Shown here: positions 1-62,116 of the stretch, in pieces
How the letters are laid out: each line of letters opens with the position of its first letter
Position numbering within the stretch: the stretch's first letter is position 1
Assembly (NCBI GenBank): GCA_018920305.1
Contig: JAHLMO010000003.1
Span: 1 to 62,116, forward strand
Length of the DNA stretch: 62,116 bases
Source: Candidatus Aenigmatarchaeota archaeon
GTDB lineage: Archaea; Aenigmatarchaeota; Aenigmatarchaeia; CG10238-14; SpSt-28
Direction: 5' to 3'
Notes under the pieces: model-generated
Databases searched by the model: none
Told to the model about the DNA's origin: nothing
What the model saw: only the letters and a program-made list of their open reading frames with translations
Position numbers and translations under genes: made by a program

Positions 1-2346
1 TTCTATTCTCATTAAACCTATTCCTTCAAATGGTAAATTTCTATATTTTTTAATAGCTTCTGGAACTCCTAAATTCATCAATATCTTTGTTTTAGTTTTT
101 AATTTTTTAACTTCTTCAACTTCAACCTCTTCGCTCTTAATATATTTTAATAATTCCTCAACTTTTCCATCATATACATAACCCCTATATGCATCTACAG
201 TAACAATTTGATTTTCAACTAAAACTTTTGTTGCTTCCTTTGTTCCAACTATACAAGGAATTCCCATTTCTCTACTTACTATTGCAGCATGCGAATTAGA
301 TACTAATATTGGAACAAAATTTTCGGATAAAATTATATAATTTTTTTCTAATTCATTACTTCCATAGACTTCAAAATTATAAACATAATCATATTTTTCT
401 TTCGAAATAAAATTAATTGGAAATCTTAAAATTTTCCTTCTTTTTAATTTATCCTTTTTCAATATTAATTTACCATTAACTATATTCGGTAAGACTCCAA
501 TCTTAATTAAAGCAAGAGATATTGCCTTGATTAAATTTTCTTCCCATATTTCAATAGAATTATTTAAGCTTAACAAACCTTTTAGAAAATACTTTGTAGA
601 TTCCTTATCCAAATTTAAAACAAATATTTCTAAATTATTTAATATTTTAATTAAAAATGTATTTTCCAATTCTAATAATTCAGATTTTAATATTTGAATT
701 TGATGCGAATTATCTCTATTTATGTTTTCAACAATTTCTGATAGTTTCTTTGTAGCAATTAGACTACCTATTAAATATGCTAACTTTTTAGAGTTTATAC
801 TTATTAATTTTTCTGGTATATCAACTATAGAAATTAGTGGAATATTTCTCTTATATAAAATTTCAATAGGAATTTTCTTAATTTGATTATCCTCAAAAAC
901 AATTGCCTTATGATCTTTAGTTAAATAAATAGCATCAGAAAAATCTCTTATAAAAATTTTATAAATATAGTCTTTTCTTCTTCCAGCAGCTATAATTCTT
1001 TTCCAAACTAATTTTTTTTCTAAATTCATTGATAAGAGATAAACAACTTTATCCTCAGCAACTAACTTATAAACTTTTTCTGCTTCCAAGATACCATAAT
1101 TTGTTATTAATTTTGTATTAGGAGCTAAACAAGTCATTCCACCTTCGTCTGTAATTATCGCAGCCGCTCTTTTCATAGCAGGAACCATATCTGGTTCGGT
1201 CATAGTAGTTACTAAAATATCTCCCTCTTCTATTTTATTAATTTCTGAAGCATCCTTTAAAATTTTTACTTTTCCTATTGCAATTCCACCACTAGCAGCT
1301 AAACCTTTCAATATTGGCTTTATTTTTATATTAACTTCATCTAATTTTTTTTCAAAAAATGCAGTTACAGGTCTTGATTGAACTATATAAATTTTTTCGT
1401 TTTCAACTACATATTCGACATCTTGTGGAAAATTATAATGTTTTTCAATTTTTAATAAAATTTTCCACAATTCTCTTAAAATTTTATCATTTAAGCATGG
1501 AATCTCACTTAATTCTTTAGGAACTTCTACTTCTTCTAATCCAAAATCTCCGCTTGCTATTTTCATTTTTGTTTTTTTAGATATATGTTTTTCTAAAATT
1601 TTTCCTGTTCTCTTATCTATAACAAAAGTATCTGGAGTAACATATCCACTAACAACAGCTTCTCCCTGACCATAATGAGCTTCAATAACTATTTTATTTT
1701 TATCTCCACTCGCTGGATGTATTGTAAAGGCTACACCAGCAACATATTTACCTTTTAAATACTCTTCTTTAGAAATTTTTCCAAGTTGTTTTTGAATTAC
1801 TACAGCAATATCAACTTTTAAATGATCGAATCCTTTTTTTGTTCTATAGAATGTTGCTCTAGCGGTAAATAACGAAGCCCAACACTTTTTAACTGCGTTT
1901 AAAACATTTTCTACTCCTTTTACATTTAAAATCGTTTCTTGTTGACCAGCAAAACTTGCCTCTTTTATATCTTCTGCAGTAGCACTGCTTCTAGCAACAA
2001 CATAAATTTCTTTACCACCTTCAATTTCACTTAGTTTTTTATAAGCCTCAATAATTTCTTTTTCTAAGTCTTTTGGCATTGGCGCATTTTTTATTAATTC
2101 TCGAATTTTTTCAGTATTTTTTTCTAGTTGTTCTGTATTATCAACATCTGTTTGATCTAAAATTTCTTTAATTTTTTTATCTATTCCATTTCTAACTATA
2201 TGCTCTCTATATGCATTTCCTAAAACAACAAAACCATTAGGAACTGGTATTCCAGAATTTATTAATTCGCCAAGATTTGCACCTTTTCCACCAGCAATAT
2301 TTACATCATTTTTATTCAATTCTTTTAAAAATTTTATGTATTTCAT
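1..2346 (-). CDS. ppsA: phosphoenolpyruvate synthase (pyruvate, water dikinase); C-terminus lies outside the window; interrupted in-frame by an intein
   Basis: Absent from the supplied ORF track because it runs off the window edge. Minus-strand ATG at 2346-2344, with the frame open down to position 1. The N-terminus MKYIKFLKELNKNDVNIAGGKGANLGELINSGIPVPNGFVV matches the PEP-utilising-enzyme ATP-grasp domain. The phospho-His loop GGMT/SHAAIVSREMGIPCIVG is split by the intein. The tail ...NLGVPEAIKKYRNLPFEGIGLMRIE begins the PEP/pyruvate-binding domain. Confidence 0.85.
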   Translation of the reverse strand, partial: MKYIKFLKELNKNDVNIAGGKGANLGELINSGIPVPNGFVVLGNAYREHIVRNGIDKKIKEILDQTDVDNTEQLEKNTEKIRELIKNAPMPKDLEKEIIEAYKKLSEIEGGKEIYVVARSSATAEDIKEASFAGQQETILNVKGVENVLNAVKKCWASLFTARATFYRTKKGFDHLKVDIAVVIQKQLGKISKEEYLKGKYVAGVAFTIHPASGDKNKIVIEAHYGQGEAVVSGYVTPDTFVIDKRTGKILEKHISKKTKMKIASGDFGLEEVEVPKELSEIPCLNDKILRELWKILLKIEKHYNFPQDVEYVVENEKIYIVQSRPVTAFFEKKLDEVNIKIKPILKGLAASGGIAIGKVKILKDASEINKIEEGDILVTTMTEPDMVPAMKRAAAIITDEGGMTCLAPNTKLITNYGILEAEKVYKLVAEDKVVYLLSMNLEKKLVWKRIIAAGRRKDYIYKIFIRDFSDAIYLTKDHKAIVFEDNQIKKIPIEILYKRNIPLISIVDIPEKLISINSKKLAYLIGSLIATKKLSEIVENINRDNSHQIQILKSELLELENTFLIKILNNLEIFVLNLDKESTKYFLKGLLSLNNSIEIWEENLIKAISLALIKIGVLPNIVNGKLILKKDKLKRRKILRFPINFISKEKYDYVYNFEVYGSNELEKNYIILSENFVPILVSNSHAAIVSREMGIPCIVGTKEATKVLVENQIVTVDAYRGYVYDGKVEELLKYIKSEEVEVEEVKKLKTKTKILMNLGVPEAIKKYRNLPFEGIGLMRIE
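295..1131 (-). mobile_element. intein (279 codons) inserted in the catalytic phospho-histidine loop of PpsA; the middle domain looks like a decayed LAGLIDADG endonuclease
   Basis: Junctions read ...AAIITDEGGMT|CLAPNTKLITNYGILEAEKVYKLV... and ...NYIILSENFVPILVSN|SHAAIVSREMG. Removing 837 nt restores GGMTSHAAIV. Cys1 (block A), LTKDH (TxxH, block B), DYVYNFEVYG...ILVSN (blocks F/G), terminal Asn and +1 Ser are all present. Confidence 0.75.
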
Positions 2347-2447
2347 ATAAATATAAATAGCATTAAAGATTTATATTAATTTCTTTCATTAATGTTAAAC
2401 ATTGCAATTTGTTTCAAATATATTTCGAAAAGAAATTTAAATGCTTT

Positions 2448-4199
2448 ATGAAGAAAAGAATTGCAGTAATAGATAGAGAACTATGTAGATTTGATAAATG
2501 TAATCTAGTTTGTATATCTAAATGTCCCATAGCTGCAAATAATAAAAAAGCCGTATATTTCAACGAAGAAAAAAATATAGTCGCTATAGATGAAGATCTT
2601 TGTATTGGTTGTGGTATATGTATTAAAGTTTGTCCATTTGACGCAATAAGAATTGTAAATTTTCCAAAACCATTAGATCAAAAGCCAATACATAGATTTG
2701 GGATAAATGGTTTTGAATTATACAATTTACCTTTTCCGATAGAAAATAAAATAGTTGGTATAATTGGTCCAAATGGTATTGGAAAAACATCTTCGTTAAA
2801 AATATTAATAGGGGAAATTAAACCGAATTTTGGTGAAATTGATAAAGAATATGAAATTTCAGATTTAATAAAAATTTTTAGAGGTAAAGAAATTCAAAAT
2901 TATTTAGAAAAATTAAAAGAAAATAAAGTAAGGCTTTCTTATAAGCCACAAAGAGTTGATTTAATTCCAAAACTTCTAAAAGGAAAAGTTAAAGATATTA
3001 TCGATAGTTTAAAAGAAGATAAAGAAAAGATATTTCTTATTTTAAACGAATTTGGAATTTCTATCTTAGAAAAAAATATTGAAAATCTTAGTGGCGGAGA
3101 ATTGCAAGCATTAGCAATTTCTATTTCGCTAGCGAAAAATGCAGATTTCTATTATTTTGATGAACCAACAACTTTTTTAGATATATCTCAAAGATTTAAT
3201 TTAATTAATATTTTTAGAAGACATTTAAAAGACAAATCATCAATAATTGTTGATCATGACATAGCATTTTTAGATGCATTATGCGATTATATTCATATAT
3301 TTTACGGAATGCCATCTGTATATGGAATCGTAAGTAATCTATTATCAGCTAGAGTCGGTATTAATAACTTTTTTGAAGGTTATATAAAAGAAGAAAACAT
3401 TAAGTTTAGAGATTTCGAAATTAAATTTGAAAAAACTCAACAAATCCAACCAAAAAACGAAATTCTAATAAAAATTGAGAATTTTGAAAAAAAATTAGAT
3501 TCATTTAAATTATTTGTTGAAAGTTTTGAAATAAGAAAAAAAGAAATAATTGGTGTAATCGGAGCTAATGCTCTTGGAAAAACTACTTTTGCAAAAATTT
3601 TAGCTAAAGAAATTGAAAGTAACTTAAATTTAAGCATTTCTATTTCTTATAAACCTCAATTTATTAATATAGATTTTGATGGAAGTGTTGAAGAATATTT
3701 AAATTCAATTAAAAAAATTGGTGAAAATGAAATAAAAGAAATAATATTTCCCCTAAACTTACAGAGAATTTTGCTGAAAAATATAAAAAATTTGAGTGGT
3801 GGTGAAATGCAAAGAGTTGCAATAGCTGCATGTTTATTAAAAGATTCCGATTTATATATTTTAGATGAACCCTCTGCTTTTTTAGATATCGAAGAGAGAA
3901 TATCTCTAATAAAAAATTTAAAGGATTTTATTGAAAATAGAGAAAAAAGTTTTTTAGTTATTGATCATGACTTAACTTTTATCTCTTACATTTCGCATAG
4001 AATATTATTATTTAAAGGTAATCCAGGAACATTTGGTAAGGCTAAAATCTATGAATTAAAGGATGGAATAAATGAATTTTTAAAAGAATTTCAAATCACA
4101 TTTAGAAAAGATAAAGAAACAAATAGGCCAAGAATTAATAAGTTCGATTCAAAAATAGATAGAGAACAAAAAGAAAAAGGAATTTATTTTGATGTTTAA
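2448..4199 (+). CDS. ABCE1: ABCE1 / RNase L inhibitor-type ribosome recycling ATPase
   Basis: N-terminal double 4Fe-4S cysteine clusters (CRFDKCNLVCISKCP, CIGCGICIKVCP) precede two ABC cassettes (GPNGIGKTS, LSGGELQ, YYFDEPT; GANALGKTT, LSGGEMQRV, YILDEPS). The ATG at 2448 (MKKRIAVID) is preferred over the TTG at 2409 used by the track. Confidence 0.9.
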   Translation: MKKRIAVIDRELCRFDKCNLVCISKCPIAANNKKAVYFNEEKNIVAIDEDLCIGCGICIKVCPFDAIRIVNFPKPLDQKPIHRFGINGFELYNLPFPIENKIVGIIGPNGIGKTSSLKILIGEIKPNFGEIDKEYEISDLIKIFRGKEIQNYLEKLKENKVRLSYKPQRVDLIPKLLKGKVKDIIDSLKEDKEKIFLILNEFGISILEKNIENLSGGELQALAISISLAKNADFYYFDEPTTFLDISQRFNLINIFRRHLKDKSSIIVDHDIAFLDALCDYIHIFYGMPSVYGIVSNLLSARVGINNFFEGYIKEENIKFRDFEIKFEKTQQIQPKNEILIKIENFEKKLDSFKLFVESFEIRKKEIIGVIGANALGKTTFAKILAKEIESNLNLSISISYKPQFINIDFDGSVEEYLNSIKKIGENEIKEIIFPLNLQRILLKNIKNLSGGEMQRVAIAACLLKDSDLYILDEPSAFLDIEERISLIKNLKDFIENREKSFLVIDHDLTFISYISHRILLFKGNPGTFGKAKIYELKDGINEFLKEFQITFRKDKETNRPRINKFDSKIDREQKEKGIYFDV

Positions 4200-4201
4200 T
4201 T

Positions 4202-4840
4202 ATGGTAAGATTAGATAAGATAAGAAGATTGAAAGAAAATCTTGCAGTAAAAAGATTTTTCATAACTCTAATTTTAACTATTTCAATTTCTCTTTTCTAT
4301 TTTAATTTATATAAATTTTTAGAAACACCAAAATTAACTCTTATTAGAAAGTTTGAAATATCTAATGCATTTGTTTGGATAAGAAAAGATATAGATAGTG
4401 GTTTTTTCGCTATTGAAAGAACTTATGAATATAAAATAAATTATCCATATCTAATTAAAAGAAGTTTTTACTGTTACGACTTACCAAAGAACGCTATTTT
4501 TTATTTAAAAACTGGAGAAATGATAGAAGTAAATTATATTGAAGATAAAGTATGTATTTCTTCAGAAATTAGAGAATTTGTAATAAAAGAAGTTGAAAAA
4601 AGAGATATAAGAAACTATGTTAGATTAATTGTTTTAGAAAATTCATATAAAGTTTTAATAAAAAATCCTTTTGATTTTCCATTAAATTTAGATATTAGAA
4701 TAGATGTGGAATCTCTAATTAATAAACAAGGAAATATCTATAGAGATGGAATTTTAATCTTATCAAATGCTTCTTATTTCTTTGATTCAAAAGTGATTTT
4801 GCCCTATGGAAATTTGGAATATGAAATTAGAGGAGATTAA
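4202..4840 (+). CDS. hypothetical protein with one N-terminal transmembrane helix
   Basis: ORF only. It has a hydrophobic segment FFITLILTISISLFYFNLY and is wedged between ABCE1 (3-nt gap) and tmcA (overlap). No motif recognised. Confidence 0.5.
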   Translation: MVRLDKIRRLKENLAVKRFFITLILTISISLFYFNLYKFLETPKLTLIRKFEISNAFVWIRKDIDSGFFAIERTYEYKINYPYLIKRSFYCYDLPKNAIFYLKTGEMIEVNYIEDKVCISSEIREFVIKEVEKRDIRNYVRLIVLENSYKVLIKNPFDFPLNLDIRIDVESLINKQGNIYRDGILILSNASYFFDSKVILPYGNLEYEIRGD

Positions 4841-7064
4841 AAAATTAGTTTTAGAACTTAAAAACGAAGCTAAAAAATTCAACGAAAGAAGAATTTTAGC
4901 AATTTTTTGTGATAAAGATTTAAATTATCTAAAAGAAATTTTTAAAATTATTGAAAGTAAGAATTCGATTTTTGTAAGTAATGAAATATCTAAATTTGAA
5001 AACTTAAATCTAAATTTTTATTTTCTTGAGTTTAAAGATAGCAGAAAAATTTTAGGTCAAACTTTTGATAATGCTATTATAGACTTTAGAGAAAACATTC
5101 ATCCAGATGATATCGGAAGAATTGTAGATAGTATAAAAGGCGGTGGAATAATAATTTTTATTTTTAGAAAATTGAACGAATTTCTAGACTATCAATATAA
5201 ATTTAAGAAGTTGCTAGTATATTCTGATCAAATGCCAAGAAATGTTTTTGAAATTAGATTTTTTAAAAAATTATTTGAAGGAAAACCAATTTCAATAGTA
5301 ACTATTGAAAATGAAAACATCGAAATTAAAAAAATTGGAAAAGTAGAAAAAGAAAAAATGGAAAAAGAAAAGATAGTTTTTCCGAAATCAAAAATACCAA
5401 AAATAATTTTTAAAATTTGTAAAACTCAAGATCAAGTAAATGTAATTAATTTATTAGATATTTTTTTTGAAAACGATAAAAAAGTTTTTATATTAAAAGC
5501 AAATAGAGGTAGAGGTAAATCATCTAGCCTAGGACTTTTTTTAGCAAATTTAATCTATAAATTTGAAAAAAGAAAATTCAAAATAAAGATATGCATAAGC
5601 TCCTTAGAAAAAGAAAATGTAAATACATTATATAGATTTTTAGAGATCGGATTGAATAAGCTAAAAATTAAGTATAAAAAAGAAAATTATAAAATTATAA
5701 CAAATTATTGCTATATAGAATATAGTGAACCAATAAAAATTTTAGAAAATAAATATGACTTAGTAATTATTGACGAAGCTGCAGCAATATCAGCAAATAT
5801 ATTAATTAGAGTTGCAAAAAAATTTGAAAAGTGCATATTTTCATCTACAATTCATGGCTACGAAGGTTCTGGTAGAAGTTTTGAAATAAAATTTAAGGAA
5901 TTCTTAAGAGAAGAAAATATCGAATTTATAGAATATGAAATGAAAGAACCCATAAGATATTCAATTGATGATGAAGTAGAAAAATGGATATTTGATTTTC
6001 TTTTATTAGATAGCGAACCTTGTGAATTAGATAAAGAAGATATAATGAAAATATCTAGAGAAGAATATGAATACTCGAAAATAGATATAGAAAAATTGTT
6101 TGAAGATGAAGAATTATTAAGAAATTTTTTTGGTATTTATGTTATTGCACACTATAGAAATAGACCAAGAGATTTAGGAATATTAGCAGATGCTCCACAC
6201 CATTTTGCTAGATTTGTTAATGTAAAAAATACAAAAAAAATTATAAATTCATTGCATCTTAGTTTTGAAGGTAATTTAAATGACGATTTAATAAATTATA
6301 TTTTATCAAAAGGTGCTAAAGAGATTTTTGGAAACATTATTCCAGGAATATTATTGAGACATTATAGAGAAAAAGAAATTGCTAAATTGAAAGGAATTAG
6401 AATAGTAAGGATAGCTACTCATCCCAAATTATTTAGTTTGGGTATTGGAAGTTATGCAATAAAAAAAATTGAAGAAGAATTCGAAGATAAAGTTGATTAT
6501 ATTGGCACTGTTTTTGGTATTTCACCAAAGCTTGCAAAATTTTGGATAAAAAACGGTTTTGTTCCTTTGCATATTTCTTCTAAGAGAAATGAAACAAGTG
6601 GAGAGTATAGCACTATATGGATTAAACCTTTGAATGATAAAGCCAAAGAAATAGTGGAAAAAATTTATTTTGAATTTAAACAAAGATTAATTGCTAGTTT
6701 ATCCGATGCGTATTACGATATGGAATTAGAGAGTGCATATATACTACTAAGCAAACCTATCAATTCTTACTATTTTCCATTGCTAACTAAAAATCAAATA
6801 GAAAGAATAGAGGCATTTTCACAAGATTTATTGCCATATGAAAGTGTTACAGATGTTGTAAAAGAAATTGCAAAATTTTACTTTTTAACTAATTATCAAA
6901 ATCTACTTAATGAATTTGAACAGAAAGTTTTAATTGGAAAATTATTTCTAGGAAAAGGTTGGAAAAAGTTAAGTTTAGATTTGAATAAGAAGAATGTTAC
7001 AGAAGATTTTAGAAATATAATAAAAAAACTTTGGAATAATTTTAAGCCGTTAATCGAAGTTTAA
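4806..7064 (+). CDS. tmcA: tRNA(Met) cytidine acetyltransferase TmcA (Kre33/NAT10 family)
   Basis: Helicase-like P-loop GRGKSSSLG, IIDEAAAI and STIHGYEGSGRSFE, followed by a GNAT segment RIVRIATHP...GIGSYA. Confidence 0.85.
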   Translation: MEIWNMKLEEIKKLVLELKNEAKKFNERRILAIFCDKDLNYLKEIFKIIESKNSIFVSNEISKFENLNLNFYFLEFKDSRKILGQTFDNAIIDFRENIHPDDIGRIVDSIKGGGIIIFIFRKLNEFLDYQYKFKKLLVYSDQMPRNVFEIRFFKKLFEGKPISIVTIENENIEIKKIGKVEKEKMEKEKIVFPKSKIPKIIFKICKTQDQVNVINLLDIFFENDKKVFILKANRGRGKSSSLGLFLANLIYKFEKRKFKIKICISSLEKENVNTLYRFLEIGLNKLKIKYKKENYKIITNYCYIEYSEPIKILENKYDLVIIDEAAAISANILIRVAKKFEKCIFSSTIHGYEGSGRSFEIKFKEFLREENIEFIEYEMKEPIRYSIDDEVEKWIFDFLLLDSEPCELDKEDIMKISREEYEYSKIDIEKLFEDEELLRNFFGIYVIAHYRNRPRDLGILADAPHHFARFVNVKNTKKIINSLHLSFEGNLNDDLINYILSKGAKEIFGNIIPGILLRHYREKEIAKLKGIRIVRIATHPKLFSLGIGSYAIKKIEEEFEDKVDYIGTVFGISPKLAKFWIKNGFVPLHISSKRNETSGEYSTIWIKPLNDKAKEIVEKIYFEFKQRLIASLSDAYYDMELESAYILLSKPINSYYFPLLTKNQIERIEAFSQDLLPYESVTDVVKEIAKFYFLTNYQNLLNEFEQKVLIGKLFLGKGWKKLSLDLNKKNVTEDFRNIIKKLWNNFKPLIEV

Positions 7065-7103
7065 ATAAAAATAATCAATATAAATTTATATCTTTAATAA
7101 ATT

Positions 7104-7514
7104 ATGCCTGTATGGAAAATTGTAGTAAGTGATCCAGAAACAAGAAAAGCATATCAAATAGAAATAGATCAATCCTTAGCTCCGCAACTAATTGGAAAAA
7201 AAATTGGAGATAAAATAGATGGAAATATTATTGGATTAAGTGGATACGAACTTCAAATAACAGGAGGTACTGATAAAGATGGATTCCCAATGCATCCAAA
7301 TGTTGAAGGTTCTGTAAAGAAAAAAGTTTTATTATCTTCTCCACCTTGTTTTCATCCAAGAAAGAAAGGAGAAAGAAAGAAAAAAACAGTTAGAGGAAAC
7401 ACAATTAGTAGCGATATTGTTCAAATTAATATGAAAATTATTAAAAGGGGAGAAAAACCATTAGAAGAACTTGAAGTAATTAAACAATTTTTGCAGAAAA
7501 AGTCGCAACAATGA
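7104..7514 (+). CDS. rps6e: 30S ribosomal protein S6e (eS6)
   Basis: MPVWKIVVSDPETRKAYQIE...ITGGTDKDGFPM is the eS6 signature. The stop overlaps the next start. Confidence 0.9.
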   Translation: MPVWKIVVSDPETRKAYQIEIDQSLAPQLIGKKIGDKIDGNIIGLSGYELQITGGTDKDGFPMHPNVEGSVKKKVLLSSPPCFHPRKKGERKKKTVRGNTISSDIVQINMKIIKRGEKPLEELEVIKQFLQKKSQQ

Positions 7515-8728
7515 AAGAAGAATTACCTATAATTAACATAGGTTTAGTTGGTCATGTTGCGCATGGCAAAACAATATTAACTAAAGCATTAACAGGTAAA
7601 TTAACTTTACAACATAGCGAAGAATTGAAAAGAGGTATAACTCTTAAGCTAGGATATGCTGATGCAAAATTTTATAAGTGTAAAGATTGCGAATTCTATT
7701 TTTCTGATATTAATAATTTAAAAGCTTGTCCAAGATGTTTTTCAAAAAATATTGAATTCTTAAGGGCAGTTAGCTTTATAGACGCTCCTGGACATGAAAC
7801 TTTAATGAGCTTAGTTCTAACAGCAAGCAGTTTAATGAATGGAGGAATTTTAGTAATTGCATCGAACGAAAAATGTCCGCAACCTCAAACAGAAGAACAT
7901 CTAAAAGCTTTGGAAATAGCAGGAATCAAAAATATAATAATAGCACAAACAAAAATTGATTTAGTAAGAGATAAACAAAAACTTTTAGAACATTATTCTC
8001 AAATAAAAAATTTTTTAAAAAATGCACCTTATGAAAACTCTCCAATAATTCCTATTTCTGCTCAATTTAATGTTAATATTGAATACTTAATAGAAGCAAT
8101 AGAAAAATTTATTCCAACACCACAAAGAAATGAAAAAGAAAAGCCTATAATGTATGCAATAAGAAGTTTTGATATAAACTTACCAGGAACAAAAATAAAA
8201 GAACTAAAAGGAGCTGTTTTTGGGGGTAGCGTAATAAAAGGAAAGTTTAGAGAAAATGATGAAATCGAAATAAAGCCAGCTGCCTATCATAATGGAAAAT
8301 TTATCGACTTAACAGCAAAAATTATTGAAATTAGAAAAAGTGGAATAAAGGTTGAAGAAGCAACCCCAGGAGGATTAATAGGAATTCAAACAAATTTAGA
8401 TGCAAGCATAGCAAAGAATGATTCATTAACTGGAAAAATAATTGGTTTAGTTAATGAACTTCCAAAAGAAGTTAACTCTATATCGTTTGAAATTAGATAC
8501 TTACAAAGATATGCATTAGACGAAAAAGAAATAAAACTAAAAGAAAATGATATGATTTTAATAAATATAGGACCACAAAGAACTGTTGGAATAGTAAAAA
8601 GTATAAGAGAAAATTATTTAGATGTTTTATTAAGATTTCCTGTTGTTGTTCAAAAAAACGATAGAATTTTAATTTCCAAACAAATTAAAGGAAGTTGGAG
8701 ATTAATAGGTTATTCAAATTACAATTAA
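7511..8728 (+). CDS. eif2g: translation initiation factor aIF2 gamma subunit
   Basis: GTPase motifs GHVAHGKT, DAPGHE and QTKIDL, plus the zinc knuckle CKDC...CPRC inserted in the G domain, followed by beta-barrel domains II/III. Confidence 0.9.
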   Translation: MKEELPIINIGLVGHVAHGKTILTKALTGKLTLQHSEELKRGITLKLGYADAKFYKCKDCEFYFSDINNLKACPRCFSKNIEFLRAVSFIDAPGHETLMSLVLTASSLMNGGILVIASNEKCPQPQTEEHLKALEIAGIKNIIIAQTKIDLVRDKQKLLEHYSQIKNFLKNAPYENSPIIPISAQFNVNIEYLIEAIEKFIPTPQRNEKEKPIMYAIRSFDINLPGTKIKELKGAVFGGSVIKGKFRENDEIEIKPAAYHNGKFIDLTAKIIEIRKSGIKVEEATPGGLIGIQTNLDASIAKNDSLTGKIIGLVNELPKEVNSISFEIRYLQRYALDEKEIKLKENDMILINIGPQRTVGIVKSIRENYLDVLLRFPVVVQKNDRILISKQIKGSWRLIGYSNYN

Positions 8729-8758
8729 AAATATAAATTTTATTTTGTAGATAATTAT

Positions 8759-9436
8759 ATGCCAGAGTTATTCCCAGAGCATTTAGGTTACGATAGAACA
8801 ATAGCAGTTTTTAGTCCAGATGGAAGATTATTCCAAGTAGAATATGCAAAAGAAGCTGGTAAAAGGGGTCCTACAGCAATTTCTTTTAGATATGATAAAG
8901 GTGTTATAATTGCAGCAGCTAAATTTGTTGACGAACTCCAAATTAGCGAAAGTGTTGAAAAAATATTTAAAATAGATGATCATATTGGAATGGTTTCTAG
9001 CGGATTAATAGCAGATGCAAGATTTTTAGCAAAAATAGCAAGATATAGAGCACAATCTTATACATTAACTTATGATGAGAAAATAGATGTTGGAGAGTTA
9101 GCAAGATTTATAGGTGATGAAATGCAACAATTCACGATGTATGGCGGTTTAAGACCTTTTGGTGTTTGGTTAATAATTAGTGGTGTTGATGTTAAGGGTG
9201 CCCATGTTTTTGAAATAGAACCTAGTGGAGCAATTTTTGAATGGAAAGCTGTTGCTATTGGAAGACAAGCAGAAGCTGCTATGAAAATATTAAAGCAAAA
9301 ATGGAAAGAAAATATGGATAGAGAAGATTCTATAGAGCTAGCGAAAGAAATATTAAAAAAAGTTGAAAAAGATGCTACAATAGAAATTGTTTATATTGAA
9401 AAAGAGACTCCATTCTCAAAAGTAATAGAAGAATGA
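8759..9436 (+). CDS. psmA: proteasome alpha subunit
   Basis: YDRTIAVFSPDGRLFQVEYA N-terminal alpha-subunit signature. It heads the conserved psmA-SBDS-rrp4-rrp41-rrp42 order. Confidence 0.92.
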   Translation: MPELFPEHLGYDRTIAVFSPDGRLFQVEYAKEAGKRGPTAISFRYDKGVIIAAAKFVDELQISESVEKIFKIDDHIGMVSSGLIADARFLAKIARYRAQSYTLTYDEKIDVGELARFIGDEMQQFTMYGGLRPFGVWLIISGVDVKGAHVFEIEPSGAIFEWKAVAIGRQAEAAMKILKQKWKENMDREDSIELAKEILKKVEKDATIEIVYIEKETPFSKVIEE

Positions 9437-10140
9437 GTATATCCATAGAAAAATCCGTAATTGCTTCTTATAAATTTAAAAATATAAAGTTCGAGATATT
9501 AGTCGATCCTTTAAAAGCGTTCGAATATAAACAAGGTAAAAAACATAGAATAGAAGAAATTCTAGCTGTTAATGACATATTTAAAGATGCTAGAAAAGCC
9601 GAAAGAGCCTCAATTAACGAATTAAAAGAAGTTTTTAATACTACTGATATTTATAAAATAGCGGAAATTATTTTAACAAAAGGAGAAATTCAAATTCCAA
9701 CAGAATTAAAAAGAAAGTTAATAGAGGAAAAAAGAAATCAAATAATAAATTTGATTTCTAAAAGATTTATAAATCCTCAAAATAATTTACCACATCCACC
9801 TCAAAGAATAGCATTAGCTTTAGAGCAAGCAAAAGTTAGTATAGATCCATTTATAGATGCTGAAATACAATTAGAAAATATCGTAAAAGAACTTAAAAAA
9901 ATTATTCCGCTAAAGTTAGAATATATTATAATGGAAATAAAAATTCCATTAAATATTGGAAGTAAAATAATAAATGAAATTAGAAAACTAAAAATAAATA
10001 TTTTAGAGGAAAAATGGTCAGAAAACTATTTATTTTTAAAGGTTAAAATAATTAATGCATCAAAAGACGAAATACTAAATTTACTATATAAATACTCAAA
10101 AGATATCGAAATTAAAGAAATAGGAAAAGAAAATGGCTGA
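9433..10140 (+). CDS. sdo1: SBDS/Sdo1 family ribosome maturation protein
   Basis: KFEILVDPLKAFEYKQGK...ILAVNDIFKDARKAERAS...FNTTDIYKIAEIILTKGEIQIP matches the SBDS N-terminal FYSH domain pattern. Its position in the exosome superoperon supports the call. Confidence 0.85.
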   Translation: MSISIEKSVIASYKFKNIKFEILVDPLKAFEYKQGKKHRIEEILAVNDIFKDARKAERASINELKEVFNTTDIYKIAEIILTKGEIQIPTELKRKLIEEKRNQIINLISKRFINPQNNLPHPPQRIALALEQAKVSIDPFIDAEIQLENIVKELKKIIPLKLEYIIMEIKIPLNIGSKIINEIRKLKINILEEKWSENYLFLKVKIINASKDEILNLLYKYSKDIEIKEIGKENG

Positions 10141-10792
10141 GTTGTATGGTAAAATAGTATTACCAGGAGAAGAAGTTGAAAAGAACGAATTTAGTTATAA
10201 ATTTAACGATAGATTTATCTCGAAAAAAGTTTCTTTAATTTCGAAGAATGAAGAAAAAACTAAAGCAATTTCCTTATCTTCTACCTACTACCCTGAAGTT
10301 GGAGATAATGTTATAGGAATAGTAAGAGAAGTAGAAGCTGCTGGTTGGCTTGTCGATATTAACTCTATTAATTATGCCTTTTTACCTATTGCAGAAGTTG
10401 TAAGAGAATTTATAGATATTTATCGAACAGACTTGAGTAAAACTATTAATATAAACGAAGTTATTTATGCAAAAGTCATAAACGTAATAAATTATAAAAT
10501 AATACAAATTTCGATAAAAAATGGTAATTTTAAAAAACTAAATGGTGGAGGAGTAATAAGTGTAAATCCAGCAAAAGTTGCGAGAATTATCGGAAAAAAC
10601 ATGAGTATGATGAAATTAATTTCAGAAAAAACAAATTGTGAAATAATTGCAGGAAAAAATGGATATATATGGATAAAATCAAAAAAAGCTGAAAATATGA
10701 TAAAAGCTATTAATGCAATAAAATTTATCGAAAAAAATTCGCACTTTAAAGGATTAACAGAAATGGTAATAAAATATTTAGAGGAAAAATGA
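10133..10792 (+). CDS. rrp4: exosome complex RNA-binding protein Rrp4
   Basis: S1 domain (GDNVIGIVREVEAAGWLVDI) plus KH domain (ARIIGKNMSMMKLISEKTNCEI). It lies between the SBDS gene and rrp41. Confidence 0.8.
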   Translation: MAELYGKIVLPGEEVEKNEFSYKFNDRFISKKVSLISKNEEKTKAISLSSTYYPEVGDNVIGIVREVEAAGWLVDINSINYAFLPIAEVVREFIDIYRTDLSKTININEVIYAKVINVINYKIIQISIKNGNFKKLNGGGVISVNPAKVARIIGKNMSMMKLISEKTNCEIIAGKNGYIWIKSKKAENMIKAINAIKFIEKNSHFKGLTEMVIKYLEEK

Positions 10793-11514
10793 AAAAAGAA
10801 AATATAAAACTGCTTGAAAATGGAAAAAGAAGTGATGGAAGAAATTTAGATGAAATTAGAAATATAAACATTGAATTAGGAATAATCCCTATAGCAAATG
10901 GAAGTGCGAAGTTTTCTTTTGGAAATACAGTTGCTATCGCAGCAGTATATGGAGCAAGAAGTTTACAACCAAAATTCTTACAAGAAGATGAAAAAGCTGT
11001 AGTAAGAGTTAGATATAATATGGCACCTTTTAGTACAGATACAAGAAAAAATCCTGGTATTGATAGAAGAAGTATCGAATTATCTAAGGTTTTAAGAGAT
11101 GCAATTGAAAATTCTATATTTTTAGAAGAATATCCAAGAGCAGTTATAGACTGTTATGCAGAAGTAATTTCTAGCGACGGTTCAACTAGAATTACATCAC
11201 TAAATGCAATTAGTTTAGCATTAGCCTTAGCTGGAATTTCTATGAAAGATTTAATAGTAGGACTTACTGCTGGAAAAATAGAGGATAAAATTGTAGTAGA
11301 TTTAAACCAATTGGAAGATAATTATGGAAGTGCTGATATATCTTTTGGTTACTTATTTGCTACAGATGAAATTGTTCTTTTACAAATGGATGGAGAATTA
11401 AAGAAAGAAGAATTTCTATATGCACTTAGCTTGCTTAAAGAAAAGGCTAAAGTTGTTTATGAAAAACAAAAAGAAGCATTAAGGAACTATTTAGAAAAAG
11501 AAAAATATGATTGA
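10789..11514 (+). CDS. rrp41: exosome complex exonuclease Rrp41 (RNase PH fold)
   Basis: RSDGRNLDEIRNI...ANGSAKFSFGNT...RRSIELSKV are RNase PH motifs. Confidence 0.88.
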   Translation: MKKENIKLLENGKRSDGRNLDEIRNINIELGIIPIANGSAKFSFGNTVAIAAVYGARSLQPKFLQEDEKAVVRVRYNMAPFSTDTRKNPGIDRRSIELSKVLRDAIENSIFLEEYPRAVIDCYAEVISSDGSTRITSLNAISLALALAGISMKDLIVGLTAGKIEDKIVVDLNQLEDNYGSADISFGYLFATDEIVLLQMDGELKKEEFLYALSLLKEKAKVVYEKQKEALRNYLEKEKYD

Positions 11515-12262
11515 TGAAAGAATAGTTTTACAATTATTAAAAGAAGGAAAAAGATTAGATAATAGAAGTTTTTTGGAATATAGAAAAATTGAAATAGAAA
11601 AAGATATTATACCTAAGGCTGAAGGTAGTGCAAGTGTAAAACTCGGAAATACTCTTGTAATAGCTGGAGTAAAAGTAGAATTAGCACAACCTTTTCCAGA
11701 TACTCCAAACGAAGGAATTTTAGTAGTAAATGCTGAATTTCCTCCAATTGCGCATCCGACGTTTGAACCAGGTCCACCAAATGAATATGCAATAGAATTG
11801 GCTAGATTAGTAGATAGAATAATTAGAGAATCAAAAATGATCGAATTAGATAAATTATTTATAGAAGATGGAAAAGTTTATGGAATTTTTGTTGATATAC
11901 ACATAATTTCTAACGATGGAAACTTATTAGATGCAAGCACATTAGCAAGTATTGCTGCGTTACATTCTACTAAAATTCCAAAATATGAAAATAATAGCTT
12001 AATAAGAAATGAATTTATAGGTAATTTACCTGTAAGATATAAGCCAACATACGTAACAATAGGAAAAATTAACGATTCTTATATATTAGATTTAACTTAT
12101 GATGAAGAGCAAGTTATAAATGATTTAATAGCTTTTGGAATAAGAGATGATGAAAAAATTGTTGCTGTTCAAAAATTGAGAGGAAAGTTTAAATTTAATG
12201 AAATAGAAAAATTATTAGATTTAGCTATAGATAAATCCAAAGAAATAAGAAAGTATCTATAA
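11507..12262 (+). CDS. rrp42: exosome complex component Rrp42
   Basis: GKRLDNRSFLEYRKIEIE...AEGSASVKLGNT shows an RNase PH-like fold. It follows rrp41 with an overlap. Confidence 0.85.
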   Translation: MIDERIVLQLLKEGKRLDNRSFLEYRKIEIEKDIIPKAEGSASVKLGNTLVIAGVKVELAQPFPDTPNEGILVVNAEFPPIAHPTFEPGPPNEYAIELARLVDRIIRESKMIELDKLFIEDGKVYGIFVDIHIISNDGNLLDASTLASIAALHSTKIPKYENNSLIRNEFIGNLPVRYKPTYVTIGKINDSYILDLTYDEEQVINDLIAFGIRDDEKIVAVQKLRGKFKFNEIEKLLDLAIDKSKEIRKYL

Positions 12263-12301
12263 AATTTAAATTTTTCACTCTTTATTCCTAAAATATAAAT
12301 C

Positions 12302-13669
12302 ATGGAAATAAGAGAAATCGCTGAAATTAAAGAATTAAGAGAATTTGAAAGAATAGCAGCACATAGCCATATAAAGGGTTTAGGTCTAAAAGGATTAAAA
12401 GCAGAATTTATTGCAGATGGATTTGTAGGACAAGAAGAAGCTAGAGAAGCTGCTGGTATAATTGTTAAGTTAATTAAAGAAGGTAAGTTCGCTGGCAAAG
12501 GAATTTTAATTGCAGGTCCTCCAGGAAGTGGTAAGACTGCACTAGCCATTGGAATTGCTAAAGAACTTGGTAAAGATGTTCCATTTGTTCATTTAGCAGC
12601 TAGCGAAATATACAGCGCAGAAGTTAAAAAAACTGAATTTTTAACACAAACATTAAGAAAAGCAATTGGAGTAAGAATAAGAGAAGTAAGAAAAGTTTAT
12701 GAAGGAGAAGTTACTGAGCTTGATATTAAGCATAAACCGCATCCATATAATCCATATTATCAAATTCCATATTCAGCAACTATTAAATTAGAAACTAGTG
12801 AAGATTCCAAAAAGTTAAGTGTAGATCAAACATTTGCAATTCAATTAGTTCAACAAGGAGTTGAAATTGGAGATATTATTGCTATAGATGTAGATGGTGG
12901 TAGAATCGTAAAATATGGAAAAAGTGAAAGAGTTATTAAAAAGAGCGAAGAAGAATTAACTGCAGAAAAACCTATACCATTACCAAAAGGAAAAGTTTTA
13001 AAAGAAAAAGAATTTGTATATGTAGTTACATTGCATCAATTAGATTTGGCTAGAGCAAAATCTTCTATAGATATAGCTAGTATATTTTTTGGCGCAGAAA
13101 GAAAAGAAATAGATAGTGAAATAAGAAAAGAAGTTGATGAAATAGTTAAAGAATTGATAAAAGAAGGAAAAGCAGAATTAGTTCCTGGAGTAGTTTTTAT
13201 TGATGAATGTAGTTTATTAGATATAGAAACTTTCGCATTTTTAAATAGAGCAATGGAGCAAGAATTAAGTCCAATATTCATTTTTGCAACAAACAGAGGA
13301 ATTGCACCAATAAGAGGTACCGATTATAAATCTCCACACGCAATGCCAATAGATTTGCTAGATAGACTATTAATTATAAATACAAGACCATATACAGAAA
13401 GAGAAATTAGAGAAATTATTAAAATAAAGGCTAAAAACGATAAAATTGAATTAAGTGACGAAGCTCTAGAATATTTAACTCAGTTGGGTGTAAAGAATAG
13501 CTTAAGATATGCTATGCAATTATTACATCCAGCAGACATAGTTGCAAAAGAAGAAAACTCAAAGATTATAGAGAAAAAACATGTTGAAAGAGTTGAAAAA
13601 TTATTCGTAGATACCAAAAAAAGCGTTGAATACGTAAAGCAATTTGAAAAGCAATTTTTAGAATATTAA
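12302..13669 (+). CDS. RuvB-like AAA+ ATPase (TIP49 / Pontin-Reptin family)
   Basis: ERIAAHSHIKGLGL, GQEEAREAAGIIVKLIKEGKFAGKGILIAGPPGSGKTALA, VPFVHLAASEIYSAEVKKTEFL and VFIDECSLLD together form the unmistakable TIP49 pattern, including the inserted OB-like domain. Confidence 0.85.
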   Translation: MEIREIAEIKELREFERIAAHSHIKGLGLKGLKAEFIADGFVGQEEAREAAGIIVKLIKEGKFAGKGILIAGPPGSGKTALAIGIAKELGKDVPFVHLAASEIYSAEVKKTEFLTQTLRKAIGVRIREVRKVYEGEVTELDIKHKPHPYNPYYQIPYSATIKLETSEDSKKLSVDQTFAIQLVQQGVEIGDIIAIDVDGGRIVKYGKSERVIKKSEEELTAEKPIPLPKGKVLKEKEFVYVVTLHQLDLARAKSSIDIASIFFGAERKEIDSEIRKEVDEIVKELIKEGKAELVPGVVFIDECSLLDIETFAFLNRAMEQELSPIFIFATNRGIAPIRGTDYKSPHAMPIDLLDRLLIINTRPYTEREIREIIKIKAKNDKIELSDEALEYLTQLGVKNSLRYAMQLLHPADIVAKEENSKIIEKKHVERVEKLFVDTKKSVEYVKQFEKQFLEY

Positions 13670-13711
13670 AATTATTTACAATTTTAGATTTTTGATAAAA
13701 ACAAATTATGA

Positions 13712-13786
13712 GCCCCCGTAGCTCAGCCTGGATAGAGCACTGGGCTTCGGACCCAGTGGTCGCGGGTTCAAATCCCGTCGGGGGCA
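13712..13786 (+). tRNA. tRNA-Arg (anticodon TCG), no intron
   Basis: Cloverleaf by eye: acceptor GCCCCCG/CGGGGGC, D arm GCTC-AGCCTGGATA-GAGC, anticodon arm CTGGG-CTTCGGA-CCCAG, T arm GCGGG-TTCAAAT-CCCGT, discriminator A. No encoded CCA. Confidence 0.9.
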
Positions 13787-13944
13787 ACTTAATTTCTGTT
13801 ATAAATTAAAAAATTCTAATAGTATCGTTTTGTATTAGCAACAAGTCGAGATATCTAAAGCATCTCTAACAGTTCAAAATCAAAAATTAAGAAAAAACCT
13901 AAAAGAAGAATTTAATATAAATACATTCAAAAACAATCTAAATT

Positions 13945-14328
13945 ATGAAAGAAGAAGATAAAAAAGAAAATAGAATAGTTGGTAAGCATGTTTATGGTAA
14001 TTTTTATTATATAGATCTAGAAGTTGCATCAAATGAAGAAATTCTCAAAAATATAGTAATAGAGGCAGTAAAATTATCTGGAGCAAATTTATATGAAATA
14101 AAATCCTGGAGTTTTGGAGGAGAAAAGGGTGGAGTATCTGTCATTGCTTTAGTAACTGAAAGTCATGTTGCAATTCATACATGGATTGAATATAATTATG
14201 TTACAGTTGATATTTATACATGCGGAGAACATACTGATCCATGGAGAGCATTCGAGTATATTAAAAATGCATTAAAACCAAAATATTATACAGTAAATTA
14301 TGCAGATAGAAGCAGCCCAAATCTTTAA
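13945..14328 (+). CDS. speH: S-adenosylmethionine decarboxylase proenzyme (pyruvoyl-dependent, SpeH type)
   Basis: [33 protein letters not shown] contains the E-S self-cleavage site and the conserved TCG motif. Confidence 0.8.
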
Positions 14329-14347
14329 TTTTTAAATTTTGATATAG

Positions 14348-16105
14348 TTATATTGGAAAACCAAATGCAGATGCAATTGTTCTATCTATATCTATCTTCG
14401 TAGCTACGACATAATCAAAAAAATATTCACCAGCGACAGACGCTTCATATAATAGATATGGAGCAAAATATTTTCTTTTTAGAAAAGTTTCTTCAAATTT
14501 AATAACGTACTCACTTAAAATATTATAGAACTCTCTTCTTTTTTCTTCTTCTAATTTCTTATAATTTTCTTCCTCTTCAAAAAGATAATCTAAACTTCTT
14601 ATATCTAACCAAACGTTAAGTTTTTGCTTAGTTTTTTGACCCTTCACATCTACCTCTATTTCTATTTCCTTTAATAGCGATTCTCCAAAAAAAGAATTAA
14701 TTTGTTGTTCATAATATGTATCTAATGCTTTTGTTTGAAGATACATTAAAAATGCTAAATTTTGAGAAATCAAATAAGGTTTAATACTAAATGCAAAATC
14801 TTCTATTTCTATGCCAGAATAAGTTTTTAATAATACTCTATCTATCGAAATCTCAACAAAAACATAATATGGACTTAATTTCCATCTTTCTTTATCTGGA
14901 GAAACTTCATACTCCTTTTTATATAACCTCTCTCTTATATCTAAAATATCATCTATTGAAAAGTTTGCACCATAATTTTGATTAATAACTTCCAATCCTG
15001 CTAATACAACTCTATCAACAGATGGTTCTACTGGCATTACAACCTTTTTTACTCTCTCTTCTTTTGATTTATCGACCAGCTTAATAATATTTTCCGATAT
15101 TAAACCAATTCTTTCTAAAGATAGAAAAGCATGCCTTGTCTTTTCGTATTCAAAATAAGATGATGGAATAGACTTAATTAACCATAATTTTGTAGATTCG
15201 ATGAATAAAGGATATGTTGCTGGCTTAATAAACGATAAAGAAGTTGATGTAAACATAGATGGATCTTCTTTAAAAGAAAAGTATCTTGCTATCAATGGTC
15301 TTAACATTTCCTTGTATTTATCTATTGAATTCTTTCTCATTATTAATAGCTTTCTTAATTCTGCCTCTCTCTCTTTAACAACTCTTTTAAATTCTTCCCT
15401 CCAAATTAAGTATAGTTGATTTTTTTTAGCTAGTTGTATAGCTTCTGCCTTTGTTATATTTGGGATTTTTTGTAAAACATCTTCGGGTGTTCTTTCTTCA
15501 TCTAATGAAAGAAAATCTGAAATAAATGTTGTCCATCTAGTTCTAGCCATGTTTATTATAGAAAAATCACCAGTATAAATATCGACTTGATCTATAAAAA
15601 TATTTCTCAACGATTGATCTAACTCTTTTTTTCTTCTTTCTAATTCTTCGATTTTCTCCCTATTTTTTTCTTCACTTAATTTTTTTTGAATTTCCTCTAA
15701 CTCAATGAAAATTTTTAAAAAATATTTATACTTTCTATAGTCATGAGCAATTAACTGAGTATCTGTAATTGCCGTAGCAATTTGAGCCAGTTGTGCTTTT
15801 ATATTATTTTCAATTTCTTCTTTTTGTCTTCTTATATTAGAATAAAAAGGTTGATAGTTCGAACTAACATATAAACTTTCATCTATCTTAAAAACATCAA
15901 AACCTTTTTTTCCAAAACCAAATATGATAGAATAAATTATTTCAGTTACTTTTCCTGAAAAATGAGTAAAATCTAAACTATATGGAGGCATAGAAAGAAT
16001 GCAATATTCCTTTTCGTGTAACCTAAACTTTTTATTTCCAGTTAGAGATTTTATAAAATTTTCAATTTCCCCTTTTAATCTATCTGGTAATAAAACTTCT
16101 ACCAT
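14348..16105 (-). CDS. hypothetical 585-aa protein with coiled-coil segments and no recognisable domain
   Basis: Long uninterrupted ORF in AT-rich DNA. Its start overlaps the stop of the upstream micro-ORF (ATGGTAG). No P-loop, metal-binding or TM motifs seen. Confidence 0.6.
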   Translation of the reverse strand: MVEVLLPDRLKGEIENFIKSLTGNKKFRLHEKEYCILSMPPYSLDFTHFSGKVTEIIYSIIFGFGKKGFDVFKIDESLYVSSNYQPFYSNIRRQKEEIENNIKAQLAQIATAITDTQLIAHDYRKYKYFLKIFIELEEIQKKLSEEKNREKIEELERRKKELDQSLRNIFIDQVDIYTGDFSIINMARTRWTTFISDFLSLDEERTPEDVLQKIPNITKAEAIQLAKKNQLYLIWREEFKRVVKEREAELRKLLIMRKNSIDKYKEMLRPLIARYFSFKEDPSMFTSTSLSFIKPATYPLFIESTKLWLIKSIPSSYFEYEKTRHAFLSLERIGLISENIIKLVDKSKEERVKKVVMPVEPSVDRVVLAGLEVINQNYGANFSIDDILDIRERLYKKEYEVSPDKERWKLSPYYVFVEISIDRVLLKTYSGIEIEDFAFSIKPYLISQNLAFLMYLQTKALDTYYEQQINSFFGESLLKEIEIEVDVKGQKTKQKLNVWLDIRSLDYLFEEEENYKKLEEEKRREFYNILSEYVIKFEETFLKRKYFAPYLLYEASVAGEYFFDYVVATKIDIDRTIASAFGFPI

Positions 16106-16272
16106 AAAATCAAAATTATTCCAAGAATAATTAATAGTAGAGAAAGATGTATTAATATTTTATTTATTTTAAAAATGTTAAATCCTAAATCTCCAAAAAA
16201 ATCCTCTTTATTTCTTAATCCAAGATAAACACCAAATAAAATTAAAATTACTCCAACTATATTATCTATCAT
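16099..16272 (-). CDS. small (57 aa) two-helix membrane protein candidate
   Basis: Below the track cutoff. MIDNIVGVILILFGVYLGLRNKEDFFGDLGFNIFKINKILIHLSLLLIILGIILILW. Its ATG overlaps the ligase stop (ATGA) and its stop overlaps the ATG of the 585-aa ORF. Confidence 0.4.
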   Translation of the reverse strand: MIDNIVGVILILFGVYLGLRNKEDFFGDLGFNIFKINKILIHLSLLLIILGIILILW

Positions 16273-17960
16273 CCTGCTTTTCCTTGAGATTTATATAACT
16301 CTTCAAGTCTTTTTAAAGTATCTATTTCATTAACACTTTTATCTTCTCTTATTCTTTCTATTCTAGGAAACCTTAAAGCATATCCACTAGTATAATTTGG
16401 ACTCTTTTGAATTTCCTGATAACTAACTTCAACAACAATTTTAGGTTTTACCCAAACAAAATTCCCCTCTCTTTTAATTATTAGTGGAGTTAACATTTCT
16501 GTCATTAACTCGAATTGTTCTTCTGTTAAGCCAGTACTCACCATTCCACAAGTTAATAATTCGCCAGTATCTTCATCTCTAACTGCAAATAGATATCTAG
16601 AAAGCCATTTACTTCTAGATCCTTCTCCATATTCTGCTCCAACAATTACTACATCTAAAGTTTCCATTATAGGTTTAATTTTATACCATCCACCAACATG
16701 TCTACCAAAAATATAAAAAGATTGTGGATTTTTAAGCATAATTCCTTCTTGTTTTAAACTTAAAGCTCTATTGTAAAATTCTTCAATTTCTTTTATATTA
16801 TCGCTATAAATACTTTCGGCAAGTTGAATTTTTAATTCTTCTTCCTTAACTATATTCTTTAATATTTCTCTTCTTTTTATTAGAGGAGTTTCAAAAAATG
16901 TTTCCCCATTTAAATAGATTATATCGAACAAATTTAATTGAACAGGAATTTCTTTTGATATTTTTTCAATATCATATTTTCTATGAATTCTTTGACTCAA
17001 TTTTTGAAATGGCATAGGTAATTTTGTATTAATATCTATTGGCCATGCTTCTCCTTCAATAATACATTCATCAGCCAAAATATTTTTTCTTATAATTTCA
17101 ACAACATCAGGAAATTGTTTTGTAACATCTTCTAATCTTCTTGTAAAAATCCATACTTTATCTTTTTGCTTATGTATTTGCATTCTTAAGCCATCGTATT
17201 TAAATTCTGCGATAACTTTTCCATGTCTTTTAATTACCTCTTCAATACTCTCTGCCTTTATTCCTAACATAACTTGAATTGGTCTACCCAAAACTGGTTT
17301 AACTCTTTTTAAACCTTCTATTCCTTCGTGTTTTGCAATCTTTGCTACTTCTCCAAAATCTCCCAATATATTCCAAGCAAAATCAACATAATATTGTGCT
17401 TTTTCCTTTTCACTAGGTTTAAAGAAAGCCATAACAATTGCGTCTCTTATAATTCCTTCAGCAACACCAATTCTTAATTCATCTAAAACTATTCTAACCA
17501 AATATCTAGCTTCTAAAGGATTACTAAAATTTAATAGACCAGCTAAAGTAGAAATTTTTCTATCTTGAGAACCTTCGCCTTCATACAATCCAATTTCTCT
17601 TAATTTATCATATACTTCGCTTACCGTTAATTCTTTTTTAAAAAATATCTTTTGCTTTCTATTTTTTATACAATATTCAGCAACCTTTCCCAAATCTCCA
17701 AATTTTACATATAATTCTTCAATATTTTTTAAATCAAATCCGCTAGCTTTAGAAATACTTCTCATTACTAATTTAGATGCAATTCCCAATTCCCTATTTT
17801 CAAAAGGTAAAAAGATTTGACCAGTAGACAATAATACTAATTTTTTTAATTCTTCTCCCTCAGCTTTCTTAAATAAATTAGCCAAAATTTCTGTTTTTCC
17901 TATTTTTGAACTTATCTTCTCTAATTTTTCATATATTTCACAAATTTCAAAGAATCTCAT
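16269..17960 (-). CDS. lig: ATP-dependent DNA ligase (Lig1 type)
   Basis: Adenylation motif AEFKYDGLRMQIH (KxDG), IIEGEAW, EGIMLK, WYKIKP and the C-terminal OB motif LRFPRIERIREDK. Confidence 0.9.
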   Translation of the reverse strand: MRFFEICEIYEKLEKISSKIGKTEILANLFKKAEGEELKKLVLLSTGQIFLPFENRELGIASKLVMRSISKASGFDLKNIEELYVKFGDLGKVAEYCIKNRKQKIFFKKELTVSEVYDKLREIGLYEGEGSQDRKISTLAGLLNFSNPLEARYLVRIVLDELRIGVAEGIIRDAIVMAFFKPSEKEKAQYYVDFAWNILGDFGEVAKIAKHEGIEGLKRVKPVLGRPIQVMLGIKAESIEEVIKRHGKVIAEFKYDGLRMQIHKQKDKVWIFTRRLEDVTKQFPDVVEIIRKNILADECIIEGEAWPIDINTKLPMPFQKLSQRIHRKYDIEKISKEIPVQLNLFDIIYLNGETFFETPLIKRREILKNIVKEEELKIQLAESIYSDNIKEIEEFYNRALSLKQEGIMLKNPQSFYIFGRHVGGWYKIKPIMETLDVVIVGAEYGEGSRSKWLSRYLFAVRDEDTGELLTCGMVSTGLTEEQFELMTEMLTPLIIKREGNFVWVKPKIVVEVSYQEIQKSPNYTSGYALRFPRIERIREDKSVNEIDTLKRLEELYKSQGKAG

Positions 17961-19399
17961 AATTTAATTTGCTTCAGAAAGAGTTTAATAGCTATTTTTT
18001 TAACTAAGTCAGGTAAATTTAATTTTTTTATAAAAGTTTCAAAATCGCTATCAAATATTTTTATAGTTTTTATAAAAAAAATAATTAAAAACAAGGAAAT
18101 AAGAGATAGTACAACATCAAAAATTAATACTTCTGATTTTAGATAGTAAGAAACTAAGAATGAAAAAATAATTAGAAAAGATAATTTAATAGAAAAGATT
18201 GAACTTAAATTAATATTTAAAGTATAAAAATACAATAAAAATTTAAAGATAGGAACTAAAAAATAACCCAATAGAAGATAAAATATATTTTCATATTTAT
18301 AAGAAATGAAAAAAAGTACTAAGAAAATTAAAATGGAAAAAAGTTCTGTAAAATAAATTTCCTTTACTTTACTTAAAGAAAATAATAAAGAAAGCAAAAT
18401 GTTTGATAATAAAAAGAATGTAGATGAAATAGCAATAACTAAAAAAATCGAAGAAGTAAAGCTATTTATTATTTCATCCTCAAAATTTATTATTTTTAAA
18501 ATCGTTTCAAAATGAAATGCAACTAAAAAACTTAATGGAATTATTATTATTGTTGAAAGTACAAACAAATTTTTAATTATAAACTTTATTTTTTCTACTC
18601 TTCCTCTAACAAAGAGGTTAGATATTAGTGGTAATGCCGCCGAGATAATAATAGAAGGGAAAAAAGAAATTATAACAAAAATTATTTGAGAAAAATAAAT
18701 TATACCTGCAAGTATTGAAGAAAAAACTATAAAAGAAGAAACTACTAAGAAATTTGAATAAAAAAATGAAGAAAATGAAGAAAGAAATGAAGAAAACGAT
18801 AAACTTAAAAATCTCTTTACTTCATTAAAATTTAAATTTGAAAAAAGATTTTTAAAGAGGTATTCTTTTAAATAAAAAAATTTAAATATAATTCCGATTA
18901 AAGTGCTTAAAATAACCACTAATATTATTAATTCTATTTTTAGACCAAAAAAATAATAAACTAAAAAAATTAGAATAAGTCTAGAGAGGGATGAAAAAAG
19001 GTTTGATAAAAATATTTTTTTAAATTCTTGAAATCCGAAAAGTATATTTTCTAAAAACGTAGAAACGAACAATAATAATGAAATATAAAAAATTAATAGA
19101 TTGTTAAAATAAAAAAGTGAAATAAGATATATTAAAAATATTCCAATAGCAGAAAATAAAAGAGAAAAGATAAAAATTTTTTTAAATTTATTTTCGCTAC
19201 AATATTTCCATAATGCTTGAAAAGTTCCAAATGAGAATAAATTTATTAAAAGAAGAGAAGAAGCATATATATATGAAATTAGCCCAAAATCTTGGAGTTT
19301 TAAAAATTTAAATAAAATTAGCCAAAAAATACTTCCGAATATTGATATGGTTAAAGAGTTTAAAAATGAATACCATATATTTTCTCCTAGCTTTTTCAT
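17957..19399 (-). CDS. polytopic membrane protein, probable MOP/Wzx-type polysaccharide or lipid flippase
   Basis: 480 aa, more than 10 hydrophobic helices and the size typical of Wzx/MOP transporters. No sharp motif, so the family call is tentative. Confidence 0.5.
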   Translation of the reverse strand: MKKLGENIWYSFLNSLTISIFGSIFWLILFKFLKLQDFGLISYIYASSLLLINLFSFGTFQALWKYCSENKFKKIFIFSLLFSAIGIFLIYLISLFYFNNLLIFYISLLLFVSTFLENILFGFQEFKKIFLSNLFSSLSRLILIFLVYYFFGLKIELIILVVILSTLIGIIFKFFYLKEYLFKNLFSNLNFNEVKRFLSLSFSSFLSSFSSFFYSNFLVVSSFIVFSSILAGIIYFSQIIFVIISFFPSIIISAALPLISNLFVRGRVEKIKFIIKNLFVLSTIIIIPLSFLVAFHFETILKIINFEDEIINSFTSSIFLVIAISSTFFLLSNILLSLLFSLSKVKEIYFTELFSILIFLVLFFISYKYENIFYLLLGYFLVPIFKFLLYFYTLNINLSSIFSIKLSFLIIFSFLVSYYLKSEVLIFDVVLSLISLFLIIFFIKTIKIFDSDFETFIKKLNLPDLVKKIAIKLFLKQIKL

Positions 19400-19465
19400 T
19401 ACATTTTTATTTAATTAAAATATAAATTATGTAAAGTATTTAAATGTTTTTCCGATAAAATATTA

Positions 19466-20080
19466 ATGGAAATTTTTGAAAAATTAAAAACAGGAACCAC
19501 AACTTTAGGAATTATTTGTAAAAACGGTATTGTAATAGCTGCAGAAAAAAAATCTACTATGGGATATTTAGTTGCAAGCAAAGAAACTGAAAAAATAATA
19601 AAATTAAATGATAGAATTGTAATGACAACAGCGGGAAGTGTTGGTGATAATTTAACATTAGCTAGATGGTTAAGAGCTGAAATAAAATTATTTGAAATTC
19701 AAAATAATAGAAAAATTTCTGTAAGAGGAGTTGCTACACTTTTATCAAATATCTTAAATTCATACAGATTTTTCCCATTTTTTGTTCAAATATTAATAGC
19801 TGGGTATGATGAATATGAAGGTTTTAAAATGTATTCATTTGATATGCTTGGTGGTATGGAAGAAGAAAAAAAGTTTTTTGCGACTGGTAGCGGAAGTCCA
19901 ATGGCTTTAGGTGTTTTAGAAGCATTATATAAAGAAAATTTAGATATAAAAGAGGCAAAAGATATCGCAATAAAAGCAATTAAAGCTGCAATAGAAAGAG
20001 ATATTGGTTCTGGTGGAAAAGGTATTGATATTGCAATAATTACAGAAAAGGGTATTCAAATAGAAACTATACAAATTTAA
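19466..20080 (+). CDS. psmB: proteasome beta subunit
   Basis: Short propeptide, then the catalytic Thr: LKTG|TTTLGIICKNGIVIAAEKK. Also GSGS...A near the C-terminus. Confidence 0.9.
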   Translation: MEIFEKLKTGTTTLGIICKNGIVIAAEKKSTMGYLVASKETEKIIKLNDRIVMTTAGSVGDNLTLARWLRAEIKLFEIQNNRKISVRGVATLLSNILNSYRFFPFFVQILIAGYDEYEGFKMYSFDMLGGMEEEKKFFATGSGSPMALGVLEALYKENLDIKEAKDIAIKAIKAAIERDIGSGGKGIDIAIITEKGIQIETIQI

Positions 20081-20095
20081 TTTTTTGAAAAAATT

Positions 20096-21961
20096 ATGAA
20101 CGAAATAGAAGAAAAAATAAAGAATAGTCTACCTAAAGAATTTGTAAAAGAAATAGCATTTGAAGGAGCAGAAATAATTATTTATACAACTAATGAAGAG
20201 TTTTTTAAAAATCCCTTCGAATACATTAAAGATTTAATATCTCAGTTAAAAAGAAGAATTGAAGTAAGATTTTATCCTACTTTATGTAAAGATAAAAATT
20301 ATACAATAGAAGTTATAAAAAATACTATTCCAAAAGAAAGTAATTTAAAAGATATTGTCTTTGAAGAAAGTAGAAGTTTAGTTTTTATAGAAGTGGAAAA
20401 TAGTTCTATTGCTATCGGTAAAGATGGTGAAAATATCAAAAAAATTAAAAATGAAACACTTTGGACGCCAAGAATTGAAAGAGTTCCATCTATTCCTTCT
20501 GCATTAATTCCAAATGTAAGAAAATTTGTACATGAAGAAGAAAATTTTAGAAAGAAATTTCTACAAAAAATAGGAGAAAAAATTTTAATAGTTAAACCAA
20601 GTAAAAAGTATTGGATAAGAATAACATTTTTAGGAGGTGCTAGAGAAGTTGGTAGAAGTTGTTTATTAGTAGAAACACCTCAATCAAATATATTGATAGA
20701 TTGTGGAATAAAAGCTGGTATATATAATGAAAATGGTTTTCCAATATTAAATGTAAAGGAATTCGACCTAACTTCTATAGATGGTCTAATTCTTTCTCAT
20801 GCCCATTTAGATCATGCAGGCTTTATTCCGTATTTATACGAATTAGGATTAGATGCACCAATCTACATGACTGAACCAACTTTAGATATTTATACATTAT
20901 TAATAACTGATTTTCTAGATGTAATGCAAAAAAATGCTGTAAATCCTATTTTTGGAGTAAAAGGATTAAAGGAAAGTTTGAAAAGAATAATAACATTAGA
21001 ATATAATGAAGTTACAGATATTACGAATGATGTAAAATTAACGTTCCAGAATGCTGGTCATATAATTGGTTCTTCTATTGTCCATTTACATATAGGAGAT
21101 GGATTACATAACATTATATATGCGCTAGATCAAAAATTTGATAAAACAACTTTATTAGATCCTGCATTTACTAATTTTAAAAGAGCAGAAACATTAATAA
21201 TAGAATCTACATATGGAGCAAAGGAAGATGTAATGCCAAAAAGAAAAGAAAGTGAAAAAGAGCTAATAAATATTATAAACGAAGCTATGAAAAACAATGG
21301 AATAGTGCTAATTCCTAGTTTTGCAGTAGAAAGAGCACAAGACATTATGGCAATACTTGCAAGGGAAAATTTTGAATATCCAGTATTTGTTGATGGAATG
21401 ATTTGGGACGCAACAAGCATATATACAATATATCCAGAATACTTAGGAAAGCATGGAAGAAAACTAATTTTAAAAGATAAAATTTTTAATAAAGATATAT
21501 TTAGAAGAGTTTCAACAAAATCTGAAAGAGAAAAAGTATTAGAAGAAAGACCTGCTGTTATAATTTCAACAAGCGGAATGCTAACTGGTGGACCAAGCAT
21601 TGAATATTTTAAAAGATTGTGCGAAGACGAAAGAAATGTTTTATTATTTGTAGGCTTTCAAGCACAAGGAACATTAGGAAGAAAAATTCTAGAAGGATCT
21701 AAAGAAATTCAGCTAGAAGATAATGGAAGCTTTAGAACTTTCAAAGTTAATATGCAAATAAAATATTTAAAGGGATTAAGTGGACATTCTGATAGAAGAC
21801 AATTACTAGCTTATGTAAATAACTTAGCATCTAAACCAAAAAGAATTTTTGTTGTTCATGGAGAAGAATCAAAAGCAATTAGTTTAGCAAATACTTATCA
21901 AAAAATTTTTGGAATAGAAAGTTATGCACCAAGAAATTTAGAAACTTTAAGAATTCTTTAA
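20096..21961 (+). CDS. aCPSF1: KH-KH / metallo-beta-lactamase / beta-CASP ribonuclease (transcription termination factor FttA type)
   Basis: N-terminal KH modules (IAIGKDGENIKKIKNET), then GGAREVGRSC and LSHAHLDHAGFIPYL (HxHxDH), then beta-CASP and the C-terminal VVHGE. Confidence 0.88.
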   Translation: MNEIEEKIKNSLPKEFVKEIAFEGAEIIIYTTNEEFFKNPFEYIKDLISQLKRRIEVRFYPTLCKDKNYTIEVIKNTIPKESNLKDIVFEESRSLVFIEVENSSIAIGKDGENIKKIKNETLWTPRIERVPSIPSALIPNVRKFVHEEENFRKKFLQKIGEKILIVKPSKKYWIRITFLGGAREVGRSCLLVETPQSNILIDCGIKAGIYNENGFPILNVKEFDLTSIDGLILSHAHLDHAGFIPYLYELGLDAPIYMTEPTLDIYTLLITDFLDVMQKNAVNPIFGVKGLKESLKRIITLEYNEVTDITNDVKLTFQNAGHIIGSSIVHLHIGDGLHNIIYALDQKFDKTTLLDPAFTNFKRAETLIIESTYGAKEDVMPKRKESEKELINIINEAMKNNGIVLIPSFAVERAQDIMAILARENFEYPVFVDGMIWDATSIYTIYPEYLGKHGRKLILKDKIFNKDIFRRVSTKSEREKVLEERPAVIISTSGMLTGGPSIEYFKRLCEDERNVLLFVGFQAQGTLGRKILEGSKEIQLEDNGSFRTFKVNMQIKYLKGLSGHSDRRQLLAYVNNLASKPKRIFVVHGEESKAISLANTYQKIFGIESYAPRNLETLRIL

Positions 21962-22980
21962 GAAGCAATACTAAAGTATAATATAAAGGGTTCTAAAAAT
22001 TTATTATAGTGAAAAGTTACATAAGGTATTAAATTAGTTCTATATCTTTCTAATACTACTGGCTCCTTATGAGAAACTATCGAAAGAATGAGAGATAATA
22101 AAATTTTAGCTTCATTTTCATCTAAATATTTATCTCTATAAAAATTGACAGACCATCCAACAATATTTTTTCCAAAATATGTTAAAGTAATTGCTGCTAT
22201 ATTAGAATTTTGCTGTCTAAAAAGATACATGCTATTTTCGTTTGGCGCGACTACTATATTTGAATTTAAGAGAGGTAATTGAACATTTTCGGAAAATCCA
22301 TATTGATATTTTAAAATTTTATATGCTTTATAAGAAGCTGAATAACCATAAGGAGGTTTTACTAGAATGGCATTTACATTCCCATTATTATTTCCTATAG
22401 TTAAGTTAAAAAGAGAAGAAAGTGCAATTTGATGCCTAGAGAAATAAGTACTATTAATATCGCAAATAAATAAAATTCCATTTACACTCGAATAAATTTT
22501 TAAATCTGTTAAGTAATCAGATAATCTTTCGTCGCATCCAAAAATTAACAATCCATGTCTTTCAAAATCTGTTTTCGTTAAAGGAAAATCTGTTGGAAAA
22601 AAATTTATACTAATATTTCTTCCATTAATTTCTACATTTCTATAAATGTTATTAAGTAAAAGAATTATTTCTTGATCGCAAACGCATGAAATATTAATTT
22701 CACTCTTCCATAAACCATAATCTGCAATTAAAAAATCTGGAGGGATTGATAAATTAATAAATAAAATTTGATAAATTATACTTTTCAAATTTTCATACTT
22801 TATATCGATTTTATATATTTTATCTATTGCAAATAAAATATCATAAGAAATAAATTTTAAGTATTTTTCCTTAGAAAACTCTATTTTAGGAATAGAAAAA
22901 TATAAAACTATAAAAAATATGATAAGAATCGAAGATGCGAGAATAGCATCGTATGTTGAAAATTGTAATTTCATCTTCAT
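21958..22980 (-). CDS. pilin-like / pilus-associated protein with class III signal peptide-like N-terminus (340 aa)
   Basis: MKMKLQFSTYDAILASSILIIFFIVLYF N-terminus. Last gene of the pilus operon, with a 4-nt overlap to the upstream gene. Confidence 0.5.
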   Translation of the reverse strand: MKMKLQFSTYDAILASSILIIFFIVLYFSIPKIEFSKEKYLKFISYDILFAIDKIYKIDIKYENLKSIIYQILFINLSIPPDFLIADYGLWKSEINISCVCDQEIILLLNNIYRNVEINGRNISINFFPTDFPLTKTDFERHGLLIFGCDERLSDYLTDLKIYSSVNGILFICDINSTYFSRHQIALSSLFNLTIGNNNGNVNAILVKPPYGYSASYKAYKILKYQYGFSENVQLPLLNSNIVVAPNENSMYLFRQQNSNIAAITLTYFGKNIVGWSVNFYRDKYLDENEAKILLSLILSIVSHKEPVVLERYRTNLIPYVTFHYNKFLEPFILYFSIAS

Positions 22981-23405
22981 ATTTTTATTCCTATTTCAAA
23001 AATTTTAATTTGATTATCGATTAAAACAACTCTTTTTATAGTTGGTATTCCAGTAATAGTATTACATTTGAGATTATCTATACTTATATAGAATTCTGAA
23101 GATAAAAATAATTCATTTATAACTTTTTTATTATTATTGCAATTATTTATAAAAGATTGTAACTTCGAATAATCTATTTCATTATATTTTCCTGTACCTA
23201 AACCAATAATATCTTTTAAATCTGAGGAACCATTATAATAGATTAGTTGTTGAGAAATTGCAAAAGATCTTAAGAGAGATAGTTCGAAAGAATATTTATC
23301 TATTATATTGAAAAATGTTGAGATTGAAAAAAATAGAACAGAAAAAAGAACTATGAAAAATGTTGAGATTGAAATTAAATAGTCTATAAAACTTTGAAGT
23401 TTCAT
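22977..23405 (-). CDS. pilin-like protein with class III signal peptide-like N-terminus (142 aa)
   Basis: MKLQSFIDYLISISTFFIVLFSVLFF N-terminus, with 4-nt overlaps on both sides. Confidence 0.5.
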   Translation of the reverse strand: MKLQSFIDYLISISTFFIVLFSVLFFSISTFFNIIDKYSFELSLLRSFAISQQLIYYNGSSDLKDIIGLGTGKYNEIDYSKLQSFINNCNNNKKVINELFLSSEFYISIDNLKCNTITGIPTIKRVVLIDNQIKIFEIGIKI

Positions 23406-24307
23406 AGCATTCCTATTTTTCCTAAAGTAAAAAAGAATAAAAAGATTATAATAAAAAGGATTGAAGAATGTAGAATAGATTTTGCAATACTTCTTTCAAC
23501 TCCATAACCTATTATTATACCAGAAAAAATTGCTTGCAATAGTGAAATATTTAATAAAACAGAAAAAATGTAAGCTTCAGAGACACTAAAGTCTTTTTTG
23601 AATATTCTAGCTTCAGAAATATATAAGCTACATATAAAGTCTCTAAAAGACATAAATTCCTCATAAAATAGACATACTGGTTGCGCTGATTCAGAAGTTT
23701 CTAAGAATTGAGAATATATTGGAGTAAGAACCTTTATTAAAACAAAAATTATTGCTGCAAAGATAAATGATATCGCATAAAACATCATCGTAAATTGTGA
23801 AACAATAACTTTTCTTTCTCTTTCTACCTCAACAATTTTTAATATATAATTATAAATAGAGTCTATAGCTTCTTTTAATCCATAACCACTTTTTAATTCG
23901 TATTTTAAAATCTGAAGAGAATTTGTAATTTTCCTATTTTCTTTAAAAATATTTATTAAATAATTAAAAGCATTATCTATATTTACTCCCGCTTCTAACT
24001 TTCTTTTAAAAACTCTAAAATATTTCGTTATTTCTCCATATCTTTCTTTACATATTTCTATTATAGCTTTAATTGGTGCAATACCGACTTCTACACTTCT
24101 TGACAAGTTCTTAAAAAAAACCGGAAAATATCTATCAGCTACAGATATTTCCAACTCCTTTTTTAATATCTCATATCCTAATAAAATTAAATGAAAAAAT
24201 AAGAATACTAAAAAGAGCGGTATAATAGAAGTTGGATCGAATAAGTAAATAATAATCGCAATTACTAAAAATATTGGTACTGAAACTTTTAAAATTTTCG
24301 TTATCAT
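23402..24307 (-). CDS. type IV pilus/archaellum platform protein, C-terminal half (single T2SS-F / TadC-like module)
   Basis: N-terminal TM helices, a soluble helical module (VGIAPIKAIIEICKERYGEITKYFRVFKRKLEAGVNIDNAF...LKSGYGLKEAIDSI), then C-terminal TM helices. This is one GspF/FlaJ repeat. Confidence 0.65.
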   Translation of the reverse strand: MITKILKVSVPIFLVIAIIIYLFDPTSIIPLFLVFLFFHLILLGYEILKKELEISVADRYFPVFFKNLSRSVEVGIAPIKAIIEICKERYGEITKYFRVFKRKLEAGVNIDNAFNYLINIFKENRKITNSLQILKYELKSGYGLKEAIDSIYNYILKIVEVERERKVIVSQFTMMFYAISFIFAAIIFVLIKVLTPIYSQFLETSESAQPVCLFYEEFMSFRDFICSLYISEARIFKKDFSVSEAYIFSVLLNISLLQAIFSGIIIGYGVERSIAKSILHSSILFIIIFLFFFTLGKIGML

Positions 24308-25164
24308 ATTATTATTGTTTTAATTAATTGAGCTATCATTAAACTAACTAAAGGTATAAGAATAAAAGTTAAAAAAAATTGAATTTCTACAATTCCTTCC
24401 ATCGGCTGAACTAATGAAAAGATAGAAATAATAAGATTAATAAACATTCCCCCAATTACTAAAGCTATCAAATAGATTTGAATAATCATAGCAGCCTTTC
24501 TTCCACTTTCTCTTATTTTATTTCTATATTCTTCAATTTCATCTTTTGCAAACGTAGATACATAATTTTTAATACTTCCACCGCTTTTTATTGTTGATGA
24601 TAATCCAAACAAAAATCTTGTTAATTTTGTAGAAGGGGTTAATTCTATTTTTTTATCTATTGCTGATATAATATCTAATCCTCCAAATTCCATTAGTTTT
24701 ATTATATCGTTAAGCTCTTTAGAAAGTTTATATTGTGGATTTGATCTAATAAAATTGTTTATTGATACATGTAATGGAGTTTTGTCATTTACAAAAACGC
24801 TAAAAGTATAAAGAGATTCATGCAACTCTCTATCTATAGCTCTAGATAAATTACTTACCTTTATAGATGGTAATTTTATATAAATTAAAAAAGTAAAAAC
24901 ACTTAAAATAGATGAAAATAAAAAAGATATAGAAAGAGATGAAATAATGTCTTTAATTAACAAATTTAGAAATATTGTTAAAAATGTTATTGAAAAAGAA
25001 AAAGTTAAAAATGCAATAGCTATACTTTTAGCTATATAAAATTCGGCAGATTCTTTATATCTTAAAATTTTTAATTCTCTTGGTAAATTTTCAAAATAAT
25101 TTTTTATAAAATCAATTAAACCTGGAAAAGAGTTATAGAAAAACGATGCAGATTGAGTAATCAT
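24304..25164 (-). CDS. type IV pilus/archaellum platform protein, N-terminal half (single T2SS-F / TadB-like module)
   Basis: TM helices plus the module LMEFGGLDIISAIDKKIELTPSTKLTRFLFGLSSTIKSGGSIKNYV, then TM helices. This is one GspF/FlaJ repeat, lying directly downstream of the ATPase. Confidence 0.65.
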   Translation of the reverse strand: MITQSASFFYNSFPGLIDFIKNYFENLPRELKILRYKESAEFYIAKSIAIAFLTFSFSITFLTIFLNLLIKDIISSLSISFLFSSILSVFTFLIYIKLPSIKVSNLSRAIDRELHESLYTFSVFVNDKTPLHVSINNFIRSNPQYKLSKELNDIIKLMEFGGLDIISAIDKKIELTPSTKLTRFLFGLSSTIKSGGSIKNYVSTFAKDEIEEYRNKIRESGRKAAMIIQIYLIALVIGGMFINLIISIFSLVQPMEGIVEIQFFLTFILIPLVSLMIAQLIKTIII

Positions 25165-26840
25165 AGAAATGTGGAAATATATTCTAGTAAGGCTTCTTTG
25201 TTTATATGATAAAGATTAACTATTTTATAGAAACTTTCTAAATCTCTTATATCGTTTTTATACATAAAATCTAATACTTTAGCTCTATTTAGTATTTCTT
25301 CTTTAATTTCACTTTCTGATAAACCAAAGTTTTGAGAAATTTTATAAAGAGTATAACTTTTAGAAGTTATTTTAAATTTATCCTCAAATGGATCCCATCT
25401 AAAAATATTTCTGTAATAAACTCTTTTTTCATCTGCAGCTAAAATTTCTACTATATCAGAAACTCTTCTTGTAATTTTATCTTTGTAAAATAATCTTTTT
25501 ACGAAGATAACTAAATCTAAAATTTCTATTAAAGAAGAGCTTAGCTCTATTGGTTTTGTTTTTAATCTATCTATTAATTTTGTCATGTCTTCTGCATGTA
25601 TAGTAGCTAAACCTGTATGACCAGTTGCCATTCCTTGAAATAGAACATTTGCCTCTACTCCTCTAACTTCTCCAACTATTATGTAATCTGGTCTTTGTCT
25701 TAAAGCAGCTCTTATTAATTCAAACAAATCTACTTCACCTTCTTTTCCAGTAGAAATAGAAACTCTTGCAACATGTTGAATCCAATGAGTATGTGGTAAT
25801 TTAATTTCTGGAGTATCTTCTATAGAAACTATTTTCTTTTCATATTTTATAAAAGATGAAATTACATTTAATAATGTAGTTTTACCAGTACCAGTACCAC
25901 CAGAAATTAATATATTTCTTCCATAATCTATACAAAACCATAAATAAGCTAATGATAATGCATCTATTGTTCTTGATTTAATTAAATCTATTGGCGTTAA
26001 AACTTTTTTTGGAAATTTTCTAATTGTAAAGTTGGAACCTCTTATAGCTATATCAGTTTCTAAAGTCGCTTGTAATCTACTTCCATCTGGTAATATCCCA
26101 TCAACTAAAGGTTGAGCCAAGTTTATTGTCTTTCCACATTTTTGTGCTAATCTAATTACTAGCGAATCTAATTCCTCTCTATTATTGATAATTATATTCG
26201 TTTGAATACTTCCTAATTTCGGATTTTTATGAACTATAAATATCGGAATCGCTAAACCATCACAACTAATATCTTCTATATTAGGATCTTTCATTAAGAC
26301 ATCTATAACTCCATAACCAATTAAATCCCTTTCAATATAATACCATATTTTATCGATTTCATCTTTAGACAATGAATAATTTTTTATTAAAGCCGAAAAT
26401 ATTTCTCTGACTTCTTGCTCATATGGTAATTCAAATTTTTCTCCCAAAAAGATTAAAATTTTTTCTTTTAATTCTTTAAGAAGTTGTTTTTCTTTTTCAT
26501 TTAATTCTGATTCAATAACATTATAAATATATCTCCCCTTTTCTAAAACTATTCTTACCAAAGCTAAAGTTTTTCCGTCTCTAACTACTATCGGATATTC
26601 TTCTATTATTCCCTCTTTTTTTATTTCTTCTTCTAAAAATTCAAAGAAATAATATGGAATTTCTATACCTGGGAATTCTAATTCTTTTTGTTTAGCCCTT
26701 CTTTCTATTTTCCTCCTTAATGCCCTAATTTTTGCTTTCATTTTTGCCTCTATCATAGCATTCATTCGAGAAAGAATAATCGGTGTTTGTGTTTCAAAAT
26801 ATGTTTTTACACCTTTTAATAATCTTTTTCCAATTACCAT
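25161..26840 (-). CDS. type IV pilus / archaellum-type secretion ATPase (PilB/FlaI/VirB11 superfamily)
   Basis: Walker A ISGGTGTGKTTLLN, Asp box IVSIEDTPEI, Walker B RQRPDYIIVGEVRG, His box GHTGLATIHA. Confidence 0.88.
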   Translation of the reverse strand: MVIGKRLLKGVKTYFETQTPIILSRMNAMIEAKMKAKIRALRRKIERRAKQKELEFPGIEIPYYFFEFLEEEIKKEGIIEEYPIVVRDGKTLALVRIVLEKGRYIYNVIESELNEKEKQLLKELKEKILIFLGEKFELPYEQEVREIFSALIKNYSLSKDEIDKIWYYIERDLIGYGVIDVLMKDPNIEDISCDGLAIPIFIVHKNPKLGSIQTNIIINNREELDSLVIRLAQKCGKTINLAQPLVDGILPDGSRLQATLETDIAIRGSNFTIRKFPKKVLTPIDLIKSRTIDALSLAYLWFCIDYGRNILISGGTGTGKTTLLNVISSFIKYEKKIVSIEDTPEIKLPHTHWIQHVARVSISTGKEGEVDLFELIRAALRQRPDYIIVGEVRGVEANVLFQGMATGHTGLATIHAEDMTKLIDRLKTKPIELSSSLIEILDLVIFVKRLFYKDKITRRVSDIVEILAADEKRVYYRNIFRWDPFEDKFKITSKSYTLYKISQNFGLSESEIKEEILNRAKVLDFMYKNDIRDLESFYKIVNLYHINKEALLEYISTFL

Positions 26841-26880
26841 AAATATTAATTTATTAGTTTAACCTTAATATTAATCTTTT

Positions 26881-27312
26881 TTATATGTTCTTTATAGTTA
26901 TAACATTATTTATTTTGTTAAATTCAAAGAAAATTCTTTTTGTTGAAGCCGCATAAATATCGTATACAAATTTTTTCGAATAATTAAAAAGTCCTGAAGA
27001 AATAATAGAAGAAGAAAATAGTTCTTCATATTTTATTTTAGAACTATCTGAAGAAATTAAAATTAGAAAATTGTGAGTTCTAAAAGAAGTATTAATATTA
27101 ATAATATAGCTAACTTTACAATAATCACAAACAGAGTTAAAAATTAAGATAGGAGATTCGAAAATATTTAGCACCGAATACATGTTTAACTTATTAAAAT
27201 TTTTAGAAATAAAATCACTTAAGAAGTAAAAATAGTATATTAGAAAAGATAAAATAGTAAATATAATAAGAACAAAAGATAAATAGGAAATTATTTCAGC
27301 TTGAAACTTCAT
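26881..27312 (-). CDS. pilin-like protein with class III signal peptide-like N-terminus (143 aa)
   Basis: MKFQAEIISYLSFVLIIFTILSFLIYY N-terminus, upstream of the ATPase. Confidence 0.5.
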   Translation of the reverse strand: MKFQAEIISYLSFVLIIFTILSFLIYYFYFLSDFISKNFNKLNMYSVLNIFESPILIFNSVCDYCKVSYIININTSFRTHNFLILISSDSSKIKYEELFSSSIISSGLFNYSKKFVYDIYAASTKRIFFEFNKINNVITIKNI

Positions 27313-27315
27313 TTT

Positions 27316-27930
27316 TTATCTAACCCAAAAAATAATTATTCCCTCTTTTTCATTTATATCTCTTATTTCACTAGATAGATAAATAAATTTTGTCTGAAAA
27401 TAATATGATCTAATATTAGGATCAAAATTTGTAACATTAAATGTTATATTATATATTTTATCTTTCATTCTTAACTTTTTTAAGAAAACACCATACTTTA
27501 CTATAAAACTATCTCCTATTCTTTCAGAAGATACTTTTACTTCATAGAAACCTTCATGAATTTCGCATACTTCTTTTCCACAACCATAAATTGTAACCCA
27601 TTCTTCAGAATTTATAGGAGAAACCCTCGAAACAAAATAAAAAATTATACTACTTGGTTCATTAGTTGCAAAATTAGCAACAGTAATATTCCAAGAACCA
27701 TCATAACCACCAATTTTTTCTGTTGTTTTTCTAAATAACGAATTTTTCATTTTGTTTACTATAGAATTTGAAGATTCCTCGCTAAATAAATCGTTAAAAA
27801 TTAAATTTATTTTCATTTCATCCTGTCTTTTTTGTAGGTATGGTAATCCCCAAAAAAGAATTAGAGAAATTAAAGAAAAAATTAATAAAACAATTAAAAG
27901 ATAAGAAACAATCTCTGAAATTGCCTTCAT
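27316..27930 (-). CDS. pilin-like protein with class III signal peptide-like N-terminus (204 aa)
   Basis: MKAISEIVSYLLIVLLIFSLISLILFWG N-terminus. First pilin-like gene of the operon. Confidence 0.5.
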   Translation of the reverse strand: MKAISEIVSYLLIVLLIFSLISLILFWGLPYLQKRQDEMKINLIFNDLFSEESSNSIVNKMKNSLFRKTTEKIGGYDGSWNITVANFATNEPSSIIFYFVSRVSPINSEEWVTIYGCGKEVCEIHEGFYEVKVSSERIGDSFIVKYGVFLKKLRMKDKIYNITFNVTNFDPNIRSYYFQTKFIYLSSEIRDINEKEGIIIFWVR

Positions 27931-27964
27931 AAAAATATTAAATAATATAGTTAGATAAAGATAA

Positions 27965-28486
27965 TTATTTTTCTAGTGGTATTAAAGATTCTTTCTTTAT
28001 AGGTATTCTAATTTGCTGAAGTTCTAAAGGTATAGAAGGTTTTGGTTTTTCTTCAGACGATGCTAATAAAGTTAATCTTTTATCTATTTTATTTTCTAGA
28101 CTCTTTAATTGTTCTGTTGTTTGCTTATTCACTTCAATTAATGTTTTAATTCCTTCAGAAATTTCTGACATTTTCTTTATCAATGGTCTAAACGCTTCTG
28201 TGCCTATTGTTTCCTGAAAAACAGAAGATTTTATAAAGTTCAATAATTCATTCATTTGAGCCACTAAAGAATCTAATTTTGGATATAACTTAGAAATTTC
28301 TAATTTTAGAGCTTCATTAGATTTTACAACTTCATCAATTATTAGTTGATTAACTTTTATTATATCAACTATTTCTTTTAGAAATGTTTCTCCACTTCTT
28401 TTATTAATTTCCTGCTCTAATCTTTCTAATCTTCTTTCCAATCTTCTTAATGGTGTAGAAGGTAAAAGTTCAAATTCTTCATCCAT
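27965..28486 (-). CDS. hypothetical coiled-coil protein (173 aa)
   Basis: Heptad-rich sequence (RRLERRLERLEQEINKR...). Same strand as, and immediately upstream of, the pilus operon. No motif recognised. Confidence 0.5.
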   Translation of the reverse strand: MDEEFELLPSTPLRRLERRLERLEQEINKRSGETFLKEIVDIIKVNQLIIDEVVKSNEALKLEISKLYPKLDSLVAQMNELLNFIKSSVFQETIGTEAFRPLIKKMSEISEGIKTLIEVNKQTTEQLKSLENKIDKRLTLLASSEEKPKPSIPLELQQIRIPIKKESLIPLEK

Positions 28487-28542
28487 AATTCATATATGTT
28501 AAAATATATATTTATACTTTTTGGTTTATCTTTATTGTTTAC

Positions 28543-29568
28543 TTATCTATTAAACCATAAAGATAATGATGTTTGCCTCGATTTTTTAGAGGCTTCTTCT
28601 AATTTTTCTAATGCGTTTAAAACTCTTTCTTCACTAAAATTTCTTTCTTCTACCATAAACTTAATTATCTTTTCTTTATCCATAGGTTTAAAAGTAATCT
28701 CAATTTTTTCTTCTACTTCAGGATTTAGAAAGAAATTATAAATTTCTTCAACTTCATCTGGTAATTTTAGATAATTTTTAATTCTTTCAAAAGTCTTTAA
28801 TTCCCTAACTAATTCTAATGCTTTTTTTGGTCCATAACCTTTAACGCCTTCAAAGTAATCGCAACCAACAATTATTCCGATAAGAATTAATTGTTCTCTC
28901 GTTATTCTATATTTTTGAAGTAAGGCATTAAGTTCTATTATTTCTGGTTTTATTTCTACATAGATTTCTTTTTTTGGTAACTTTCTTTTTCCAGTAAGAT
29001 TTAAATTTCTTATTAATCTTGTTGATCCAAAAAGTAAAGAATCGTAATCTTGAGATGCAGATGCATAGGCATAACCTTTATTAACTAAATAGGCTGTTTG
29101 AGCTTCTCCCTCGCTTTTTGCTTGAACATATGGTAAACCCATATAACTTAGCAATTCTTTCGTCTCTTCAACCATTTCCTTAGTCAATATACTAGCTGCT
29201 TTAGCATACGTTATTGCTTCCTCCCCTTTTTCTAATGCTTCTTGCCATTTCTTAAATGCTTCCTCTCTCATTTTTTGTCTTCTTTCAATTTCTTTTAATT
29301 TAAATTTTGGTGGTTCGCCATCAAATACATATATTGGTTTAATACCATTTTCTAATAAATTTATAGTCCTATAGAAAATTCCAGAAATATGAGAAGTTAT
29401 TCTACCTTTTGAATCTCTTAATGGCTCGCCAGTATCTTTATCTCTTATTATAGATAAAAATTGATAAAGAGTGTTGTATGCATCAATCGCTATTATTTTA
29501 TTTGATAGTGAACTTAATTCTACTTCTTGCTTTATATCTTCAACTAAATCTTTTATATCTACTCCCAT
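28543..29568 (-). CDS. fen: flap endonuclease 1
   Basis: MGVDIKDLV...IAIDAYNTLYQFLS...GEPPKFK...SEGEAQTAYL...ASQDYDSLLFG...H3TH GIIVGCDY, with a C-terminal PIP-like LSLWF. Confidence 0.9.
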   Translation of the reverse strand: MGVDIKDLVEDIKQEVELSSLSNKIIAIDAYNTLYQFLSIIRDKDTGEPLRDSKGRITSHISGIFYRTINLLENGIKPIYVFDGEPPKFKLKEIERRQKMREEAFKKWQEALEKGEEAITYAKAASILTKEMVEETKELLSYMGLPYVQAKSEGEAQTAYLVNKGYAYASASQDYDSLLFGSTRLIRNLNLTGKRKLPKKEIYVEIKPEIIELNALLQKYRITREQLILIGIIVGCDYFEGVKGYGPKKALELVRELKTFERIKNYLKLPDEVEEIYNFFLNPEVEEKIEITFKPMDKEKIIKFMVEERNFSEERVLNALEKLEEASKKSRQTSLSLWFNR

Positions 29569-29847
29569 TTACTCCTTTTTCTTTTTTGATTTTTTCTTTT
29601 CTTCAGCTTCTTTTTCTTCTTTTTCTAACTCTCTTTTTAATTCTTTTTCTATTTTCCATTCGTCATAATACAACCATGCTATAAATATTCCTAAAATTAC
29701 TGCCAATATTGGTATTGCTCCATTTAATACTATTTTTACATCTTCTAGTGCTGGACTTATTCCTAAGAAAGGAATTCCTTTGAATATATAGTATACTCCT
29801 AAAACTGCTATTATTATTCCTATGAAGGATTTTACTAAAGGATGCAT
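29569..29847 (-). CDS. small membrane protein with Lys/Glu-rich tail (92 aa)
   Basis: Two hydrophobic helices, then EKELKRELEKEEKEAEEKKKSKKKKE. It abuts the fen start codon. Confidence 0.5.
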   Translation of the reverse strand: MHPLVKSFIGIIIAVLGVYYIFKGIPFLGISPALEDVKIVLNGAIPILAVILGIFIAWLYYDEWKIEKELKRELEKEEKEAEEKKKSKKKKE

Positions 29848-29888
29848 AAAATAATTAAAGAAAAATCTATTTATTCCTTTAACTTTTT

Positions 29889-32468
29889 ATGTTTAGTTTA
29901 CTTAATGAAAAACTAAGAAAATTAGTTGAAAGCAAGTTTGAAAAACCTACAGAAATTCAAATACTCTCAATTCAAAAAATTTTAGAAGGAAAAAATGTTC
30001 TAATAGTTGCTCCCACAGGCTACGGAAAAACTGAAGCAGCTTTTTTACCAGCTTTAAATAGAATATTAGAGAATCCATTGCCTATTTCTATTATCTATGT
30101 TACCCCATTAAGATCTTTGAATAGAGATTTATTAGAAAGACTTTCATACTTTTGTAAAAATTTAGATTTGGAAATCGCTGTTAGACATAGTGATATAACT
30201 AAATATGAAAGAAGAAAACAAACTTTGTTTCCACCACATATTCTTATAACAACTCCAGAAACTTTTCAATTGCTATTAATTTCGAAAAATTTGAAAAATT
30301 ACCTAAAAAATGTAAAATTTGTAATAATAGATGAGATTCATGAAATTGTAGATAATAAAAGGGGTGTTTTACTATCAATTTGCTTAGAAAGATTAAGAAA
30401 AATTGCAAAGTTTCAAACAATAATGATTTCTGCAACAATTAGTAATTATGAAGTTGGAAGAATTTTTTGCAAAGATTATGAAGTTGTTGCTATAGAAAAA
30501 TCGAAAGAATATGAATATCATATATTTTTAGAAAAAGATTTTGAAAACAGAATTAAAAAAATATTAGAAATCTTAAAAAAACATAAACAAGTTTTAATTT
30601 TTACAAATACGAGAGAAGAAGCAGAATTTTTGGCATATAATTTAAAAAAACATGAAAATGTTGAAGTTCATCATTCAAGCTTAAGTAAAGAAATCAGAAT
30701 TGAAATAGAAAGAGAATTTAAAAGAGGTAATATAAAGGCTATTGTTGCAACATCTAGTTTACAATTAGGAATTGATATTGGAAATATAGATGCTGTAATT
30801 CAATATAATAGTGCTAGAGAAGTTATTCAATTAATCCAAAGAGTTGGAAGAAGCGGTCATAGGGAAAATAAAAAACCTATTGGCTATATTATATGTAGCG
30901 ATGAATTAGAGTTTGAAGAATCTAAAAATATAGTTAAGCTTGCAAAGGAAGGAAAAATAGAAAAAATTAAAAACATGGAAAATTGTTTAGATGTCTTAGC
31001 AAATCAAATAATTTCAATTTGCTTAAAAGAAAGAAAAAGTTTTGAAGAGTTAAAAGAAATTTTTAAAGATTCGTATGCTTATAAAAATTTAAGCGATGAA
31101 ACATTAAAAGAAACAATAAAATTTTTGAAAGATCATAAATTAATTTTTGAAGATGAAAACAAAAGATATGGAACAAGTAAAAAAGGATTAAAATATTATA
31201 TAGAAAATCTTTCTTTTATTCCTTCCAATAAACAATATGATGTTATTGATATAACCTCTAATAAATTAATTGCTAATTTTGATGAAAATTTTGTAGCAAC
31301 AGAATTAGAAATTGAAAAATCTTATTTAATTAGGGGTGCTTCTTGGAAAGTTGTTGATATTAAAGAAAAAATTTTTGTTGAACCTAGTGAGGAAGAAGCA
31401 ATAATTCCTTATTGGGAAGGAGAATTAATACCTGTAAGTTTTGAAGTTGCAAAAGAAATTAAAAATTCAAATATATTTGAAGGAGAAAAGGTCGAAATTG
31501 TTTTTGATAATAAATATTTTTACTATATTTTTCATTTACCATATGGAAATAAAGTTAATGAAACTCTAATGTATGCTATTTTATATTTTATTTCTAGAGT
31601 TTATTCTGAAATTTTTTATAAATCCCTACAATATGGAATAATTTTTAGAGTTAATAAAAGAAATGATGAAATATTTAAATTTGCATTAGAAAATTTAGAT
31701 AAAAATTTTGAAATGTTCGTTATCGAAAGTATTAAAAATTCAAAATTATTTTATTACAAATTTTATCAAATTGCAAAAAGATTTGGAATTATTTCTAAGG
31801 ATGCAGAAATAAATTTCTCAAAAATTAAAAAACTTGCCGAATTTTATAGAAATTCGATTATAGAAAAAGAAGTTTTAAATGAAATAATTTTTGAAAAGCT
31901 AGATTTTGAAAATGCCAAAAAAATTCTAAGTGAAATAAAAAATTTAAAATTCGAAACAAAAGAAAAATTCTCAAAATTTTCTGAGCTATTATTAAAAAGA
32001 GTTTTTAGTTTTGGAGAAATTCCAATATTAACAGCTACTATTTTAGAAAAAATTAAAAATAGATTGCTAAATAAAAAATTATTTTTTATTTGTTTAAATT
32101 GTGGAAACTATTTTGAAAGTAAAGTTAAAGATATAAACTTTTCTAAATGTATTAAATGTAATTCTTATTTTTTATCAATTGTTAAACACGATTTGGAAAA
32201 AAATTTAAAAATTGTAAATAAAAAGATTAAAGGTCTTTCTTTATCTAAGGAAGAAGAAGAAATATATCAAAAACTTTATGAAAGTGCATCTTTATTCATT
32301 AGCTTTGGAAAAAAAGCCGCATTAGTTTTAGCCGGTAAAGGTATTGGAATAGAAACCGCTAAAAAGATATTAAATATAAGAAAAATATATAAAAGTGAAG
32401 AAGAACTTATTCGAGAAATTTTTGAAAGAGAAAAAGAATTTTTAAAGATTAGACACTTTATTGAATAA
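29889..32468 (+). CDS. lhr: Lhr-type superfamily 2 ATP-dependent helicase
   Basis: APTGYGKTEAAFLP (motif I), TPLRSLNRD, VIIDEIHE (DExH), SATI, HHSSLS, QRVGRSGH and a long C-terminal domain with the zinc ribbon CLNCGNY...CIKCNSY. Confidence 0.75.
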   Translation: MFSLLNEKLRKLVESKFEKPTEIQILSIQKILEGKNVLIVAPTGYGKTEAAFLPALNRILENPLPISIIYVTPLRSLNRDLLERLSYFCKNLDLEIAVRHSDITKYERRKQTLFPPHILITTPETFQLLLISKNLKNYLKNVKFVIIDEIHEIVDNKRGVLLSICLERLRKIAKFQTIMISATISNYEVGRIFCKDYEVVAIEKSKEYEYHIFLEKDFENRIKKILEILKKHKQVLIFTNTREEAEFLAYNLKKHENVEVHHSSLSKEIRIEIEREFKRGNIKAIVATSSLQLGIDIGNIDAVIQYNSAREVIQLIQRVGRSGHRENKKPIGYIICSDELEFEESKNIVKLAKEGKIEKIKNMENCLDVLANQIISICLKERKSFEELKEIFKDSYAYKNLSDETLKETIKFLKDHKLIFEDENKRYGTSKKGLKYYIENLSFIPSNKQYDVIDITSNKLIANFDENFVATELEIEKSYLIRGASWKVVDIKEKIFVEPSEEEAIIPYWEGELIPVSFEVAKEIKNSNIFEGEKVEIVFDNKYFYYIFHLPYGNKVNETLMYAILYFISRVYSEIFYKSLQYGIIFRVNKRNDEIFKFALENLDKNFEMFVIESIKNSKLFYYKFYQIAKRFGIISKDAEINFSKIKKLAEFYRNSIIEKEVLNEIIFEKLDFENAKKILSEIKNLKFETKEKFSKFSELLLKRVFSFGEIPILTATILEKIKNRLLNKKLFFICLNCGNYFESKVKDINFSKCIKCNSYFLSIVKHDLEKNLKIVNKKIKGLSLSKEEEEIYQKLYESASLFISFGKKAALVLAGKGIGIETAKKILNIRKIYKSEEELIREIFEREKEFLKIRHFIE

Positions 32469-32780
32469 GCATATTCAAATTATGATTTATTATTTCTTAA
32501 TATAGAATGAATGTATTTCCAATCTCTTTTGTTAATTCCAAAAATCTCTATTTTTCCAGATTGTTTTCCATCAATCGTAAAGTAAAGAATAGTTCCAGAA
32601 ATTTATACAATAAATCTTATAGTTATCATCAAGAGAAATAGAGCTAACTTAATCAAAATCATAGAATAATTTTAAAAACTAATATTTAATTTTTTATAGC
32701 CTGTTTATTTCACTTTCCCTAAAACAAAATAAAATCTGATGTCTTTGTTCTACTTAGATTTAAATAAAAATTGAATAAAA

Positions 32781-32881
32781 TGCCGGGGGTGGGATTTGAA
32801 CCCACGACCTCCGCGTTTCTTATCATCGATTCAAAGCTCATTAAATATGAGCGCGGCGTTCTACCACTAAACTACCCCGGC
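32781..32881 (-). tRNA. tRNA with CAT anticodon (elongator Met, or Ile2 if modified), 29-nt intron at 37/38 (32817-32845)
   Basis: Reverse complement reads GCCGGGG-TA-GTTT-AGTGGTA-GAAC-G-CCGCG-CTCATA[TTTAATGAGCTTTGAATCGATGATAAGAA]A-CGCGG-AGGTC-GTGGG-TTCAAAT-CCCAC-CCCCGGC-A. The intron segment ATGAGC pairs with the anticodon region GCTCAT, as in a BHB helix. Confidence 0.85.
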
Positions 32882-32916
32882 ATAAATAAAATAAAAACTA
32901 AATAATATTCAAAAAA

Positions 32917-33426
32917 TTATAAATCGAGTTCTTTTAGTTCTTCTTTCAATTCTTTAATTGCAGTAGAAAATTCAGAAAGATTACTAGAAGTAATTTTATT
33001 AAAAGAAAGTATTTTATTCATATTTTCCAAGAAAATTCCCTCAACAAAAATATTTGATAGATATGGCTTATATGGGACTAAATTTTTTAAGCTTAATTTT
33101 ACGTTCTTTAGAACTTTATTTGCATTCCTCTTATCTACTTTTTTAATTTCATCTAAAGTGTTTTTTAATTTTTTTAATTCGTTTTTAACATATAGCAATG
33201 TTGCTTCATCGCTTTTTTCTAAAAACAATCTCTTGAATTGAAGTTTTATATTATGTCTCAATAGTAAATAAGCTGCAAATATTAAGAGCAATAACGCAAC
33301 TAAAACTAATACAAAATTAGAAGTAGCAGCTTCTACTTGAACGAAATTAGCATTATATATTAAACCTCCAACGCCTACTACAATTAAAAAGGCTGCCGAA
33401 AGAATTATTATTCTAATTAATTCCAT
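32917..33426 (-). CDS. hypothetical membrane-anchored coiled-coil protein (169 aa)
   Basis: Two N-terminal hydrophobic helices, then a Lys/Leu-rich helical region. No motif recognised. Confidence 0.5.
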   Translation of the reverse strand: MELIRIIILSAAFLIVVGVGGLIYNANFVQVEAATSNFVLVLVALLLLIFAAYLLLRHNIKLQFKRLFLEKSDEATLLYVKNELKKLKNTLDEIKKVDKRNANKVLKNVKLSLKNLVPYKPYLSNIFVEGIFLENMNKILSFNKITSSNLSEFSTAIKELKEELKELDL

Positions 33427-33535
33427 AATATCTAATAATTAGATAAGTATATAAAGATTTTGCTAAAATGTAAAATAAAATGAAAATCCTTAACATTAAA
33501 ATAAATAAAAATAGATAACTAATAGTATTAATATT

Positions 33536-33823
33536 ATGAAAAATTTAGAGGTTGACATAGAAAAATTAAAGACCAAAGTTGATGTTCTAATAAAAATTAA
33601 AGAAGAATTGAACAATAGAATTTCTTTTTTAAATGAACGCATCGGAGAAATTAAAAACTCTTTAGTAGATAAAGAAAGAGAAATTGCTGAATTAAAAACT
33701 TCCTTTGAAAAAACTATTAAAATTGTTGAAGAACTAAGGCCTGAAGAAATTATTAAAAAATTTAATGAGTTTTATGCAAAAATAGAAATGCATTATCTAA
33801 TTTCTGTCTTAAAACTTTGTTAA
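33536..33823 (+). CDS. hypothetical coiled-coil protein (95 aa)
   Basis: ORF only, heptad-like (IEKLKTKVDVLIKIKEELNNRISFLNERIGEIKN). Confidence 0.4.
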   Translation: MKNLEVDIEKLKTKVDVLIKIKEELNNRISFLNERIGEIKNSLVDKEREIAELKTSFEKTIKIVEELRPEEIIKKFNEFYAKIEMHYLISVLKLC

Positions 33824-33851
33824 TAGATTTTAATTTCATAACTCCACATGA

Positions 33852-34352
33852 ATCCAACTTTTAACTTTTTCTACATTAGAAAATTTAGAAAAATTAAAAG
33901 AAAATTTAGGTTTTTTTGATTTTGTTTTATTGGATTCTGCACCAGGATTTGGAAGAGAAGCTATAACAGCTATAAAATTTAGCGAAGAAATAATTATTAT
34001 TTCAAACCCGACAATTTCATCTCTCTTTGATTCAATAAAATGCCTTCAACTAGCAAATAGACTTAATAAAAAAGTTTTAGGTATAATAATTAATAGATAC
34101 GAAAAAGATTCTCCGCTAAGTCTAAAAGATTTTCAAAATTTAATTAATACAAATATTTTATCAATAATCGAAGAAAGCAAAAAAGCAAAATATGCAGATT
34201 TAAGAAGAGAAATGTTATATAACTTAGATAAAAATTTTAGAGATCAAATAAATTCTATAATCTCAAAAATTGCTGGAATAGAAATAAAAAAAGAAAATAC
34301 TTTTAAAAAATTTTTAAACTTATTTCAAAATATATTTTCAAAAAGATTTTAA
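33852..34352 (+). pseudogene. 5'-truncated MinD/ParA-family ATPase remnant (C-terminal half only, no Walker A)
   Basis: The track ORF (33930-34352, TTG start) begins inside the Walker B region. The frame stays open and homologous-looking upstream to 33852: ...LENLEKLKENLGFFDFVLLDSAPGFGREAITAIKFSEEIIIISNPTISSL... No KGGxGKT P-loop is encoded anywhere upstream. Confidence 0.55.
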
Positions 34353-34422
34353 AAAATTAACCTAACAATCATTTACATAATGTTATGCATTTAATTTTTT
34401 GTAATTTGTCTTTAAAATATTT

Positions 34423-35553
34423 TTAAATATTGAAATAAATTACTCTTTTTTGCTTAGTATAAATTCTTAAAATCTTACTTAACTCTATATTTAAATTTGC
34501 ATTGCTTAAATATTTTAACAATTCTTCTAAAGAATCTAGCTCAATAGGTTTTTTATTAAAAGCATCTCTTATACATTCTCTAACTTTCCATACACCTAAA
34601 GGAATTGTATAAAACTCTTCTATCTTTCTAAAAACAATTACAGCTGCCTGTCTTTTTATCTTTTCTAAATATTCGCAACATGCCAATCGAGCTGCGTAAT
34701 AACCGCCTGCAACACTTTCTGCGTATTTTTTTCTTTCAAAAAATATTTCGTAATCTTGATAAAATTTATTTCCAATAAACTCTATCATTTCAAAACCAAA
34801 AACGTATGGTAATAAAATAATCCAAAATTTGTTTCCTAAATATTCATTATAAAAAATTTGAATTTTATCTAAGATTTTATAATCTCTAATTTTTTTGATC
34901 AACTTATCGCTAATAATACTATCTATAGCTGTAATGCTCCATCTAGTTGGAACAAATCTCTTTTCAATACCTAGTAATCCAGCAGAAAAAATTTTTTGAA
35001 TTCTGGATATTTCCAATCCTTTTTTATATAATAAAAATGTTGCCTCAGAAGCTTTAATTTCATCATTAACAATTTTTTCAACAAAATTTTCAATTTTTAT
35101 ATTGCTTTGAATTTTTAAATTTTCTATTTTTGCAGGATTTCCAATAGGAGCAAAATATTTATTAAATAAAAATTTAAATTTAGGATAATTTTTTAAATTA
35201 ACTTCTAAATCCACAACATTTTTTGCCAGTGCCAATTCTTGAATTTTTTCCGATAAACTAAATTGTTTTTTTATATTAACATTTTTAAAAGAATATATTA
35301 GTCTCGATCTTAATTCAATTATTTTTTCAAAACTTAATTTATCTTTATACCATAATTCTGGAAAATCTAAATAATAACCTCTTTCATCTATTATAGGTAA
35401 AGATAAAACACCCAAATTAACATTTGGATAATTAACTGAAGAAATAAAAATGCTTGGAGGAGAACTTCCAACAAAATCTTTTTTATTTTCTATTAGAATT
35501 TTCCATTTATATACATTTTTAATCAATTCTTTTGGAATTTCTCTAAATTTCAT
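34423..35553 (-). CDS. possible Nre-family (DUF650/DUF651) archaeal DNA-repair-associated protein
   Basis: The N-terminal FVGSSPPSIFISSVNYPNVNLGVLS resembles the Nre N-domain signature as I remember it. The size (376 aa) fits. The C-terminus QKRVIYF is weakly PIP-box-like. Confidence 0.4.
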   Translation of the reverse strand: MKFREIPKELIKNVYKWKILIENKKDFVGSSPPSIFISSVNYPNVNLGVLSLPIIDERGYYLDFPELWYKDKLSFEKIIELRSRLIYSFKNVNIKKQFSLSEKIQELALAKNVVDLEVNLKNYPKFKFLFNKYFAPIGNPAKIENLKIQSNIKIENFVEKIVNDEIKASEATFLLYKKGLEISRIQKIFSAGLLGIEKRFVPTRWSITAIDSIISDKLIKKIRDYKILDKIQIFYNEYLGNKFWIILLPYVFGFEMIEFIGNKFYQDYEIFFERKKYAESVAGGYYAARLACCEYLEKIKRQAAVIVFRKIEEFYTIPLGVWKVRECIRDAFNKKPIELDSLEELLKYLSNANLNIELSKILRIYTKQKRVIYFNI

Positions 35554-35570
35554 AAAAGTATTTAAATTTT

Positions 35571-36692
35571 ATGATTTTTAGATTGGATGCAATAAACATT
35601 TGGAAAAATAAAGAAGTTAAAGAAAGACTTAATTGGTATTATAAAGTTTTAAAAAATGAAGTTAAAGCAAAATATTTAATTGTAAAGAGTATAGAATTAA
35701 AAGAAAATCTAAATTTAAAAGAATTAGAAGAGAAAGAACTTTGGAAAATTCATTCTGAATTAAGAAATGAATTTTTAGATAAATTTGAAAAAATGAAAAA
35801 TGGTAAAAATATCGAAATTAAGGAAATAGATAAAAACAATAATAATAAAAACAATTTTTTGGATGTTAAAATAGAATTAGCTTATAGAATGTTATCTCCT
35901 TGTAAATTTTGCGAAAATTTATGTCTAGCAAAAAGATTAGAGGGAGAAAAAGGAAAATGTGGATTAGATAATATTACTAGAGTTGCATCTGCCTTTTTAC
36001 ATTATGGAGAAGAAGCTCCATTAATTCCATCTGGTACAATTTTCTTTACTGGCTGCAGTTTTAAATGTGTATATTGTCAAAATTGGGACATAAGTCAAAA
36101 TCCAAAAAACGGATTTGAAATAAATTCTTTACAACTTGCAGAAATAGAAAAAGAACTATATGATAAAGGGGCAATAAATATAAATTTTGTAGGTGGTAAT
36201 CCTGATCAAAATTTACATACAATTTTAGAAAGTTTAAAATATTTTAATGAAAATATTGCATTGCTTTGGAATTCAAATATGTATATGACAAAAGAAAGTC
36301 TAGAATTATTACTAGATGTCATTGATATTTGGTTACCAGATTTTAAATATGGAAATGATAGTTGTGCATATAAATATAGTAAAATAAAGAATTACTTTGA
36401 AATTGTCTCAAGAAATCATAAGATAATTTACGATTTTGGAGAAAATATAATTGTTAGACATTTAGTCCTACCAAACCATTTAGAATGTTGTACTTATAAA
36501 GTTCTAGATTGGATTTCAAAAAATATACCAAATGTTTTAGTAAACATTATGGATCAATATCATCCAGAATATTTAGTTTTAAAATTTCCAGAAAAATTTG
36601 ATGAAATTGCCAGAAGACTAAATTACGAAGAAATTAAAAAAGCATATGAATATGCAAAATCAAAAAATATTTGTTTTGAAGCTATTAGTTAA
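35571..36692 (+). CDS. radical SAM protein, PflX-like (pyruvate formate-lyase activase-related)
   Basis: CxxxCxxC cluster motif GCSFKCVYCQNWDIS preceded by an extra Cys cluster CKFCENLC...GKCG. FVGGNPD is glycine-rich SAM-binding. Confidence 0.75.
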   Translation: MIFRLDAINIWKNKEVKERLNWYYKVLKNEVKAKYLIVKSIELKENLNLKELEEKELWKIHSELRNEFLDKFEKMKNGKNIEIKEIDKNNNNKNNFLDVKIELAYRMLSPCKFCENLCLAKRLEGEKGKCGLDNITRVASAFLHYGEEAPLIPSGTIFFTGCSFKCVYCQNWDISQNPKNGFEINSLQLAEIEKELYDKGAININFVGGNPDQNLHTILESLKYFNENIALLWNSNMYMTKESLELLLDVIDIWLPDFKYGNDSCAYKYSKIKNYFEIVSRNHKIIYDFGENIIVRHLVLPNHLECCTYKVLDWISKNIPNVLVNIMDQYHPEYLVLKFPEKFDEIARRLNYEEIKKAYEYAKSKNICFEAIS

Positions 36693-36985
36693 TAAATTTC
36701 GATATTATTAAATCCTAATTCAATAAGTAGCTCTTTAATTCTTCTTCTATGATCGCCTTGTAATTCTATAATTCCATTTTTTATAGTTCCACCACAACCC
36801 AATTTACTTTTTAGCTTACTTGCTATTTCTTTTAACTCTTTATTATCCCTCTGAATTCCATTAATTAAAGTAACAACCTTTCCATAACTCCTCTTTTCTA
36901 TTCTAACGATAATTTTTTCTTCTACTTTCCTCTCACAAATACATAAATCCTTTGGTAAACCACAAATTTGACAAATTTCACTCAT
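36689..36985 (-). CDS. sui1: translation initiation factor aSUI1 (eIF1 family)
   Basis: N-terminal zinc knuckle CQICGLPKDLCIC followed by the SUI1 fold (KRSYGKVVTLINGI...LKSKLGCGGT...IELQGDHR). Confidence 0.85.
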   Translation of the reverse strand: MSEICQICGLPKDLCICERKVEEKIIVRIEKRSYGKVVTLINGIQRDNKELKEIASKLKSKLGCGGTIKNGIIELQGDHRRRIKELLIELGFNNIEIY

Positions 36986-37191
36986 TTAATTTTTATATTT
37001 CTCTCTCTTAGAACTGTAAGAATTCTTGCAATAGTTTTTCTTAGCTCTCTTATTCTACTTGTATTTTTTATAGGTCTTTTCATTTCTGTCTGCATCTTTA
37101 ACTTTCTAAGTTCTTCTTTATAATTTTTTAACTTTTCTAGTAATTCTTCAGTTTTCATATTTCTTATATCTTTAATTTTTAAAATTGCCAT
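36982..37191 (-). CDS. rpl29: 50S ribosomal protein L29 (uL29)
   Basis: IRNMKTEELLEKLKNYKEELRKLKMQ matches the uL29 pattern. It sits between S3 and SUI1. Confidence 0.85.
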   Translation of the reverse strand: MAILKIKDIRNMKTEELLEKLKNYKEELRKLKMQTEMKRPIKNTSRIRELRKTIARILTVLRERNIKIK

Positions 37192-37796
37192 TATTTCGAA
37201 GAAATTATTTGTGGTAAATATTTTAATATTCGAACTCTTATTCCTACGATACCAACAGGTATTATTGCTTGTTGCATAGCTTCATCAACATAAACTTCCT
37301 TTAAAAATCCTGTATGTAAAATATATCCTTTACTAAATTTGTAAGCTGCACTTCTTTCTTTACCTAATAATTTTCCAGAGATTCTAACTTCTATTCCAGT
37401 AGCACCACTTTCCATACACTTCTCTATATAAAATAAAGCTGCTTTTTTAAAATTTATACCCCTTTCTATAGCTCTTTTTATTCTATATGCAACTATTCTT
37501 GCATCTAAATATGGATTTTGAACTTCTTGAATTACAATTTGTGGATTTAAGATATTATATTTTTTTATAAGTACCTCTTTTATTTCCTCTTCTCTTCTCC
37601 TTAATTTAGCAATTGCTATAGCAGGTTTTCCTACGAAAACTATTATCCTAGTTAATATTGGAGTCTTCTCTACCTTTAAGTTGCTATATTCAGCTTTTTC
37701 AAATATACTCTTTAAATAATCTTCTAACTCAACTTCGACAATCTTTTGAGCTATTATTTTTTTCTCTGTTGTCCCCATATCAATATGATAAGACAA
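37191..37796 (-). CDS. rps3: 30S ribosomal protein S3 (uS3)
   Basis: KH domain plus GATGIEVRISGKLLGKERSAAYKFSKG matches the uS3 pattern. Operon position supports the call. Confidence 0.9.
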   Translation of the reverse strand: MSYHIDMGTTEKKIIAQKIVEVELEDYLKSIFEKAEYSNLKVEKTPILTRIIVFVGKPAIAIAKLRRREEEIKEVLIKKYNILNPQIVIQEVQNPYLDARIVAYRIKRAIERGINFKKAALFYIEKCMESGATGIEVRISGKLLGKERSAAYKFSKGYILHTGFLKEVYVDEAMQQAIIPVGIVGIRVRILKYLPQIISSK

Positions 37797-38133
37797 TTTT
37801 AATATGTGTATTTTTCTTTTCTCTACCTCTAAATTTCCATCTTTTTGGAGTTCTCAACTTAAAACCTTTATGAGCTTCTATTATTTTTATTTTTAATTTA
37901 TTCTCATCTAAACCTTTTTGCCTTGCATTAGCTAATGCACTTTCTAAAACTTTAAGTATAGCTTTAGTAGCTTTTAAATAATATTTTTTACCATCTAAAG
38001 TTAATTTTTGTTTAGCAACTAACTCTAAAAATTTTTTTGCTTTTAAAGCATTTTTGCCTCTAATAATTTTAGATATATATGTTGCATGCTTAGTAGAAAT
38101 TCTAAGATTTTTAATATATGCTGAAGCGATCAT
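37780..38133 (-). CDS. rpl22: 50S ribosomal protein L22 (uL22), short form
   Basis: [28 protein letters not shown]...[15 protein letters not shown] matches the uL22 pattern and lies between S19 and S3. Confidence 0.8.
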
Positions 38134-38528
38134 TTAACAGATAAGAATTTGGTTCCTCTAGTAGCTCCAATTCCTGGACCACCATGTTTTACCTCTTTTA
38201 TAGGAATTGAAAACTCGCCCAATCTTCTGCCTATCATTTCTGGTTTAATCTTCACTGGCACAAATTCTTTTCCATTATGAACTCCAATCGTTAATCCAAC
38301 CATTATAGGTAAAATTACCATTTGTCTTAAATGTGTTTTTATAAATTTATTTGGATTCTTTTGCTTTATTTCTTTAATTTTTTCCAAAAACTTTTTTTCT
38401 TGTTCAATAAATCCTCTTTTTAGAATCTTTCTTCTAGTTCTAGAATCAAATACTTTTTTTGCAAGATCTTCTAAACTCATTTTTTCCAATTCTTCTAATG
38501 TATATCCTCTTAATCTAAATTCTGCCAT
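38130..38528 (-). CDS. rps19: 30S ribosomal protein S19 (uS19)
   Basis: [32 protein letters not shown] is the uS19 signature. Confidence 0.9.
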
Positions 38529-38567
38529 ATAAATTAATATCGAAAAATATAAAAATTTTTTATTATT

Positions 38568-38666
38568 GGGGCCGTAGTCTAGCCAGGCAGGACGGCGGGC
38601 TCCAGAAATGGAGCACCGATAAAATGAGGAAACCCGTTAACCTGGGTTCAAATCCCAGCGGCCCCA
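38568..38666 (+). tRNA. tRNA-Trp (anticodon CCA) with 26-nt intron at 37/38 (38606-38631)
   Basis: GGGGCCG-TA-GTCT-AGCCAGGCA-GGAC-G-GCGGG-CTCCAG[AAATGGAGCACCGATAAAATGAGGAA]A-CCCGT-TAAC-CTGGG-TTCAAAT-CCCAG-CGGCCCC-A. The intron segment TGGAG pairs with CTCCA. Confidence 0.85.
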
Positions 38667-38783
38667 TCATGATTCTATTACATCTACAAAGATATTTACA
38701 ATAGCTATGGAAAAAATTTAAAAGAAAAGAGGCAGAATACTTAAGTGACCTTCTATTACCAAAACAACTAACAAATAAATGAT

Positions 38784-39170
38784 TTGTGTAAAAAAGAAAC
38801 GAAAGTTTTTTTATGTAAGTATTGTAAGAGATATTTTTGTAAAGAACATATAGACCCAAAACCTGTTTTAACATTTCAACAAGTTTTTACCGCTAAAGAA
38901 CCTTTAAGAAGTAAGTTAGAAGAGTTTTGGAGAAGCGAAAAAGGTCATCCTGATTATGTATATACACAGATATTTTGGGAAAAGATGGAAGAGGAAGAGA
39001 GAACCATAATGCGAAAAATGTGGGAAGCGCTAGATAGATTAAATGAACAAAAATATGGAAAGAAAGAATCATCTTCTTCATCAATTATAGTTAGAATTGA
39101 TTTGGTAACTATAATATTGCTTATATTAATCTTTATCCTCATTGTTCTTTTCTTTATTTTTTCACATTGA
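38784..39170 (+). CDS. hypothetical zinc-finger protein with C-terminal membrane anchor
   Basis: TTG start. The N-terminal Cys/His cluster CKKETKVFLCKYCKRYFCKEH is partially AN1-like. The C-terminal helix is LVTIILLILIFILIVLFFIF. Confidence 0.4.
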   Translation: MCKKETKVFLCKYCKRYFCKEHIDPKPVLTFQQVFTAKEPLRSKLEEFWRSEKGHPDYVYTQIFWEKMEEEERTIMRKMWEALDRLNEQKYGKKESSSSSIIVRIDLVTIILLILIFILIVLFFIFSH

Positions 39171-39230
39171 GAAGATAGATTGATTACTATTCCTACAATC
39201 CCAAGAAAGATATATTTTTAACAAATTTAT

Positions 39231-39452
39231 ATGAAAACCAAAGAAATAAAAAATCAGTATTGTTCATACGAATTAGAAAAACATGAAATACTATATATGT
39301 TAGTCAAAATTAGAATGAAACTAGAACAATATTTGTCTGAATATATACCATTAGGAATTAGTAGAGAAGAAATTGTTAATGATTGTACGGGCAATCCTGG
39401 ACATCTATCGAACATACTTAATAGTGATCTTAATAGAATTACAACGTTATGA
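39231..39452 (+). CDS. small hypothetical protein, possibly helix-turn-helix
   Basis: ORF only. GISREEIVNDCTGNPGHLSNILN is weakly HTH-like. Confidence 0.3.
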   Translation: MKTKEIKNQYCSYELEKHEILYMLVKIRMKLEQYLSEYIPLGISREEIVNDCTGNPGHLSNILNSDLNRITTL

Positions 39453-39562
39453 AAACAAATTTTTTGCACTACAAATCCTAATAGTAGTCTTTATGTTGTA
39501 AGTATCAATAACTTTATATCAGGCAAAGGATAAATTAAATCTAGCTTTTTTTATAAATTTAT

Positions 39563-39633
39563 GGGTCCGTAGTCTAGCGGTAGGACGCCGCCCTTACGAG
39601 GCGGAGATCCCGGTTCGACTCCGGGCGGACCCA
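39563..39633 (+). tRNA. tRNA-Val (anticodon TAC), no intron
   Basis: GGGTCCG-TA-GTCT-AGCGGTA-GGAC-G-CCGCC-CTTACGA-GGCGG-AGAT-CCCGG-TTCGACT-CCGGG-CGGACCC-A, followed by a T6 run. Confidence 0.9.
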
Positions 39634-39659
39634 TTTTTTAAAAAAATCAAAATTAATTT

Positions 39660-40637
39660 ATGATCGAAATCGATGGTAGCTATTTAGAAGGTGGTGGTCA
39701 AATTTTAAGAACTTCAATAGCTTTATCTTGCATTCTTAAAAAACCTTTTAGAATTTATAATATTAGAAAAAATAGACCGCAACCAGGATTGAAAGCTCAG
39801 CACTTGACTGGAGCAAAATTTGCAGCTAAATTATTAAATGCAGATGTTAAAGGATTATTTATCGGAAGTACTGAAGTCGAATTTATTCCAAAAGAAGAAA
39901 ATATTCCAAATTTCGAAGAAATTAATATTGGAACTGCTGGTAGCATTTCTCTGTTTTTGCAAACTATATACCCAATAATAGCTTTTTTATCAAATAAAAA
40001 AGTCAAACTAAGAATAATTGGTGGTACAAGCGTATTACATGCACCAACAATAGATTATATAGATTTAGTTAAGTTTGAAAACCTAAAATTTTTAGGTATA
40101 GAAAAACCAGAAATTAACATAATAAAACATGGGTTTTATCCAAAAGGTGGAGGAATAGTTGAAATAGAAATCTATCCAATAAAAAAATTAAATGGTGTAG
40201 AAATGATCGAAAAAAAGAATTTTATAAAGTATGTAGCAAGAATTTCTGCGTTTGAAGATGAAAAAAGAATAAGAGAAGAAGCTGAAGTTATAAAAAATGA
40301 ATTAAAAGAAGTTGAATTAAATATAAGGAATGAAAAAACATTAAGTAAAGGTTTTTCTGTTACTATTGCATCTTATTATGAAAATTGCATTTTAGGAAGC
40401 GATAGTTTAGAAAGTTCAAAGATTGCCATCAACAATTTAAAAAAGACTGAAAATTCTAATGCATGTTTAGATAAGTATATGGCAGATCAAATTTTAATTT
40501 ATTTGGCACTATGTGAAGAAAAGTCTATAATAAAGGTTGAAGAAATTACAAGTCATACACTTACAAATATCCATACTATAGAAAAGTTTTTAGGAAAAAT
40601 TTTTAGAGTTAAAGATAACATTATAGAGAAGGTTTAA
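39660..40637 (+). CDS. rtcA: RNA 3'-terminal phosphate cyclase
   Basis: MIEIDGSYLEGGGQILRTSIALSCILKKPFRIYNIR...PGLKAQHL is the RtcA N-terminal signature. The size fits. Confidence 0.88.
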   Translation: MIEIDGSYLEGGGQILRTSIALSCILKKPFRIYNIRKNRPQPGLKAQHLTGAKFAAKLLNADVKGLFIGSTEVEFIPKEENIPNFEEINIGTAGSISLFLQTIYPIIAFLSNKKVKLRIIGGTSVLHAPTIDYIDLVKFENLKFLGIEKPEINIIKHGFYPKGGGIVEIEIYPIKKLNGVEMIEKKNFIKYVARISAFEDEKRIREEAEVIKNELKEVELNIRNEKTLSKGFSVTIASYYENCILGSDSLESSKIAINNLKKTENSNACLDKYMADQILIYLALCEEKSIIKVEEITSHTLTNIHTIEKFLGKIFRVKDNIIEKV

Positions 40638-40673
40638 AAGTTTTTTATGTTATCTAAAATAAAAATAAAATTT

Positions 40674-40812
40674 CGCCGGGGGTGGGATTTGAACCCACGC
40701 GGGCTTAGAGCCCACCGGCTTTCTCTTATAACAAAATCATCATTATTTTCAGCTACCCCAGAGCTTATCATTTAACTCGAGGCCGGCGCCATATCCGCTA
40801 GGCGACCCCGGC
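40674..40812 (-). tRNA. tRNA-Ser (anticodon CGA, class II long variable arm) with 55-nt intron at 37/38 (40721-40775)
   Basis: Reverse complement reads GCCGGGG-TC-GCC-TAGCGGATAT-GGC-G-CCGGC-CTCGAG[55 nt]A-GCCGG-TGGGCTCTAAGCCCGC-GTGGG-TTCAAAT-CCCAC-CCCCGGC-G. Confidence 0.8.
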
Positions 40813-40844
40813 ATAATAAATTTGAAATTTTTGCTAAAATTTAA

Positions 40845-40899
40845 TTTATGAAGAATGCCGCCGCATCTGAATAATGATGAAAAGGAGTACTTCTGATTA
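40845..40899 (+). ncRNA. C/D box sRNA (2'-O-methylation guide)
   Basis: ATGAAGA (C, 40848-54) - 12 nt ATGCCGCCGCAT - CTGA (D', 40867-70) - ATA - ATGATGA (C', 40874-80) - 12 nt AAAGGAGTACTT - CTGA (D, 40893-96). Box order and both 12-nt spacers are canonical for archaeal sRNAs. It is a GC-rich island in an intergenic gap. Confidence 0.65.
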
Positions 40900-42048
40900 C
40901 GCATGATATATTTTTATTATATCTCTATGATTCAAAATATAGTCTTTACCTACTTTTTTTCTACTTTTAACTTCTATTGCATATAAAAAATTTTTAGCTA
41001 TTTCAGAATGAATTTTTTCTGCTAAATCTATTATTTTTGCATCTTTTTCTAATAAAATTGCATTTGGTAAAATATTTCCCTTTTTATCACTTAATTTATT
41101 TTCGTTTTCAACAGGAAAAACAACTTTATATTGCATAACATCAAAAACTAAAGCATTTAAAACATTCAATATAAAGCTTCCATTATATTTTCTTAGCAGT
41201 TCTCTAATTTTTTCTAATGCGTTTATTTGTTCATTACTTAATTCATTTTTCTTTAAAATTTCAAAATCTTTAAAATTGTATTTTATTATTCCTCTTTGAT
41301 CTAAAGTCCTTAAAATTAATTCGCTTAATGCACTACATTCAACAACTTTTATATTAATATTTTCTTTCTCTAAAAATTCTTTTAATTCTTTTAAATTTTT
41401 TTCAGAATTTTTTTCATCAATTTTATTTGCAGCGATAATCATTTTCTTACTTTCAAATAAAAGCGATTTAGAAAAATTATTTAAATCATCTATTTTATCG
41501 ATATGTTTTTCTAAATGTTCCTTTTTAATTCTTAACCCGCTAAGCTTTTGAGATAATACATCTATTAACTCTTTCTTATCTTTAAAAAATTTAGGAATGT
41601 GTTTTTGTATATTTTGTTTATACCATTGAACCAATTCATTTATAAGAAATTTTACTTCTTCTATTGGATTTAAAAATTCTACCTCTTTTCCTTCTAAGTC
41701 AGTTTTACCACTTATATCGATTACATAAATAATACCGTCTACATGATTTATAGCTGATAAGAATTCTGCTCCTAATCCTCTTCCCTTATGAGCTTCTGGA
41801 ATTAATCCTGGGACATCCCAAAGAACTATTGGAATAAATCTTAATCCATCAATGCAAAATCCATCTTGTGGATTACACTTAACATTAAATTCTTTACAAA
41901 CACATTGAGTTGATATATAAGCAATTCCTTTGTTTGGTTTTAAAGTTGTAAAAGGAATATTTGAAATTTTAACATCCATTAGAGTTGCTGCTTTAAAAAA
42001 TGTAGATTTTCCAGAGTTTGGCTTTCCAACTAACGCGATTTCAATCAT
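40897..42048 (-). CDS. ychF: Obg-like GTPase/ATPase of the YchF/OLA1 type with C-terminal TGS-like domain
   Basis: G1 motif at the extreme N-terminus IALVGKPNSGKSTFF, PFTTLKPNKG (G2), DVPGLI (G3), AANKID (G4) and a C-terminal beta-grasp-like end GKDYILNHRDIIKI. Confidence 0.75.
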   Translation of the reverse strand: MIEIALVGKPNSGKSTFFKAATLMDVKISNIPFTTLKPNKGIAYISTQCVCKEFNVKCNPQDGFCIDGLRFIPIVLWDVPGLIPEAHKGRGLGAEFLSAINHVDGIIYVIDISGKTDLEGKEVEFLNPIEEVKFLINELVQWYKQNIQKHIPKFFKDKKELIDVLSQKLSGLRIKKEHLEKHIDKIDDLNNFSKSLLFESKKMIIAANKIDEKNSEKNLKELKEFLEKENINIKVVECSALSELILRTLDQRGIIKYNFKDFEILKKNELSNEQINALEKIRELLRKYNGSFILNVLNALVFDVMQYKVVFPVENENKLSDKKGNILPNAILLEKDAKIIDLAEKIHSEIAKNFLYAIEVKSRKKVGKDYILNHRDIIKIYHA

Positions 42049-42084
42049 TTATAACTATTTATTAATTCAAACAAATAAAAACAT

Positions 42085-43494
42085 ATGAAAAAAGATATAA
42101 TAATCTTAAATGAAAATAGTAATATTGCTATATCAACTCTATGGTCAAAAAAAGAAATAATTTTAAATCAACTACAAGAAAAAATAAGAAGTAAAATCGG
42201 AATTATTGGAACTACTTATACAACTTACGGAATTAATTTTATTTTAGAAACGCTAGCACAATTTCCAAAAATAGATACTTTAATAATCTATGGTGCTGAT
42301 TTATCTCTAAGTGGAAAAGCTTTAATCGATGTTTTTAAGAACAAAAATTTTAGAGATTATAAAATAGTTTTTCCAATAAATAAAATTGAAAATGTTTTGA
42401 ACACAGTTAAAATTATTGATTTAAGAGAAGAATTTAAAAAAAATAATATTAAAAAACTTGAAGAAGAAATAGAAAAAAATTTTAAAACAAATGCAAAAGA
42501 AGTTAGAGAAAAAATCGATATAACAATTGAAGAAAAAGTAGAATTAGCTTCTTGGCCAATTCCATTAAGCGGTAGCTATATATACGATACAAGCATTTTT
42601 AGAGCATGGATAAAGACCTTAGACTTAATAATGAAATTTGGAAGCGTAAAGTTTTCAGAATATGAAGAACCACAAAAAGAATTTTTAAATTTAATGATTA
42701 CTATAGGTCTATATGGTAAAGAATATAAAATTGAAGAGGAATTTTTTGAATTTTTGAAAAGAGAAGATTTTGAAAGGCATATTAATGAAGTTCTATACCC
42801 AAAAAAATCAGAGAGTGTTGATTATACGTATGGAGAAAGAATCTTTGAACATAGATTTGGGAAAAATCAAGTTAAATATTTAATCGATAAGTTATCTAAA
42901 GCTCCATATTCAAGAAGAGCTTTAATCGTTTCATGGGATCATCTAATAGATCAGAATTCCTCGAATCCACCATGTATAATAGGTATTCAAGGAATAATAA
43001 CAGAAAATTATTATAATCATACCGTTTGGATTAGAAGTAATGATATGGTTAAAGGATGGCCTATAAATATTGTTGCTCAAATAAAATTAGCAGAATATAT
43101 TGTTAATGAAATAAATAGAGAGACTAAGTCGAATTTTGAAATCGGAACAATAACAACAATCTCTACGAGTGCACATATTTATAAGCATGATTGGAATTTA
43201 GTGAGAGAAATACTAAATAAATATTCATTTAAAATGAAGGAGTTCGTAGAAGATCCTAAAGGTTTATTTTTAATTTATCAAGAAAATGATAAAATAGTCC
43301 TAGAACATAGAACTCCAGATAATTCTTCAATAGATTTTAAAATCGAAAGTAAAGATTTTTGGGAAATATACAATTCCTTGAAGGGCGGAAGTTTTTTTAG
43401 TTTATATGATCATGCTTTATACTTAGGAAAAGAAATAACAAAAGCTTTTGAAAAATTAAAAAGAGGAGAGAAGTATATTCAAGATCAAGCTTAA
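42085..43494 (+). CDS. thymidylate synthase (ThyA)-like C-terminal domain fused to an unassigned ~250-aa N-terminal domain
   Basis: The C-terminal half has SRRALIVSWDHL...NPPCIIGIQGII...WIRSNDMVKGWPINIVAQIKLAEYI...SAHIYKHD, paralleling the ThyA motifs RR..W(N/D)P, PPC(H), RS.D...G.PFNI and (D)AH.Y. Confidence 0.6.
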   Translation: MKKDIIILNENSNIAISTLWSKKEIILNQLQEKIRSKIGIIGTTYTTYGINFILETLAQFPKIDTLIIYGADLSLSGKALIDVFKNKNFRDYKIVFPINKIENVLNTVKIIDLREEFKKNNIKKLEEEIEKNFKTNAKEVREKIDITIEEKVELASWPIPLSGSYIYDTSIFRAWIKTLDLIMKFGSVKFSEYEEPQKEFLNLMITIGLYGKEYKIEEEFFEFLKREDFERHINEVLYPKKSESVDYTYGERIFEHRFGKNQVKYLIDKLSKAPYSRRALIVSWDHLIDQNSSNPPCIIGIQGIITENYYNHTVWIRSNDMVKGWPINIVAQIKLAEYIVNEINRETKSNFEIGTITTISTSAHIYKHDWNLVREILNKYSFKMKEFVEDPKGLFLIYQENDKIVLEHRTPDNSSIDFKIESKDFWEIYNSLKGGSFFSLYDHALYLGKEITKAFEKLKRGEKYIQDQA

Positions 43495-43554
43495 AATTAA
43501 ATTAAAATAAAATTAATTTAAATTAATTTGATGTGATTTAAATTATAATTATAA

Positions 43555-43677
43555 GCGGGGGTCGCCTAGCCTGGCCAAGGGCGTCGGGCTTAAGATAAAT
43601 AAAATCTTAAGCTTTGAATAAATGATAAGAAACCCGATGGCGTAGAGCCGTCGTGGGTTCAAATCCCACCCCCCGCA
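43555..43677 (+). tRNA. tRNA-Leu (anticodon TAA, class II) with 37-nt intron at 37/38 (43595-43631)
   Basis: GCGGGGG-TC-GCC-TAGCCTGGCCAAG-GGC-G-TCGGG-CTTAAG[ATAAATAAAATCTTAAGCTTTGAATAAATGATAAGAA]A-CCCGA-TGGCGTAGAGCCGTC-GTGGG-TTCAAAT-CCCAC-CCCCCGC-A. Confidence 0.85.
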
Positions 43678-43766
43678 ATTCTATTAAATTACATAATTTT
43701 AATTATCATTTATCATTATTGATATACATTATAAAACATATATCATCGTCTTATATTAATTATTAT

Positions 43767-44741
43767 ATGGTGGTACCAATACCAAAGAATATAGAAGATG
43801 GGATGAATGAAAAAACGAAAAGAGCATTCTATGCCTTAACACAAAATCTATTTGTCGATGACATCGAGAAAGTTTTAGACGAAAAAGAATCACTTACCTA
43901 TGTTACAAAAAATATGAAAATATTAAGAATAGAAAAAGGATACGATGAATTTCATATATCTTCATACACAAATTCATATTATATAGAAGATATCTATAGA
44001 GTAAAGTTACATGGAAACATAGATTCATATTTACCCATTTTTTCAGATAAGGACTTCCAAAAATTATTATATTCCTCTAATATAATTGTAAAAGTCTCAG
44101 AGTCACGATACGATAACGATAGACAAGTAACAGTATATGTACCATTTTATCTTATGTCTGACATCTTAAGAATAATTTCAAAGTATTATCCATTAAACTC
44201 AAATCTATCAAAAGTATATAATGAAGTAGTTAAAATTAATAGAATTGAAATTGCAAAAAACATTTATGCTAGAATTTCACCGAACATTCATGGAGATTAC
44301 TTAAATCTTGAGAAGCTTTTAGATAGAGAATATATAGACGATAAAACATTAAAAAACCTTGATCATATCGATAAAATACTTAGAAAAGCATTTATATATG
44401 CAAACAATCCCAATAAGTCTAGCAATATTAATGTTTATGCAGTTCCAAGAAACAAAATAAAAGATACAATACCAAAAGATTATTCTATCTATCAAATAAA
44501 AAATAATGATAAAAACATAGACATATATGTAGTAACGCTACTTCTTAACCTTACAAAAGAAAATAAACCAGTATATTGTCCTGGTATAGTCATTGAAAGA
44601 AAGAGAGAAAATGGAAAAGATATATTAAATGTCCTTACTCCAAAAGGTAATATAAAGATAGATTTAAATAATGATAAAGAGTTAAGTTATATAAGTAGAC
44701 ATCCACTTAAATTCATTACACAAGAAATTTCTTATAAGTAA
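43767..44741 (+). CDS. hypothetical protein (about 324 aa), no recognisable domain
   Basis: The track ORF starts at 43653 inside the tRNA-Leu. The ATG at 43767 (MVVPIPKNIEDG...) is the first start clear of the tRNA. Asn/Lys/Tyr-rich, with no motifs recognised. Confidence 0.55.
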   Translation: MVVPIPKNIEDGMNEKTKRAFYALTQNLFVDDIEKVLDEKESLTYVTKNMKILRIEKGYDEFHISSYTNSYYIEDIYRVKLHGNIDSYLPIFSDKDFQKLLYSSNIIVKVSESRYDNDRQVTVYVPFYLMSDILRIISKYYPLNSNLSKVYNEVVKINRIEIAKNIYARISPNIHGDYLNLEKLLDREYIDDKTLKNLDHIDKILRKAFIYANNPNKSSNINVYAVPRNKIKDTIPKDYSIYQIKNNDKNIDIYVVTLLLNLTKENKPVYCPGIVIERKRENGKDILNVLTPKGNIKIDLNNDKELSYISRHPLKFITQEISYK

Positions 44742-44795
44742 CTCGAAATCATCACTCAAAAAATATATTAATTTTTATTAAAATATATATTCTCT

Positions 44796-45020
44796 ATGGT
44801 AAGAAAAGTTGGACCTAGTGGAAGATTTGGTCCAAGGTATGGAATGAAATTAAGAGAGAAAATCGATGAAATAGAAACTATTCAAAAAAAACTCCATATA
44901 TGTCCAAGTTGTGGTTTCAAAAAGTTAAAAAGGATATCAACAGGTATATGGTATTGTAAAAAATGTAATAAAAAAGTAGCATCTTCAGCATATTTACCTC
45001 CTGGAGTAAAAATTAAATAA
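44796..45020 (+). CDS. rpl37ae: 50S ribosomal protein L37Ae (eL43)
   Basis: GRFGPRYG...CPSCGFKKLKRISTGIWYCKKCNKKVA is a zinc ribbon typical of eL43. Confidence 0.9.
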   Translation: MVRKVGPSGRFGPRYGMKLREKIDEIETIQKKLHICPSCGFKKLKRISTGIWYCKKCNKKVASSAYLPPGVKIK

Positions 45021-45022
45021 TT

Positions 45023-45148
45023 ATGTATAGATGTATTAATTGCAAAAGAGTTTACGATAAATTGGACAGATTAGTTTGTTTAAATTGTGGTGGTAGAATT
45101 TTTGAAAAAGTTAGACCTTCAAAAATTATAAGAGTAAGAGCGAGATGA
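45023..45148 (+). CDS. rpoP: DNA-directed RNA polymerase subunit P (Rpo12/RpoP), 41 aa
   Basis: Below the track cutoff. MYRCINCKRVYDKLDRLVCLNCGGRIFEKVRPSKIIRVRAR has CxxC...CxxCG zinc-ribbon spacing and a K-R-P tail like Rpo12. It sits directly after rpl37ae, which is the conserved archaeal neighbourhood. Its stop overlaps the next ATG. Confidence 0.7.
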   Translation: MYRCINCKRVYDKLDRLVCLNCGGRIFEKVRPSKIIRVRAR

Positions 45149-46230
45149 TTTCGGAAGCAATTACAATAGATGAAAATAAGACTATAGGAGAAGCTTTAAA
45201 ATTAATTAAAAATCTAAATCTAAGAGAAATTGTAATTACAGATGAAGAAAATAGATATAAAGGAATAATTAGACTAAGAGATTTAATTACTGAAAAAAAT
45301 TTAAAAGAAAAATTGAAAAAGGTTAAAAAAAGAGATTGTAAAGTTTACAAAATTGATGAAATCGAAGCTGCTAAAAGAATGATAGAAAGCGATTGTTATT
45401 TAGCTGCGCTATTAGATAAGGAAAATAGAGTTAAAGGAATTATTAAAATTGATTCACTTTTAGAAATAATAAAAGAAAAATTTGGAAATGTTAAAGCAGA
45501 AGACATCGAAACAAAAAATATAATTATTTTAGAATCGAAAGAACCAATTTATAAAGCGATAAAATATATGGCAAAGTATAACATTTCTCATATTCCATTA
45601 ATAGAAAATAAAAAACTTGCTGGAATAGTTTCATCTAAAGACATAACAGATTTTATTCTAAAGGAATTTAAAGAAAAGACAACATTAGGAGAACTAATAG
45701 GAAAAAAACTTAAGATTTTCGAAAACCCTATAATATCAATTGCGACTAAAAATGTTATAACATATTCTAGTGATGAAAAAATTTCTAATATAATTAAAAA
45801 AATGTTTTATTATAAAATTTCTTGCGTTGTTAATGAAAATTTACAAGGAATAATAACTAAAAAAGATTTACTAAAGGTTTTAATAAAAGATGAAAAAGAA
45901 AAAATAAATGTAATAATTATTGGAAAAGAGAATATAAAGAAATATTATTCTGATTACGTTGACTTCTATATAAAGAATTTTATTAAAAAAATAAGAAAAA
46001 TATTTAATCAAGGATTTTTGAAATTACATATAGAAAAACGTAGAGATATTTATACCATTAACTTAGTTTTTAGTGACTATAAGAGCAGATTTATCGCAAC
46101 AAGAGAAGGTAGAGAATTTTTAGAAGTTTTACAAGAATGTTTTGATATAATTAGAAGTGAAATTTTTGAAAAATATTTAGATATAAAGAAAGAGAAAAGA
46201 AGATTAATCGAATATTTAAAGTATTTTTAA
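45145..46230 (+). CDS. CBS-domain protein (repeated CBS pairs) with an uncharacterised C-terminal domain
   Basis: Repeated CBS-like units, for example ITIDENKTIGEALKLIKNLNLREIVITDEENRYKGIIRLRDL and IYKAIKYMAKYNISHIPLIENKKLAGIVSSKDI. Confidence 0.7.
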   Translation: MISEAITIDENKTIGEALKLIKNLNLREIVITDEENRYKGIIRLRDLITEKNLKEKLKKVKKRDCKVYKIDEIEAAKRMIESDCYLAALLDKENRVKGIIKIDSLLEIIKEKFGNVKAEDIETKNIIILESKEPIYKAIKYMAKYNISHIPLIENKKLAGIVSSKDITDFILKEFKEKTTLGELIGKKLKIFENPIISIATKNVITYSSDEKISNIIKKMFYYKISCVVNENLQGIITKKDLLKVLIKDEKEKINVIIIGKENIKKYYSDYVDFYIKNFIKKIRKIFNQGFLKLHIEKRRDIYTINLVFSDYKSRFIATREGREFLEVLQECFDIIRSEIFEKYLDIKKEKRRLIEYLKYF

Positions 46231-46241
46231 GATTAATTCTT

Positions 46242-46763
46242 ATGGATAGACAACTAATTATCGTTCTAATTGCATTGTTTATTTCTATCTTATCATTCAT
46301 CGTATCTCTTTACCAAAAGGAAATTCTACAAGATGTTTCTGAATTAATAAAAATTTTTCCACAACTTTCGACAGAAGAATATTCTAGAGTTGAAAAAATT
46401 GATGTAATTCCAGAAAATGGCGCATTAATTTTATATTCGGGATGCTATAGATTAATAGGCTATATTGAAGATGTCCAAATAAGATCGATTAGTAATGCAC
46501 TACAAAAAAGAAGAGATTGGAGACCGAATACGCATGATGTAACTTCTGATATTTTTAAAGAATTTAATATAAAGCTTATTGACGTAAGAATTGAAGAAGT
46601 TAGAAATAATTCCTATATTGCAAGAGCTTTTATTTCTCAAGGAAATAAAATAAGAGAAATTGATATTAGACCTAGTGATGGAATTGCACTAGCATTAAGA
46701 TTGGATGCTCCAATCTATATAAGGAATAGCTTATTAGTATCGAGCGGAGAAAAATATTGTTAA
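46242..46763 (+). CDS. bifunctional nuclease (BFN/DUF151) family protein with N-terminal TM helix
   Basis: YIARAFISQGNKIREIDIRPSDGIALALRLDAPIYI matches the BFN-domain core (RPSDAIALA). Confidence 0.65.
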   Translation: MDRQLIIVLIALFISILSFIVSLYQKEILQDVSELIKIFPQLSTEEYSRVEKIDVIPENGALILYSGCYRLIGYIEDVQIRSISNALQKRRDWRPNTHDVTSDIFKEFNIKLIDVRIEEVRNNSYIARAFISQGNKIREIDIRPSDGIALALRLDAPIYIRNSLLVSSGEKYC

Positions 46764-46769
46764 ATTTAA

Positions 46770-47333
46770 ATGAAAATCTTGAAAAAAAGTTTTTATAAAA
46801 GAGATACTAAAGAAGTTGCAAAAGATTTATTAGGAAAGTACCTAATTAGAGAATTTGATAATAAAAAATTAATTGGAAAGATTGTTGAAGTTGAAGCATA
46901 TTATGGAAAAGAAGATCCCGCATCTAGAGCTTATTTAGGATTTCCAAAATATGTTGTAAATTCCTTATATGGAGACGTAGGAATAACTCTAATTTATATG
47001 GTTCATTCCAATTGGTTATTAAATATTGTTGCGCACCAAAAAAATAAAGCAGGTGCTGTATTAATAAGAGCAATTGAACCAATAAAAAATATTAATTTTG
47101 AAACTAATGGTCCTGGAAAATTAACGAAAGCATTAAAAATTGATAAAAGTTTAAATGGAATAAAAGTTTATAAAAAGGGCTTATTATATATAGCAAAGAG
47201 TAAAGAAGAAAAATTTGAAATAGAGAGCTCAAAAAGAATCGGTGTAAAAAGAGATTTAGAAGAAAATTTGAGATTTTATATAAAAGACAATAAGTTTGTG
47301 TCAAGAAAACAATTTTCTAAAAAACAAAACTAA
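46770..47333 (+). CDS. mpg: DNA-3-methyladenine glycosylase (MPG/AAG family)
   Basis: FYKRDTKEVAKDLLGKYLIRE...GKIVEVEAYYGKEDPASRAY...NGPGKLTKAL shows the MPG family motifs. Confidence 0.75.
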   Translation: MKILKKSFYKRDTKEVAKDLLGKYLIREFDNKKLIGKIVEVEAYYGKEDPASRAYLGFPKYVVNSLYGDVGITLIYMVHSNWLLNIVAHQKNKAGAVLIRAIEPIKNINFETNGPGKLTKALKIDKSLNGIKVYKKGLLYIAKSKEEKFEIESSKRIGVKRDLEENLRFYIKDNKFVSRKQFSKKQN

Positions 47334-47939
47334 GGTTTCTATCTTTTTTTCTTTTTTTCTATGAAACCAAAAAATTTTTTTAATAGGAAAAAGATACTTT
47401 TTATACTTTACTAATTCAAAATTATATTTTTTCGAAAAATTTATAAAAAATTCAATATTTTTGCCGTTTGGATTTATTGAAACAACAAAATTTGAATAAT
47501 TAAAAGCAAATTCTAAAAACTCCAAATCTTTAATTTTTCCTTGAATTCCAAAAGGAGGATTCATTATCGATAAATCAAAATACTCTTTAAATTTAATTTG
47601 TTTCATATTACCTATACAAAAAAATATTTTTGAAATATTATGATTTTCGTATTCGTTTTTTATTTTTTCATAATTTTCTTTAGCAATCTTTATAGCATCT
47701 TTATCTATATCGAAAGCAAAGATTAATTTTGGATTAAAAAAAGATAATGCTATTGAAAATTTAGCAGTTCCACAAGCAATTTCCAGAATTTTTTTATTTC
47801 TAATTAAATTCATTAAATTTAATTCGTTAACTATTTCACTTATTAAATCGCTAGGAGTTTCGTATTGTTCTAACTCTACTTTTGGATTTTCAAAACTCTT
47901 CAAATTAGATAGAATTACTTCTAACTCCTTTTTCTTCAT
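47301..47939 (-). CDS. SAM-dependent RNA methyltransferase, METTL5-like (COG2263 type)
   Basis: FENPKVELEQYETPSDLISEI, ILEIACGT (motif I) and the catalytic MNPPFG (NPPF). Confidence 0.7.
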   Translation of the reverse strand: MKKKELEVILSNLKSFENPKVELEQYETPSDLISEIVNELNLMNLIRNKKILEIACGTAKFSIALSFFNPKLIFAFDIDKDAIKIAKENYEKIKNEYENHNISKIFFCIGNMKQIKFKEYFDLSIMNPPFGIQGKIKDLEFLEFAFNYSNFVVSINPNGKNIEFFINFSKKYNFELVKYKKYLFPIKKIFWFHRKKEKKIETLVLFFRKLFS

Positions 47940-48873
47940 AAAAACTTTTTAGTAGGATTGAAAAATTTAGCAAAGGAATTTTGTATCTTTCTATGTCATC
48001 TGGAAAAATTCTTGGACAAGCTAGATTTATTAAAAAATCCACACTTATACCTTCTAATTTTTCAGGCACAATCTCGTCAAAAGCAAAAATATATACTTTT
48101 TTTCCCATTTTTTCAATTTCTTTTTTTATTTTAAAAACATCATAAAATATTTGGCCTTTCTTCCAACTAACTAATAATCCAATTTTTTTAGCTTCTTTAA
48201 ATTTTACTAAGTTCCACGCTATTATTTTTCGAAACTTTTCTCTTAAAAAACTAATGTCTCTAATTTCTTGTTTTTCAAGATCGATATAGATTATAGGTTT
48301 ATTTTCTATTTCTAGTAACAAGCCTAAAGGGTAAAAAAATCCTTCAGAAATAACTATTATCGCTTCTGCCTCATCTATTTTAGCAGCATTTACATTACAA
48401 CCTAATATTTGAGCTTCATACTCTAAAACTTTTTTAGTATAAACTTTTTTATTTTTCATTTCTAAAAAACTTTTTACATACTTAACGTAGTTAACATATT
48501 GTAAACTTGAAACTATTGTATATGAATTATAAATAAACATATTTTCATATCTTTCTAATATTTTTTCTATCTTCTCTTTCTCTACATCAAAAATATAATG
48601 AACATAAAAAACAGGTATAGAAGATTTAACCCCAAAATTAGAATGACCAATATGAATTAATGCTTCACAACCCAATCTTTTTGCTTCTTCATCTCTTACA
48701 TCACAAGCTCCATAAGTAGGTTCTAAACTAAAAATAACATCTATATCATTTTCCTCAAAAATCTTTTGTATTTCCTCTATTTTGGTCTTTAGGCCTTCTG
48801 AAATTTGGATAAAAATTTTTTTAATATTTCTTTTTTTTAATTCGTTTATTATATCTAAAAACTCTGAAATCAT
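47905..48873 (-). CDS. dph2: diphthamide synthesis radical SAM enzyme Dph2 (2-(3-amino-3-carboxypropyl)histidine synthase)
   Basis: KKIFIQISEGLK...EPTYGACDVRDEEAKRLGCEALIHIGHS shows a three-domain Dph2 pattern. Confidence 0.8.
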   Translation of the reverse strand: MISEFLDIINELKKRNIKKIFIQISEGLKTKIEEIQKIFEENDIDVIFSLEPTYGACDVRDEEAKRLGCEALIHIGHSNFGVKSSIPVFYVHYIFDVEKEKIEKILERYENMFIYNSYTIVSSLQYVNYVKYVKSFLEMKNKKVYTKKVLEYEAQILGCNVNAAKIDEAEAIIVISEGFFYPLGLLLEIENKPIIYIDLEKQEIRDISFLREKFRKIIAWNLVKFKEAKKIGLLVSWKKGQIFYDVFKIKKEIEKMGKKVYIFAFDEIVPEKLEGISVDFLINLACPRIFPDDIERYKIPLLNFSILLKSFYEEKGVRSNSI

Positions 48874-48958
48874 AAAATTTTTCTAAAACAATAAATATAA
48901 TAATAAATAGTTTATTATAAATTTAAATATTAATGATTAACTTTAATATAAATATAAT

Positions 48959-49783
48959 TTGAAATTTATTATTACTTTTATGAAACAAGAAACTACAAGA
49001 CGAAAAACTCTATACGTGTTTCTTGATGAGTGTGTGCTAATTGGTGGATTATTAGAAAAATATGGAAAAATGTATTCAAAGCGAAGTTCTCTAGAAGAGT
49101 CCCAAAAATCACATATAGAAAGTTTTAATAGTCTTAAGAATTTTCATAGTTATCTCGAAAAGGAATTATTTGATTCCAATTACAAAATTTCAGTTAAACT
49201 TCTTTCCTTTGAATCTTCTTTAAAAAATGCAATAGAAAAGTTAGAAGGAAAAGAATATAGGAAGTATTTAGATGATAAGAAACTGAAAAAATTTAACGAA
49301 TATCTTAAAAGAAGAAAATATTCTCAAATAGAAAACAGTATATATTCTGAACTAAAGGAATACTCAATAAGGATTAATGGGATTCATGTAAATATCATTA
49401 GAGAAGAATATGAAAAACAATATCGAGAAATTTTTGATAGAGAACATAGAGATCTATCAGAAAAAGATTTAAAGCAAGTATTCGACAAAGATGATATTAA
49501 CTATATTAAAATAATCACAACTTATGCTAAAATAAAAAATGGAAAAGGGATATATATACTTTTTACAAACGATCAAAGAATTGTAAAAAAGTTTTCTATC
49601 ATATTAAATAGACTTTTAAAAAAGAATGTCTATATCTTAGATGCAGAAGCCCTCAATACATTACAAAAATATATACATCACCATCGTAGAGATATGAGTC
49701 TAGATGATTTAACTTATCTTTTGAGAGATTTAAGTTATAGCTATATACATAAATCTATTAATAGAAATAGTAAAGACAAATAA
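48959..49783 (+). CDS. hypothetical protein; weak PIN-like termini
   Basis: TTG start (alternative ATG at 48980). LYVFLDECVLIGG near the N-terminus and GIYILFTNDQRIVKKF near the C-terminus are reminiscent of PIN acidic motifs, separated by a long helical insert. Tentative. Confidence 0.45.
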   Translation: MKFIITFMKQETTRRKTLYVFLDECVLIGGLLEKYGKMYSKRSSLEESQKSHIESFNSLKNFHSYLEKELFDSNYKISVKLLSFESSLKNAIEKLEGKEYRKYLDDKKLKKFNEYLKRRKYSQIENSIYSELKEYSIRINGIHVNIIREEYEKQYREIFDREHRDLSEKDLKQVFDKDDINYIKIITTYAKIKNGKGIYILFTNDQRIVKKFSIILNRLLKKNVYILDAEALNTLQKYIHHHRRDMSLDDLTYLLRDLSYSYIHKSINRNSKDK

Positions 49784-49809
49784 ATTACTATTATAATACC
49801 ATTTAAATT

Positions 49810-50655
49810 ATGCTAAGAATTTCCTATAGAAAACCAGAAGAAATCGATGAAGATAAGTTATTCGAAAAAGATATAAAAAAAGTTTATATTGAAGAAAAAA
49901 TTGATGGTGAGTTATCGGATAGTTTTTTAGATTCGTGTGCAGAAATTGAAAAAGATTTATATTTATGTCTCTTTGCTGAAAATGTCAATGTAAAAGATTT
50001 ACATGTAATAAACTACGAATCTCCATCCACAAAAATTGTCTTTGATGGCGCAGTTTTGGAAAATGATAAAGAACTTAGATATCTTTCTCCAGAAATTTCT
50101 TCAAAAATTTCTTTTATTTTGGGCTATTTTTTTGTACCTATTTTTTATATAGGCTCACTAAACAAGGAAATAATAAATAAATCTTTAAACAGAAATTCTG
50201 CTTTTAAAAATACTATTAATCCAAATTTGATAAAAATCATTGAAAAAGAAGGTAAAACAAAAATAGATAAGACTAAAAACGTTATAGAAGGAATTGTAAT
50301 TAAAATTTATGAAAATGAATTCGAAAGTTATAAATTAGTTAGAGAAGAATTCGAAAAAATTAAAAGACAATTCCCCAGAGAGTACTATAATCATCTTAAA
50401 GTAAAAAATAGAATAAGAGTATATAATCCTAAAGAATTCTATAGTTATTGGGAAGAATACGTATTTAGACCTTTAAGATCAAGAATAGATAAAAATCTCT
50501 ATCTAGTAGCGTACGAAAATTATTGTCATTGTTATAATAAAGCTACTTTAGAAGCATGTATAAAATCAATACCTAAAGAAAATAAAAAACCTATAATAAA
50601 AAATATAAAGAAATTAATTTCAAAATATTATAAGTCTGAATTATCTGTTACTTAA
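49810..50655 (+). CDS. hypothetical protein with covalent nucleotidyltransferase (RNA-ligase-like) motifs
   Basis: Motif I-like YIEEKIDGE (KxDG), III-like LCLFAEN, IIIa-like KIVFDGAVL, IV-like IEGIVIKI and V-like SYKLVREEF occur in the canonical order. Confidence 0.5.
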   Translation: MLRISYRKPEEIDEDKLFEKDIKKVYIEEKIDGELSDSFLDSCAEIEKDLYLCLFAENVNVKDLHVINYESPSTKIVFDGAVLENDKELRYLSPEISSKISFILGYFFVPIFYIGSLNKEIINKSLNRNSAFKNTINPNLIKIIEKEGKTKIDKTKNVIEGIVIKIYENEFESYKLVREEFEKIKRQFPREYYNHLKVKNRIRVYNPKEFYSYWEEYVFRPLRSRIDKNLYLVAYENYCHCYNKATLEACIKSIPKENKKPIIKNIKKLISKYYKSELSVT

Positions 50656-51318
50656 TTTACTTATTATTTCTTCAGCAATGAATTTTGGTTCTCTATTTGC
50701 CCAAATTTCGACGAAATACAATCCTTTTTTTCGTAAATATTCCTCTACAGGTTTTGTTTGTTGATAATATACTTTTAATCTTTCTCTTACAATTTCTGGT
50801 CTATCATCATCTCTTTGAATTAATTTAGAACCACATTTATCACAAATCATATCATTTTTCGGTAAAAGAGAAGGTAATTTATAATGAATACCATCAATTA
50901 CTTTGTCTATATCGGTAATATTGTAATTTCCATCACAATTAGGATTACTACAAACTCTTCTCCCACTAATCTTTTCGATTAAAATTTCATCATGAACATT
51001 AATTTTTATTATTGCGTCTATTTTTATATAATTTATTAACCATTCTGCTTGATTAACAGTTCTTGGAAAACCATCTAAAATAAAATTATCTTTTTTTTCG
51101 TCTATAATCTTTTTAACAACTTCTATGACTATTTCATCAGGTACTAATAATCCTTGCTTTAAATAGCTTTCAACTTTTTTTCCTAGTTCACTTTGCTTTT
51201 TTACTTCGGCTCTAAAGATATCTCCAGTAGATATTTTCTCAATTCCTAGCTTTTCTTTTAAAATCGATGAGTATGTCCCTTTTCCGCTTCCTGGTGGTCC
51301 AAATATTATTAGTCTCAT
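50641..51318 (-). CDS. adk: adenylate kinase (long, zinc-lid Adk type)
   Basis: MRLIIFGPPGSGKGT, DGFPRT, and the lid cysteines CSNPNCDGNY...CDKCGSKLIQRDDD. Confidence 0.9.
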   Translation of the reverse strand: MRLIIFGPPGSGKGTYSSILKEKLGIEKISTGDIFRAEVKKQSELGKKVESYLKQGLLVPDEIVIEVVKKIIDEKKDNFILDGFPRTVNQAEWLINYIKIDAIIKINVHDEILIEKISGRRVCSNPNCDGNYNITDIDKVIDGIHYKLPSLLPKNDMICDKCGSKLIQRDDDRPEIVRERLKVYYQQTKPVEEYLRKKGLYFVEIWANREPKFIAEEIISKLSNR

Positions 51319-51350
51319 AATTATTCTTAAACTTATTTTATGTTAATAAT

Positions 51351-51923
51351 ATGTTAATAATAGGTTTATCTGGATACGCAGCAAGCGGTAAAAGCGAAGC
51401 TGCAAAATATCTAAAAGAAAAATACAATTTTGAAGTTTTTGAAATTTCCAAAATTATCGAGGAAGAAGCTATTAAGTTAAACTTAATTCAAGAAGATTTA
51501 AGTTTAGAAGAGAAAAAAAGAAAATTGAGTGAAGTTGGAAAAATTATAAGAGAGAGATATGGAAAGGAAGAAATATTTGCACTAAAAATTATTGAAAAAA
51601 TAAAAGATATTAAAGCTAACAAAATTATTGTTGATGGAATAAGAAGCTTAAGTGAAATTAAAGCATTCAAAAATGAGTTTAACAAAAATTTTTATTTAAT
51701 TTTTATTTTTGCGCCCGCAAAAATAAGATATGAAAGAAGAAAAATACAAGATAAAAATTTTAATCTAAGTTTTGAAGAGTTTTTAGAAAGGGATAAAAGA
51801 GATAAAGAGATATTAGGTCTAGATAAATTAGAAGAAATAGCAGATTTTATAGTTGAAAATAATTCTTCTCTAGAAGAATTCTATAAGAAATTAGATCTTA
51901 TAATTTCTTCTATCTTAGATTAA
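51351..51923 (+). CDS. P-loop nucleotide kinase (dephospho-CoA kinase-like / UPF0200-like)
   Basis: MLIIGLSGYAASGKSEAAKYL P-loop at the N-terminus, IIVDGIRS, and the size of a small kinase. The exact substrate is unknown. Confidence 0.5.
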   Translation: MLIIGLSGYAASGKSEAAKYLKEKYNFEVFEISKIIEEEAIKLNLIQEDLSLEEKKRKLSEVGKIIRERYGKEEIFALKIIEKIKDIKANKIIVDGIRSLSEIKAFKNEFNKNFYLIFIFAPAKIRYERRKIQDKNFNLSFEEFLERDKRDKEILGLDKLEEIADFIVENNSSLEEFYKKLDLIISSILD

Positions 51924-52012
51924 ATTTATGAATGAAGAAACGACGGTCAACAGAGATGATGAAGAAAAACTATTTATCAGATGTTATTAATAATTTTTAG
52001 TTCTTATAATTT

Positions 52013-53011
52013 ATGGTAAAAGATTCAAAACCACTAGCAGGAAGTAGAGCATTTTGGCCTAGAAAAAGAGCTAAAAGGATCTATCCAACTATAAAATCTT
52101 ATCCTAATTATGATAAAGCTATGCCTTTAGCGTTTGCTGGCTATAAAGCTGGTATGGTTCATGTTATAGAAATAAGAAAAAGAAAAGTCCTAAAAAAAGA
52201 AATAGAAGAAGAATATTTTGTTCCAGCTACAGTAATAGAGGTTCCACCATTAAAGGTTATAGGGATAAGATTTTACGAATTAACAATAAAAGGATATAGA
52301 AGTATTTTGGACATTTACGCAAAAGATGAAAACATTCCGAAAAATTTGAAAAGAAAAATAACTAACTTTAAGAGCAACTATGATGAAGCTATTAAAGAAT
52401 TTGAAAAATTAGACAAATCTAAAATAAAAAAGGTTAGAATAGTAGTAGCTACACAACCATGGTTAGCTGGAATAAAAAAGAAAAAACCAGAAGTTTTTGA
52501 GATAGAAATTGGAGGAAAAGTTGAAGATGCTATAAATTATGCATTTAATGTTTTAGGAAAAGAGATAAAGGTTAGCGAAATATTTAAAGAAGGTCAATTG
52601 GTAGATGTGATAGCAGTAACTAAAGGTAAAGGTACTGCTGGGCCTGTAGAAAGATTTGGTGTAAAAGAGCAAAGAAGAAAAGCAACACAAAGAATTAGAC
52701 ATGTTGGATCTTTAGGAGCCCAAGGTGTAGGTAGAGTTTTACCAGGTAGGGTGCCTATGCAAGGTCAACTTGGATTTCAAAGAAGAACAGAACTAAATAA
52801 AAGAATTTTAAAAATTTCCTCTAATGGACAAGAAATTAATCCAAAGGGTGGTTTCTCTCATTATGGTTTAGTAAGAAGTGATTATATTCTAATTGAAGGA
52901 AGTGTTCCAGGACCTAAAAAGAGATTAATTATGATTAGATTTGCAATTAGAAATCCAAAAATAATAATTCCACCAAATATAAAAGAAATAGTTATAACAG
53001 GATATAATTAA
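52013..53011 (+). CDS. rpl3: 50S ribosomal protein L3 (uL3)
   Basis: FAGYKAGMVHV...VTKGKGTAGPVERFGV...GSLGAQGVGRVLPGRVPMQGQLG is the uL3 signature. The gene is isolated from other r-protein genes. Confidence 0.9.
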   Translation: MVKDSKPLAGSRAFWPRKRAKRIYPTIKSYPNYDKAMPLAFAGYKAGMVHVIEIRKRKVLKKEIEEEYFVPATVIEVPPLKVIGIRFYELTIKGYRSILDIYAKDENIPKNLKRKITNFKSNYDEAIKEFEKLDKSKIKKVRIVVATQPWLAGIKKKKPEVFEIEIGGKVEDAINYAFNVLGKEIKVSEIFKEGQLVDVIAVTKGKGTAGPVERFGVKEQRRKATQRIRHVGSLGAQGVGRVLPGRVPMQGQLGFQRRTELNKRILKISSNGQEINPKGGFSHYGLVRSDYILIEGSVPGPKKRLIMIRFAIRNPKIIIPPNIKEIVITGYN

Positions 53012-54328
53012 TTAAACTTTTTGTTTTAGATGCTTTAGATAATTTATCGCCTCTTCCAAACTTAAATTTTTTCTTTCTTTTGTTCTAATATTTTGTAAAG
53101 TAAAAACATTTTCACTAATTTCTTTTTCTCCTATTATTAACGCATATTCTATCCCTCTTCTTTCTAATTCTTTTATTCCCTCTAAAACATTCCTAAGACC
53201 TTCAAAATGAAAATAAGTATTAATTTCGTTTTCTCTCAATTTATTTACGATTTCTAGTACTTTTTTTAAATCTACATTTTCTAAATAAATTACACCAACT
53301 TCAGAATAAGTCTTTTCTTCTACTTTTAAAATTCCTAGTTCCAAGCATGCATCAATTAATCTTTCTATTCCTATGCTTCCTCCAACAGCTGGAATATCTT
53401 GATTTATAAACTTAGAAATCAAATTATCATATCTACCACCACCAGCTAAACTTCCAATTTTTGGTTTTTCAACTACAGCTTCGAATATTGTTGAAGTATA
53501 ATAATCTAAACCTCTGACTAAACATAAATCTATCTTAATTCTTTTTTTATCTTTTACAAAGTCTATTATATTTTTTAGATTCTCTAAATAAACATCTATT
53601 TCTTTTAAATTAAGTTTTTCTAATTCAACAAATATTTCTTCGTTTCTTAATTGTGAAATACTAATAATTTTCTTGATTTCATTTAATTGCTCCTTATTTA
53701 ATTCTTTTTCTAATTCTTTTATAACATTTTCTATTCCTATTTTATCCAATTTATCGATAATTCTATAGACCCTAATTATTTTTTCTTTTTCGATTCCAAT
53801 TTTTTTCTCAAAAATAAGGGTTAATAAATTTCTATCGTTAACTTTAATTAAATAATCTTTAAAATTAAATTTTTTAAATACATCAACAACTACATTTAAA
53901 ATTTCTACATCAGCTAAAAAACTTTTTGAACCTAAAATATCAAAATCACACTGCCAAAATTCTCTATATCTTCCTTTTTGCGGTTCTTCATATCTAAAAA
54001 CTCTACCTATTTGATATCTCTTAAATGGTAATTTTGGTCTAAATCTTGCATAAAATCTAGCTAAAGGAACAGTTAAATCATATCTTAATCCAAATTCTTT
54101 TTCGCTATAAGGTAATTTAAATCTCCAAATTAATCTATTTTCAGCTTCATCTCCATATTTACCTTTTAAAACTTCCCATTTTTCAACTATTGGAGTTTCT
54201 ATAGGATCGAATCCATATATTTGAAAAATTTTTTCTATTTTTGAAAAAACTTTTCTTCTAAGAATTTCAATTTCTGGCGGAAAATCTCTTAAACCTTTTA
54301 AAGGAACTAAAAATTCGCTATTACTCAT
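53012..54328 (-). CDS. hisS: histidyl-tRNA synthetase
   Basis: GLRDFPPEIEILRRKVF, LRYDLTVPLARF, FRYEEPQKGRYREFWQCDFDILG, GGGRYDNL, and a C-terminal anticodon-binding domain. Confidence 0.9.
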   Translation of the reverse strand: MSNSEFLVPLKGLRDFPPEIEILRRKVFSKIEKIFQIYGFDPIETPIVEKWEVLKGKYGDEAENRLIWRFKLPYSEKEFGLRYDLTVPLARFYARFRPKLPFKRYQIGRVFRYEEPQKGRYREFWQCDFDILGSKSFLADVEILNVVVDVFKKFNFKDYLIKVNDRNLLTLIFEKKIGIEKEKIIRVYRIIDKLDKIGIENVIKELEKELNKEQLNEIKKIISISQLRNEEIFVELEKLNLKEIDVYLENLKNIIDFVKDKKRIKIDLCLVRGLDYYTSTIFEAVVEKPKIGSLAGGGRYDNLISKFINQDIPAVGGSIGIERLIDACLELGILKVEEKTYSEVGVIYLENVDLKKVLEIVNKLRENEINTYFHFEGLRNVLEGIKELERRGIEYALIIGEKEISENVFTLQNIRTKERKNLSLEEAINYLKHLKQKV

Positions 54329-54799
54329 AATAAAATTAAAAGAGATTTTTAAATTTGATTAAATTTTTCTCAGTTAAAAATTATAAAGTTATTTTTTACT
54401 TTTTCTACTATAGATTTTAGTTTTAGATATCATTTTATAGACTATATATGCTACTATTATTAGACCTAAGATACATATTCCTAATTTAAGATAATCCTTA
54501 GTAAACATTATTCCTATTATAGCCACAACCATAACTGCTGTTATTAATACTATTCCTATTTCTCTTATATCTTCGTTGCTACGTATTTCTTTATAAAATT
54601 TAATCGTTTGAAAAAGTTTATAAGTTGCAAACGTATGAAAAAATCTATAATAAAAGGTCTACAATTTTTTAATTTTTGTTTATTCTAATTGAAACACCTA
54701 AACACCTAAATTCAAATTTAAAAAATTAGGAGTAAATAGATCTTAGGAGATCCACGACAAAATGTATGTATTTAAAATTTAATATCTAAATAGGGAAAA

Positions 54800-54899
54800 A
54801 GCCGGGGCCGGGATTCGAACCCGGGATCTGCGGGTTTCTATCGCTCATAAATCGCAAAACCCTGCAGCCCGCCGCGTGAAACCGCTCCGCCACCCCGGC
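54800..54899 (-). tRNA. tRNA-Cys (anticodon GCA) with 26-nt intron at 37/38 (54836-54861)
   Basis: Reverse complement reads GCCGGGG-TG-GCGG-AGCGGTTTC-ACGC-G-GCGGG-CTGCAG[GGTTTTGCGATTTATGAGCGATAGAA]A-CCCGC-AGATC-CCGGG-TTCGAAT-CCCGG-CCCCGGC-T. Discriminator U73 is the classical Cys identity element. Confidence 0.85.
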
Positions 54900-54988
54900 A
54901 ATCTTCATATATAATATTTTTAATTTTAGTTCTAAATAATAACGCTAATCATTAAAAAACATAATAGAGGATGTATTTGTAATCATTT

Positions 54989-56023
54989 ATGAACGTAAGA
55001 AACGAAATAAAAAAGATTTCGAATATTCTATTTGAAGTACCGTTTGCTATTAGATCTATCAAAGAAATAGTTTCATCTGTAATTGATAAAAAAATTAATA
55101 GAGATCTAATCGTAATATATGGCGAGAATCACTTATCGGAATTAGATGCAAAAATAATAAGTTGGTTAATAAAGAAGCTCAAACCTTATAAAGTTTTATC
55201 GGAAGGTCATATGTTGAAATCGGAAGATTTAAGAGAAGTTGAAGGTAGTATAGAAGATTCTAAGAAGGAATTTATAGAAAACATGAAAGAAATAGGAACT
55301 ATTAAATATTATCTAGAAACTATTAGTGATAGAATTTCAGAAGAAGAAAGACAAAAATTAGAAAATATTATATCAAAAATTTTGAAAAGATATTCGATAA
55401 AAAATAAAAGAAAAAAGTATGAAATTAATATCGATACTAATTTGCTTGATTTAAATGGCAAGGAATTTTATAATTTACGTAAATTTGTAGAAGAATCAAT
55501 AAAATCAATAAACTCTCCTATCCATGAAAAATTAGATACTGATATAGAAAAATATTTAACGTATCTTGCTGATCTATATAAATATTTAGAATTTCTTATA
55601 CATTTGAGAATAATTTATAGACTTATAATAAGAGATTTTTATATAAAAGAAGCAATTCTCAAAGTTGGGTCTGAAGAAAAGATTATAGACAATAATGAAC
55701 ATCTGCAAGAAGCTTATATTAAGGCAAGTAGTGAAAATAATAAAGAACTTATGAGATATATAAACAATCTGAGAGAAAGAGAAATGGCTTACGAAATTAT
55801 GAAATATGTTGAAGAGCTTAAAAGAGAATTTGGAAAATATAGAATATTAGTTATTGTAGGCGCAGCTCACGCAAAAAATATCAGAGAAATTTTAAAAAAT
55901 AATGGAATAAAAAATGTTAGAGTAGTAAGTAATTTATATTTCTTTGATTTAGATATGAGCATGAACATAGAATATTATAATAGTGAATACGAGGAATTTC
56001 TACAAAAAACATATAAGCTTTAA
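54989..56023 (+). CDS. hypothetical protein; possible TraB/Tiki/ChaN-superfamily fold
   Basis: N-terminal LIVIYGENHLSE (GxxH) and C-terminal ILVIVGAAHAKNI (GAxH) resemble the paired motifs of that superfamily. The middle is helical and Lys/Glu-rich. Tentative. Confidence 0.5.
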   Translation: MNVRNEIKKISNILFEVPFAIRSIKEIVSSVIDKKINRDLIVIYGENHLSELDAKIISWLIKKLKPYKVLSEGHMLKSEDLREVEGSIEDSKKEFIENMKEIGTIKYYLETISDRISEEERQKLENIISKILKRYSIKNKRKKYEINIDTNLLDLNGKEFYNLRKFVEESIKSINSPIHEKLDTDIEKYLTYLADLYKYLEFLIHLRIIYRLIIRDFYIKEAILKVGSEEKIIDNNEHLQEAYIKASSENNKELMRYINNLREREMAYEIMKYVEELKREFGKYRILVIVGAAHAKNIREILKNNGIKNVRVVSNLYFFDLDMSMNIEYYNSEYEEFLQKTYKL

Positions 56024-56050
56024 ACTATTAAAGCATTCAAATAAAAATTT

Positions 56051-56818
56051 ATGATAGATATACATTGTCATTTAAGTACTAAAACATTTAATAAAAATTA
56101 TAATCCATTAGTTAATAAAATCGAAGAATATAAAAAACACTTAAAAGCTATTATAGATTCTGCAACTAATTTTGAAGATGCAAAACATTCTATTCAACTA
56201 TCAGAAAAATATAAGAATTTTGTGTTTAGTTCTTTAGGTTTGCACCCTATTGAAGCAATTAACTATACAGAAAAGGAGATAGATGAATATCTAGAATTTA
56301 TTTATCAAAATAGAGATAAAATAGTTGCAATTGGAGAAATCGGATTAGATTATTACTGGATAAAAGAAAGCGAAAAAATTAAAAAATCTATAGAAGTTTT
56401 TAAAAGATTTATTGAAATTTCTAAGGATATTAAAAAACCTATAATATTGCATGCAAGATTAGCAATTGAGGATGTTTTTAAAATTATTGTTAATGAAGAT
56501 GTTAAAAGTGCGGTTTTTCATTTTTTTGACGGAAAAATCAAAACTGCAAAAGAAATCATAAAGGAAAATTACTTTATAAGTATAAACAATCAAGTATATA
56601 AAAATCCTGCAATTCAGAATGTAGCTAAGGAAATTCCTCTAGAGTTTTTAGTTACAGAAACTGATTCTCCTTGGTGTGGAATTGGAAAAGAAATAAATGA
56701 ACCTACAAATATAAAAATCTGTTTAGAATATATCTCAAAATTAAAAAATATTAGTTTAGAAACTGTGGAAAAAACAATAGATGAAAATATAATAAGGCTT
56801 TTAAATTTAAACATTTAA
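56051..56818 (+). CDS. tatD: TatD-family metal-dependent hydrolase/DNase
   Basis: MIDIHCHL (HxH), AIGEIGLDY, PIILHAR, VFHFFDG, LVTETDSPW. Confidence 0.85.
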   Translation: MIDIHCHLSTKTFNKNYNPLVNKIEEYKKHLKAIIDSATNFEDAKHSIQLSEKYKNFVFSSLGLHPIEAINYTEKEIDEYLEFIYQNRDKIVAIGEIGLDYYWIKESEKIKKSIEVFKRFIEISKDIKKPIILHARLAIEDVFKIIVNEDVKSAVFHFFDGKIKTAKEIIKENYFISINNQVYKNPAIQNVAKEIPLEFLVTETDSPWCGIGKEINEPTNIKICLEYISKLKNISLETVEKTIDENIIRLLNLNI

Positions 56819-57079
56819 ATGAAGGAAAAACTAAAGGAATTAGCAGAAAAGCAAATAAAAATTATTGAAGAAGTTATGAAGAACTTAAAAATATTAGAAG
56901 ATAATGAATTAATAGAGTTAGCAAAAAGTTATTTTTACGATGCAAAATACTTTTTTGAAAAGGAAGATTATTTAAACTCTTTCGAAGCAATAACGATTTC
57001 TTGGGCATATATTGATGCGTGTCTCCATTTTAAAAAAATTGAAATACAAGAAGAATTTAAAAAGTTTTTTACCGTCTAA
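56819..57079 (+). CDS. small helical protein, possibly DUF357 family
   Basis: AKSYFYDAKYFFEKEDYLNSFEAITISWAYIDACLHF resembles the DUF357 pattern as I remember it. The start abuts the tatD stop. Confidence 0.4.
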   Translation: MKEKLKELAEKQIKIIEEVMKNLKILEDNELIELAKSYFYDAKYFFEKEDYLNSFEAITISWAYIDACLHFKKIEIQEEFKKFFTV

Positions 57080-57082
57080 GAT

Positions 57083-58012
57083 TTAAGTTTTGAATTTTTT
57101 AATAAAATCTAAAACTTCTAATTCTTTTGCTTCAACTATACTTCCAAAATTAGAAACGTTAATTGCTGCATATGCAGCTGCAAATTTTAAAGATTCGACT
57201 ATATTTCTTGTTTTAAAATAATAATGAATAAAACCTGCAGTGAAACTATCACCTGCACCTATCGTGCTAACGACTTTTACTTTATACGCTTTTTGATAAA
57301 TTTTATTATTATAATCAAAATAAATTGAACCTTTTTTTCCTAATGTAATTATTACTCTTCTAAAATGTTTTAGTAATTTTTTAGCAGCTTTGTCAATATT
57401 TCTTTTTTTAGTTAGTTCTTTGGCTTCTTCTTCATTTAAAATAATTATCTCGCCATCATTAAATATCTCTAATAAATTTCTTTCTCTCCTTATTATTGAA
57501 ATGCTTGGGTTAAAAACGAAAAATTTATTATATTTTTTTGATAATTTAAAAATTTTCTTATAAATTTTTTTAGAATTTTTTCCACAACTAGTTGCGATTA
57601 TTATATCATTTTTCTTTATCATTTCCTCATCTATATCACTTTCTTCTAAATTTTCAGAAGCTCCTTTGCTAGATAGAACAATTTTTTCTCCATTTTTCAG
57701 CAAAATTACTGAAAAGCCTGTAGATTCCTTATCGATTTTAATTAGAGGATTTACCTTATATTTTCTCAAAGTTTCTAATATATAGTTTCCATAGATATCT
57801 TTTCCAATTCTAGAAATTAAACTAACTTCGTTATTCAAATTAGCTAGATCACAAGCAATATTTAAAGCAGATCCTCCTACAGAAAATTCTATTAAATCTA
57901 AATTATATTTTGACCCCAAGTTTAATATTAAATTATTTTTCTTAGTTATGATTTTATCTTCAAATCTACAAACTATATCTATTAAAGAACTTCCAACAAC
58001 TAATGCTCTCAT
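57083..58012 (-). CDS. PfkB-family carbohydrate/nucleoside kinase (ribokinase-like)
   Basis: MRALVVGSSLIDIV, GGSALNIA, and the C-terminal anion hole/ATP motif STIGAGDSFTAGF. Confidence 0.8.
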   Translation of the reverse strand: MRALVVGSSLIDIVCRFEDKIITKKNNLILNLGSKYNLDLIEFSVGGSALNIACDLANLNNEVSLISRIGKDIYGNYILETLRKYKVNPLIKIDKESTGFSVILLKNGEKIVLSSKGASENLEESDIDEEMIKKNDIIIATSCGKNSKKIYKKIFKLSKKYNKFFVFNPSISIIRRERNLLEIFNDGEIIILNEEEAKELTKKRNIDKAAKKLLKHFRRVIITLGKKGSIYFDYNNKIYQKAYKVKVVSTIGAGDSFTAGFIHYYFKTRNIVESLKFAAAYAAINVSNFGSIVEAKELEVLDFIKKFKT

Positions 58013-58656
58013 AAAATTTTGTCTATTTGGTTAAGAAATTCTAATTTATTTTTAGTTTTTGCAAAAGCACTAGCAATTAATACACCCTTAACTCCTAATT
58101 CTTTAGCAATTTTTACGTCAATAGCTTCAGAAATTCCAGCACCACATATAGGAATATTTCTAACAATCTTAGCAAATTTTTTTAAACTTTCTGCTTTATA
58201 TTTTGAAATTGCTTTTCCACTACCTATTAATTCTGGTACTTCGTATGCTATACTATTTGGATTTAATTTATCTATTTTTTTAGCTTCTTTTAAGTTTTTT
58301 GCACAAACCATTGTTTCTAAATTAACTTTTTTACAGTACTCGATAAATTGTTTGATAGTTTTTAAATCTATTCTATTCTCATAATGATTTAACAGAACAC
58401 CATCAATACCTATTTCTTTTATATAATCTAAAGGAACACAACCTGTAAAGGAACCATAAGTTTCGCAATATCTATTTAAAGATACGTAAATTTTTAAATT
58501 TTTTCTTTTGATCATAGAAACTAAAGATATATCTGCTGGATTTATTATAGCAATTACACTTATATTTTTAAATCTTTTATCAATTTTTCTAATAACTTTT
58601 ACAGAGTTATATCCAATCAATTCTCTAAAAGCTTTGAAATTTAGCGCAACTATCAT
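58009..58656 (-). CDS. tpiA: triosephosphate isomerase, archaeal short type
   Basis: MIVALNFKAF (N-F-K), GVLLNHYENR (NHSE variant with Tyr), AYEVPELIGSG (catalytic Glu), CGAGIS. The track extends the ORF to 58746, but MNMIVALNFK (ATG at 58662 or 58656) matches the usual N-terminus. Confidence 0.75.
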   Translation of the reverse strand: MIVALNFKAFRELIGYNSVKVIRKIDKRFKNISVIAIINPADISLVSMIKRKNLKIYVSLNRYCETYGSFTGCVPLDYIKEIGIDGVLLNHYENRIDLKTIKQFIEYCKKVNLETMVCAKNLKEAKKIDKLNPNSIAYEVPELIGSGKAISKYKAESLKKFAKIVRNIPICGAGISEAIDVKIAKELGVKGVLIASAFAKTKNKLEFLNQIDKIL

Positions 58657-58666
58657 ATTCATAATT

Positions 58667-59494
58667 ATGTTAAAAGAAAAATTAAAGGATAAAATTCCTA
58701 AAGAAATTTTAGATAAAATACCTAGAAGTTTTGATATAATCGGCAATAAAGAAAAAGCTGTTGCTATTATAGATTGGAATGAAATATATGATAGATATAA
58801 AAACGAAATAGCAAAAGCTATAATGGAATTGAATAAGAATGTTAAATCTGTATTATTTAAAAAAACACCAAGAAAAGGTAATCTAAGATTATATGAGTTT
58901 GAAATAATTGGAGATAAAAATACTGAAGTAATTCATAAAGAATATGGTTATTTTCTAAAATTAGATCCAACAAAAGTCTATTTTTCTCCAAGAGAATCAA
59001 CTGAAAGACAAAGAATAGCATCAAAAGTTAGAGAAAACGAGAAGATACTATATTTATTTAGTGGTATTGCTCCATTTGCATTTGCAATTTTTAAAAAAAT
59101 AAAAGATGTAAGAATTTATTGTATAGAAATTAATAAATACGCAATAAAATATGCAGAAGAAAATAAAAAGATAAATAAGGTAGAAAATAGATTATTTAAC
59201 ATACTCTGTGATGTAAGATATTTAAATTTAAAAGAAAAATTTGATAGAATTTTGGTAACATTACCGATTTCTACAGAAAACTTTTTAATTAAAGCATTAG
59301 AATTTGCTAAAGAAAATACAGTTATTCACTACTATAATTGGGGTAAAGAAGATAATCTATTTGAAAAAGCACTAAATGATATTGAAGAAGCCACCAAATT
59401 ACTTAATTTTAATTACGAAATCCTCGAAAAAATAAAAGTTTTGCCGTATGCACCAAAAATATATAAAGTAAGGATAGATTTTAGAGTTTTTTAG
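58667..59494 (+). CDS. trm5: tRNA (guanine37-N1)-methyltransferase Trm5 (Met-10+ like)
   Basis: IPRSFDIIGNKEKAVAII...HKEYGYFLKLDPTKVYFSPR...LYLFSGIAPFAF. The ATG at 58667 (MLKEKLKDK) is preferred over the track start 58508, which lies antisense inside tpiA. Confidence 0.75.
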   Translation: MLKEKLKDKIPKEILDKIPRSFDIIGNKEKAVAIIDWNEIYDRYKNEIAKAIMELNKNVKSVLFKKTPRKGNLRLYEFEIIGDKNTEVIHKEYGYFLKLDPTKVYFSPRESTERQRIASKVRENEKILYLFSGIAPFAFAIFKKIKDVRIYCIEINKYAIKYAEENKKINKVENRLFNILCDVRYLNLKEKFDRILVTLPISTENFLIKALEFAKENTVIHYYNWGKEDNLFEKALNDIEEATKLLNFNYEILEKIKVLPYAPKIYKVRIDFRVF

Positions 59495-59497
59495 CCA

Positions 59498-59635
59498 TTA
59501 CTCCTCCTCTTCTTCCTCTTCCCAGTCCTCTTCTTCTTCCCAGTCTTCTTCAAAGTCTTCTTCTTCCCACTCTTCTTCTTCTTCGAAGTCCTCTTCAAAG
59601 TCTTCTTCTTCCTCTTCGAAAAGTAAGTAGTTCAT
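59498..59635 (-). CDS. candidate 45-aa hyper-acidic micro-protein
   Basis: Below the track cutoff. ATG 59635-59633, TAA 59500-59498. MNYLLFEEEEEDFEEDFEEEEEWEEEDFEEDWEEEEDWEEEEEEE. It could alternatively be a non-coding polypyrimidine tract. Confidence 0.35.
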   Translation of the reverse strand: MNYLLFEEEEEDFEEDFEEEEEWEEEDFEEDWEEEEDWEEEEEEE

Positions 59636-59712
59636 ATTACTTACTATTTATTTCTATAAATAAATTATTTAAAGCTTTCGTTTATTATTTAATAAAAACT
59701 ATAAAATAATTA

Positions 59713-59995
59713 GGTGGGGGCCTCCGGCGGGGGGCTGGGCCTCCCCTCTGGCAAAACGCCAGGGCAAACGGTCCATAACGGCCGCCGTAGCTTAGGGAAG
59801 GTAGATTAACTCACTACGATCCAACCGTAGGCTATGAAGTAAGCATATCCGTGGGGCAGATATTATAGCGAACCTGGTGAGGTCCGAAAGGAAGCAGCCA
59901 TAAGCTATAATATCTGCGTTCACGGATATGCTTACTAGCCGAAGGTTGGGTAAATCGTAGTGGGTTAATCTATCGACCCTAAGCGCGCCCCCACC
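59713..59995 (+). ncRNA. SRP_RNA: signal recognition particle RNA (archaeal 7S)
   Basis: 283-nt GC-rich island. The 5' GGTGGGGGC pairs with the 3' GCGCCCCCACC. There are Alu-domain-like hairpins (GGCAAAACGCC, GGTCCATAACGGCC), a long helix 5 (GGTAGATTAACTCACTACGATCCAACC... / ...GGTTGGGTAAATCGTAGTGGGTTAATCTATC), and the conserved helix 8 motif CCTGGTGAGGTCCGAAAGGAAGCAGCCA. Confidence 0.85.
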
Positions 59996-60028
59996 AATTA
60001 TTATATATTCTTCCGCTTATTATCTTAT

Positions 60029-60820
60029 ATGAGAGAAAAGAGGAAGAATAAAAATAACAATAATATTATTTTGTTACTCTCATTTTTAGTAATAATTTTG
60101 AGTATTTTCTCAATATATTATAACCTTCAAATTATTTTCAAAAAAAATAAACTTGAAAATACAAACAATCTACCATCTAAAATTGATTTTGCTTCTCAAT
60201 ATTTTTCTAATTATTCAAAAGTAGAGTTTCCATTATTAGCTGTTGATGAATATGGAAATGGTGTTATAACAAAATTAATTGTTGAGGTTAAAAATGGTAG
60301 TGGGAAAGTTTTAGTAAACATTGAAAATTTATTGTTTTGGATTGATACACAAAACTCAATAAGAATAGCAAAAAATTTGGCTGAAAAAATTACAAAAATT
60401 AACACATCGAATTTAGATATTATTTATACTATAGAAGCTAATGCTTCAATAATTGGTGGCCCATCTGCTGGTTCAGCAATTACTATTGCAACTATAGCTG
60501 CACTAACTCAAAAAGAATTTAAAAAAGATGTTGTAATTACAGGTACTATAGATGAAAATGGAAATATTGGAAGAGTTGGAGCTATAAAAGAAAAATGTTT
60601 AGCAGCAAAAAATCAATATAATGCGAAAATATGTTTAGTTCCAAGGGGTCAATCAATAGAATATGAACTTATTCCAAAAAGAGATTGTACTAGAATTGGG
60701 AACTTTGAATTTTGTAGAATAACTTTTGAAATGAGAGAAATAGATATTTCAAAAGAAATTGGAATGAAAGTTATAGAAGTTCATAACATAGAAGACGCAC
60801 TAAAATACTTCTTTTCTTGA
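60029..60820 (+). CDS. membrane-anchored Lon-like (S16) serine protease domain protein
   Basis: N-terminal TM helix, then the Lon proteolytic domain motifs IIGGPSAGSAITIATIAAL (catalytic Ser) and GRVGAIKEKCLAA (catalytic Lys). Confidence 0.65.
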   Translation: MREKRKNKNNNNIILLLSFLVIILSIFSIYYNLQIIFKKNKLENTNNLPSKIDFASQYFSNYSKVEFPLLAVDEYGNGVITKLIVEVKNGSGKVLVNIENLLFWIDTQNSIRIAKNLAEKITKINTSNLDIIYTIEANASIIGGPSAGSAITIATIAALTQKEFKKDVVITGTIDENGNIGRVGAIKEKCLAAKNQYNAKICLVPRGQSIEYELIPKRDCTRIGNFEFCRITFEMREIDISKEIGMKVIEVHNIEDALKYFFS

Positions 60821-61374
60821 TGTTTATTCAAAACTTTTTAACGATAATCATTGCATCTTTATTTTGCGGAATTTCAATAGCATATATCTTTTCTCTAAAC
60901 TATTTTATTTCATTAATAACATCTTTTTTAGTTTTGTTTTTTCCTTTTATAATATCTTTTCTCTATTCGGAAAAAATTTATATAAAACCGCTCTTTAAAC
61001 TAAATATCTTTGGTATGTTAATTTCTATGGTATTTACAATCTTTAAAATTCCCTTTTTTCCAATACTATCTTTAGAAGAAGTATACTATTATTCAAAAGC
61101 AAGAAAAATTTTTGAAAATAAAATTACCTCAAAAGAAATTGGAAGAGTGTCTTTTATTTTTATATTAACACTTTTTATATTTGCAATTTTAGGAATAATA
61201 ATTAAGAATTTTTTGCTTACATTTTTACCTTCTATATTAATTCTTTCTTTTTTATTTCCTTATAGAAATTCATTTGGTTCTATTTTATTTTTTTATTCGC
61301 CGCTATATCTATCTTTTTTTATAATCTCTTCTATTATTTTTCTGATAATTTCTTTATTATTTTTATTTTTTTAA
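60817..61374 (+). CDS. hypothetical polytopic membrane protein (185 aa)
   Basis: Five to six hydrophobic helices. Its start overlaps the protease stop. No motif recognised. Confidence 0.5.
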   Translation: MMFIQNFLTIIIASLFCGISIAYIFSLNYFISLITSFLVLFFPFIISFLYSEKIYIKPLFKLNIFGMLISMVFTIFKIPFFPILSLEEVYYYSKARKIFENKITSKEIGRVSFIFILTLFIFAILGIIIKNFLLTFLPSILILSFLFPYRNSFGSILFFYSPLYLSFFIISSIIFLIISLLFLFF

Positions 61375-61377
61375 ATT

Positions 61378-61791
61378 ATGGAACCATGGAAATTACACGC
61401 AGTATTGCATTTTATAATCCCAGTGATACTTTTTGTTCTCTCCCTTTTATACATTCAAGAACTATCCCTAATGGAAAGATTCATTGCAATTTTTATAGGA
61501 GCTTTTTTACCTGATATAGATCATCTTATTTATTTAAAATATATTAAGTTTAGGTCATTTAAAGAATTTTTAGTTTTTAACATAAAAAGTGACAGAGAAA
61601 GAAGAGGATTTTTAATATTTCATAATATCTATTTCATTATAATTCTTCTAATATTAGTACCAATAATTATGTTTTTTAATTTATTCTTATCTCTTCTTCT
61701 CTTAGCATTTTTAATTCATCTTATTTTTGATTTCTTCGAAGATAGAATAATTCTTAATACAAGCGTTCACTGGAGAAAAATAAGAAAGTAA
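61378..61791 (+). CDS. membrane-bound metal-dependent hydrolase-like protein (YdjM/DUF457-like)
   Basis: Small four-helix membrane protein with conserved His/Asp positions (LHAVLHF, FLPDIDHL, IHLIFDF) typical of DUF457. Confidence 0.45.
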   Translation: MEPWKLHAVLHFIIPVILFVLSLLYIQELSLMERFIAIFIGAFLPDIDHLIYLKYIKFRSFKEFLVFNIKSDRERRGFLIFHNIYFIIILLILVPIIMFFNLFLSLLLLAFLIHLIFDFFEDRIILNTSVHWRKIRK

Positions 61792-61800
61792 TATCTTTTT

Positions 61801-61871
61801 GGGCCCGTGGTCTAGCGGTAGGATGCTGCCCTCACGCGGCAGAGGGCTGGGTTCAACTCCCAGCGGGCCCA
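61801..61871 (+). tRNA. tRNA-Val (anticodon CAC), no intron
   Basis: GGGCCCG-TG-GTCT-AGCGGTA-GGAT-G-CTGCC-CTCACGC-GGCAG-AGGG-CTGGG-TTCAACT-CCCAG-CGGGCCC-A. Confidence 0.9.
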
Positions 61872-61974
61872 TTTTATAGTAGCCAAATTTTAAGAACTCA
61901 AAAACACTAGACAATTTGACATTAATTTTATAAAGAATAAGAAAAGTAAGAAAACCAAAAGGAATAAAAGTTGT

Positions 61975-62116
61975 TTAAACTTCAATATCTACACTTCTAA
62001 TTCCAACTAACATATTTGGACAAACATCTATACTATAAATTTCTATTTTCTTAATTATTCCTTTTGGTAAATCTGTTAAATAGATTTCTTTTGACTCTCC
62101 AGAGCTAAGATTTTTA
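61975..62116 (-). CDS. C-terminal fragment of a hypothetical protein (gene continues beyond the window)
   Basis: The minus-strand frame is open from the window edge to TAA at 61977-61975: ...KNLSSGESKEIYLTDLPKGIIKKIEIYSIDVCPNMLVGIRSVDIEV. No motif recognised. Confidence 0.35.
   Translation of the reverse strand, partial: KNLSSGESKEIYLTDLPKGIIKKIEIYSIDVCPNMLVGIRSVDIEV

Follow-up and report, generated by a model that had tools for sequence, protein, structure and literature searches.

A shortened, probably immobile intein at the phospho-histidine loop of an Aenigmatarchaeota PEP synthase

Results

The ppsA locus and its insert

The window, which is the whole stretch of 62,116 nucleotides analysed here, contains the gene ppsA at its left edge. 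Direct translation of the minus strand from ATG 2346 gives 782 codons without a stop over window positions 1 to 2346. This frame is open to the window edge and its product is PpsA, with a start, MKYIKFLKEL, that agrees with the starts of the orthologues P0001 and P0002. The initial annotation had pointed out that the gene is absent from the ORF list. This is true only because of the window edge, as the list omits ORFs that run off it. Orthologue P0002 extends to 1049 residues and the frames are intact at 1047–1050 residues in complete Aenigmatarchaeota ppsA loci, from which an intact 3' end of ppsA beyond the window edge is to be expected. The locus contains the following features:

1132..2346, minus strand: N-extein of ppsA, residues 1–405, with the ATP-grasp domain (PPDK_N) and the first half of the swivel domain (PEP-utilizers), ending in ...AAIITDEGGMT
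295..1131, minus strand: intein of 279 residues, CLAPN...ILVSN, from translation, homology and predicted fold
802..1131, minus strand: N-terminal splicing region, intein residues 1–110, from TIGR01445 and the family profile, pLDDT 87–97
436..801, minus strand: remnant of a LAGLIDADG homing endonuclease, intein residues 111–232, from alignment to intact relatives
295..435, minus strand: C-terminal splicing region, intein residues 233–279, with blocks F and G by alignment, pLDDT 93–95
1..294, minus strand: C-extein of ppsA, residues 685–782, cut by the window edge, from PF00391, gap-free alignment to PpsA structures and orthologue P0002

The insert comprises PpsA residues 406–684 and corresponds exactly to window positions 295–1131 of the minus strand. 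It reads CLAPNTKL...FVPILVSN and is followed by SHAAIVSREMGIP. The insert follows Thr405 and ends just before the Ser that directly precedes the phospho-carrier His of the swivel domain, with Ser+1 encoded at 292–294 and the catalytic His+2 at 289–291. The N-extein matches Pfam PPDK_N with 6e-109 and also NCBIfam PEP_synth. Pfam PF00391 (PEP-utilizers, mobile domain) is split into two separated stretches that flank the insert, the second of which aligns profile positions 34–72 with PpsA residues 684–722.

In silico removal of the insert gives GGMTSHAAIVSR. Across the junction, the swivel domain of this spliced product shows no gap in alignments with the solved PpsA chains 8a8e (2.7e-44), 9dae (DEGGMTSHAAIVSRE) and 2ols. 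The pattern G-[GA]-x-[TN]-x-H-[STA]-[STAV]-[LIVM](2)-[STAV]-[RG], which we take to be PROSITE PS00370 for the phosphorylation site of PEP enzymes, is present only in this spliced product and is lacking in the precursor. The predicted junction peptide after splicing is ...DEGGMTSHAAIVSR, while those of the precursor are GGMTCLAPNTK and ILVSNSHAAIVSR; predicted sizes are 32 kDa for the excised intein and roughly 118 kDa for the precursor. Intein-free alleles in other Aenigmatarchaeota and in bacteria read GG[SI]TSHAAIV, and Ser+1 is therefore the native extein residue. The initial annotation had placed a 279-codon insert at 295–1131 in a continuous minus-strand PpsA and had stated that its removal restores GGMTSHAAIV. 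The coordinates are exact, and the restored motif agrees with both the solved structures and the intein-free alleles. Judged from the junction sequence, the insert occupies the known PEPS site, since the published consensus GG[TRM]T/CHAA describes the same bond (PMC10710043).

Homology and predicted fold of the insert

An exhaustive phmmer search of 1.84 billion proteins with the insert alone gave 21 matches. The 1049-residue PpsA P0002 contains the same insert (2.9e-113). P0003, the nearest full-size member, is a PpsA with a large insert at the same bond (3.5e-22). With these two values in a search space of 1.84 billion proteins, the match of the insert is far beyond chance. The same-site members other than P0002 range from 3.5e-22 to 9e-4 and include the cluster of the Methanotorris protein, in which P0013 (7.1e-7) is found together with WP_007044344.1, named by NCBI 'intein-containing phosphoenolpyruvate synthase [Methanotorris formicicus]'. 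The full-size members of the family are inteins of 410–428 residues at the same PpsA bond with intact LAGLIDADG motifs. A word-indexed search detected one partial relative with the insert and at least four matches with the family alignment; the M. jannaschii protein is not among the matches listed in this search.

General domain models perform poorly on this family. The Pfam models Hint, Intein_splicing and LAGLIDADG gave no match on the insert, and NCBIfam TIGR01445 (intein_Nterm), which aligns to intein residues 1–75, reached 23.4 bits, 1.1 bits below its cut-off of 24.5. In the relatives, Intein_splicing likewise scores below the cut-off for PpsA and PPDK members and exceeds it only in the RtcB member with 54.3 bits. 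The silence of Pfam on the insert is a failure of sensitivity and not a refutation. Hint and LAGLIDADG HMMs had been suggested in the initial annotation as a check that could disprove the intein, a use in which they would wrongly dismiss it. A phmmer search of PDB sequences with the insert gave no match, and only the family profile reached solved inteins, namely the NrdJ-1 intein (3.8e-8), I-DmoI (3.1e-6) and the DnaB, DnaX, DnaE and VMA inteins. The NrdJ-1, DnaB, DnaX and DnaE inteins are matched in the N-terminal splicing region.

An AlphaFold2 model of the intein based on a shallow alignment of 15 sequences reached a pLDDT of 86.7 and a pTM of 0.85, while the single-sequence model with a pLDDT of 43 was unusable. 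In a Foldseek search of the PDB with this intein model, all 31 matches with E ≤ 0.001 were inteins. The best matches were the PhoVMA and TliVMA inteins, PI-SceI and PI-PfuI with query-normalised TM values of 0.55–0.70. The predicted structure of the insert thus contains the HINT fold. An ordinary, lineage-specific PpsA domain would also leave Pfam silent. This reading is refuted by the homology to annotated inteins, the profile match, the intein-like predicted fold, the exact Cys...Asn/Ser boundaries and the gap-free alignment of the spliced product, and nothing corresponds to the insert in PpsA orthologues or solved structures; we give it practically no weight. The initial proposal of a class 1 intein at the phospho-histidine loop is borne out by the same-site homology, the profile match and the predicted fold.

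Splicing residues

Block A consists of Cys1 (window 1129–1131), which does not vary within the family alignment or the clade. Block B contains L-T71-K-D-H74 (895–924); across the family alignment, H74 never varies and T71 hardly does. Block F (YVYNFEVYGSNELEKNYII), at 331–387, has Asn as residue F:4 and Lys as F:13, and block G (VPILVSN), at 295–315, has Ser278 as G:6 and Asn279 as G:7. The terminal Asn279 and the adjacent Ser+1 are both invariant in the clade. All of the residues named in the initial annotation (Cys1, T71-K-D-H74, Ser278, Asn279 and Ser+1), as well as its two LAGLIDADG-like helices, are found where it had put them.

The penultimate His, which is common and not obligatory in inteins, is replaced by Ser278. 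The assisting residues of block F are non-canonical as well. F:4 is usually Asp and is Asn here and in every family member; F:13 is usually His and is Lys in the window copy, P0003, P0006 and P0007, while most other family members have His. Of the usual intein histidines, His B:10 alone is left in the window copy. The penultimate residues across the aligned family are S, K, A, F, G, R and E, and all members with Ser+1 end in VSN/S. Since none of the aligned members has His at this position, the penultimate Ser is, by alignment, a family trait. The initial annotation had called this Ser unusual: the His is truly absent, but its absence is no peculiarity of the window copy. All aligned members are inserted directly before a His of covalent catalysis (phospho-His in PpsA and PPDK, GMP-His in RtcB), yet they contain no penultimate His.

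Decay of the homing endonuclease

The remnant retains traces of both LAGLIDADG helices. The helix-1 remnant KKLAYLIGSLIATKK covers intein residues 115–129 (window 745–789) and the helix-2 remnant TKYFLKGLLSLNNS residues 179–192 (window 556–597). At these positions, intact family members align with KLAYLxGAxxxDG and FLAGxxDGDG. Both catalytic acidic positions are lost, with TDG deleted or changed to TKK and DGDG changed to SLNN. Compared to intact relatives, about 135 endonuclease residues are missing in three blocks, including beta-sheet parts that bind DNA, and the family profile covers the insert in three pieces, skipping profile positions 177–204 and 278–365. The half-domains, which form an alpha-beta-beta-alpha-beta-beta-alpha DNA-binding saddle, are incomplete. 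The model shows mostly helices at residues 115–210, of which those at 167–210 are confident, while residues 130–146 have a pLDDT below 50. Pfam LAGLIDADG_3 matches the intact relatives and gives no match in the window copy. On these sequence grounds, the endonuclease is decayed, as the initial annotation had suggested, and the profile match to I-DmoI agrees with its origin from a homing endonuclease.

Conservation in related loci

Six related Aenigmatarchaeota loci contain the same shortened intein. It is complete in five of them (L002–L006) with 279–282 residues; for L001, the contig ends after the first 81 insert residues. C1, T71, H74, N252, K263, S278, N279, S+1 and H+2 are invariant in the window and the five complete copies, and the endonuclease deletions are common to all complete copies. 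For the exteins, dN/dS is 0.04–0.10 across the window and the five complete loci, where dS between the deeper pairs is 0.9–1.7 and hence near saturation, and 0.04–0.08 in the unsaturated pairs. For the splicing domain, the unsaturated pairs give 0.02–0.07. For the endonuclease remnant, three of the four unsaturated pairs give 0.06–0.12; the fourth value of 0.57 rests on only 10 differences. The intein GC3 of 0.125 compares with a genome mean of 0.133 ± 0.021. This host-like composition fits an old resident. A recent horizontal arrival of the intein was considered and rejected, given the host-like GC3 and the deletions common to the clade. The invariant catalytic residues and the extein-like low dN/dS point to an old and immobile intein that very probably still splices.

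Continued mobility, by residual activity of the remnant or by another endonuclease acting in trans, would require homing targets, and these exist as intein-free sites in other Aenigmatarchaeota and in bacteria. Loss of both LAGLIDADG acidic residues, deletion of about 135 residues, identical deletions in all complete copies and a fully host-like GC3 make it very improbable. A six-frame search of the window with the family HMM also found no second intein or endonuclease of the PpsA-intein family, and the ten largest other ORFs in the window contain no intein domains.

The intein could also be dead, so that PpsA exists only as inactive precursor, effectively a pseudogene product, or works with the insert in place. 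Such a state would agree with an active site that has neither the penultimate His nor the usual His and Asp of block F, with the failure of the Pfam intein models and with the reduced metabolism of DPANN archaea, which could have dispensed with PpsA. It is difficult to reconcile with the low extein dN/dS over the window and the five complete loci, the intact frames, the invariance of Cys1, Asn279, Ser+1 and the block B T..H, and the low dN/dS of the splicing domain. Catalysis is also difficult to envisage in a swivel domain whose centre is interrupted, one residue away from the phospho-His, by an unspliced insert of 279 residues. Functional inteins that have no His G:6 or no His F:13 are on record, and those with another residue at G:6 make up about 5% of functional inteins (PMC4031507). 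We regard the dead intein as improbable, and an intein that still splices remains the preferred reading.

The constraint on the remnant raises the question of whether residues 111–232 are kept for a function, either as a scaffold of the splicing fold or as a sensor of temperature or redox state that renders PpsA maturation conditional. Except in one of the four unsaturated pairs, the dN/dS of the remnant lies far below 1 and near the extein values, the total intein size is stable across lineages with dS of about 1, and the helices 167–210 are modelled with confidence. However, the amino-acid sequence of the remnant changes two to three times as fast as that of the splicing domain, with 54–57% versus 70–78% identity between subclades. 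In addition, residues 130–146 are poorly modelled, no sensing residue is evident, and the constraint may arise simply because changes in the remnant would interfere with the folding of the splicing domain. A retained function is therefore unlikely.

Discussion

We conclude that window positions 295–1131 most likely encode a class-1-type intein in ppsA that descends from a full-size family, has lost its endonuclease, can no longer home and is inherited vertically. The ancestor would have belonged to the family of 410–428-residue inteins with an I-DmoI-like LAGLIDADG homing endonuclease. Inteins of this family are found at the same bond in PpsA or PPDK of archaea and bacteria, and at an analogous T/CH bond in RtcB. 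About 135 endonuclease residues and both catalytic acidic residues were lost in one hot-spring Aenigmatarchaeota lineage. With this loss the element could no longer home and would pass vertically.

The precursor is expected to be inactive because the intein divides its swivel domain. After translation, an N–S acyl shift would occur at Cys1, followed by attack of Ser+1 on the thioester to give a branched ester. Cyclisation of Asn279 would release the intein, and an O–N shift would restore GGMT-SHAAIV and yield active PpsA. In block F, Lys and Asn take the places of the usual His and Asp, and Asn cyclisation would have to do without these two residues as well as without the penultimate His. It is conceivable, at low probability, that the extein His+2 replaces the absent intein histidines in this step, or that maturation of PpsA in these hyperthermophilic DPANN archaea depends, through the remnant, on a condition such as temperature.

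The window intein leaves the current understanding of inteins unchanged. It is new, while its family is already known at exactly this site. It represents a clean natural case of the late homing cycle, with a dead endonuclease, a fixed element and vertical inheritance, for which intact relatives are available for comparison. The histidine-poor active site, with His B:10 only, together with Ser+1 could serve as a test case for Asn cyclisation without His G:6 or His F:13. There is also a consequence for annotation. Pfam misses the intein, and the one relative with a source name bears no more specific title than "PEP/pyruvate-binding domain-containing protein". As a result, the size of PpsA in these Aenigmatarchaeota will be wrongly assigned by automated pipelines, which may also overlook the requirement of splicing for activity.

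The PEPS/PpsA inteins, represented by Methanotorris formicicus WP_007044344.1, are found in the same host protein at the same bond, one residue before the phospho-His. They are homologous in sequence and share Cys1, the block B T..H and the terminal Asn with the window copy; block F Asn in place of Asp and the lack of a penultimate His are common to the whole aligned family. The window copy has 279 residues compared to 409–428, lacks the three endonuclease blocks and the acidic residues, and is only about 26% identical to the Methanotorris-type intein. It has Ser at +1, in contrast to Cys in Methanococcales and in the published consensus, a penultimate Ser instead of the Phe of P0013, and Lys instead of His at F:13. 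A further member is presumably the 'Mja PEP' intein of Methanocaldococcus jannaschii MJ0542, which we take to be catalogued in InBase and which reportedly splices without a penultimate His. Literature searches on 'Mja PEP' or on PEP synthase with jannaschii gave no match. That the window intein shares the site of 'Mja PEP' is suggested by analogy, through the Methanotorris orthologue and the published consensus.

The closest full-length relatives, with 26–32% identity, form the Ser+1 subgroup P0003–P0007 and P0017 from environmental archaeal PpsA in metagenomes. They have the same ...P[LV]LVSN/SHAAIVSRE junction, and some also carry Lys at F:13, within DKNY. Unlike the window copy, they possess intact KLAYLxGAxxTDG and FLAGvxDGDG motifs, a full endonuclease and a Pfam LAGLIDADG_3 match. 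The RtcB inteins P0010 and P0020 are likewise homologous to the window intein. Their insertion site, ...GST/CHGAG, also immediately precedes a His, here the nucleophile that becomes guanylylated. They differ from the window copy in their host protein, intact endonuclease, Cys at +1 and penultimate Lys. The similarity of the RtcB and PEPS insertion sites has been noted before (PMC10710043).

Beyond its own family, the window intein resembles inteins late in the homing cycle and natural mini-inteins, which likewise combine a conserved splicing domain with an endonuclease killed by deletions, fixation in a clade and host-like composition. Unlike a true mini-intein, it retains about 120 residues of the endonuclease remnant under purifying selection.

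Results

An intein in the phospho-histidine loop of PpsA

Translation of window positions 1-2346 on the minus strand gives 782 codons with 0 stops and the N-terminus MKYIKFLKEL. The gene is indeed missing from the ORF track, as the initial annotation had pointed out, because the frame is open at the left window edge. Its product is phosphoenolpyruvate synthase (PpsA; PPDK_N in Pfam, 6e-109; PEP_synth in NCBIfam, 7.5e-170), and the PEP-utilizers mobile domain of the precursor is matched as two stretches, apart from each other. Exact coordinate mapping places the insert between ...DEGGMT and SHAAIVSREMGIP:

295-1131, minus strand: intein insert, precursor residues 406-684, CLAPNTKL...FVPILVSN

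This mapping and the stop-free frame bear out the 279-codon insert in the catalytic loop that had been read from the sequence. Its removal was said to restore the swivel motif, and after splicing in silico the swivel domain aligns to solved PpsA structures with no gap at the junction (8a8e, 2.7e-44), where the solved chain 9dae reads DEGGMTSHAAIVSRE. The PEP-enzyme phosphorylation-site pattern, which we take to be PROSITE PS00370, is found in the spliced product only. The initial observation is confirmed in all details.

Identity of the insert

The Hint and LAGLIDADG profile check proposed initially proved misleading. In Pfam, neither Hint nor Intein_splicing nor LAGLIDADG matched in the insert, NCBIfam intein_Nterm (TIGR01445) reached 23.4 bits at a cut-off of 24.5, and phmmer found no match among PDB sequences. 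An exhaustive HMMER search with only the insert as query, run against 1.84 billion representative proteins, gave 21 matches and settles the identity at the level of homology. Protein P0002 (2.9e-113) is a full-length PpsA of 1049 aa with the same insert. Most others are PpsA whose insert at this bond is 409-428 aa long (top P0003, 3.5e-22), and two RtcB and one PPDK also carry a homologous insert. These larger inserts match Pfam LAGLIDADG_3; Intein_splicing exceeds its cut-off in the RtcB member (54.3 bits) and stays below it in those from PpsA and PPDK. Protein P0013 clusters with WP_007044344.1, named by NCBI 'intein-containing phosphoenolpyruvate synthase [Methanotorris formicicus]'. The N-terminal region of a profile of 15 excised inteins (alignment A1) matches solved inteins (NrdJ-1, 3.8e-8; also DnaB, DnaX, DnaE and VMA), and its middle matches the LAGLIDADG enzyme I-DmoI (3.1e-6).

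An AlphaFold2 model of the insert on the 15-intein alignment is confident (pLDDT 86.7, pTM 0.85); the single-sequence model (pLDDT 43) was useless. With Foldseek against the PDB, 31 of 31 matches at E <= 0.001 are inteins, the best being the endonuclease-associated PhoVMA and TliVMA inteins, PI-SceI and PI-PfuI (query-normalised TM 0.55-0.70).

The host PpsA of P0003 (862 aa), the closest full-size intein relative, stops soon after the swivel domain and lacks the PEP-binding C-terminal domain; ppsA may be split or truncated there.

Loss of the endonuclease and retention of the splicing domain

In the alignment, the window intein equals the full-size family less three endonuclease blocks:

Deletion 1: ~22 residues, directly after the first LAGLIDADG helix
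Deletion 2: ~25 residues, in the first half-domain
Deletion 3: ~75-95 residues, after the second half-domain

The family HMM matches it in three pieces, skipping profile positions 177-204 and 278-365. The first helix, KLAYLxGAxxxDG in the family, reads KKLAYLIGSLIA-TKK, and the second, FLAGxxDGDG in the family, reads YFLKGLLSLNN. With both motifs altered, both catalytic acidic positions are lost, and DNA-binding beta-sheet parts are likewise missing. The decayed endonuclease suggested earlier from helices devoid of acidic residues is thereby upheld by alignment and deletions alike. Judged by sequence, the endonuclease is dead, and a still mobile intein is essentially excluded.

The splicing parts are kept: Cys1, block B L-T71-K-D-H74, block F YVYNFEV...KNY and block G ILVSN, followed by Ser+1. 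Cys1, TKDH, the terminal Asn and the +1 Ser are all present, as first described. At three assisting positions the residue is non-canonical. All aligned members, the window included, have Asn at F:4; F:13 is Lys here and in P0003, P0006 and P0007, and His in most members. The penultimate residue, G:6, is Ser; the earlier reading of it was right as to its presence and wrong in taking it as unusual for this copy, since no aligned family member has His there (S, K, A, F, G, R or E). The Mja PEP intein, too, is said to lack the penultimate His and yet to splice. All aligned members with Ser+1 end in VSN/S. According to a review, G:6 is other than His in ~5% of functional inteins, and His is not a universal requirement at G:6 or at F:13 (PMC4031507).

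The intein interrupts the swivel domain of the precursor one residue ahead of the phospho-carrier His, so the enzyme should be inactive before splicing. By standard class 1 chemistry, an N-S acyl shift at Cys1 would be followed by transesterification onto Ser+1, cyclisation of Asn279, here with neither His G:6 nor His F:13, and an O-N shift that would regenerate GGMT-SHAAIV.

Distribution and selection

Four MAGs of Candidatus Aenigmatarchaeota (loci L003-L006) turned up with the 279-282-aa intein when GTDB species genomes were scanned; loci L002 and L001 add to these:

L003, L004: 98% identity to the window
L005, L006: 78-79% identity to the window
L002: fifth complete copy, 70% intein identity
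L001: partial copy, ending at the contig end

Identical deletions are common to all complete copies, so the endonuclease decay predates the split of these lineages. Gene order near ppsA is conserved (ABCE1, a 212-216-aa ORF, TmcA, S6e, eIF2-gamma). The window is archaeal (archaeal SRP RNA, GC 0.254). Intein GC3 (0.125) is indistinguishable from that of the genome (0.133 +/- 0.021), and the lower overall GC of the intein (0.214 against 0.289 in the exteins) results from amino-acid composition.

Nei-Gojobori dN/dS for unsaturated pairs

L006 vs L002: dS 0.6-0.9; exteins 0.038, splicing domain 0.022, endonuclease remnant 0.062
Window vs L003 or L004: dS 0.09-0.28; exteins 0.05-0.08, splicing domain 0.03-0.07, remnant 0.09-0.12
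L003 vs L004 (fourth unsaturated pair): remnant 0.57, from only 10 differences

Deeper pairs, at saturating dS, keep the same ordering. The window and the five complete copies agree without exception at C1, T71, H74, N252, K263, S278, N279, S+1 and H+2. Purifying selection on the intein equals that on the enzyme in strength, as one would expect of an enzyme that needs splicing for its activity. Given these selection data, a dead intein within a ppsA pseudogene is very improbable. The remnant dN/dS lies far below 1, and the endonuclease remnant may have been kept, for example, to scaffold the fold or to make splicing conditional; we give this a low probability.

In locus L021, a 1.5-kb metagenome contig, an ORF at 3-329 (P0009) shows homology to the shortened intein's C-terminal half and ends ...EYLPIVLSY-stop, lacking the terminal Asn. 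A complete ppsA start (332-1483, MRFIKWLKEL...) follows 2 nt later. Possible explanations are rearrangement or duplication of ppsA, decay of an intein to a fragment, and chimeric assembly of the contig.

Other features of the window and its relatives

Five Rfam tRNA matches of 99-139 nt are absent from the ARAGORN output:

32781-32881, minus strand
38568-38666, plus strand
40674-40812, minus strand (139 nt)
43555-43677, plus strand (123 nt)
54800-54899, minus strand

These are probably archaeal tRNA genes with introns; lengths of 139 and 123 nt would mean either an unusually long intron or multiple introns. The 212-aa ORF and S6e flank a TmcA/NAT10-type RNA cytidine acetyltransferase (752 aa, 4806-7064, plus strand) in the window and likewise in L002; in L001, syntenic apart from this, that position lacks it. 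The 585-aa ORF at 14348-16105 (minus strand) has no Pfam match at E <= 1e-5, and in a 469-aa protein at 42085-43494 (plus strand) a thymidylate-synthase-like domain is joined to a C-terminal PterinBD-DUF4346 domain. The ppsA 3' end in L002 adjoins a gene for reverse gyrase (9151-12804, minus strand; zf_Rg, helicase, Toprim and topoisomerase domains); the counterpart region lies just beyond the window. Given this gene in a close relative, these ~25% GC Aenigmatarchaeota are probably hyperthermophiles.

Discussion

The insertion bond is the published prokaryotic PEPS intein site, GG[TRM]T/CHAA (PMC10710043), and the Methanotorris-type protein is interrupted at this bond too. Where the intein is absent, as in the alleles of a further Aenigmatarchaeota MAG (L011), of an uncultured archaeon (L013) and of a Hydrogenothermaceae bacterium (L007), the loop sequence is GG[SI]TSHAAIV, so in lineages of this kind the exteins natively have Ser at +1. 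Related inteins also sit directly before the catalytic histidine in RtcB (P0010, P0020; ...GST/CHGAG) and PPDK (P0008, P0029). This shared placement suggests endonuclease targets related by microhomology, as likewise remarked in PMC10710043. A second PpsA site lies in the ATP-grasp domain (SSATAED[IL]P/S...THN/SASFAGQQ; L008 4001-7849, protein P0011). The L008 intein there is large, with intact LAGLIDADG motifs and a CxxC...CxxC insert, and the L008 phospho-His loop is intein-free (GGITAHAAIV, +1 Ala).

The window intein offers a natural example of a late homing-cycle stage with an unusually histidine-poor active site, and its annotation is of practical value because Pfam misses it. Degenerate-endonuclease inteins, inteins lacking the penultimate His and this insertion site are already documented; the window intein adds to the known PEPS intein allele family a new, shortened member with a dead endonuclease and is not a new kind of element.

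Follow-up and report, generated by a model that had tools for sequence, protein, structure and literature searches.

The window analysed here is the whole 62,116-nt stretch of contig JAHLMO010000003.1 (assembly GCA_018920305.1), and it belongs to a hot-spring DPANN archaeon of the Aenigmatarchaeota with a genome of 553,587 bp in 19 contigs at 25% GC (G000 below). Intron-containing tRNAs were called by ARAGORN with introns allowed; its default mode missed every one of them. The minus strand carries an intron-bearing tRNA-Ser(CGA) gene, which is the only Ser(CGA) gene that ARAGORN finds in the 554-kb genome with introns allowed, so its intron must be produced. As the first-pass annotation had noticed, a stand-alone C/D sRNA (40848-40896, plus strand) lies 35 nt from the 5' end of this tRNA on the other strand. 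The features of the locus are as follows:

40674-40812, minus strand: tRNA-Ser(CGA) gene with intron (Rfam tRNA, 43.2 bits; ARAGORN Ser(cga) i(37,55))
40721-40775, minus strand: 55-nt intron at the canonical 37/38 site, predicted box C/D guide RNA (family A)
40765-40771, minus strand: C box variant AUGAUAA, G6 changed to A, GA at positions 3-4 kept
40753-40764, minus strand: D' guide, 12 nt, complementary to G000 23S rRNA 2536-2546
40749-40752, minus strand: D' box CUGA (CUGA in 24 of 26 distinct homologous introns)
40744-40748, minus strand: D'/C' linker, 5 nt, loop of the internal kink-loop (3-7 nt, variable in sequence in homologues)
40737-40743, minus strand: canonical C' box AUGAUGA (RUGAUGA in 21 of 26 homologues)
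40728-40736, minus strand: 9-nt spacer, decayed remnant of a D guide, unalignable within the genus
40724-40727 (intron nt 49-52), minus strand: degenerate D box AAGA; homologous columns are CUGA or CAGA in relatives, GA kept
40721-40725, minus strand: intron 3' end GAGAA; G-5, A-4 and G-3 pair with C34, U33 and C32
40848-40896, plus strand: stand-alone canonical C/D sRNA (one mismatch in the box scan; sub-threshold Rfam sR2/sR5/sR12)

On the other side of the tRNA gene, an RtcA gene (RNA 3'-terminal phosphate cyclase; Pfam RTC, 246 bits; window 39660-40637, plus strand) ends 37 nt from the tRNA 3' end, which may be coincidence. RtcA makes the cyclic-phosphate ends that the splicing ligase RtcB uses.

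The splice sites lie at 40775/40776 and 40720/40721, where they had been placed before. The resulting mature anticodon loop, CUCGAGA, fits the CU-NGA-GA pattern of the intron-less tRNA-Ser(GGA) loop, which fixes G37 and A38 as the exon ends. Pairing of the terminal GAGAA with the anticodon loop forms the central helix of a bulge-helix-bulge motif, in which the last two A residues and A38 make up the 3' bulge. Covariation agrees with this placement: in 42 of the 45 tRNA-Ser introns collected from relatives the pairs 32:-3, 33:-4 and 34:-5 are Watson-Crick, and 34:-5 changes together with the anticodon (C:G 25, U:A 17, G:C 1, two exceptions). Position 35:-6 is mostly G.A, and the motif is therefore a relaxed bulge-helix-bulge (3 bp plus G.A). 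The central splice helix also draws on the GA of the D box, which makes the splice fold and a C/D kink-turn mutually exclusive. In the minimum free energy fold of the naked pre-tRNA, the D' guide is paired with the anticodon loop.

The minus-strand sequence of the intron is exactly as it had been read, with the boxes in the expected succession of C, D', C' and D-like, canonical internal boxes (D' CUGA, C' AUGAUGA) and degenerate terminal ones (AUGAUAA, AAGA), and at 55 nt it is indeed longer than the four other tRNA introns of the window (26-37 nt). The internal CUGA, the 5-nt linker and AUGAUGA (40737-40752) have the form of an archaeal C/D sRNA kink-loop. The terminal boxes depart from the consensus by one mismatch (C) and two mismatches (D), both keeping the GA for sheared pairs, and none of the four boxes has lost the GA dinucleotide that a kink-turn requires. 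AUGAUAA aligns with AUGAAGA, AUGAUGA and AUGAGGA of relatives, with UGA invariant in 13 sequences, and we accepted it as a box in G000 because it also serves as the C' box of one stand-alone sRNA and of three other introns in this genome. The D box needed correction. The first-pass annotation had assigned it to the terminal AGAA, which is off by three bases: homology with canonical relatives points to AAGA upstream, and the last GAA belongs to the splice motif, so that AGAA is splice-motif sequence. The D' guide spacer is exactly 12 nt long, and the C'-to-D spacer measures 9 nt here, 8-12 nt in the genus and 12 nt in most relatives; a 9-nt spacing instead of about 12 may impair symmetric RNP assembly.

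Both strands of the whole 554-kb genome were scanned for C, D', C' and D boxes at archaeal spacings under relaxed limits, giving five candidates, among them the intron with three box mismatches in total. Across 20 locally shuffled genomes, a hit with three or fewer mismatches occurred once (about 0.05 per genome), so that the arrangement is rarely expected by chance. With Rfam, no C/D family matched the intron strand even at E values of up to 10.

Homologues of the intron are widespread in the order. In a DNA search of 60 relatives, the six other genomes of the genus all gave full-length matches that include the intron, and other families gave partial ones; once extracted, the tRNA-Ser(CGA) introns of families f2, f3 and f7 proved to contain full C/D sRNAs. 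Thirteen homologues were used to build a sequence model restricted to the intron (R1), which scored the G000 intron at 45.4 bits (E 3.8e-12) and matched 32 of 118 genomes of the order in five families; without G000, the matches were distributed as 7/18 in f1, 11/70 in f2, 2/3 in f3, 10/23 in f5 and 1/1 in f7. All 30 best R1 hits fell inside a tRNA-Ser intron at 37/38, every one in Ser(CGA) except for one in Ser(UGA). The 12-nt D' guide occurs in 23 of 26 distinct homologous introns. The D box of these 26 copies is CAGA (10), CUGA (7), AAGA (6), CGGA (2) or UAGA (1), and AUGAUAA and AAGA are limited to the genus of G000; outside it, the C box is AUGAAGA, AUGAUGA or AUGAGGA and the D box CAGA, CUGA or CGGA.

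The first-pass annotation had made conservation of the boxes in orthologous introns a test of its reading. Among the seven genomes of the genus, identity is 0.89-0.90 in the boxes and the D' guide (0.89 in the guide), 0.53 in the linker and 0.43 in the second spacer, and most of the 26 distinct homologues have canonical boxes, so this expectation was borne out. Judged from sequence comparison, the intron thus has the architecture, the homologues and the selective conservation of a C/D guide RNA.

The target of the first guide had been predicted as an exact complement and had not been found among the RNAs of the window. The genome has no exact complement of the D' guide apart from the antisense of the gene itself, but a 23S rRNA match appears once two G-U pairs are allowed. 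The D' guide forms 11 contiguous pairs (9 Watson-Crick and 2 G-U) with 23S positions 2536-2546, and C2540 stands opposite the fifth nucleotide upstream of D', in methylation register. By alignment to E. coli MG1655 rrlH, 2540 corresponds to 2441 and 2550 to A2451, which places the predicted target C2540 (E. coli 2441) ten bases before the peptidyl-transferase A2451. The target rRNA is encoded on another contig than the intron.

In G000 alone the match between guide and 23S rRNA is marginal (P about 0.04 against shuffled guides), and the case is carried by comparison across genomes. The own guide of each of six genomes was scored at every homologous 23S position. The site at 2540 reached a sum of 52.5 out of 60, with the next best site at 39, and 0 of 300 joint permutations reached 52.5, none exceeding 48.5; individually, the guide of each genome ranks this site first or nearly first. 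A compensatory change was also seen: the genus combines C at 23S 2541 (E. coli 2442) with G at guide position 6, and the other genomes have U and A at these two places. The guide-target pattern holds in three additional f5 genomes. Pairs could be checked in nine intron-carrying genomes, many metagenome-assembled genomes being without rRNA genes. Guide position 4, adjacent to the target pair, is mismatched in two genomes, and position 8 is mismatched in two. A competing site at 23S 2108 scores equally in G000 and was rejected, as it is unmatched by the guides of other families. An archaeal C/D guide is expected to form about nine or more pairs with the target opposite the fifth nucleotide upstream of the box; the D' guide does so with its 11 pairs, supported across six to nine genomes, and the sequence evidence supports a conserved D' guide aimed at 23S rRNA in trans, not at the host tRNA.

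The same nucleotide is matched elsewhere by the guides of free-standing sRNAs. Those of Methanopyrus kandleri sR16 and Ignicoccus hospitalis sR425 pair with this 23S stretch in the same register (Dennis 2015, PMC4644070 supplement), and both sRNAs are marked in the corresponding block of the authors' alignment (PMC4644070 supplement). Like the Ser(CGA) guide, theirs have GGGGUA and one further base immediately 5' of the box and place the C at E. coli 2441 at position 5; unlike it, they come from free-standing genes with canonical boxes. In two relatives, hundreds of bases are inserted in 23S domain V near the guide targets (loci L044/L045 in G025 and L047 in G028). They are probably rRNA introns; their positions are between the targets of the D and D' guides and immediately after the GGGAUAAUGGG motif.

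The second guide fared differently. What had been described as a second 12-nt guide is a decayed 9-nt spacer, and tested against rRNA in both registers it gave no significant match (P 0.28-0.5). An AU-rich match of 8 bp at 23S 1912 was discarded, as it is not kept in the 98%-identical relative G005. Other families have a 12-nt D guide whose 23S match lies about 26 nt upstream of the D' target; in three genomes it amounts to 10 pairs. The 23S sequence of G000 differs at this site and its spacer is without a significant match, which indicates a single-guide sRNA in the genus. With the D box shifted and the second guide demoted, the observation made in the first-pass annotation is confirmed and its interpretation supported.

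A C/D sRNA is known from the intron of euryarchaeal pre-tRNA-Trp, as in Haloferax volcanii and Pyrococcus sR50 (Clouet d'Orval 2001 and Singh 2004, summarised in PMC4090602 and PMC7994747), and a review of 2014 called tRNA-Trp a 'unique example' of a tRNA intron encoding a modification guide (PMC4090602). In both systems a bulge-helix-bulge intron at 37/38 houses a complete C/D guide and, once excised, can (or here would) act in trans; the splice fold competes with the guide RNP for nucleotides. The tRNA-Trp guide, however, targets C34/U39 of its host, whereas the Ser(CGA) intron shares the location but not this targeting and is directed to 23S rRNA; in the genus it also has one surviving guide and non-canonical terminal boxes. 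The first-pass annotation was right to name tRNA-Trp as a precedent, but a further, non-Trp precedent exists in Nanoarchaeum equitans, where the 66-nt intron of elongator tRNA-Met gives rise to a stable RNA that is abundant in RNA-seq and for which no target was predicted (Randau 2012, PMC3491384). That intron resembles ours in its DPANN origin, its non-Trp host and its C/D-like boxes; it differs in an anticodon-complementary stretch next to CUGA, which makes it self-directed, as in the short introns of G000 described below, and not a guide to rRNA. Full-text literature searches turned up no C/D guide described for a tRNA-Ser intron, in line with the first-pass annotation, and the combination of a tRNA-Ser host with an rRNA target appears to be undescribed in the literature searched. 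Eukaryotic intron-hosted C/D snoRNAs are comparable in that a guide is freed from the intron of a host gene and acts in trans on rRNA; they differ from the present case, with its tRNA host, in being released by spliceosome, debranching and exonucleases instead of a splicing endonuclease, and we regard the parallel as an analogy, not as demonstrated common origin.

Considering these results, we propose that the intron is a box C/D methylation-guide RNA hosted in a pre-tRNA, a reading to which we give a probability of roughly 77% from the sequence data. In the model, the intron would be transcribed together with tRNA-Ser(CGA), excised by the splicing endonuclease at the relaxed bulge-helix-bulge motif and probably circularised by RtcB. 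L7Ae, Nop5 and fibrillarin would then bind at the canonical D'/C' kink-loop and the weakened C/D pair, and the D' guide would pair with 23S rRNA (E. coli 2437-2447) to direct 2'-O-methylation of C2441. Within the genus it would act with one guide, the second having decayed. From this arrangement we infer that the intron is excised as a stable RNA, closed into a circle, assembled into an RNP and used for methylation. The genome encodes RtcB, and genes for fibrillarin (270 bits) and Nop5 (152 bits) are adjacent on contig C9. A single open frame of 398 aa with two endonuclease-domain matches, both of catalytic type (contig C4:8699-9190, plus strand), represents the splicing endonuclease. Enzymes fused in this way are reported to have a broad substrate range in other DPANN archaea, and the architecture is in keeping with the relaxed splice motifs of G000.

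The erosion of the terminal boxes raises the question of whether the genus is losing the function of a dual-guide ancestor and its intron has ceased to direct methylation, with what remains conserved by pre-tRNA folding or by too little elapsed time. In the genus of G000 only, the C box has lost G6 and the D box is down to AAGA, the D spacer is 8-12 nt and unalignable, one member (G006) has weakened D' (AUGA) and C' boxes as well, and the fold of lowest free energy ties up the guide with the anticodon loop. Such a relic is nevertheless improbable in our view. Identity has stayed near 0.9 in the D' guide and in the D', C' and C boxes, next to spacers that are randomised, which speaks for selection and not for lack of time; the kink-turn GA is kept in four boxes, AUGAUAA is used as a C' box elsewhere in G000, and other lineages have not maintained the pairing between guide and anticodon loop.

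That pairing bears on another reading, in which the D' guide would methylate C32 of its own tRNA-Ser(CGA), instead of rRNA or besides it. The G000 guide does pair with pre-tRNA nt 30-35 with C32 opposite guide position 5, CUCG is common to the 23S site and the anticodon loop, and seven other introns of G000 carry self-directed guides, though with nt 34 in register. In the Ser(CGA) introns, by contrast, the nt-34 register gives no match, just 4 contiguous pairs (32-35) persist in most lineages (26 introns), and nt 31 changes from C to G or A without the guide following, whereas the rRNA pairing extends over 9-11 pairs and covaries. C32 was therefore rejected as a self-target, its 4-6 pairs not being maintained across the 26 introns, and we consider a guide acting in cis still less probable than a relic. 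It is more doubtful by far that there is no guide at all and that box-like words arose by chance or as a by-product of an AT-rich intron forming its splice motif: a genome of 25% GC makes UGA-rich words common and the splice motif dictates the terminal AGAA/GAGAA, but the pattern almost never occurs in shuffled genomes, the element is retained in five families, in every case with boxes and guide, and guide and rRNA covary. An rRNA-directed C/D guide hosted by the tRNA-Ser(CGA) intron remains the reading that we prefer.

The tRNA-Ser(UGA) gene of G000 (contig C16:215-364, minus strand) holds a 64-nt intron, paralogous to that of Ser(CGA), that is a second intron-hosted C/D guide of the same build. 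Its conserved guide core is perfectly complementary to 16S rRNA 1364-1372 (E. coli 1406-1414), with A1408 in register, and compensatory changes are found in relatives whose 16S rRNA differs at 1409 and 1414; guide/target pairs were checkable in seven genomes. The C box of this intron starts at the splice site, so that its first purine in the precursor is G37 of the exon, and in the circularised intron the last A would restore the first base of the C box. Free-standing N. equitans sRNA13 has a D' guide predicted on 16S A1408 and a D guide on the 16S 3' end (PMC4644070). Both Ser(UGA) guides are common to this sRNA, in the same order, and the likeness concerns the Ser(UGA) family, not the Ser(CGA) intron; one sRNA family can thus be intron-hosted or free-standing. 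The second Ser(UGA) guide targets the CCUCC end of 16S rRNA, and the genus of G000 lacks both that 16S sequence and the guide. In the genus, the 16S 3' end (contig C15, locus L001, minus strand, about 1490-1512) reads GGAUCAC followed by UCAGC or UUAAU and is without the CCUCC anti-Shine-Dalgarno sequence, which relatives G029 and G048 have kept; the intron guide to CCUCC has decayed in step with its loss.

Taken order-wide, tRNA-Ser introns might be inherited hosts of rRNA methylation guides (for 23S C2441, 16S A1408 and the 16S 3' end), with guides moving between introns and free-standing loci, the need for the guides keeping the introns in place and circularisation closing the weak terminal boxes; for this wider proposal we see the chances as evenly balanced. 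If true, it would be a prokaryotic counterpart of the intronic snoRNA arrangement. The introns of tRNA-Trp and of N. equitans tRNA-Met relate to their own tRNA, whereas the Ser(CGA) guide would aim at rRNA near the peptidyl-transferase centre. Guide function would be a reason for introns to persist in genomes of about 0.5 Mb, and C/D guides could switch between intron-hosted and free-standing genes. With boxes that range from canonical to eroded and with either two guides or one, the introns form a natural series on which the minimal needs of an archaeal C/D RNP could be tested, and annotation pipelines that skip tRNA introns would miss part of the guide repertoire.

Other introns of the genome were also inspected. 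The 70-nt intron of the tRNA-Tyr(GUA) gene (contig C4:1518-1659, minus strand) contains a GC-rich hairpin and, close to its 3' end, two UGAU words; no guide was recognisable in it. Seven introns of 26-37 nt occur in the genes for tRNA-Met(CAU), Trp(CCA), Leu(UAA), Leu(CAA), Gln(UUG), Lys(UUU) and Glu(UUC), at the following loci:

32780-32882, minus strand: short-intron tRNA locus in the window
38567-38668, plus strand: short-intron tRNA locus in the window
43555-43677, plus strand: short-intron tRNA locus in the window
C9:14951-15068: short-intron tRNA locus elsewhere in the genome
C9:116104-116209: short-intron tRNA locus elsewhere in the genome
C12:33296-33403: short-intron tRNA locus elsewhere in the genome
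C15:21066-21168: short-intron tRNA locus elsewhere in the genome

Each short intron contains a stretch complementary to its own anticodon loop, followed by YYGA, 3-5 nt and AUGAxxA. The wobble nucleotide 34 always stands opposite the fifth base upstream of the D'-like box, within 6-10 contiguous pairs, and by this pattern the seven introns look like minimal self-directed half C/D guides for Nm34.

Free-standing C/D sRNAs seem to number only about four in the whole genome by the box scan. Besides the sRNA at 40848-40896, there are three unannotated candidates:

51932-51981, plus strand: C/D sRNA candidate in the window
C9:132264-132312, plus strand: C/D sRNA candidate
C2:5260-5309, minus strand: C/D sRNA candidate

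These three show 10-pair rRNA matches at 23S 2036, at 16S 489 and 361, and at 16S 742. The stand-alone sRNA at 40848-40896 is divergent from the tRNA-Ser gene, and its best rRNA matches reach 8-8.5 pairs. Its D guide shares a 9-nt core with the D guide of the sRNA in the tRNA-Ser(GGA) intron of relative G021 and resembles the D guide of N. equitans sRNA14; these likenesses hint that guides move between tRNA-Ser introns and free-standing loci.
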